Shown here one piece after another: positions 1-28,128 of a stretch of DNA of 28,128 bases; the stretch's first letter is position 1; the number at the start of each line of letters is the position of its first letter. Below the pieces are notes generated by a model. That model had not been told where the DNA came from. It saw only the letters and a list, made by a program, of their open reading frames with translations, and ran no database searches. The position numbers and the translations under genes are program-made. The stretch comes from an uncultured Coriobacteriaceae bacterium (GTDB lineage Bacteria; Actinomycetota; Coriobacteriia; Coriobacteriales; Eggerthellaceae), in contig CACXFZ010000138.1 in NCBI GenBank assembly GCA_902767025.1, positions 1 through 28,128 on the forward strand. The letters are read 5' to 3'.

Positions 1-50
1 CGGGCCTGTATTGCCCAAAAAGCGTTGCGCCTACCTCGAAAGATAAGAGT

Positions 51-59
51 TGTTAGAAT
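51..59 (+). promoter_or_regulatory. Candidate extended -10 promoter (TGtTAGAAT)
   Basis: TG-n-TAGAAT at 51-59 in an AT-rich stretch. No good -35 at 17 bp and no credible downstream plus-strand gene. Confidence 0.35.
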
Positions 60-88
60 GTGTTGCAGTTACTTTGCAACGTTACCGC

Positions 89-240
89 TGGCAAGAAAAC
101 GAGTTTTTGTCATTCCTGTCTGCTCCGGCTGGCCATAGAAATGACTTATAGCATTCATCCTGTTGAGTAACGTGTATTATTATCTGCAGAACGGTTCTCT
201 GAAACGGGATTGCGAATGACAAAAACTCGTTTTCTTGCCA
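89..240. repeat. 152-bp element bounded by perfect 27-bp inverted repeats (MITE-like or invertible segment)
   Basis: 89-115 TGGCAAGAAAACGAGTTTTTGTCATTC is the exact reverse complement of 214-240. The spacer is 98 bp and the ends are TG...CA. Confidence 0.85.
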
Positions 241-319
241 CGAATCGCGAAATCATCCAAGAAAACCTCGAACACGGGGTTGCGCGGCACGCGAGGCCTG
301 CTCCTTCCCGCATAAAAGG

Positions 320-345
320 AAGCCCCGCCTGTGTGGGCGGGGCTT
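320..345 (-). terminator. Intrinsic terminator of the ccm-galU operon
   Basis: Minus strand AAGCCCCGCCC-ACAC-AGGCGGGGCTT followed by CCTTTT, 7 nt after the galU stop. Confidence 0.85.
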
Positions 346-352
346 GGCAGGA

Positions 353-1159
353 CTACTTCCGGGCGAACAGCCTGTTGTTGGTGTCGAGCCACGATTCGAC
401 GGTGCCGGTATCGTAGCCGTCGTCGGGACCGATGACGAGCGCGTACATCTCCTCTTCGGCAAGCACGGCCTCCAGCGCGTCGGTGAGCTGGATCTCGCCG
501 CCCACACCCGGCTGCACGTCGGCCAGAAGCTCCATGACGCGCGGCGAGAGCAGGTAGCGGCCGAAAACGGTGAGGTTCGAGGGCGCCTCGTCGGCGGGCG
601 GCTTTTCCACGAGCCCGCTCACCTTCCACACATCGTCGGAGACCTGGGTGCCGTCGATGACGCCGAAGCGGCTCACCTGCTCCTGCGGCACGGGCAGCAC
701 TGCGATGACGCTGGCTCCCCCGTGCTCGTCGGACACCTGCTTCATGCGCACGAGCATCTGGTTGTCGGGAACGATCACATCGCCGAGCAGCACCATGAAA
801 GGCTCGCCGTCCATCTTCGGGGCGCCGCAGCGCACCGCATGGCCCAGGCCCAGCGGTTCGTCCTGGTAGACGAAGCTCACCGGCATGTTGCCCGTGTCAC
901 GCACGGCATCGGCGTAGGCGTCCTTGCCGCGCTCGCGCAGCGTCGCCTCCAGGTCGGGGTTCGGCGCGAAGTGGTCCTCGATCGCCTTCTTGTCGCGGCT
1001 GTTGATGATGACGACCTCGTCGGCGCCCGACGCCAGGCCCTCCTCGACCACGTATTGGATCACCGGGCGGTCGACGACCAGCAGCATTTCCTTGGGTACG
1101 GCTTTCGTGGCGGGCAGGAATCGAGTGCCCATGCCGGCGGCGGGAATCAGTGCTTTCAT
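353..1159 (-). CDS. galU: UTP--glucose-1-phosphate uridylyltransferase
   Basis: MKALIPAAGMGTRFLPATKAVPKEML signature, Q..PLGLGHAV, VEKP, GGEIQLTDA. RBS AAGGAG. Confidence 0.93.
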   Translation of the reverse strand: MKALIPAAGMGTRFLPATKAVPKEMLLVVDRPVIQYVVEEGLASGADEVVIINSRDKKAIEDHFAPNPDLEATLRERGKDAYADAVRDTGNMPVSFVYQDEPLGLGHAVRCGAPKMDGEPFMVLLGDVIVPDNQMLVRMKQVSDEHGGASVIAVLPVPQEQVSRFGVIDGTQVSDDVWKVSGLVEKPPADEAPSNLTVFGRYLLSPRVMELLADVQPGVGGEIQLTDALEAVLAEEEMYALVIGPDDGYDTGTVESWLDTNNRLFARK

Positions 1160-1169
1160 GCTTTGCTCC

Positions 1170-1379
1170 TTACTGCTTGCGGATCTGGTCGGTCAAATCG
1201 TCTTGGCGCGACGCGAGTGTGGACTCGAGGACGGCGAGCTGCGCTTCGGTCCTCTTCAGTCGCGACAGCGCGAACACCACGAACACGCACAGGGCGGCCC
1301 ACATCAGGGCGTAGGCTGCGATCACGTACGGCGCAGACGGGATGATGGTTGCGTAGATCTGCTCGAGAATGGGATTCAT
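1170..1379 (-). CDS. ccmD: Small membrane protein, CcmD-like heme exporter subunit
   Basis: 69 aa, one hydrophobic helix (YVIAAYALMWAALCVFVVFAL) then a charged coiled-coil tail. Lies directly after ccmC. RBS AAGGAG. Confidence 0.65.
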   Translation of the reverse strand: MNPILEQIYATIIPSAPYVIAAYALMWAALCVFVVFALSRLKRTEAQLAVLESTLASRQDDLTDQIRKQ

Positions 1380-1419
1380 GGTTCTTCTCCTTCAAACCTC
1401 AGGTTGTGGGCGGTACGGG

Positions 1420-2184
1420 CTATTCGTCGATTTCGCGCTTGATGGCGTCAACCTCTTGCGCCATCGTTTCGGTGCGCAGGCGCAGGCGGTACAGCGCAAA
1501 CGCGATGCAGAACATGCCGAACATGCTCAGCAGCAGCGGCACGAGCATGTCGGGCGACAAACCCGAATCGGTGCGGAACACCACGGGATGAACGCTCGAG
1601 GGAATGAGCCGCGTGATCATGAAGCAGATGGGCACGTCGATGAACGTGATGATGCCGAACACGCTTGCGTAGGTGGCGCGGCGCTCGGGCTCGTCGACGG
1701 CGGTGCGCAGGATGAAGTAGGCGAACACCAGCAGCATCAGAATGAAGTAGGTGGTAAGCCGCGGCTCCCAGGTCCACCACACGCCCCACTCGAAGCGCTC
1801 CCACATCTCGCCCGAGAACATCGTCATGATGATGAACAGCAGGGCGATCTCGGTCGCGAGCTTCGCGCGCAGGTCATAGCGCGCATCGCGCGTGGTCAGG
1901 AAGCGGATTCCGAACCATGCCGTGAAAGCCAGGGCGACCATGCTTGTGACGGCCGCCGGCATGTGGAAGTAGAAGATCTTCTGGCTGAACAGCAGCTGAT
2001 TCGACACCATCTGCCCGCCGATCATCTCGACGCCGTCGACCGACGCGCCGTTCACGGGAGCCGCCAGCACGAATGCCAGGATGAAGCCCAGCGTGGAAAG
2101 CAGCGCTCCGATCAGGCCCACAGCCGAGGCATAGCGGTCAAGCCCCTGCCCCACCGCGAGCTTCTTGTCTAGGTCTTTTGCCAT
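1420..2184 (-). CDS. ccmC: Heme exporter protein C
   Basis: WGVWWTWEPRLTT tryptophan-rich (WWD) motif flanked by His in FYFHMP and SVHP. Multiple TM helices. Confidence 0.93.
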   Translation of the reverse strand: MAKDLDKKLAVGQGLDRYASAVGLIGALLSTLGFILAFVLAAPVNGASVDGVEMIGGQMVSNQLLFSQKIFYFHMPAAVTSMVALAFTAWFGIRFLTTRDARYDLRAKLATEIALLFIIMTMFSGEMWERFEWGVWWTWEPRLTTYFILMLLVFAYFILRTAVDEPERRATYASVFGIITFIDVPICFMITRLIPSSVHPVVFRTDSGLSPDMLVPLLLSMFGMFCIAFALYRLRLRTETMAQEVDAIKREIDE

Positions 2185-2238
2185 CTTGGTCCCTTCTTCT
2201 TATGCAGCCAAGCCCCTAGTAGCCTAGCCTAACTAATG

Positions 2239-2940
2239 CTAAGCGCTCACGACGAAGTCGTAAAGCACCCAGGAAAGCAACACCATGATCACGTCGTAGC
2301 CGGCTGCCAGCAGCAAGGCGTTCAGGTACACGCCTTCGATGTCGCCCCCGGCCACAACCACCGTCGTGGCGGAAACGCACGCATAGAGCAGCGGGTAGAC
2401 CAGCGGGATGAACAGCACGGCCAGAAGCACGTCCTTGCCCCGCGTGTTCACCGTGATCGTGGACAGCAGGGTTCCGATGCCGGCGATGCCGATGGTGCCC
2501 ACCAGCAAAGGCAGCAGCAGCATCGGCCAAGTGGATGCCGGCTGGGTCGTGGTCAGGAAGAAGAAGTAGAACAGGGGAAGCACGACCACCTCCACCACGA
2601 GCAAGAACAGCAGATTGCTGGTCGCCTTTGCCAAGAACACCACGCTGCGGTCGAGCGGCACCAGCATGATGCCTTCCAAACACCCGTTTTCCTTTTCGTG
2701 GGAAAACGACCGGTTCAACCCCAGCAGGCTGGTGAACACGATGAGAGCCCACAGCAAGCCGCCGCTCATCTGCAGCACGTCGAACTGGCGGGCCGTCTGC
2801 GACAGGGCGGCGCCGTAGACCACCAGCACCAGCAGGGCGTAGATGCCCATCGAGCTGAGCATGTCCTTGGTGCGAAACTCGCGCTGCAAGTCCTTGCGCA
2901 GCAGCGTCACGTACTGCTGAAACGTCGACGGCTTGTTCAT
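2239..2940 (-). CDS. ccmB: Heme exporter protein B (alternative GTG start at 2952)
   Basis: About 6 TM helices, E.ENGCLEGIMLVP.DRS.VFLAK and LFIPLVYP motifs. Lies between ccmA and ccmC. Confidence 0.88.
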   Translation of the reverse strand: MNKPSTFQQYVTLLRKDLQREFRTKDMLSSMGIYALLVLVVYGAALSQTARQFDVLQMSGGLLWALIVFTSLLGLNRSFSHEKENGCLEGIMLVPLDRSVVFLAKATSNLLFLLVVEVVVLPLFYFFFLTTTQPASTWPMLLLPLLVGTIGIAGIGTLLSTITVNTRGKDVLLAVLFIPLVYPLLYACVSATTVVVAGGDIEGVYLNALLLAAGYDVIMVLLSWVLYDFVVSA

Positions 2941-2955
2941 GCGGACGGCCACGGC

Positions 2956-3708
<753 letters not shown>

Positions 3709-3714
3709 GATACG

Positions 3715-6009
3715 CTAGGAGCCTTCCGTTTCCCGCGCATCGTCTTGCGCGGGTTCGTCTCCGGCGGGGTCTTCTTGCGCGGGTTCGCTTTCAACCGGCT
3801 CGCCCTCGGCAGGCTCGTCCTGTGCGGCATCGCAAGGGTCGTCGCAGGCTTCCGGCAGCGCCTCCGCTTCGTCGCCCTTGGGCTTGCGCCTACCCAGTGC
3901 GGCAATGGCGATACCCAGCATCAGCAGGCCGAAGCCGGCCCACACGAACCCGATGAGCGGGTTCACGCGCACATCCACGCTGAAGTGCCCGATGCTGTTC
4001 ACGCCCTTGTACACCACGAACAGATCGTGCGTGGGCATGGAGATGATGCCCGCGTTGCTCTTCGTCTGCTGGGTGTCCTTGACCATTTCCATGCTGGGCG
4101 TCACGTGGCCCACGTACTCGTCGCCCCGGTAGACGTCGAACTCGACGGTGTAGTGCATGTTGCGCCCATCGTCGGCGATGTTGTTGGACGTGTAGCGCAG
4201 GGTGTAGCCGCCAGCCGTGAACGGCGCCGCCGTATCGCTGGTCGCCTCGTATTCGATATAACCCGAGCGCTCGGTGATGAACATCGACGAGCCGATCAGG
4301 CCGATCAGAATCACGCCGATGCCCACATGGGCGATGTAGCCACCCACCGTGGACACATGGCCGGGAATCATCTTGAACAGGGCCACGGGCGTGCTCACGC
4401 CATGCGACTTGCCCCAGGCGGAGGCCCGGCAGCCCATCATGTACAGCGAGTTGAATATCACCAGGCTGGCCACTGCGAAGCCCACGGCCGCAAGGCCCTT
4501 GTAGTACCAGGCAGGGCCTTCGCTCGCCAGGCCTTCGGCCTTCGTTCCACCCGCCGCGATTGCCATGTCGTAGGCGGGCCACAGCGTGGTGACCAGGTAG
4601 ACCATCAGCACTGCGAACAAGATGCCCGCCAAGATTGCGGGAATCTTGGCGCGCTTGAAGAACTGCTTGCGCGAGGTGGTCGCCCAGCTCAGCAGGGGGC
4701 ACACCGCCAGCACCAGGCAGTACAGCACGCCCAGCGGACGCGCCACGGCGTTGTACGTGCCCGCCGACAGCGACGAGCCGCCGAACGGCAGCCAGCTGGG
4801 CAGCGCGCTCGACACCGTCAGGTAGCACACCAGGAACGCGAAGACCACCATGATCACGTTGTTGAAGTAATACGCGGCATCGCGCGACATCAGGCTTCCC
4901 AGCTCTTCGTCGCTCGCGTCGGCCGGTGCGAACGCCTTCCAGCGCGTGATCACGCCACCGGCGACAACCACCAGCGACAGCACGATGAGCGCACCGAACA
5001 GGTAGAGCGACACCGGATCGCCCGTGAACGCATGGACCGATTCGATCAGACCCGAACGGGCGATGAAGGTTCCCGTGATGACGAAGGAGAAGGCAAGCGC
5101 CGCGCACATGATGGACCAGCGCTTGAACGCACCGCGCTGGCGGTACACGGTCATGCTGTGGATCAGGGCCAGGCCCACCAGCCACGGCAGCAGGCTCGCG
5201 TTCTCGACCGCGTCCCAGCCCCAGTAGCCGCCCCAGCCGAGCACCACGTAGGCCCACACAGCGCCCAAGCCGATGCCTATGCCGAGGAACCACCAGGAAA
5301 ACAGCGTGTAACGCTGCGAACGGACCACCCACGCGTCGCTGGTGTCGTTGACCACCAGCGTGGCAATGGCATAGGCGAACGGCACCGTCATGCCGGCATA
5401 GCCGATGAACAGCGCCGGCGGGTGCACGGCCATTGCCCAGTGCTCGAGCAGGGCGTTCATTCCCCACAAGGCGGCGGCCCCCGTGAGGTTGCCGTCCGCA
5501 TCGAAGTACTTGGGGTCCATCGCCACGAAGGGGCTGTTGTCTTCCGAGAAGAGCATGATGCCCAAGAAACCGGCGAGCACGGCCATCATAACGATCAGGG
5601 CCACGCTGTCCAGGCGCTCGAGCTTGCGCATGTTGCGCACGGCCATCACCACGCCGAACACCGAAATCAGCCAGGCCCAGAACATCAGCGAGCCCTCGCG
5701 GCCCTCCCACAGGCCGGCCACACGGTAGAACGTGCCCAAGGGTCCCTGGTTGTGGCTGGTGCCCTTCACGACGTATTCGATGCTCGTGTCGCCCGTGACG
5801 AAGCAGTAGACCATCAGCAGGCAGCAGAACGTGAGTGCCGCGAACGCGACGATCGCGCCCACGTGCCCGGCCCACGTCAGCATGGAGCCTTTGCCTTCTT
5901 CCTTGTTCCTGGCGGCAGACGAGCTCAGCAGGCCCGCCAGCAGGCACACGACCGAAACGACGATGCCCGCAAACGAGATGAGCAGGCCGATCAATCCCAC
6001 AGCGGCCAT
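3715..6009 (-). CDS. ccmF: Cytochrome c synthase / heme lyase CcmF with acidic C-terminal tail
   Basis: WGGYWGWDAVENASLLPW motif. Conserved His in AVHPP, LIHS, SVHAF and AHVG. WEGREGSL motif. Many TM helices. Confidence 0.94.
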   Translation of the reverse strand: MAAVGLIGLLISFAGIVVSVVCLLAGLLSSSAARNKEEGKGSMLTWAGHVGAIVAFAALTFCCLLMVYCFVTGDTSIEYVVKGTSHNQGPLGTFYRVAGLWEGREGSLMFWAWLISVFGVVMAVRNMRKLERLDSVALIVMMAVLAGFLGIMLFSEDNSPFVAMDPKYFDADGNLTGAAALWGMNALLEHWAMAVHPPALFIGYAGMTVPFAYAIATLVVNDTSDAWVVRSQRYTLFSWWFLGIGIGLGAVWAYVVLGWGGYWGWDAVENASLLPWLVGLALIHSMTVYRQRGAFKRWSIMCAALAFSFVITGTFIARSGLIESVHAFTGDPVSLYLFGALIVLSLVVVAGGVITRWKAFAPADASDEELGSLMSRDAAYYFNNVIMVVFAFLVCYLTVSSALPSWLPFGGSSLSAGTYNAVARPLGVLYCLVLAVCPLLSWATTSRKQFFKRAKIPAILAGILFAVLMVYLVTTLWPAYDMAIAAGGTKAEGLASEGPAWYYKGLAAVGFAVASLVIFNSLYMMGCRASAWGKSHGVSTPVALFKMIPGHVSTVGGYIAHVGIGVILIGLIGSSMFITERSGYIEYEATSDTAAPFTAGGYTLRYTSNNIADDGRNMHYTVEFDVYRGDEYVGHVTPSMEMVKDTQQTKSNAGIISMPTHDLFVVYKGVNSIGHFSVDVRVNPLIGFVWAGFGLLMLGIAIAALGRRKPKGDEAEALPEACDDPCDAAQDEPAEGEPVESEPAQEDPAGDEPAQDDARETEGS

Positions 6010-6012
6010 GGA

Positions 6013-6693
6013 CTACTCCTCGATGGAGACGTTGGTGGCGCAGAACATGCCCTGCTTGTTCATGTTGCCGGTGAGCACCAGCTTCGCGCCGTCGGCGATG
6101 GTGTCATCCGAAAGCGCACCGTCGAATGCGACACCGACTTTGACGGAGGCATCTGTGCCGTCAGCCAGCTGGAAGCGCTCGTCGGAACCGGCAGCGCGCT
6201 GCGTGCCGGGCACCACCGTGCCGCGAACCTTCACCGGCTTGTCGACGATCGCATCGCCGTAATCCAGCATCCGAGCAACCTCCAGCGCCTCCGTGCCGCT
6301 TTCGTACTTGCTGGGGCACTTGGTCACCAGCTCGTTGCAGCGCAACACGCCGTCGTCGCCGATCTTGCCCGTGCAGATGGCGGTCACGTCGTTTCCGAAC
6401 GTTGCCGAAACGCCGCCTTCGTACACCACGTCGAGCGTGATGTCCTGCTTGTCCTGCTCGGCCTCGGAATCGTAGATCTTGAAGCTGATCGCATCCTCGC
6501 TGGTCTCGTAGGAATTTGCGACCACGTTGCCCGTCACCTGGATGCGCTGGTCGTTGAATTCACCGCTTGCCGCCTGCTCCAGGCTGATGGCCTTAGCGGC
6601 GCTTCCGCCTCCCACCACTGCCAAGATGACGGCAAGCACCATCACGATGGCGATCGTCACGATGATAAGACGTTTCTTCGTTGCTGCGTTCAC
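6013..6693 (-). CDS. ccmE: Heme chaperone CcmE, CxxxY type, with a second OB-fold-like domain (GTG start at 6693 preferred; ORF open to TTG 6732)
   Basis: N-terminal TM anchor, IQVTGNV...V.YEGGVSATFG....ICTG, then LVTKCPSKY heme-attachment motif. GAGG upstream of GTG 6693. Confidence 0.85.
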   Translation of the reverse strand: MNAATKKRLIIVTIAIVMVLAVILAVVGGGSAAKAISLEQAASGEFNDQRIQVTGNVVANSYETSEDAISFKIYDSEAEQDKQDITLDVVYEGGVSATFGNDVTAICTGKIGDDGVLRCNELVTKCPSKYESGTEALEVARMLDYGDAIVDKPVKVRGTVVPGTQRAAGSDERFQLADGTDASVKVGVAFDGALSDDTIADGAKLVLTGNMNKQGMFCATNVSIEE

Positions 6694-6738
6694 GCTTCCT
6701 CGCTTTCGATTGTCACGTCGCTTATTGTTCAAACGTAT

Positions 6739-6747
6739 ATTCTGCCA
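6739..6747 (-). promoter_or_regulatory. Candidate extended -10 for the ccm operon (TGgCAGAAT)
   Basis: Minus strand TG-g-CAGAAT, about 45 nt upstream of the ccmE GTG. Confidence 0.4.
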
Positions 6748-6878
6748 CAGAACCCCATAGCGAACAGGACAGTTGGGAAAGAAGCCATAAGACGGCTTTT
6801 CGACGCGTCACCTGCGGCTATGCACCCCACACCGGCGCCCCGCACTGTGCGCGATTCCCGAATTCTTGCCCCTGGTGT

Positions 6879-6907
6879 TTGACAACCGCCACGCATACAG
6901 GCACAAT
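6879..6907 (+). promoter_or_regulatory. Sigma-70-type promoter of tRNA-Ala
   Basis: TTGACA (6879-6884), N17, CACAAT (6902-6907), 30 nt upstream of the tRNA. Confidence 0.75.
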
Positions 6908-6937
6908 ACCTTCTGCCGCGCATGCGGCAACAGCCTC

Positions 6938-7013
6938 GGGGATGTAGCTCAGTTGGGAGAGCGCAGCGTTCGCAACGCTGAGGCCGTGGGTTCGATCCCC
7001 ATCATCTCCACCA
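6938..7013 (+). tRNA. tRNA-Ala (anticodon CGC)
   Basis: GGGGATG acceptor stem with G3:U70, TAGCTCAGTTGGGAGAGC D-arm, CAGCG-TTCGCAA-CGCTG anticodon arm, GGTTCGATCC T-loop, encoded CCA. 76 nt. Confidence 0.97.
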
Positions 7014-7021
7014 TATCTGTT

Positions 7022-7047
7022 ACGCCGTTCTAACGAACGGCGTTTTT
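7022..7047 (+). terminator. Intrinsic terminator after tRNA-Ala
   Basis: ACGCCGTTC-TAAC-GAACGGCGT followed by TTTT. Confidence 0.88.
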
Positions 7048-7320
7048 CGTTTGAGGCGCTGCGACGCTGCGCGCACACCTGGCGGCACGCTAGGCCCTAC
7101 CTGCGCTTGCGCGTGCGAAGCACAGCGCCGCGCTTGGAGCGGGCCTATCGCACTCGCCAGGCGCGTGCTCGCTGTTTCGCCATGGGTGATCTGCGGGCTT
7201 GAGATGCTGGCAAGTCAACCGGAATCAGGCGACCGACAGTCAGACCCCTGGTTCATGTTTTGACCGCTCCACACCATGCGGCCGGGACCGTGGGGAAACC
7301 ACCACACGTGGGGATTGGGG

Positions 7321-7935
7321 TTACTTTACGCGGGCCTGGGGGCAATGCTCGACAATGTAGTCGTAGACGAAGTCGTAGTCGTCTTTATCCACGTACACCT
7401 GGTTTTTGCCCAAGGGCTCGTTGACCTTGATGGTTTCGAACCGCCGCATGCCCTTGATGCTCTTCACACTGGCAAACGTAGACGACATCTGACTGCGCGC
7501 CGACGTGAGCCCGATGCCCACTTGCGTGGGGCTGCGGCCCGCAATGCCGGCGAGCACGTTGATCAGCGACACCACCTGGGCTTTCTTCACCTGCTTGTCG
7601 AATTGCCGATGCACCACGCCTTCCTCGTCCATCTCGAACAGCACGCAGTACACGCCACCCTGCATCGCGGCGTACAGGAAGTATCCCGCCAGGACAAGCC
7701 CCAGGAAGAACAGCACGAAGATGCCGGCCACACGCACCGTGTCCAGAACATCGCCCATGTCGCTGTACCCCTGCACGTATTCCTTGAACACCGCAGCAAG
7801 CATCAGCGCGAAGCCGATGGCCAGAAGGGCGCCGAAGATCTTGAGTATGGTAAACAGGATGACGGGGTTGCGGTACAGACTGAACTCGTACGCCCAGCGG
7901 TAGACGCCGTCTTCGCCTTTGGTGATGCCCGACAT
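7321..7935 (-). CDS. Hypothetical membrane protein (2 TM plus soluble C-terminal domain)
   Basis: 204 aa with GC-rich coding pattern, two hydrophobic segments, RBS GAAGGGGG and a candidate extended -10 (TGgTATCCT, 7973-7981). No family recognised. Confidence 0.75.
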   Translation of the reverse strand: MSGITKGEDGVYRWAYEFSLYRNPVILFTILKIFGALLAIGFALMLAAVFKEYVQGYSDMGDVLDTVRVAGIFVLFFLGLVLAGYFLYAAMQGGVYCVLFEMDEEGVVHRQFDKQVKKAQVVSLINVLAGIAGRSPTQVGIGLTSARSQMSSTFASVKSIKGMRRFETIKVNEPLGKNQVYVDKDDYDFVYDYIVEHCPQARVK

Positions 7936-7983
7936 GCAAACCCCCTTCTTCGTTTACTGATGAAGGAAGTTCAGGATACCACG

Positions 7984-8763
7984 CTAGTCTTCGTAGCGAT
8001 TCAGGAACGCCTTCGTGCGGTTGTGCTGGGGGTTGTTGATCACCTGGTCGGGAGTACCCTGCTCCACGATGACCCCGCCGTCGATGAACCCGATATGGTC
8101 GGCCACATCGCGCGCGAACGCCATCTCGTGCGTGACGATCACCATCGTCATATGCTGCTCGGCAAGGTTGCGGATGACCTTGAGCACTTCCTGGGTGAGT
8201 TCGGGGTCGAGCGCGCTGGTGGGCTCGTCGAAGTACAGGATCTCGGGGTTCATGCACAGGGCGCGTGCGATGGACACGCGCTGCTGCTGGCCACCGGAAA
8301 GCTCGCAGGGCACCTTGTTCTCGTTGCCTTCCAGCCCCATGCGTGCCAACAGGCCGCGCGCCTGCTCTTCCACTTCCGCGCGCGGACGCTTCTGCACGTT
8401 GATCGGCGCGTCCATGATGTTCTTCATCACGGAGTAATGCGGGAACAGGTTGTAGTTCTGGAACACCAGCCCGAAGCGCAAGCGGGCTTCCTTGAGCACG
8501 TCCTTGCCGCCGTAGACCGCCGTGCCGTCCTTGTCCTCGGCCACGACCAGGTCGCCGTAGCGCAAAGAACCTGCGTCGAAGCGGTCGAGCAGCGTGGCGC
8601 AGCGCAGCAGCGTGGACTTGCCTCCGCCCGACGCGCCGATGATGGCAACCACCTGCTTGGGCATGACCTCCAACGTGATGCCCTTGAGCACGTGGTTTCC
8701 TGCAAAGCTCTTGTGCACATCCCGTATGCTTACCAGCGGCTGGACGTCGGACACGACACACAC
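7984..8763 (-). CDS. Polar amino-acid ABC transporter ATP-binding protein (GlnQ family)
   Basis: GASGGGKST, LVFQNYNLFPH, LSGGQQQRVSIARAL, DEPTSALDPEL, VTHEM. Confidence 0.93.
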   Translation of the reverse strand: MCVVSDVQPLVSIRDVHKSFAGNHVLKGITLEVMPKQVVAIIGASGGGKSTLLRCATLLDRFDAGSLRYGDLVVAEDKDGTAVYGGKDVLKEARLRFGLVFQNYNLFPHYSVMKNIMDAPINVQKRPRAEVEEQARGLLARMGLEGNENKVPCELSGGQQQRVSIARALCMNPEILYFDEPTSALDPELTQEVLKVIRNLAEQHMTMVIVTHEMAFARDVADHIGFIDGGVIVEQGTPDQVINNPQHNRTKAFLNRYED

Positions 8764-8772
8764 ATCCTTACG

Positions 8773-9426
8773 TTAATCGTGGTAGTAGTCGAGCTTCTTT
8801 TCGGCACGGCTGAGCAGGAACTCGACCACCATCGTGAAGCCCCAGTAGATGGCCGCCGCGATGATGTAGGGCAGCATGCTCACCTGGCTGGCCGCGATGG
8901 CCTTGGCCTGCGTGAACATCTCCATCACTCCCAGCACGAAGGCCAGCGACGTGTCCTTCACCAGCGTGATGACCTCGTTGCCCATCGCAGGCAGGATGCG
9001 CTTGATCACCTGCGGCAGCACGATCTTCATAAACGTCTGGCTACGCGAATATCCCAGCACCTCGGCCGCCTCGTACTGCCCCCTGGGAATGCTCTGGATG
9101 CCGCTGCGGTAGATCTCGGCGAAGTAGGCGGCGTAGTTCAGAATGAAGCCGATGTCGCACGCCCAGAACTTCCAGTCACTGCCCAGCTCCAAACCCAGCA
9201 GGTAGTAGGGGCCGAACATCAGCGCCATCAGCTGCAGCATCAGCGGCGTGCCGCGCATGAACGAGATGTACGCCCGCGTGATCCAGGCCAGCGGCTTGAA
9301 GCTGCTCATGCGGCACAGCGCGATGATGACGCCCAACGGCAGGCTGCCGATGAGCGTCACCACGAAAATCTGAAGCGTCAGAATCAAGCCCGAGCCCAGA
9401 AGGCTCATCATAGTTGCAAATTCCAC
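8773..9426 (-). CDS. Polar amino-acid ABC transporter permease
   Basis: RGTPLMLQL, YAAYFAEIYRSGIQSIPRGQYEAA (EAA motif), LVKDTSL. Confidence 0.93.
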   Translation of the reverse strand: MEFATMMSLLGSGLILTLQIFVVTLIGSLPLGVIIALCRMSSFKPLAWITRAYISFMRGTPLMLQLMALMFGPYYLLGLELGSDWKFWACDIGFILNYAAYFAEIYRSGIQSIPRGQYEAAEVLGYSRSQTFMKIVLPQVIKRILPAMGNEVITLVKDTSLAFVLGVMEMFTQAKAIAASQVSMLPYIIAAAIYWGFTMVVEFLLSRAEKKLDYYHD

Positions 9427-9459
9427 GATGCTCCCGAATGCGTTACTGCGTACAAAACC

Positions 9460-10308
9460 TTACTTGAGCACCCAGTTGTCGAAGGACAGGCCCTCGTCGG
9501 CGTACTTCTCGCACAGCTTCTCGACGGTGCCGTCTTCGTACATTTCCTTGAGCGTCTTGGTCACGGTCTCGGCCAGGTCCTTCTGACCCAGGCTGAAGCC
9601 GACGGCGTAGTGCTCGGACGACAAGGGCTCGGAAAGCTGCTCGTACTTGTCGCCGGTGCGCGAGATCTGGTACGCGGCGATGGACAGGTCGCATGCCACG
9701 GCGTCAACCGCGCCGCTGTCAAGCTGCAGGAACGCGTTGTTGTAGTCGCTGATGGTCTGCGGAGCGCCACCGGCCAGAGAAGCGGACAGGTCCTTGTAGT
9801 CGTCGCCTTCGAGCACGTCCAGGGCGGCGGAGTCGACCTGCGTCATGACGGTCTTGCCCTTCAGGTCGTCGAACGTCTTGATGTCGCTGCCCTTCTTCAC
9901 CACGACAACCTGCTCGTTGAGCATGTAGGGCTCGCTGAACTCGTACTTGCCTTCGCGGCCTTCGAGGGTGAACCCGTTCCAGATGCAGGTGATCGAACCG
10001 CTACCCAGCAGGGCGTCCTTGGCGTCCCAGTCGATGGGCTCGGCCTTGTACTCCCAACCGTTGCGCTTGCAGACTTCCTGGGCGAGGTCCAGGTCGAAGC
10101 CGGTGTACTCGCCGTTGTCGCCCACGTAGCCATAGGGCGGATACGCGCTGTCGAAGCCAACGACCAGCGTTCCTTCGGCGGCGCCGGACGCAGACGAGGA
10201 TGCGGCGCTGCTCGACGACGAGCCTCCACCCGCACAGCCCGCCAGCACGAACGCCAGCATGCACGCGGCCAAGGCCGCAACTATCATGGAAACGATCTTC
10301 TTGTTCAT
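9460..10308 (-). CDS. Polar amino-acid ABC substrate-binding lipoprotein (family 3)
   Basis: MNKKIV signal with lipobox LAGC and a Ser-rich linker. VGFDSAYPPYGY...GFDLDLA, IDWDAK, IWNG motifs. Start refined from 10449 to 10308 using the RBS. Confidence 0.92.
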   Translation of the reverse strand: MNKKIVSMIVAALAACMLAFVLAGCAGGGSSSSSAASSSASGAAEGTLVVGFDSAYPPYGYVGDNGEYTGFDLDLAQEVCKRNGWEYKAEPIDWDAKDALLGSGSITCIWNGFTLEGREGKYEFSEPYMLNEQVVVVKKGSDIKTFDDLKGKTVMTQVDSAALDVLEGDDYKDLSASLAGGAPQTISDYNNAFLQLDSGAVDAVACDLSIAAYQISRTGDKYEQLSEPLSSEHYAVGFSLGQKDLAETVTKTLKEMYEDGTVEKLCEKYADEGLSFDNWVLK

Positions 10309-10383
10309 GGTCATCCTTCCCTTTCCCACCTTGAACATACGTGCCGCGGCACGTCTGCAGCACCCTCGCGACGCTCTTTGCCA

Positions 10384-10417
10384 CTTTAGTGTGCTAAAGC
10401 AGGTCGATAGTATATCA
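10384..10417 (-). promoter_or_regulatory. Extended -10 (TGaTATACT) with downstream palindromic operator CTTTAG-N4-CTAAAG
   Basis: Minus-strand TATACT at 10414-10409 with TG at -3. Perfect 6-4-6 palindrome at 10384-10399. Confidence 0.55.
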
Positions 10418-10465
10418 CGACATCCAGCGCGTTCGATGCCCGTGGACAAACACCAGAGAAACCCC

Positions 10466-10501
10466 CAGCGCCCGGGACCTCATCTGCGGTCCCGGGCGCT
10501 G
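10466..10501 (-). terminator. Terminator-like hairpin after the groEL paralogue
   Basis: 14-bp perfect stem CAGCGCCCGGGACC / GGTCCCGGGCGCTG with an 8-nt loop. The U-tract is weak. Confidence 0.7.
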
Positions 10502-10558
10502 AAACACCTTTATGTCAGGCTCCGATCGTGCCAAGGAGGCCCTTGGCGCAGCCCGGCG

Positions 10559-12142
10559 CTACTTGATTTCCGTCACACCGGTTTCGGTGGTGAGCATGAC
10601 CGACGAGGCGCTGACGGCGCACTCGAGTGCCAGGCGGCTCACCTTCGCCGAGTCGATGACGCCGGCCTCGATCATCTTGCAGTACTCGCCGGTCGACGCG
10701 TTGTAGCCGTACCCGCTGCCCAACTCGCGGATGCGGGCGATGGCGATGTCGCCTTCGATGTCGGAATTCTCGGCGATCTGGCGCACCGGCTGCTCCAGGG
10801 CGCGCAGCACGATCCGCGCTCCCAGGGCCTCGTCGCCCTCGAGCGATTCGGCGTACTCGCGCACCTGCGGGATGATGTCCAGGTACGTGGCGCCACCGCC
10901 GGGCACGATGCCCTCGGCAGCGGCTGCGCGCGCGGCGTTGATGGCGTCTTCCACGCGCAGACGGCGTTCGCGCACCTCTGCATCGCTCGCCCCGCCCACG
11001 CGGATCAGGCCCACGCCGGCGTCCAGGTACGACAGGCGCTCGCGCAGGCGCACGCGATCGAACTCGTCGGTGGTGTCTTCGGCCTGACGGCGCAGGTCGC
11101 CGATGCGGCTGGCAATGGCATCCGGGTCGCCGCCACCGCCGATGATGGCCGTGTTCTTCAGCTCGACGCGCACCTTTTCGGCCGTGCCCAGCATGTCGAG
11201 CGTGACGTCGGAGAGCTGGTAGCCGAACAGCTCGCGGCTGATCAGCGTCGCGCCCGTGTACAGGGCGATGTCGTCCAGGTAGAGCTTGCGGATCTCGGCG
11301 AAGCCCGGCGGGTTGATGGCCACGCCCTTGATGGCGCCGTGGCCGATGTTGTACATCAGCGTGCCCAGGGCCTTGCGGTCCATCTCGTCGGCGATGACCA
11401 GCAGCGCCTTGCCTGCCGACACCACCTGCTCCATGATGTTCAGGAATGCGCGCGTGTCGGTGATCTTCTCGTCGGTCACCAGTACGCACACGTCGGTGAG
11501 CTCGAGCGTCATGTGCTCCAGGTCCTCCGCCATCTGGGGCAGCAGGAAGCCCTGGTTGATCTGCATGCCCTCGACGATGCGCAGCGACGTGGTCAGGTCG
11601 CCGGAGTCCTCCATCGTCACCGTGGCGCCGGCGCCCACGGCATCGTAGGCATCGGCCACGAGCTTGCCGATCAGCGGGTCCTCGCTCGAAATGACCGCGA
11701 CCTGCTCGAGCGTGTCGCGGGTGTCGCACGGTTGTGCAAGCTCGGCAATCGCATTGGTGGCGACATCGCCTGCACCCTGGATGCCGCGCTTGATGGCCAG
11801 TGGATCGGCGCCCGCCATGACGTTGCGGTTGCCTTCCACGATGATGGTCTGGGCCAGGATGGTGGCCGTGGTCGTGCCGTCGCCTGCGTACTCGTTGGCG
11901 CTGCTGGCCACCTTCTTCAGCATCTGGGCACCCATGTTCTCGGCAGGGTCGGCCAGATCGATGGCCTCGGCGATGGTGACGCCGTCGTTGGTGGTAAGCG
12001 GATGGCGCTTGTCCTTCTTCTGCTGAACCAGCACGTAGCGCCCGGCCGGTCCCAGCGTGCCCCGCACGGCGTCGGCAAGCTTGTTCACGCCCGTGAGCAT
12101 CTTCGCGCGGACGTCTTCTCCATAGAGTATCTGGTTGGGCAT
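10559..12142 (-). CDS. groEL: Chaperonin GroEL (Cpn60) family, divergent paralogue
   Basis: TLGP.GR, TNDGVTIA, AGDGTTTATILA, VEDAINAARAA, EGIVPGGG, IDSAKVSR. No GGM tail and no adjacent groES. RBS AAGGAAAGAAGG. Confidence 0.92.
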   Translation of the reverse strand: MPNQILYGEDVRAKMLTGVNKLADAVRGTLGPAGRYVLVQQKKDKRHPLTTNDGVTIAEAIDLADPAENMGAQMLKKVASSANEYAGDGTTTATILAQTIIVEGNRNVMAGADPLAIKRGIQGAGDVATNAIAELAQPCDTRDTLEQVAVISSEDPLIGKLVADAYDAVGAGATVTMEDSGDLTTSLRIVEGMQINQGFLLPQMAEDLEHMTLELTDVCVLVTDEKITDTRAFLNIMEQVVSAGKALLVIADEMDRKALGTLMYNIGHGAIKGVAINPPGFAEIRKLYLDDIALYTGATLISRELFGYQLSDVTLDMLGTAEKVRVELKNTAIIGGGGDPDAIASRIGDLRRQAEDTTDEFDRVRLRERLSYLDAGVGLIRVGGASDAEVRERRLRVEDAINAARAAAAEGIVPGGGATYLDIIPQVREYAESLEGDEALGARIVLRALEQPVRQIAENSDIEGDIAIARIRELGSGYGYNASTGEYCKMIEAGVIDSAKVSRLALECAVSASSVMLTTETGVTEIK

Positions 12143-12169
12143 GGTACCTTCTTTCCTTATCGCAAGCAG

Positions 12170-12196
12170 CTAGCAATCATACCACGAGCGCGCGAA
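12170..12196 (-). promoter_or_regulatory. Degenerate CIRCE overlapping an extended -10 (TGgTATGAT)
   Basis: CTAGCAATC-N9-GCGCGCGAA versus consensus TTAGCACTC-N9-GAGTGCTAA: 13 of 18 match with exact spacing. The -10 is at 12181-12176. Confidence 0.5.
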
Positions 12197-12220
12197 AAAG
12201 CAGCCTGCGTGGCCGCAAGC
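12195..12220 (-). terminator. Possible terminator after fdhE
   Basis: Minus strand GCTTGCG-GCCA-CGCAGGC (7 bp, one G-U) then TGCTTTTT. Confidence 0.45.
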
Positions 12221-12245
12221 TCAACGTTGCTCTACGAAGTGGCTG

Positions 12246-13142
12246 CTATTGCCTGAAACGGGGGTCCAGCGCCACGTGGTCCAGGCGCGCCATGGCCACG
12301 TCCTCCACTTCCATGACCACCGCCGCACCCAGGTCGTCCTGGAACACCGTGCGCATGTAGTCGCCGCATTCCTCGCAGTTGTGCAGGCGGTGCGCAGCGT
12401 CGCCTTCGATGTGGAACCAGTGCAGCTTGCCCTGGTTCTGCGACCCGCAGCATGCGCAGCGGATGCGCTCGAATTCCCAGGTGGTGCCGCACAACCCGCA
12501 GTACAGGATGCGGTCGTGGCTTTCGATGTCGGTGCCCGACGCCACCGAAGAGGCGCTGGCGGGAGCTCCGCACGCCGGGCAGCGCAGCGGCTTGCCGTGG
12601 TAGAGCTGGTTGGCACGTGCCGCCTTGAAACCATCCTTGAGCTTTTCGGCAGCAGGCTGCAGGTAGGAGCGCACGGCGAACGACGGCACCATCATGAACA
12701 CCGATGCGGGACACGACGAGTCCAGTTCGTAGTCGTCGATGGCGCCCAGACAGGCCTCGACGAAGCCGGCCGGGTCGCTGCCCGCAAGGTCGAGCGGGGC
12801 CTTCGCGGCGAAGGCCTTCCAGTCGTAGTCGCGCAGGACGCCGGCCACTTCGTCGGCAAGCCCGGCGTTTTGCGCCATGTAGTCGGCGACCAGGCCGCAC
12901 GTGCGGGCGAACTCGTCGGCATCGATGGCCACCGGGTTTTCCCGGAACGCCGGCACCTCGTCCCAGTACTGCTTCTCGAGCTCTTCGTCGCCAGCCGCCT
13001 CGTAGCCATCCGCGCCGATGCGCTCGGCCTCGTCCTGCTGGATCTGCCACAGCCCGCGGAAGAACTCGAAGCGTGCCTTGTCCTGATCGTCGCCGTCCTG
13101 CGCATAGCGCTCGATGGCCCGGTCGATTGCTTTCATGTCCAT
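12246..13142 (-). CDS. fdhE: Formate dehydrogenase accessory protein FdhE
   Basis: C-terminal Cys clusters CPACG, CGLCGTTW, RCACCGS and CEECGDY. Downstream of the FDH structural genes. RBS AAGGAG. Confidence 0.88.
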   Translation of the reverse strand: MDMKAIDRAIERYAQDGDDQDKARFEFFRGLWQIQQDEAERIGADGYEAAGDEELEKQYWDEVPAFRENPVAIDADEFARTCGLVADYMAQNAGLADEVAGVLRDYDWKAFAAKAPLDLAGSDPAGFVEACLGAIDDYELDSSCPASVFMMVPSFAVRSYLQPAAEKLKDGFKAARANQLYHGKPLRCPACGAPASASSVASGTDIESHDRILYCGLCGTTWEFERIRCACCGSQNQGKLHWFHIEGDAAHRLHNCEECGDYMRTVFQDDLGAAVVMEVEDVAMARLDHVALDPRFRQ

Positions 13143-13165
13143 GGATGAAAACTCCTTGTTTCCTT

Positions 13166-13198
13166 AAACGAAGCGGGAGCGGCAAGACCGCTCCCGCT
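13166..13198 (-). terminator. Strong hairpin between the FDH gamma gene and fdhE
   Basis: Perfect 11-bp stem AGCGGGAGCGG-TCTTG-CCGCTCCCGCT followed by TCGTTT on the minus strand. Confidence 0.7.
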
Positions 13199-13223
13199 GC
13201 TGTGTGCGCGAAAGGGGCAGAGG

Positions 13224-13913
13224 TTACACTTCCCTCTCCACAACGTTTTCGCCCTTCTCGATTTCCTCGCGGGCCCAGAAACCCCAGTGGTACAGCGCGT
13301 CGGACTCGGGCACTTCGCCGCTGCCGAACATGAGCTTGCGCGTACCGCGGTAGGGCTGGAAGATGCCCGAACCCAGGTAGAAGTGGGCGGCCACGAACAC
13401 CACGAGCACCATGAAGAACAGGTCGTGGATGAAACGCATGACCGCGATCGTGCCGGGCGAAGCCGCGAACACGCTCGTGCCCAGCCACAGCACCAGGCCG
13501 GAAACGCCCATGGCGATGCCGCCCAGGATGAGCATGCCGTCGGCAACGCGCTGGCCGGACTTGACCTCGTCCTGGTCGGGCATGTGCACGCGCTTGGGGC
13601 CCAGCATGTAGGGCACGAACTTCTTCATGAATTCGAAGTCCTCGGGCGTCCACTTGGTGAAGTACTTGCCCAAGAACGCCTTGAAACCGCCGGGTGCAGC
13701 GATGGCGCTGATGATGGGCACCAGGATGAAGATGGTGCCGACGATGCGATGCGTCACCCTCATGAACTGCGCCACGCCGGGAGCCGCAGCGGCCAGCGGG
13801 GGCACGAAGATGAACAGGCCCGAAATCATCAGCCAGATGCACGAGAACACGACGGTGCCGTGGGTCAGACGCGTTTGCAGGGAATGACGTTTGATGAAGC
13901 GTTTCGTTGCCAT
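13224..13913 (-). CDS. Formate dehydrogenase gamma subunit (cytochrome b556, FdnI/FdoI-like)
   Basis: Four TM helices with four His heme ligands (LTHG, THRI, IHDL, AHFY) and K...GQR. ATG overlaps the beta TAA (TAATG). Confidence 0.88.
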   Translation of the reverse strand: MATKRFIKRHSLQTRLTHGTVVFSCIWLMISGLFIFVPPLAAAAPGVAQFMRVTHRIVGTIFILVPIISAIAAPGGFKAFLGKYFTKWTPEDFEFMKKFVPYMLGPKRVHMPDQDEVKSGQRVADGMLILGGIAMGVSGLVLWLGTSVFAASPGTIAVMRFIHDLFFMVLVVFVAAHFYLGSGIFQPYRGTRKLMFGSGEVPESDALYHWGFWAREEIEKGENVVEREV

Positions 13914-14800
13914 TATCGCTCACCTGCCTCTTTGTCGATGTGGCGGATCGTCTCGCCGGTGTCCACATCGATGATGTCGTGGTTGACCTCGTCGTAGCGC
14001 ATTTCGTCGCGATGGTAGCCCAAGCCGGTCAGGAACGAGATGCCCAGACCGCCCACCAGTGCCACCGCACCGACGCCCAGGATGGGCTTCATCCAGCCCA
14101 TGGCGCCGAGCAGCGGGCTGGTCTGCGGGTTCTCGGGCAGGCCGTACTGCTCGATGGGGTACTTCAGCACGCGCAGCGTGTGCAAGCCGCCCATCTCGTT
14201 TTCGCCGTAGACGCGCGCCGCTTCGAAGCCCTTTTCCTTCAGCAGATCCACGCGCTCGTGCGCGATCTTGAGCATTTCATCGCGGTCGCCGAACATCAGA
14301 GCGCCAGGCTGGCAGGTGCTCACGCACGCCGGCGCGCGGTCGTTGCGCACGCGGTCGATGCAGGCGGTGCACTTGTTCACCGTGATGTTGTAGCCCGACA
14401 GGCCCACGTTGTGGTAACGGGGCACGTCGAAGGGGCACGCCATGTGGCAGTACTGGCAGCCAGTGCACAGATCGGTGTCGAAGATGACGAAGCCGGTTTC
14501 CTCGTCCTTGTGCATGCAGCCCGAAGGGCACACCTGCACACACGGCGCGTCGGTGCAATGGCTGCAGCCACGGCGGCCGAACGCCCAGTCCACGCCGTAC
14601 TTCTCGCGCGGCTTCTCGTCGAAGCTGATGACCAGACGCGTGTTTTCGTCGAGGTCGGGTGGATTCTGCAGGGTCCCCGACCACTTCTGAGAATTCAGCT
14701 CGATGGGGGACGGAAGCAGGTTCCAGGTTTTGCACGCCACCTGGCAGCCTTTGCAGGCAGAGCAGCGCGAAGAATCGAACATAATTGCCTTTTCAGCCAT
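13913..14800 (-). CDS. Formate dehydrogenase beta subunit (4x[4Fe-4S], FdnH/FdoH-like)
   Basis: CSACKGCQVAC, CSHCTDAPCVQVC, CTGCQYCHMAC, KCTAC...PACVSTC and a C-terminal TM anchor. Start refined to 14800 (RBS AGGAGG). Confidence 0.92.
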   Translation of the reverse strand: MAEKAIMFDSSRCSACKGCQVACKTWNLLPSPIELNSQKWSGTLQNPPDLDENTRLVISFDEKPREKYGVDWAFGRRGCSHCTDAPCVQVCPSGCMHKDEETGFVIFDTDLCTGCQYCHMACPFDVPRYHNVGLSGYNITVNKCTACIDRVRNDRAPACVSTCQPGALMFGDRDEMLKIAHERVDLLKEKGFEAARVYGENEMGGLHTLRVLKYPIEQYGLPENPQTSPLLGAMGWMKPILGVGAVALVGGLGISFLTGLGYHRDEMRYDEVNHDIIDVDTGETIRHIDKEAGER

Positions 14801-14816
14801 GGATACCGCCTCCTTC

Positions 14817-17800
14817 CTATGCCTTCTTGACATCCACGAGGAATGCCTTGAACTCGGGGATGAAACTGTTGGGGTCGCCTACGTTGGGCGTGAGGTCGTT
14901 GACCACCTCGCCGGTCGAGAACATGTTCGTCCAGTCCCAGTGATGGATCATGCCGACCTGGTGGATGGTTTCGCCGTTGACCGTCAGCGGCCTGAAGCGC
15001 GCGGTGACCAGCGCATTCAAGCGCACCTCGCCGCGGTTGTTCCACACGATGACCTCGTCGCCGTTCTTGATGCCCTTTTCCTCGGCGAGCTCCATGCTCA
15101 TCTCGATGAACTGGCGCGGGGCGATCTCGTTGAGCGCAGGGCACATGCGCGTCTGCGCGCCGGTCTGCCAATGCTCGGTGATCGAGTAGGTGGTGGCCAC
15201 GATGGGGAACTCGCCGAAGTCGCCCTTCTTGGCCGAGGGATGGTCGGCGAACTTCATCAACGGCGAATTCTGCAGCGCGTTGAAGGTGTTCTTCGTGGGG
15301 CTCTCGAACGGTTCGTAGTGCTCGGGCAGCGCTGCATCGGCCAAACCGTAGCTGATGAAGTTGGCGTGCTGCTCGGGCTTCATGAAGAACGCGTTGTCGT
15401 TGGGGGCAACCGGCGTGTTCGTGCCGTCGGCATTGGCCGTCTGGAACACGAAGTCGGGCACGTCGTTGCGCGTGGCCCATTCCGTGCCGTTCCATTCCAC
15501 CAGCACGCGCTTGGGGTTCCACGGCTTGCCGTTGGCGTCGGCCGACGCGCGGTTGTAGATGATGCGGCGGTTGGCCGGCCAGCTGAACGCCCACTTCGGG
15601 TACAGGCCGAGCTCGCCGGGATCGTCGTGCTCGCGACGGCCCACCGGCTGGGCTGCCGGGTCGAGCGGGGCGTCGGAGTTGTTGTAGTAACCGCCGTAGA
15701 TCCAGATGGCGCATGCCGTGGAGCCATCAGCCTTGAGCTGGGCAAACGCAGGCAGCAGGTCCATCTTGGCCGACTTCATGTCGGAGCTGGCAACCTTGTA
15801 GCCGTTGAACGCCCATGCGACGGGACGCGGGTCGATCTTGCCGTCCACGTAGTAGTCCCACTTCACGTTCAGGATGCTTTCGGCGCTCGGGCCGCCTTCG
15901 GCCTTGTACAGCTCGACGATCTTCGTCCACAGCATGTCGGCGATCTCGTAGTCGGGCTTGGCCTCTCCCACCGGCTCGACGGCCTTGTAGCGCCACTGCA
16001 GCCAGCGGCCGGAGTTGGCGATGGTGCCGCTCTTCTCGTAGATGAGCGCCGCAGGCAGGAAGTAGACTTCGGTCTGGATGTCTTCGGGCTTCATGTCGGG
16101 AGCGCGCCAGAACGAAGCCGTGGCGGTCTCGACCCAGTCGGCAACGACCAGCCATTCCAGGTTGGCCATGGCGCGGCGGTTGAACGCCGAGTTCGGGTCG
16201 GACACGACGGGGTTCTGGCCCCAGGCGAAGTAGCCCTTCATCGTGCCGGCGTCCATCAGATGGAAGGTGCCCATCGTGGTGTAGTCGCCGCCGTTCTTGG
16301 GAATCTTCGGCAGCCAGTCGTAGCCGTAGTCGTTCTCGACGGTGGCATGCTCGCCGAACCATTCCTTGAGCGCCGAAACCATGAACTTGGGCTTGTTGGT
16401 GTAGAAGCCGCCGTAGTAGGTCTGCGACTCGCACCAGGCGCGCAGGTTCGGGGACTCGGACACGTTGGGCCAACGCAGGTAGCCCGGGAAGTCGAACACG
16501 AGCATGGCCATGTCGGTGGCACCCTGCACGTTGGGCTCGCCGCGCAGCGCGTTCAGGCCGCCGCCTGCCACGCCCACGTTGCCCAGGAGCAGCTGCACCA
16601 GCGTCATGATGCGCGTGTTGTTCGTGCCGTACGTGTGCTGGGTCTGGCCCAGTGCGTACAGGATGGTGCCCGCCTTTTCAGGGGCGCCGGTGGATGCGTA
16701 GGCCTCGTAGACCTGGATGAGGGTGTCCTCGTCCATGCCGCAGGTCTCGCACACCTTTTCGATGGTGTAGCGGCTGTAGTGCTTCTTCATCAGCTGCCAC
16801 ACGCACTGCGGATCCTGCATCGTGGGATCCTTGCGGGCCACCTGCACCTTGGGGGGCGTGAACTCGGGCACGCCGGGATCCTTGACCCATGCGAACGAGC
16901 CGCCCTCCGAGGTGTCCCACTCGGATTCGCTTTCCACCTGGTAGTGCCACGTGTGCTTGTCGTAGGCCTTCTTCGATTCGTCCCACCCGCTGAAGAAGCC
17001 GGTTTCGGGATCGAAGCTGTAGCCTTCGTCCATGATGAACGTGGCGTTGGTGTAATGCTCGACGTACTCGTGCTGCCACAAGTCCTTTTCGATGATGTAG
17101 TTGATCATGCCGCCGTAGAAGGCGATGTCGGTGCCCGGGCGGATGGGGCAGTAGATGTCGGCCTGCGAAGCCGTGCGCGTGAAGCGGGGGTCCACCACGA
17201 TCCACGTGGCGCCCGCGTCGAGCGCGCGCTGCACCCATTTGCTGGATACCGGATGATTCTCGAGGTTGTTGGAACCGCTGGTAAGGATGACATCAGCGTT
17301 CTTGAAGTCGCAATAGTGACCCGTCATCGAGCCGCGACCGAATGAAGGCGCCAGACCGGCAACCGTGGAGCTGTGTCAAACACGTGCCTGGTTGTCGATC
17401 GCCACCAGGCCCAGCGAACGCATCATCTTCAGGATCAGGTACTCCTCTTCGGAGTTCTGCTGGCTGCCGCCCAAGCTGCCGATGGCAGGCGTGTAGTTGA
17501 CGGTGATGCCGTTCTCCTTTTCGATGAGCGTGGCATCGCGCGTGTCCTTCACGCGGCGGGCCACCCCTTCGATGGCCTCTTCCCAGCTGATCTCCTCCCA
17601 TTCGGTGGCACCGGGACGGCGCACCATGGGAGTGGTCCTACGCTCGGGGTTGTGCACGACCTCGTTCGTCGCCGGATCAACGATGTTGCGCAGCTGGAAC
17701 ATGGCCGCGCCCTTGGGACACAGGCAGCCCTCGTTGATGGGATGATCGGGATCGCCTTCCACGTTGATGACTTCACCATCGCGAACGGAAACAATGGAAC

Positions 17801-17978
17801 CACACCCACCCGAGCAGTAGCAACAGATGTTGGTGTACTCTTCGGTGTTTACCAGTTTCCATTCCCCATTGTGAAGGTCAACGGCAAACGCTTGCGACTG
17901 GGCAGACAGCTCGTATGCCATGCTCCCCGCAAACGCCAGTGCTGTGGCTTTGAAGAAGCCACGTCTTGTGAGATTCAT
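14817..17978 (-). CDS. Selenocysteine-containing formate dehydrogenase alpha subunit (FdnG/FdoG-like), about 1053 aa, Tat signal
   Basis: Two track ORFs join in frame through TGA 17378-17376, giving QARV-U-HSSTVAGLAPSFGRGSMT. TRRGFFK Tat motif, CCYCSGGC...C [4Fe-4S] motif, ALRGEPNVQG. RBS GGAGG. Confidence 0.93.
17347..17364 (-). promoter_or_regulatory. Bacterial SECIS element
   Basis: GGUUGCCGGUCUGGCGCC begins 11 nt after UGA and forms a stem with a bulged U and a GGUC-containing loop. It closely resembles the E. coli fdhF minimal SECIS GGUUGCAGGUCUGCACC. Confidence 0.85.
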
Positions 17979-18005
17979 CAACTGAACCTCCCTTCTCGCC
18001 TTCGC

Positions 18006-18033
18006 ACTATATATATGACTCAAATAGTAGCAA
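18006..18033 (-). promoter_or_regulatory. Candidate promoter of the FDH operon
   Basis: TTGCTA (18033-18028), N16, TATAGT (18011-18006), within an AT-rich patch. Confidence 0.6.
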
Positions 18034-18158
18034 TTTCCGACGGCCGTGCCTAGTAATCCCCGTGAACGGTAGGGACGCATTGCTTGTTTGGACGGTGACA
18101 CCCTGTCTACAGGGGCGATCGAGGCCTGTCGCGAGAGCCGAAATTGCGCGCTGGCAAG

Positions 18159-19454
18159 CTATTCGGACAGGTAGTTTCTCTCCACTTGGGCGAGCTCTTC
18201 GGGCGTGTTCACGTTGATGAAGCACCCGCCGGCAGGCTCGGCCTCCAGCACGCGCGCCTGTGGGAACGCGCATACGTCCAGGTGCTCGAAGATGGACTGC
18301 AGCCGCGATTCGCCCGCTTCCGTCAAGCGGCGCACCACCGGAAGCACGTGCGGGCGGTAGTACACGGCGTGCAGCGGCTCGAAGCCGTGCTTGTTCACCG
18401 GCACCACGCAATCCGCCCCGCTGGTGTTGAGCTCGGCGCACTCGGCCGCAACCAGGCGGGGGCTGGCGAACACCATGTCGCAGGCCACCATGGCCACGTA
18501 GTCGTAGGTGGCATGCTCGAGCGCCGTCAGCGCACCGGACAGCGCGCCGCGTCGATCGAGCACGTCTGGAACCAGGCGGATGTTCGCATCCGGGAAGACG
18601 TCGTGCAAAAAGCGCAGCTCCGGCTCCTCGTTGGTGGTTACCAGGATCTCGTCGGCAACCGGCAGCATGCGCTCGACCAACCGCTCCACCAGGGGCTGTC
18701 CGGCCAGCTTCACCGTTGCCTTGCTCTGCCCCATGCGCCTGCTTTCGCCACCCGCCTGGACGACCACGCTCACACGCGGCCGGGCGATGCGCGCCGTCAG
18801 GAAGCGGCAGATTCCCTCGATGTCGTCGAGTCCGAAGCAGTCGATGCCGAAGATGCGGGCCGCTTCGCGCGCCTGGGGGATGTCGGTGACGACGGCCATC
18901 GTGTGAGCCGTGGGCATCTTCTGGTCCACGTCCGACCCGCCCTGCGCATCGGCGCTGGCCAGGCTGGCCTGCGCGTGCCACACCAACCCGAACTGGCGCG
19001 CGCGTCCCTGCTGGACGAAGTCCACGTCCAGCCCGTCTCCGCGCACCGCCGCCTCGCGAAACGCGGCAGCCACCTGCTCGTCGGCCGGGTTGCCCGCGCG
19101 CATGACCTCGATCGTGGGCAGGCCGCTCTTGCGATAGCCCTCGACCAGCACCAGGTCGTGCCCGGGCATCATCGAAACGATTTCGGAGCACTCCATCTCG
19201 CCCGGCGTGGTGCGGATGAGCGCCATCTGCCCCGGACAGGCGATCACGGTCTCGGACGCGCCCGCCTGGCGATGGCGGTAGGAGTCCTTGCCGGGGATGT
19301 CGATGTCGAACCCAGCATGCCCGTGATGCTTCACCGAGCCCACGTCCAAGCCCGTTGCCACCAGATGGGCAATGAGCTTCTCGATCAGCGTGGTCTTTCC
19401 CGAATTATGGCGGCCGACGATGGCTATCGCCGGGCTTGGCAGCAACGACTTCAT
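18159..19454 (-). CDS. mobBA: MobB-MobA fusion (molybdopterin-guanine dinucleotide biosynthesis)
   Basis: N-terminal P-loop VGRHNSGKTT, VKHHGH, D..GKDSYRH, LVEGY. C-terminal AGGESRRMGQSKA, GALSG, ACDM, EPLHAVY, FINVNTPEEL. Confidence 0.88.
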   Translation of the reverse strand: MKSLLPSPAIAIVGRHNSGKTTLIEKLIAHLVATGLDVGSVKHHGHAGFDIDIPGKDSYRHRQAGASETVIACPGQMALIRTTPGEMECSEIVSMMPGHDLVLVEGYRKSGLPTIEVMRAGNPADEQVAAAFREAAVRGDGLDVDFVQQGRARQFGLVWHAQASLASADAQGGSDVDQKMPTAHTMAVVTDIPQAREAARIFGIDCFGLDDIEGICRFLTARIARPRVSVVVQAGGESRRMGQSKATVKLAGQPLVERLVERMLPVADEILVTTNEEPELRFLHDVFPDANIRLVPDVLDRRGALSGALTALEHATYDYVAMVACDMVFASPRLVAAECAELNTSGADCVVPVNKHGFEPLHAVYYRPHVLPVVRRLTEAGESRLQSIFEHLDVCAFPQARVLEAEPAGGCFINVNTPEELAQVERNYLSE

Positions 19455-19493
19455 GGCTTCCTCCCGCGCCGTAGTATACCGTGGGAGGCGCGG

Positions 19494-21122
19494 TTAGTCG
19501 TGAACCACCACGGCGTTGCCGATGTTGATGATGTTGAACAGCGAGGCAGCGGCATCGTAGGGCAGGTTGGCACAGCCGTGGCTGCCCCAGCCCTGCGAGA
19601 AGCGCGCGCCGCCGAATGCGGGTTGCCAAGTGGCGTCGTGGAAGCCGTGGCCCTGGTAGGTGAACGGCATCCAGAAGGCCACCTCGGTCTCGTATTCGGG
19701 CTGTCCGGTCGCAACGGAGATCTCGCCGCGCAGGACGGCGGGGCTCTGCTTGTTCAGGATCGAGTAGACGCCTGTGGGGGTGTTGTGCTTGCCATCGGGG
19801 GTGCCGGTGACCACGTCGGATTCCCACACCAGCTGTCCAGCCGTGTCGTAGCAGCGCGCATGCTGCTCGGACAGGCTCAGGTCGACGTACATGCCCCACT
19901 CGGGCAGGCCCTTGCCCGGATACGTGGCGCCTTCGGTGATGCACGGCACGGTCACGGTGGTGTCCACGCCCTGCACGATGGCCTCGCGCACCTGGGCGAC
20001 CAGCTCGGGCGTGTCGACCTCCCAGCCGTAGGTGCCGCCGGAAACGGTGAACACGGCCCCGTCGGGACGGGTGTAGGTGCGCTCGGTTCCGACGGTGTCG
20101 AGCCCGTTGGCGTAATCCTTGAGCCATTCGTTCATGGCTTCCTCGTTGAAGGTGACGGTGTAGTCGGGGGCCAGCACGACCCACTGCGACGTCTGGTCGG
20201 CGTTGATGGTGCCCGCGGGCACGGCATCGGTGCCCAGCACGAGCGCGATGTCGGCCTTGACGTACGAGCTCGCCGTCGCCGCGGCGTTTTGCAGCACGGG
20301 GTCGTCGCGCAGCAGCGCGGGCTTTTCGTAGTCGTCCTCGTCGAGCACGGCCGTGTCGCTCATCGTGGACACCGCTTCGTTGACGGCCTCCAGGACCTTG
20401 TCGGGGTTGAGCTTCGTGCCGGGCTTTTCGGGATCGACGATGAACTCCTTCAGCGCGCTGTCGTAGACGATGCTGGCGTTGACGGGGTCGGTGCCGGTTT
20501 CGTTGAACTGGGCCACGGAATCGCGCACCAGCTGCTCGAGGCCGCCGGCGTTGATGTCGCGCAGCAAGGCGTCGCTGACGTTGTGCGAGCGCTTGAAGAT
20601 GTTGACGGGCCATTGCCACGCGGGCTCCTGGGACACCGCGTTGCGCCCGACCTGGTCCCCGTTCACTTCCACGCCGGCGTCTTTCATCGAGAACGCGAAA
20701 TGAGCGCCGTCGCCGGTGGTGGTGACCGTGTAGTTCGCCATGATCGAGTTGGCGATCTGGGCGATCTGGCTTTCGGATTTCATGGACACGTCCACCGTGC
20801 CCATGCGGGTGTTGGGATACGTGTGGCCCATGAAGAAGATCACGCCTGCAGCGTACAGGACGGCGAGCAGGGCGAGCAGCACCGCGAAGAAGATGCCGAT
20901 CTTCTTCGCGGTGCTCTTCTTGGGCTTGGCATCGAAGTTGACGTATGCGGGCGCCTCGGCCCATGCGGGGTTGTCCTGTGCAGCCTGCCACGAGGCGTCG
21001 GCAACGGGTGCAGCGACCGGCGCGAGCACCTGCGTGGCACCCTCGTCGATGGTCGAGTCGGACTCGTCCGGCTGATCCAGCCAGTTCGTTTCGTCTTCGT
21101 TGTTCTTTGCGTGTCTTGCCAT
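19494..21122 (-). CDS. Membrane-anchored L,D-transpeptidase (YkuD domain)
   Basis: C-terminal VDLSLSEQH...VVTG...TPTG, GFHDA...GSHGCANL catalytic His/Cys. Single TM after a basic KKSTAKK stretch. Start refined to ATG 21122. Confidence 0.9.
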   Translation of the reverse strand: MARHAKNNEDETNWLDQPDESDSTIDEGATQVLAPVAAPVADASWQAAQDNPAWAEAPAYVNFDAKPKKSTAKKIGIFFAVLLALLAVLYAAGVIFFMGHTYPNTRMGTVDVSMKSESQIAQIANSIMANYTVTTTGDGAHFAFSMKDAGVEVNGDQVGRNAVSQEPAWQWPVNIFKRSHNVSDALLRDINAGGLEQLVRDSVAQFNETGTDPVNASIVYDSALKEFIVDPEKPGTKLNPDKVLEAVNEAVSTMSDTAVLDEDDYEKPALLRDDPVLQNAAATASSYVKADIALVLGTDAVPAGTINADQTSQWVVLAPDYTVTFNEEAMNEWLKDYANGLDTVGTERTYTRPDGAVFTVSGGTYGWEVDTPELVAQVREAIVQGVDTTVTVPCITEGATYPGKGLPEWGMYVDLSLSEQHARCYDTAGQLVWESDVVTGTPDGKHNTPTGVYSILNKQSPAVLRGEISVATGQPEYETEVAFWMPFTYQGHGFHDATWQPAFGGARFSQGWGSHGCANLPYDAAASLFNIINIGNAVVVHD

Positions 21123-21232
21123 CCGTCGTTTCTTCCGCATTGCAATGCCTGCTCGCAAGTGGAGCAGGCACGTGGCGCCTTCGTCTCTTCCCTCGCTTCC
21201 CCCTGCGCTGCGCACAGGGGACAATCGGAGTG

Positions 21233-21241
21233 ATTGTAGCA
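21233..21241 (-). promoter_or_regulatory. Extended -10 (TGcTACAAT) for the L,D-transpeptidase gene
   Basis: Minus strand TG-c-TACAAT, about 110 nt upstream of ATG 21122. Confidence 0.55.
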
Positions 21242-21355
21242 ATGGCCATTCCGCAATGAAACAGCTTTTGTGCTACTTCGCAATATTGCCACGCTTGGCA
21301 ACGACGGCAGGAAACCTGCCAACGGGGAAACGGCAAACGGAAGCTTTGCCAAGAA

Positions 21356-21439
21356 TGGTGCCCGGGGTGGGAGTCGAACCCACACGTCTTTCGACAAAGG
21401 TTTTTGAGACCTCCGCGTCTGCCATTCCGCCACCCGGGC
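21356..21439 (-). tRNA. tRNA-Leu (anticodon CAA)
   Basis: GCCCGGG-TG-GCGGAATGGCAGACGC-G-GAGGT-CTCAAAA-ACCTT, long variable arm, GGTTCGACTCC, CCCGGGC-ACCA. 84 nt. Confidence 0.96.
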
Positions 21440-21449
21440 ACGGCATGCC

Positions 21450-21478
21450 ATTATAACAGCAATGCGATGGTTTGACAC
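21450..21478 (-). promoter_or_regulatory. Promoter of tRNA-Leu
   Basis: GTGTCA, N17, extended TGtTATAAT immediately upstream of the tRNA. Confidence 0.8.
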
Positions 21479-21547
21479 GGGGACTTGCGCGCACCCCACG
21501 GCACCAAGCGCTGGTGGCACGCCATGTTCCTGCGACTACCGCCGTTC

Positions 21548-23062
21548 CTAGGGCAGCGGCAGCTCCACGGTGAACGTGGTCCCTCGCTCTTCGGTGCTTT
21601 CGACCCGTATCGTGCCCTTGTGCTCGTCGACCACGCTCTTGGCGATGGAGAGCCCCAGGCCGACTCCGCTGCCGCGCGTGCGCGCCTTGTCGCTGCGGAA
21701 GAAGCGGTCGAACACGTGCTCTTGGTCTTCGGCGTCGATGACCGGTCCGGTGTTGCGCACCTTGAGCACGCAGGTTTTGTCCAAGGACCTCATGTCCACC
21801 CAGATGCTGCCGTTTTCGTCCACGTACTTGCATGCGTTGTCCACCAGCGTGGCCACCAGGCGCTGCAGGCGCGACGCATCGCCGTAGATGGACACCCCGT
21901 CCTGCACCGTCGAGTCGATGAACACGCCCTTTTCGAATGCGACGGACTCGAACTGGAGCAACTGGCCGTTGACCAGGCCCGAGAAGTCCACGGTGCTCAG
22001 TTCCACGGGGTTTTTCTGCGCGTCGGTCTTTGCCAGGTAGAGCATGTCGTTGACCAGCTCCTGCATGGCATGGGCTTCGGTTTCGTTGCTTTCGATCCAC
22101 TGCCGCTGGGATTCGATGGTCGCTTCGGGGTTGCTGAGCAGGATGGAGTCGTTCGCCATGATCACCGTCAACGGCGTCTTCAGCTCGTGGCTGGCATCGG
22201 CAACGAACTGCTGCTGCTTCTTCCACGCCTGCTCGACGGGACCGACCACGAAGCGAGAAAGCACCACGCTCACCAGGAAGAACGCCGCGATGGCACCCAG
22301 GCATGCGAGCAGGATCGTCCTCAGGAACGCGTCCAGGCCGCGGTCGACGTACCTGCCGGACGCAAAGCCGATGATGTAGCTGTCTTGAAGCTGGGCGACC
22401 TTGTAGTACAGGTTCACGTCGCCCAGGTACCCGTTGACATCCCCCATGCCGTATTCGCGCTTGGCCTGCAAGGCGTCATCGATCGCATCGGCAAGGTCTT
22501 CTTCTTCGATGGGCACCGCCTCGTTGCTTTCTTCCAAGATCGTCCCGTCGGCATCCACCAGGTAGAGAGCCGTGGCCACGAACTGGTCGCTGTCGCTCGC
22601 GCGCGGCGCCCGTTGCGAAAGCCCCGTGCGCTCCCCTCCCACGGACTGCTCGCCCTGCCCGACCCCGTCTGGCGAGGTCGGAGCAGTCGCCGCGCCACCG
22701 GTACCCTGGTTGCCGGTCTCGGCCGAAGAGGAGGCATCCGATCCCGTGGAGCCCGAAGACGATGTGGCGCCTTGGCCGGTGCCACCCTGCGCCTGAGGCG
22801 CATTGCCTTCGGGAACGCCACCCTCGCGCACGGCGCCGACGTTGCCCATCTCGGTCTTGTGGTCTGCGCCTTTGACCATCCTGCTCACGGCCATGTCGAC
22901 GCGTGCACCCAGGGCGTCGTGGACGTCTTCCACGTGCTGGGCGTGGGTGAGCGAGGCCACCACGGCCACGACGGAGCCGAGCACCACCACGGCAAAGACC
23001 ATGTTTGCCAGGATGAACTTCCACTTGAAGCGCTTGAGCGTCTTGCCCGGGTTGTCCTGCAT
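21548..23062 (-). CDS. Sensor histidine kinase (HisKA/HATPase), 2 TM
   Basis: H-box FVADASHELKTPLTVI, N-box LVDNACKY, G1 variant VRNTG, F-box FDRFFR, G2 GVGLGLSIA. Confidence 0.93.
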   Translation of the reverse strand: MQDNPGKTLKRFKWKFILANMVFAVVVLGSVVAVVASLTHAQHVEDVHDALGARVDMAVSRMVKGADHKTEMGNVGAVREGGVPEGNAPQAQGGTGQGATSSSGSTGSDASSSAETGNQGTGGAATAPTSPDGVGQGEQSVGGERTGLSQRAPRASDSDQFVATALYLVDADGTILEESNEAVPIEEEDLADAIDDALQAKREYGMGDVNGYLGDVNLYYKVAQLQDSYIIGFASGRYVDRGLDAFLRTILLACLGAIAAFFLVSVVLSRFVVGPVEQAWKKQQQFVADASHELKTPLTVIMANDSILLSNPEATIESQRQWIESNETEAHAMQELVNDMLYLAKTDAQKNPVELSTVDFSGLVNGQLLQFESVAFEKGVFIDSTVQDGVSIYGDASRLQRLVATLVDNACKYVDENGSIWVDMRSLDKTCVLKVRNTGPVIDAEDQEHVFDRFFRSDKARTRGSGVGLGLSIAKSVVDEHKGTIRVESTEERGTTFTVELPLP

Positions 23063-23068
23063 GAACCG

Positions 23069-23782
23069 CTACTCCTCTTCGGCGCTGTCTTCGGGGCCAC
23101 CCTGGTCGGCACCCTCGAAATCGAGCCGGTAGCCGACCTTGCGCAGCGTGACGATCTTCGTCTCGCTTTCCACGAAGTCGATCTTCTTGCGCAGGAAGGA
23201 TATGTAGGCTTCGACGTTGTTGTCTTCGACCATGGCGTCGACGCCCCAGACCTTGTCGATCAGCATCTCCTTGCTGATCACGCGGCCCGGGTTGCTCATC
23301 AGTATCTTGAGGATCGAGAACTCCTTGTAGCTCAACCGGATATTCTTCGTCTTGCAGGACAGCTCGCAGCTTTCCAAATCGAGGCTGATATCGCCGTATT
23401 CCAGCTTCTCGAAGATCATCTCGCCCTGCCGGCGCGTCAGGCTGCGCAGGCGCGCCAGCAGCTCGGCCGGCGCAAACGGCTTGGTCATGTAGTCGTCCGC
23501 CCCGCAGTCAAGGCCGCCCACCTTGTCGCCAAGTGCATCGCGCGCGGTGAGCATGAGCACCGGGGTGGCCACCTTGCAGCGGCGCAGCTCGCTCACCACG
23601 TCGAAGCCGTTCATCTTGGGCAGCATCACGTCGAGCACGACCACGTCGTAGTTGCCGGTCATGGCATACGACAGGCCGTCGGCTCCGTCGTGCACGACGT
23701 CGACATGGTATTTGGCGTTTTTCATGATTGCCTCGAGCGCTTCTGCCAAGCGCACATCGTCTTCTACTACGAGCACCTTCAT
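23069..23782 (-). CDS. OmpR/PhoB-family response regulator
   Basis: MKVLVVEDD, VLDVMLP, MLTAR, GADDYMTKPF, winged helix ending TLRKVGYRL. Start refined to 23782. Confidence 0.93.
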   Translation of the reverse strand: MKVLVVEDDVRLAEALEAIMKNAKYHVDVVHDGADGLSYAMTGNYDVVVLDVMLPKMNGFDVVSELRRCKVATPVLMLTARDALGDKVGGLDCGADDYMTKPFAPAELLARLRSLTRRQGEMIFEKLEYGDISLDLESCELSCKTKNIRLSYKEFSILKILMSNPGRVISKEMLIDKVWGVDAMVEDNNVEAYISFLRKKIDFVESETKIVTLRKVGYRLDFEGADQGGPEDSAEEE

Positions 23783-23842
23783 AGGCCGACCTTTCGCTGC
23801 GCCGCGCATGCCTCATGCGGGCGATTCGACTGTTGTTCAGCA

Positions 23843-23877
23843 TCAATGATAGCAACTTCCCTGAAACGAACCTGAAA
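23843..23877 (-). promoter_or_regulatory. Direct-repeat box plus extended -10 driving the two-component operon
   Basis: Minus strand TTTCAG-GTTCG-TTTCAG (23877-23861), then 9 nt, then TATCAT with TG at -3. Confidence 0.7.
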
Positions 23878-23899
23878 GCACCGCGGCGTTTTCGCATCC

Positions 23900-23932
23900 T
23901 TTAAGGTTCGCTTAAGCAACGGCTCCTATCTT
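23900..23932 (+). promoter_or_regulatory. Direct-repeat box plus -10 driving the VTC/DUF4956 operon
   Basis: TTTAAG-GTTCG-CTTAAG (23900-23916), then 10 nt, then TATCTT (23927-23932). Confidence 0.72.
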
Positions 23933-23963
23933 CTGCCGCGGACCTCGACAGAAAAGGACGGCA

Positions 23964-24800
23964 ATGAGCGAGACGATTTCCACCATCAACCCCGGCACAG
24001 CGGTCGCAGAAAGCACCGTCGCAACCCCGGGCACCTTCGAGCGCAAAGAGCAGAAGTACGTGGTCGACGGGCAGACGTATACACAGCTCATGAACCTGAT
24101 CGGACAGCGCGTGCAGCCCGACCGGTTCGGGCAGAGCACCGTGACGAGCATCTACTACGACACTCCCCAGTACGACCTGATAAGCCGCTCGCTCGAAAAG
24201 CCGCTGTACAAGGAAAAGCTGCGGCTGCGCGCGTATGGTCCGTACGACCCGCAGGGACCCGTGTTCGTGGAGCTGAAGAAGAAGTTCAAGGGCATCGTGT
24301 ACAAGCGCCGCGTGCAGATGAGCCCACGCGGGGCATGCGCGCTGATGGAAGGCGTGCCGTTCGCACGTGCGAGCACGCTCTGGCCGCTGGAGCCGAGCCG
24401 CTCCTCCATGCATCACAGCGCGCAGGTCGACGAGCAGATCGGGCGCGAGATCGAGGCATGCGTGCAGCGCCATCCGAACCTGGCGCCCGCGTTCGCGATC
24501 ATCGTCGAGCGAGTGGCCTGGACGGCCGTCGACGACGAATCCCTGCGCATCACCTTCGACCTCCATCCGCGCTACCGCACCGGCAACCTCACCTTCGCGG
24601 CCGGACCCGAAGGCCGCCTGATACTGCCCGAGGACATGCGCATCATGGAAATCAAGTGCTCGGGCGCCTACCCGCTCTGGCTCGTGCGCGCACTGAGCAC
24701 CGTAGGCGCCTACCCGCAGCCGTTCAGCAAGTACGGCACCGCATTCGCACTCGCCCAACAAGACCTGCACGGCAAGACGCTCGCCCGCACGTGCGCATAA
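23964..24800 (+). CDS. VTC (polyphosphate polymerase / triphosphate tunnel metalloenzyme) domain protein
   Basis: FERKEQKY, SIYYDT, KEKLRLRAYG, FVELKKK, YKRR, LRITFD, IMEIK, FSKY motifs. RBS AAAAGGA. Confidence 0.87.
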   Translation: MSETISTINPGTAVAESTVATPGTFERKEQKYVVDGQTYTQLMNLIGQRVQPDRFGQSTVTSIYYDTPQYDLISRSLEKPLYKEKLRLRAYGPYDPQGPVFVELKKKFKGIVYKRRVQMSPRGACALMEGVPFARASTLWPLEPSRSSMHHSAQVDEQIGREIEACVQRHPNLAPAFAIIVERVAWTAVDDESLRITFDLHPRYRTGNLTFAAGPEGRLILPEDMRIMEIKCSGAYPLWLVRALSTVGAYPQPFSKYGTAFALAQQDLHGKTLARTCA

Positions 24801-24815
24801 CCGAAAGGAGCTTCC

Positions 24816-25520
24816 ATGTTCGACACCATGTTCACCAGCGTGCTTGCCACCTCCGAGGAGGCCGCCACCACCAGCCTGTCCGGCACGACGTTCCTGCTTT
24901 GCTCGCTCGTGTCGCTGGCGCTGGGCGTGGCCATCGCCTTCATCTACATGTTCCGCCAAGAGCACACGAAGAACTTCGTGGTCACGCTCGCCCTGCTTCC
25001 CATCATCGTGCAGATGGTCATCACACTCGTGAACGGCAACATCGGCGCGGGCATCGCCGTGATGGGCGTGTTCAACCTGGTGCGCTTCCGCAGCATCCCC
25101 GGCTCGGCCAAGGACATCGGCGCGGTGTTCTTGGCGATGGCGGTGGGCCTGGCGACGGGCATGGGGTACCTGACGCTGGCCGTGCTGTTCACCGTCGTCG
25201 TCGGGTTGGCCAACGTCGCCTTCGTGCTGTCTCCTTTGGGCGGGCGCGCAAGCAAGAACGCCGACAAGAGCCTGCGCGTGACCATCCCCGAGGACCTGGA
25301 CTACGGCAGCGCCTTCGACGACCTGTTCAGCCGCTACACCTCGCGCTGCTCGCTGGTGGAGGCGAAGACCACCAACATGGGCAGCCTCTACCAGCTGCAC
25401 TACACCATCACGCTCAAGGACGCGCGCGACGAAAAACCGCTGCTGGACGCCATCCGCACGCGCAACGGCAACCTGACCGTGGCATGCGGCATGAACCTGC
25501 TGGAACAGGAGCGCCTGTAG
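24816..25520 (+). CDS. DUF4956-family membrane protein (TM bundle plus ACT-like C-terminal domain)
   Basis: TLALLP, GNIGAGIAVMGVFNLVRFRS, MAVGLATGMGY, then a soluble IPEDLDY...TTNMGSLY..RNGNL domain. Typical VTC partner. RBS AAAGGAG. Confidence 0.82.
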   Translation: MFDTMFTSVLATSEEAATTSLSGTTFLLCSLVSLALGVAIAFIYMFRQEHTKNFVVTLALLPIIVQMVITLVNGNIGAGIAVMGVFNLVRFRSIPGSAKDIGAVFLAMAVGLATGMGYLTLAVLFTVVVGLANVAFVLSPLGGRASKNADKSLRVTIPEDLDYGSAFDDLFSRYTSRCSLVEAKTTNMGSLYQLHYTITLKDARDEKPLLDAIRTRNGNLTVACGMNLLEQERL

Positions 25521-25564
25521 CAGGCTGGGCCCCTGGCCCTGGGAACGCGAAACCCCTACAAGAA

Positions 25565-25594
25565 AAAGGACCGGTCGATTGCGACCGGTCCTTT
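25565..25594. terminator. Bidirectional intrinsic terminator between convergent DUF4956 and aldolase genes
   Basis: AAAGGACCGGTCG-ATTG-CGACCGGTCCTTT, a 13-bp perfect stem. Confidence 0.88.
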
Positions 25595-25616
25595 CGCTTT
25601 GGGATGAAATGCGCGC

Positions 25617-26555
25617 TTAGAGGGCGAATTCCTTCTCGCCGTTGAACACGGCCAGCGCGTCGTCGACGCTGTAGTCGGACAGCGTGATGGCGCTGATGGC
25701 CTTGGTCAGGCGCACGGCCTCGTCCAGGCTGCGCATGTGGATGTTGCGGCCCGTGGCGTTGCCGCAGGCGCCGCCGATGTGGATCTGGTCATGCAGGCTG
25801 GACAGGAAGTCCTTGGCGTCGGCCTTGCTGCCGCCGGCGCACACCAGGCCCGTGCGGCCCGCTGCCTGGCTGGCGATGGCGAGGTTTTCCGCGGAGGTCT
25901 TGCCGTCTGCCTCCTTGGGCGGGTTCACCTTCACGAAGTCGGCGCCCAGGCACAGGGCCACGCCGGCAGCACCGGCGATGAGCGCAGGATCCTTCTCGTC
26001 CTCGACGGCTTTGCCGCGCGGGTAGATCCACAGCACGACGACCAGGCCGTTGGCATGGGCCTCGGCGATCAGCTCGCCCGCTTCGGCCATCATCGTGGAC
26101 TCGTACTCGCTGCCCAGGTAGATGGTGTAGCCCAGGCCGACGATGTTGCACCCTGCCTCGCGCATGGCCAGCACGGCCTCGAGCTCGTGGAGCTGGGGCG
26201 AATAGGGATCGTCCTGCTTGGTCTTGACCAGGTTGGTCTTGGAGTTCATCTTCACCAGGTAGTTGATTTCGGGGTAGTCCGGCGCATAGCGCGCAATCAG
26301 GCCGCGCTGCCCTGCCAGGACGCCGCACACGCCCTGCGAGCCGATCTCGAACAGGTGCTCGGGGTCGTTGTCGGACGGGTCGATGCCCTCGCCGTAGAAG
26401 TCGCCGTTGAGGTGCTCGATCTTCTGGTCGCAGGCAAACAGCATCAGGCGGCCCGTTTCACGGGTGGCCTTCAGGTAGTTGTCGATATAGGTTTCGCGAG
26501 CCTCGGGCAGGACGTCTGCCGGAACCTTGACTTGGTCACGAGTGATGCTAGGCAT
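25617..26555 (-). CDS. Class I (DhnA-type) aldolase, probably fructose-bisphosphate aldolase
   Basis: LFACDQKIEH, GYTIYLGSEYE, LWIYPRG, LGADFVKVN Schiff-base Lys, ATGRNIH. Start refined to 26555 (RBS AAAGGAG). Confidence 0.85.
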   Translation of the reverse strand: MPSITRDQVKVPADVLPEARETYIDNYLKATRETGRLMLFACDQKIEHLNGDFYGEGIDPSDNDPEHLFEIGSQGVCGVLAGQRGLIARYAPDYPEINYLVKMNSKTNLVKTKQDDPYSPQLHELEAVLAMREAGCNIVGLGYTIYLGSEYESTMMAEAGELIAEAHANGLVVVLWIYPRGKAVEDEKDPALIAGAAGVALCLGADFVKVNPPKEADGKTSAENLAIASQAAGRTGLVCAGGSKADAKDFLSSLHDQIHIGGACGNATGRNIHMRSLDEAVRLTKAISAITLSDYSVDDALAVFNGEKEFAL

Positions 26556-26721
26556 GTGTTCTCCTTTCATGCTTCCCGTTGCAGGAAACTCGAATACCGT
26601 AGTAATACTACATTTTTTGGGGCGGAAATGCACTTGTTCCCGCACATTCCAAGGCCACATTACAAGACAGCCACACGGACGGCCGCACTGCAGGGAGCGT
26701 TTGGTGCTTCACAGCGCTCGC

Positions 26722-27186
26722 TCAGAACCATTCCTTGCGGTTGCAGACGTATTCTTGCGTGAACTGGCTTTGGCTCTTGACCAGGTAGATGATGCCCTCC
26801 ACGAAGCCGATGATGCCCATCACGCCGCCGGCCAGGCCCAGCGTGACCAGCGAGCCCAGGATGCTCACGCCCAGCATGATGAATCCCGCCGTGGTGTATC
26901 CCAGGTAGAACTTGTGGATGCCGAATCCGCCCAGGAAGATGCCCAGCAGGCCTGCCGCCACGTGGTCCTTCGACGACACGCACGGCTGCTGCGTGGGCGG
27001 ATTGGGAACGGTCTGGTTGGTGTTGCCCGGCACCTGCCAGGCCTGGGTCGGCGGCGCTTGGCCGTCCCAGTAGCGCTGCTTGGCCGAGGCGGCGTCTTGG
27101 GGAACGGGCGGCACCGACTGCTGCCAGTACTGCTGGCTGTGCTGCTCGTTGCCGCTGTTCGGGTTGTTGAAGTATTCGATGCCCAC
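26722..27186 (-). CDS. TM2-domain membrane protein with Gln/Pro-rich N-terminus
   Basis: KDHVAAGLLGIFLGGFGIHKFYLG TM2 motif. GTG start at 27186 with RBS GAAAGGA. Confidence 0.82.
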   Translation of the reverse strand: MGIEYFNNPNSGNEQHSQQYWQQSVPPVPQDAASAKQRYWDGQAPPTQAWQVPGNTNQTVPNPPTQQPCVSSKDHVAAGLLGIFLGGFGIHKFYLGYTTAGFIMLGVSILGSLVTLGLAGGVMGIIGFVEGIIYLVKSQSQFTQEYVCNRKEWF

Positions 27187-27274
27187 CTGCGTCCTTTCGC
27201 CTGCAGGATACAACGATAGGCAATCCGGTGCGGCCTGGGTAGGCGCACGGGTCATCTGTTGGCAGCTTGTTACG

Positions 27275-27832
27275 CTAGTTGAACTGCTGCTGGGTGGGCT
27301 CGAGCCCGCGCGCAATCAGCGATTCGACGGCGTCTGCCGCGACCGCACACGACACGGCCAGCTGTTCGGCGTCTTCCTTGCGCGGGCGCGCCAGCACGTA
27401 ATCGGCGGCATCCATGCGTCCCGGCGGGCGCCCGATGCCCACGCGCACGCGCAGCCAGTCGCGCGTCCCCAGCTTGTCGGCGATGGACTTCAGCCCGTTG
27501 TGCCCCGCGGACCCGCCGCCCAGCTTGGCCCGGATCCGGTCGGGATCGATGTCCAGGTCGTCATGGACCACGATCAGCTGCTCGGGCGAGATGCCGTAGG
27601 CGCCGCACAGGTGCTTGACCGGACCGCCCGACGTGTTCATGAACCCCTGGGGCTTGGCGAGCACGACATCGTCGTCGGCCACGACGATCTTGCACGTCAC
27701 GGCGCCGCACTCGCTTTTCCAGTAGCGCCCCCCATGACGTTCGGCCAGGATGTCGACAGCGTCGAATCCCGCGTTATGGCGTGTGTGCTCGTATTCCTGC
27801 CCCGGATTGCCCAGGCCCACGACTAAGTACAT
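27275..27832 (-). CDS. pth: Peptidyl-tRNA hydrolase
   Basis: MYLVVGLGNPG...TRHNAGF, KPQGFMNTSG, VVHDDLD, GGSAGHNGLKSI, RVRVGIGRP. RBS GAAAGGA. TATAAT at 27866-27861. Confidence 0.95.
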   Translation of the reverse strand: MYLVVGLGNPGQEYEHTRHNAGFDAVDILAERHGGRYWKSECGAVTCKIVVADDDVVLAKPQGFMNTSGGPVKHLCGAYGISPEQLIVVHDDLDIDPDRIRAKLGGGSAGHNGLKSIADKLGTRDWLRVRVGIGRPPGRMDAADYVLARPRKEDAEQLAVSCAVAADAVESLIARGLEPTQQQFN

Positions 27833-28128
27833 GGCTTCCTTCCGCTCAAGCTGACACCCCATTATACCCACGCAAAGCCGCAGCGGCAGGTCCAACAAAC
27901 CCACAGCCCCACCCCGCCCACAGGTTCCGCCAGGCGCGCGGCCAGCGAAGCGAAGCCGCGCCCGCAGGTCCAGGGATCCTGCAGCAACAGCCAACCCGGC
28001 AGGTCCCACAAAGAACGCGGGGAGTTATAGGAAGGCGGCCACAACAGCGAGAGGCGTCCAGGTGCCCCAGATCGGCGGGAAAGCCCGGCGACGCGTACTC
28101 CACGTACGCGAGCCGGGCTTGGAGCGCC

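Follow-up and report, generated by a model that had tools for sequence, protein, structure and literature searches.

The locus described here is probably this genome's local share of an envelope module, standard in Eggerthellaceae, with three components (VTC, DUF4956 and a Cthe_2159-type protein) and a putative role in polyphosphate metabolism (probability a little over one half, about 0.55); a sensor pair with boxed promoters accompanies the VTC-DUF4956 operon, and the Cthe_2159-type gene is unlinked here. The evidence carrying this reading is a direct-repeat box shared by the promoters of the sensor pair, the operon and the unlinked gene, the Vtc4-like character of the VTC protein and a gene order kept across the family. 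The window, that is, the whole stretch of DNA analysed (28,128 nucleotides), comes from a gut-type actinobacterium (Eggerthellaceae). The features of the locus are as follows.

21548-23062, minus strand: sensor histidine kinase (Pfam HisKA 2.8e-16, HATPase_c 3e-29)
23069-23809, minus strand: OmpR-family response regulator (Pfam Response_reg 2.2e-28, Trans_reg_C 3.8e-23)
23846-23877, minus strand: regulator promoter, box and -10 (sequence; position-weight score; 27 divergent loci)
23900-23932, plus strand: VTC operon promoter, box and -10 (sequence; position-weight score)
23964-24800, plus strand: VTC-domain protein, cytoplasmic, 278 aa (PF09359 2.6e-38)
24816-25520, plus strand: DUF4956 membrane protein, 234 aa (PF16316 1.7e-16)
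25565-25602, plus strand: intrinsic terminator (13-bp stem, 4-nt loop, T-rich tail; folding energy)

The sensor pair and its direct-repeat boxes

Pfam searches, folding and sequence bore out what an initial annotation of this DNA had described: four genes, matching boxes at both promoters and a strong terminator. The VTC and DUF4956 genes are co-oriented and lie 15 nt apart, with GAAAGGAG as the ribosome site ahead of DUF4956. The 13-bp terminator stem (25565-25594) is followed by a T-rich run, and its folding energy of -30.8 kcal/mol (z = -7.1) was equalled by none of 200 shuffles. This terminator is common to the VTC operon and a convergent aldolase gene, with an A-run on the opposite side.

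Translation, hydropathy and Pfam place two transmembrane segments in the kinase (residues ~13-42 and ~242-277), flanking a large, acidic and partly low-complexity extracytoplasmic region (~43-241) and followed by HisKA and HATPase_c. Kinase orthologues adjoining VTC in relatives are 34-52% identical; the corresponding regulator orthologues are 47-79% identical and its paralogues ~35%. The true start of the regulator is likely, from the sequence, the ATG at 23782 (MKVLVVEDD), the relatives' regulators aligning from residue 5-10, and its translation gives NVEAYISFLRKKI as the recognition helix. Matches of the kinase to PnpS, RppB, CopS and PhoR in NCBIfam were all sub-threshold. Against the NCBIfam equivalogs of the PhoBR system of the phosphate regulon, both proteins scored under the cut-offs, the regulator against PhoB (188.8 bits vs 296.2) and the kinase against PhoR (169.4 bits vs 334.2).

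Both promoters carry a direct repeat with the consensus TTT(C/A)AG-N5-TTT(C/A)AG, located 9-10 bp upstream of the -10 element. On the minus strand, TTTCAG-GTTCG-TTTCAG (23877-23861) is separated by 9 nt from the -10 sequence TATCAT (23851-23846); on the plus strand, TTTAAG-GTTCG-CTTAAG (23900-23916) is separated by 10 nt from TATCTT (23927-23932). The regulator box, with a position-weight score of 26.9, is the top match in the 1.8-Mb genome. The VTC box scores 17.8 (rank 4 in the genome) and the boxes of relatives 20.3-31.6; that the VTC box in the window is the weakest of the family counts against the module reading. Only four sites in the host genome match a strict promoter pattern, all of them 40-90 nt ahead of a start codon that has a ribosome site. 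Across 12 related genomes the box pattern occurred 44 times, against 5 for a reversed control, and in a near-complete genome of the same genus 10 times, against 0 for the control.

All 27 related loci that share the divergent arrangement have the mirror-image boxes, each facing its own promoter. Relatives in which the sensor pair is not next to VTC still carry a box ahead of that gene. The proposed two-component control of VTC-DUF4956 is supported by matching boxes kept across the family. It might be argued that the sensor pair adjoins the VTC operon only by chance and that the boxes belong to another regulator, given that in two relatives (G054 and G039) the gene of a paralogous OmpR-type regulator is itself preceded by such boxes; however, the mirrored boxes and divergent layout persist in 27 loci of ~25 genera with differing flanking genes, and we consider this explanation exceedingly improbable.

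The regulator presumably binds the boxes and, with a box preceding its own genes, the sensor pair would be autoregulated. By analogy, the position of the box, where a -35 element would be, corresponds to the PhoB/CiaR style of activation. The CiaR operator is TTTAAG-N5-TTTAAG, 10 bp upstream of -10 (PMC3091779), and the streptococcal CiaRH system has the same repeat, spacing and place relative to -10, as well as a small regulon of envelope proteins. The present system differs in its host phylum, Actinomycetota, and in its preferred half-site, TTTCAG; the recognition helix agrees with that of CiaR at only 7 of 13 positions when the published helix alone is compared. The regulon here is likewise a small set of envelope proteins, the box being carried, besides the module, by a few further ones. 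In relatives it extends to an HtrA-like protease, boxed in one of them, and further stress-type envelope proteins. Candidate small RNAs with CU-rich stretches are also boxed in two relatives.

A Vtc4-like enzyme and its proposed membrane partner

The profile searches suggested with the initial annotation placed both operon products over cut-off: the VTC protein matches PF09359 at 132.4 bits (cut-off 23) across profile positions 1-233 of 235, and the DUF4956 protein matches PF16316 at 60.8 bits (cut-off 30.6). We know of no published biochemistry on bacterial VTC proteins, and the literature agrees with the earlier statement that the function of these genes is not established. The best solved match of the AlphaFold2 model of VTC (pLDDT 89.5) is the catalytic domain of yeast Vtc4 (3g3r, E 3.6e-14, TM about 0.65-0.67), with other tunnel enzymes (ygiF, class IV cyclases) at a TM of about 0.45 or lower.

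The tunnel residues previously picked out by eye (ExK, RxR, ExKxK, EIK, FSKY) are invariant in an alignment of 34 homologues. Among them, K31, R87, R89, K105 and R183 align to Vtc4 K200, R264, R266, K281 and R361, all of which are required for yeast polyphosphate synthesis (bioRxiv 10.1101/2023.01.27.525886). Hence five of the six catalytic residues alignable to Vtc4 are kept, the exception being Y359, where VTC has V181. The C-terminal half, containing the Mn2+ ligand E426 as well as S457 and K458, the latter setting Vtc4, which is active, apart from Vtc2 and Vtc3, which are not (same preprint), is unalignable to Vtc4 by sequence; the invariant E229-x-K231 and S255-K256 occur in the expected order, and S255-K256, within FSKY, probably corresponds to S457-K458. 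Fold and basic tunnel residues therefore agree with a Vtc4-like VTC. A search of the host genome, likewise suggested earlier for ppk1 and ppk2, found both PPK1 and PPK2, as well as Ppx, so VTC should be dispensable for bulk polyphosphate.

The DUF4956 protein, which is better conserved than VTC among relatives, was modelled (pLDDT 90.5) as five helices (23-138) and a cytoplasmic C-terminal ACT-like domain (151-226), with a predicted topology of N-terminus out and C-terminus in. Its conserved loop, LVRFRSxPG, is predicted to be cytoplasmic. The top matches of this model in AlphaFold DB Swiss-Prot were MgtC, YhiD and SapB (E about 1e-7), and comparison with the MgtC C-terminal domain 2lqj gave a Z of 9.0. 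By sequence, the MgtC profile PF02308 returned no matches in the host genome, leaving DUF4956 undetected, and profile-profile comparison (hhalign) with MgtC reached a probability of only 33%. The protein has the size, helical membrane domain and C-terminal ACT-like domain of the MgtC/SapB/YhiD family (PF02308), whereas the LVRFRSxPG loop is its own. As modelled, its architecture is MgtC-like and unlike the Vtc1/3/4 channel.

The eukaryotic VTC complex (Vtc4/Vtc3/Vtc1; 3g3r, 8i6v, 7ytj) thus shares with the bacterial protein the catalytic tunnel fold and the five aligned basic residues. Bacterial VTC differs from it in having neither the SPX domain nor the fused three-helix transmembrane domain, in the replacement of Y359 by valine, and in its membrane partner, an unrelated MgtC-like protein. 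The idea of a split equivalent of the VTC complex is weakened accordingly: the enzyme half is Vtc4-like, but the membrane half does not resemble the channel.

A further explanation dispenses with polymer export. VTC would then be a triphosphate tunnel hydrolase or signalling enzyme, DUF4956 an MgtC-like regulator of ATP, phosphate or Mg2+ balance under envelope stress, and the lipoproteins merely co-regulated stress proteins. The MgtC-like fold spans the whole DUF4956 protein, and MgtC itself is, to our knowledge, not a transporter; where PMC12345266 cites earlier work on MgtC, it is described as acting on ATP synthase and PhoR rather than in transport. Moreover, the tunnel-enzyme superfamily consists mostly of hydrolases and cyclases (structure-match ranks 14-25), and both the PPK enzymes of the host and the stress-type envelope proteins in the relatives' regulon are consistent with this view. 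However, the nearest fold and residue set are those of Vtc4, with a likely counterpart of the lysine motif characteristic of the active polymerase, and the close, widespread coupling of the VTC-DUF4956 operon to a gene for a secreted protein (CotH or Cthe_2159) points to one common membrane-spanning pathway. On balance we regard an export-free function as rather unlikely.

The third gene and conserved gene order

In Eggerthellaceae the operon order VTC, DUF4956, Cthe_2159-type beta-helix protein was found in 37 of 40 related loci; the third gene is not adjacent in this genus, in one other genome and in one locus cut by a contig end. VTC and DUF4956 are adjacent in 39/40 loci, and 32/40 have the regulator no more than 8 kb from the operon. 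No secreted third gene (CotH or Cthe_2159) is present in the VTC operon of the window. The host genome does carry a Cthe_2159 lipoprotein gene on another contig (C68), preceded by a box, a -10 and a ribosome site in the same arrangement, and its orthologues in the two other genomes checked (G054 and G055) are also boxed, the G054 protein being 56% identical.

The initial annotation had taken the absence of a third gene to define a core, and had allowed that a partner under the same box elsewhere, if required, would speak against this; a partner under the same box is what the second contig holds. The VTC-DUF4956 pair is therefore probably not a stand-alone core, and the locus is a typical representative of a widespread module. 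Retention of the box by a relocated lipoprotein gene argues that a surface-exposed third partner belongs to the function. A minimal split yeast complex, composed of the polymerase and a DUF4956 pore with no third partner, would fit the near-constant pairing of the two genes, the retained Vtc4-like active site and the conserved arginine loop on the cytoplasmic face of DUF4956; against it stand the third gene, adjacent in most loci and still boxed where it has moved, and the MgtC-like rather than Vtc1-like membrane protein, and we judge it highly unlikely. What survives of the earlier interpretation is the regulatory link and the Vtc4-like enzyme, but not the minimal core.

Proposed function and significance

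In the three-component module, an envelope signal would act through the sensor pair on the boxed promoters, those of the pair itself, of the VTC-DUF4956 operon and of the unlinked Cthe_2159 lipoprotein gene. The cytoplasmic Vtc4-like enzyme may act at the membrane together with MgtC-like DUF4956, whose arginine loop and ACT-like domain are predicted to face the cytoplasm. VTC would make or process a phosphoanhydride compound, with polyphosphate made from ATP the likeliest candidate, and this product may serve the surface glycan-binding lipoprotein.

The set of VTC, DUF4956 and a third gene is already in print (2020, 2025). Gram-positive pel loci carry a cotH / VTC ('polyphosphate polymerase') / DUF4956 accessory set (Whitfield et al. 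2020, PMC7112168), likewise combining a soluble VTC, DUF4956 and a secreted third protein. In the counterpart from S. intermedius, SIR_1592-1594, Pel polysaccharide and aggregation fell when the homologues of DUF4956 and CotH were deleted, which favours the module reading; such a change was reported for these two mutants only and not for the VTC mutant, which counts against it (mBio 2025, PMC12345266). The Eggerthellaceae set differs in having a Cthe_2159 beta-helix lipoprotein in place of CotH as its third partner, unlinked in this genus and with no pel genes nearby, and in that a dedicated, apparently autoregulated two-component system with a defined operator drives it.

The bacterial VTC-DUF4956 pair is widespread and largely keeps the active site known from eukaryotic polyphosphate polymerase, and the likely involvement of a third partner constrains any mechanism. 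A bolder proposal, which we consider distinctly unlikely, is that Eggerthellaceae possess a CiaRH-like envelope-stress circuit sharing the operator logic of streptococci, HtrA and CU-rich small RNAs being boxed in some members. Its core output throughout the family would be the VTC / MgtC-like / beta-helix-lipoprotein module, acting as an inducible machine for membrane-located polyphosphate synthesis that passes the polymer, or phosphoryl groups, on to the cell surface. If true, prokaryotes would have a third way of making polyphosphate, the first to act outside the cytoplasm. Eggerthellaceae offer an unusually clean handle on the pair, since the sensor pair is dedicated, the operator defined and the regulon very small, and relatives such as Denitrobacterium detoxificans can be cultivated, so that switching on the regulator should reveal the product of the module and its site.

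Gene layout and paired promoter boxes

The four-gene layout proposed by the initial annotation, with a kinase-regulator pair opposite a VTC-DUF4956 operon, was borne out by an open-reading-frame listing combined with Pfam:

21548-23062, minus strand: histidine kinase
23069-23809, minus strand (likely true start 23782): OmpR-type response regulator
23964-24800, plus strand: VTC-domain protein, 278 aa
24816-25520, plus strand: DUF4956 protein, 234 aa

VTC and DUF4956 are separated by 15 nt, with a ribosome site (GAAAGGAG) upstream of DUF4956, and the operon is indeed closed by a strong terminator, a hairpin of -30.8 kcal/mol (z = -7.1) that is common to the convergent DeoC-type aldolase gene. 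In the kinase, two membrane helices flank an outside region of around 200 residues, which is acidic and partly of low complexity. NCBIfam gave no named orthologous group for the kinase or the regulator, with PhoB/PhoR, CopR/CopS and RppA/RppB all under the cut-offs; an identity of the sensor pair with PhoBR was rejected because of these scores.

The 154 bp intergenic region holds two boxes, each a direct repeat of TTTMAG-type half-sites just upstream of a -10 element:

Regulator side, minus strand: TTTCAG-GTTCG-TTTCAG, 9 nt, TATCAT
VTC side, plus strand: TTTAAG-GTTCG-CTTAAG, 10 nt, TATCTT

The matching boxes at both promoters, already noticed in the window, proved to be a family-wide operator. 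Among 80 genomes of the same family, a VTC homologue was found in 46, and 40 VTC loci were fetched; named homologues belong to Eggerthellaceae such as Denitrobacterium detoxificans and Raoultibacter. In 27 loci VTC and the regulator are divergent, and in 27/27 both boxes are kept, each aimed at its own promoter, with a -10 element (TAnnnT) around 9-10 nt past each box (resembling TACAAT in front of the regulator, and TAGCAT or TAGGAT in front of VTC). Loci with a non-adjacent sensor pair also keep a box upstream of VTC. Furthermore, a count of TTTMAG-N5-TTTMAG over 12 relatives gave 44 sites where the reversed control gave 5, and in the near-complete genome G054 of the same genus the numbers were 10 and 0. 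We infer that the regulator binds these boxes.

In the PhoB arrangement, the repeat stands in place of the -35 element, 10 bp from the -10. The operator of streptococcal CiaR, TTTAAG-N5-TTTAAG located 10 bp upstream of the -10, agrees exactly with the Eggerthellaceae pattern in sequence, spacing and -10 distance (PMC3091779). Moreover, 7 of 13 positions are equal between the recognition helices of CiaR (VVEVYVSKVRKKL) and the window regulator (NVEAYISFLRKKI). The resemblance is a likeness of operator logic, as distinct from demonstrated orthology. Boxed stretches of ~100-250 nt without a credible reading frame were also observed at L108 (D. detoxificans, G039; minus strand from ~2560), L109 (G039) and L100 (G038), with a -10 of TACTGT or TACAGT, CU-rich CCUCC-like runs and a terminal hairpin with a T-run. 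None of the three matched Rfam; they look like candidate counterparts of the small RNAs that depend on CiaR in streptococci. A weak boxed site with a hairpin and T-run on contig C93 of the window's own genome was dropped as a small RNA, having no Rfam match and a poor second half-site, and adjoining a tRNA.

Several neighbouring genes were recorded. The DeoC-type aldolase (NF005321, 496 bits; 25617-26660, minus strand) and a TM2-domain protein (26722-27315, minus strand) adjoin the module here and also in G054, G039 and G026, where aldolase identity is 83-88%; this neighbourhood is probably plain synteny. An L,D-transpeptidase (PG_binding_4 and YkuD; 19494-21242, minus strand), with its own sigma-70-like promoter, lies just downstream of the kinase; it is also a neighbour in G054, and in G026 stands ~3.7 kb from the kinase. 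At 14817-18101 (minus strand) two adjacent frames match parts of one molybdopterin oxidoreductase, the Fe4S4 domain and start in one and the rest with the dinucleotide-binding domain in the other, consistent with one gene whose in-frame stop is read through.

A relocated third gene and a compact set of boxed genes

In the family, the kinase-regulator pair is typically divergent from VTC and DUF4956, followed by a 500-670-aa Cthe_2159 protein (PF14262), whose gene lies directly downstream of DUF4956 in 37/40 loci. The three exceptions are G054, whose locus shows full synteny with the window; G055; and a locus at which the contig runs out. The window's own genome (G000), a metagenome assembly of 1.8 Mb in 290 contigs that is 76% complete, has its single Cthe_2159 gene on contig C68, which is 2.1 kb long. 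Upstream of it lie TTTCAG-GTCCG-GTTAAG, ~10 nt, TATCGT, a ribosome site (GGAAAGGA) and ATG, arranged just as at the VTC promoter, and the product starts with a lipoprotein signal peptide and LAGC lipobox. The G054 orthologue (56% identity) has a perfect box, common to the gene of a divergent GGDEF membrane protein, and the G055 Cthe_2159 gene is boxed as well. The absence of a third gene had been taken to define a minimal two-gene core; this is refuted, because the gene has been relocated to C68 and is still boxed. Such a boxed partner at another site is the first half of what the initial annotation had named as refuting its own reading, the second half being that the partner is required.

The divergent G054 protein (L091:4165-5310) is a membrane GGDEF diguanylate cyclase with its own box, which hints at a link to c-di-GMP and surface polysaccharide. 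Unlike this gene, the open frame adjoining the C68 lipoprotein gene encodes no GGDEF protein. For the CotH genes elsewhere in G000, considered as the missing partner, no link emerged, with no box where the upstream sequence is readable; one of the two proteins carries three CWB2 cell-wall-binding repeats:

C257:2451-4754, minus strand: CotH-domain protein, away from the VTC locus; upstream region leaves the contig
C23:13429-15120, plus strand: CotH-domain protein, away from the VTC locus; no box scoring >= 12

The exact box strings of the window are absent elsewhere in G000, and finding other sites took a weight matrix derived from the family. The strict promoter pattern gave only four sites in G000, compared with 2 for the reversed control and ~0.3 for local shuffles:

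Site 1: regulator promoter
Site 2: VTC promoter
Site 3: C68 lipoprotein gene
Site 4, C82:12784-13719, minus strand: DUF4405/cytochrome-b561-like membrane protein gene, Cys-rich tail

The counterpart of the C82 gene in G046 (L111:222-1136) is also boxed, making it a member in two genera, and a CTxCxKxCPL motif is conserved at the C-terminus of both proteins. A further lipoprotein gene, the second one with a box, came from the weight matrix (C222:1-765, minus strand); its product has no Pfam family, and its G054 orthologue (L092:1708-3273, 62% identity) stands behind four half-sites. On the basis of the ESM Atlas this lipoprotein may resemble beta-helix carbohydrate-binding clusters, which we regard as a lead only.

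In relatives, boxes precede genes for a Tat-exported calcineurin-like phosphoesterase (G026), an HtrA-like protease (G038) and a second OmpR-type regulator. The gene of the protease (Trypsin_2 and PDZ; L099:322-1821) has a perfect TTTAAG-N5-TTTAAG box upstream; in streptococci, htrA is the classic CiaR target. The second regulator (35% identity to that of the window) is listed here:

L093:1541-2254 (G054), L106 (G039) and contig C194 (G000): second OmpR-type regulator, recognition helix RTIDSHVKNLRAKI

In two relatives, the gene of this regulator is itself preceded by TTTMAG repeats, so that the two systems may cross-regulate. The predicted regulon is small and consists of envelope proteins.

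Structural comparison of the VTC and DUF4956 proteins

The AlphaFold2 model of the VTC protein is confident (pLDDT 89.5). Among solved structures it matches the yeast Vtc4 catalytic domain and VTC cryo-EM structures best (E 3.6e-14, TM 0.67), with other tunnel enzymes well behind. The N-terminal two-thirds could be aligned with Vtc4 through a profile of 34 homologues (E 1.8e-9).

Residues of the window VTC protein and their Vtc4 positions
K31: K200
R87: R264
R89: R266
K105: K281
R183: R361
V181: Y359

Polyphosphate synthesis requires these Vtc4 residues, and K458 is the sole residue that sets the active Vtc4 apart from Vtc2 and Vtc3, which are inactive (bioRxiv 10.1101/2023.01.27.525886). The tunnel residues that had been picked out by eye are invariant among the 34 homologues, the MEIK and FSKY motifs included, and five of them (K31, R87, R89, K105 and R183) align with catalytic residues of Vtc4. 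These motifs are likely counterparts of Vtc4 E426 and S457-K458, assignments that stay at motif level because profile alignment of the C-terminal half failed. No assay of any bacterial VTC protein was found in the literature.

In the DUF4956 model (pLDDT 90.5, confident), five helices are followed by a C-terminal beta-alpha-beta-beta-alpha-beta domain. A sequence search against solved structures returned nothing, and Foldseek against the PDB gave no whole-protein match, only generic ACT-like/ferredoxin-like matches to the C-terminal domain. In AlphaFold DB Swiss-Prot, MgtC, YhiD and SapB made up the eleven best matches (residues 18-228, E ~1e-7), and the M. tuberculosis MgtC C-terminal domain was joint best match to residues 143-231 (Z 9.0). 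An MgtC profile search did not detect DUF4956, and hhalign against MgtC gave a probability of 33%. For the S. intermedius homologue SIR_1592, the combination of an MgtC membrane domain with an ACT domain has already been described (PMC12345266).

From its charge distribution, DUF4956 is predicted to have its N-terminus outside and its C-terminus inside, so that the LVRFRSxPG loop, which is nearly invariant, and the ACT-like domain would face the cytoplasm, the side of VTC. This placement would fit docking or anion binding, and is not evidence of a pore. Complex prediction with VTC residues 20-278 scored 0.00, which speaks neither for nor against a complex. Within the family, DUF4956 is better conserved than VTC (58-94% versus 43-77% identity, among the matches listed).

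The polyphosphate reading and the contribution of the window

That VTC and DUF4956 may act as a polyphosphate polymerase/translocase is a reasonable hypothesis, whose bolder form is held in check by its context. PPK1, two-domain PPK2 and Ppx are present in G000, with PPK2 and PPK1 side by side on opposite strands (C240:11551-14346), indicating canonical polyphosphate metabolism in the same genome. In S. intermedius, DUF4956 and CotH mutants are reported to have lowered Pel and aggregation, and the VTC mutant was not so reported (PMC12345266). The gene set to which the module belongs is already in print (PMC7112168, PMC12345266). To this the window adds the Cthe_2159 variant, a dedicated control of the CiaR type and a regulon of few genes, which together make the module experimentally tractable.
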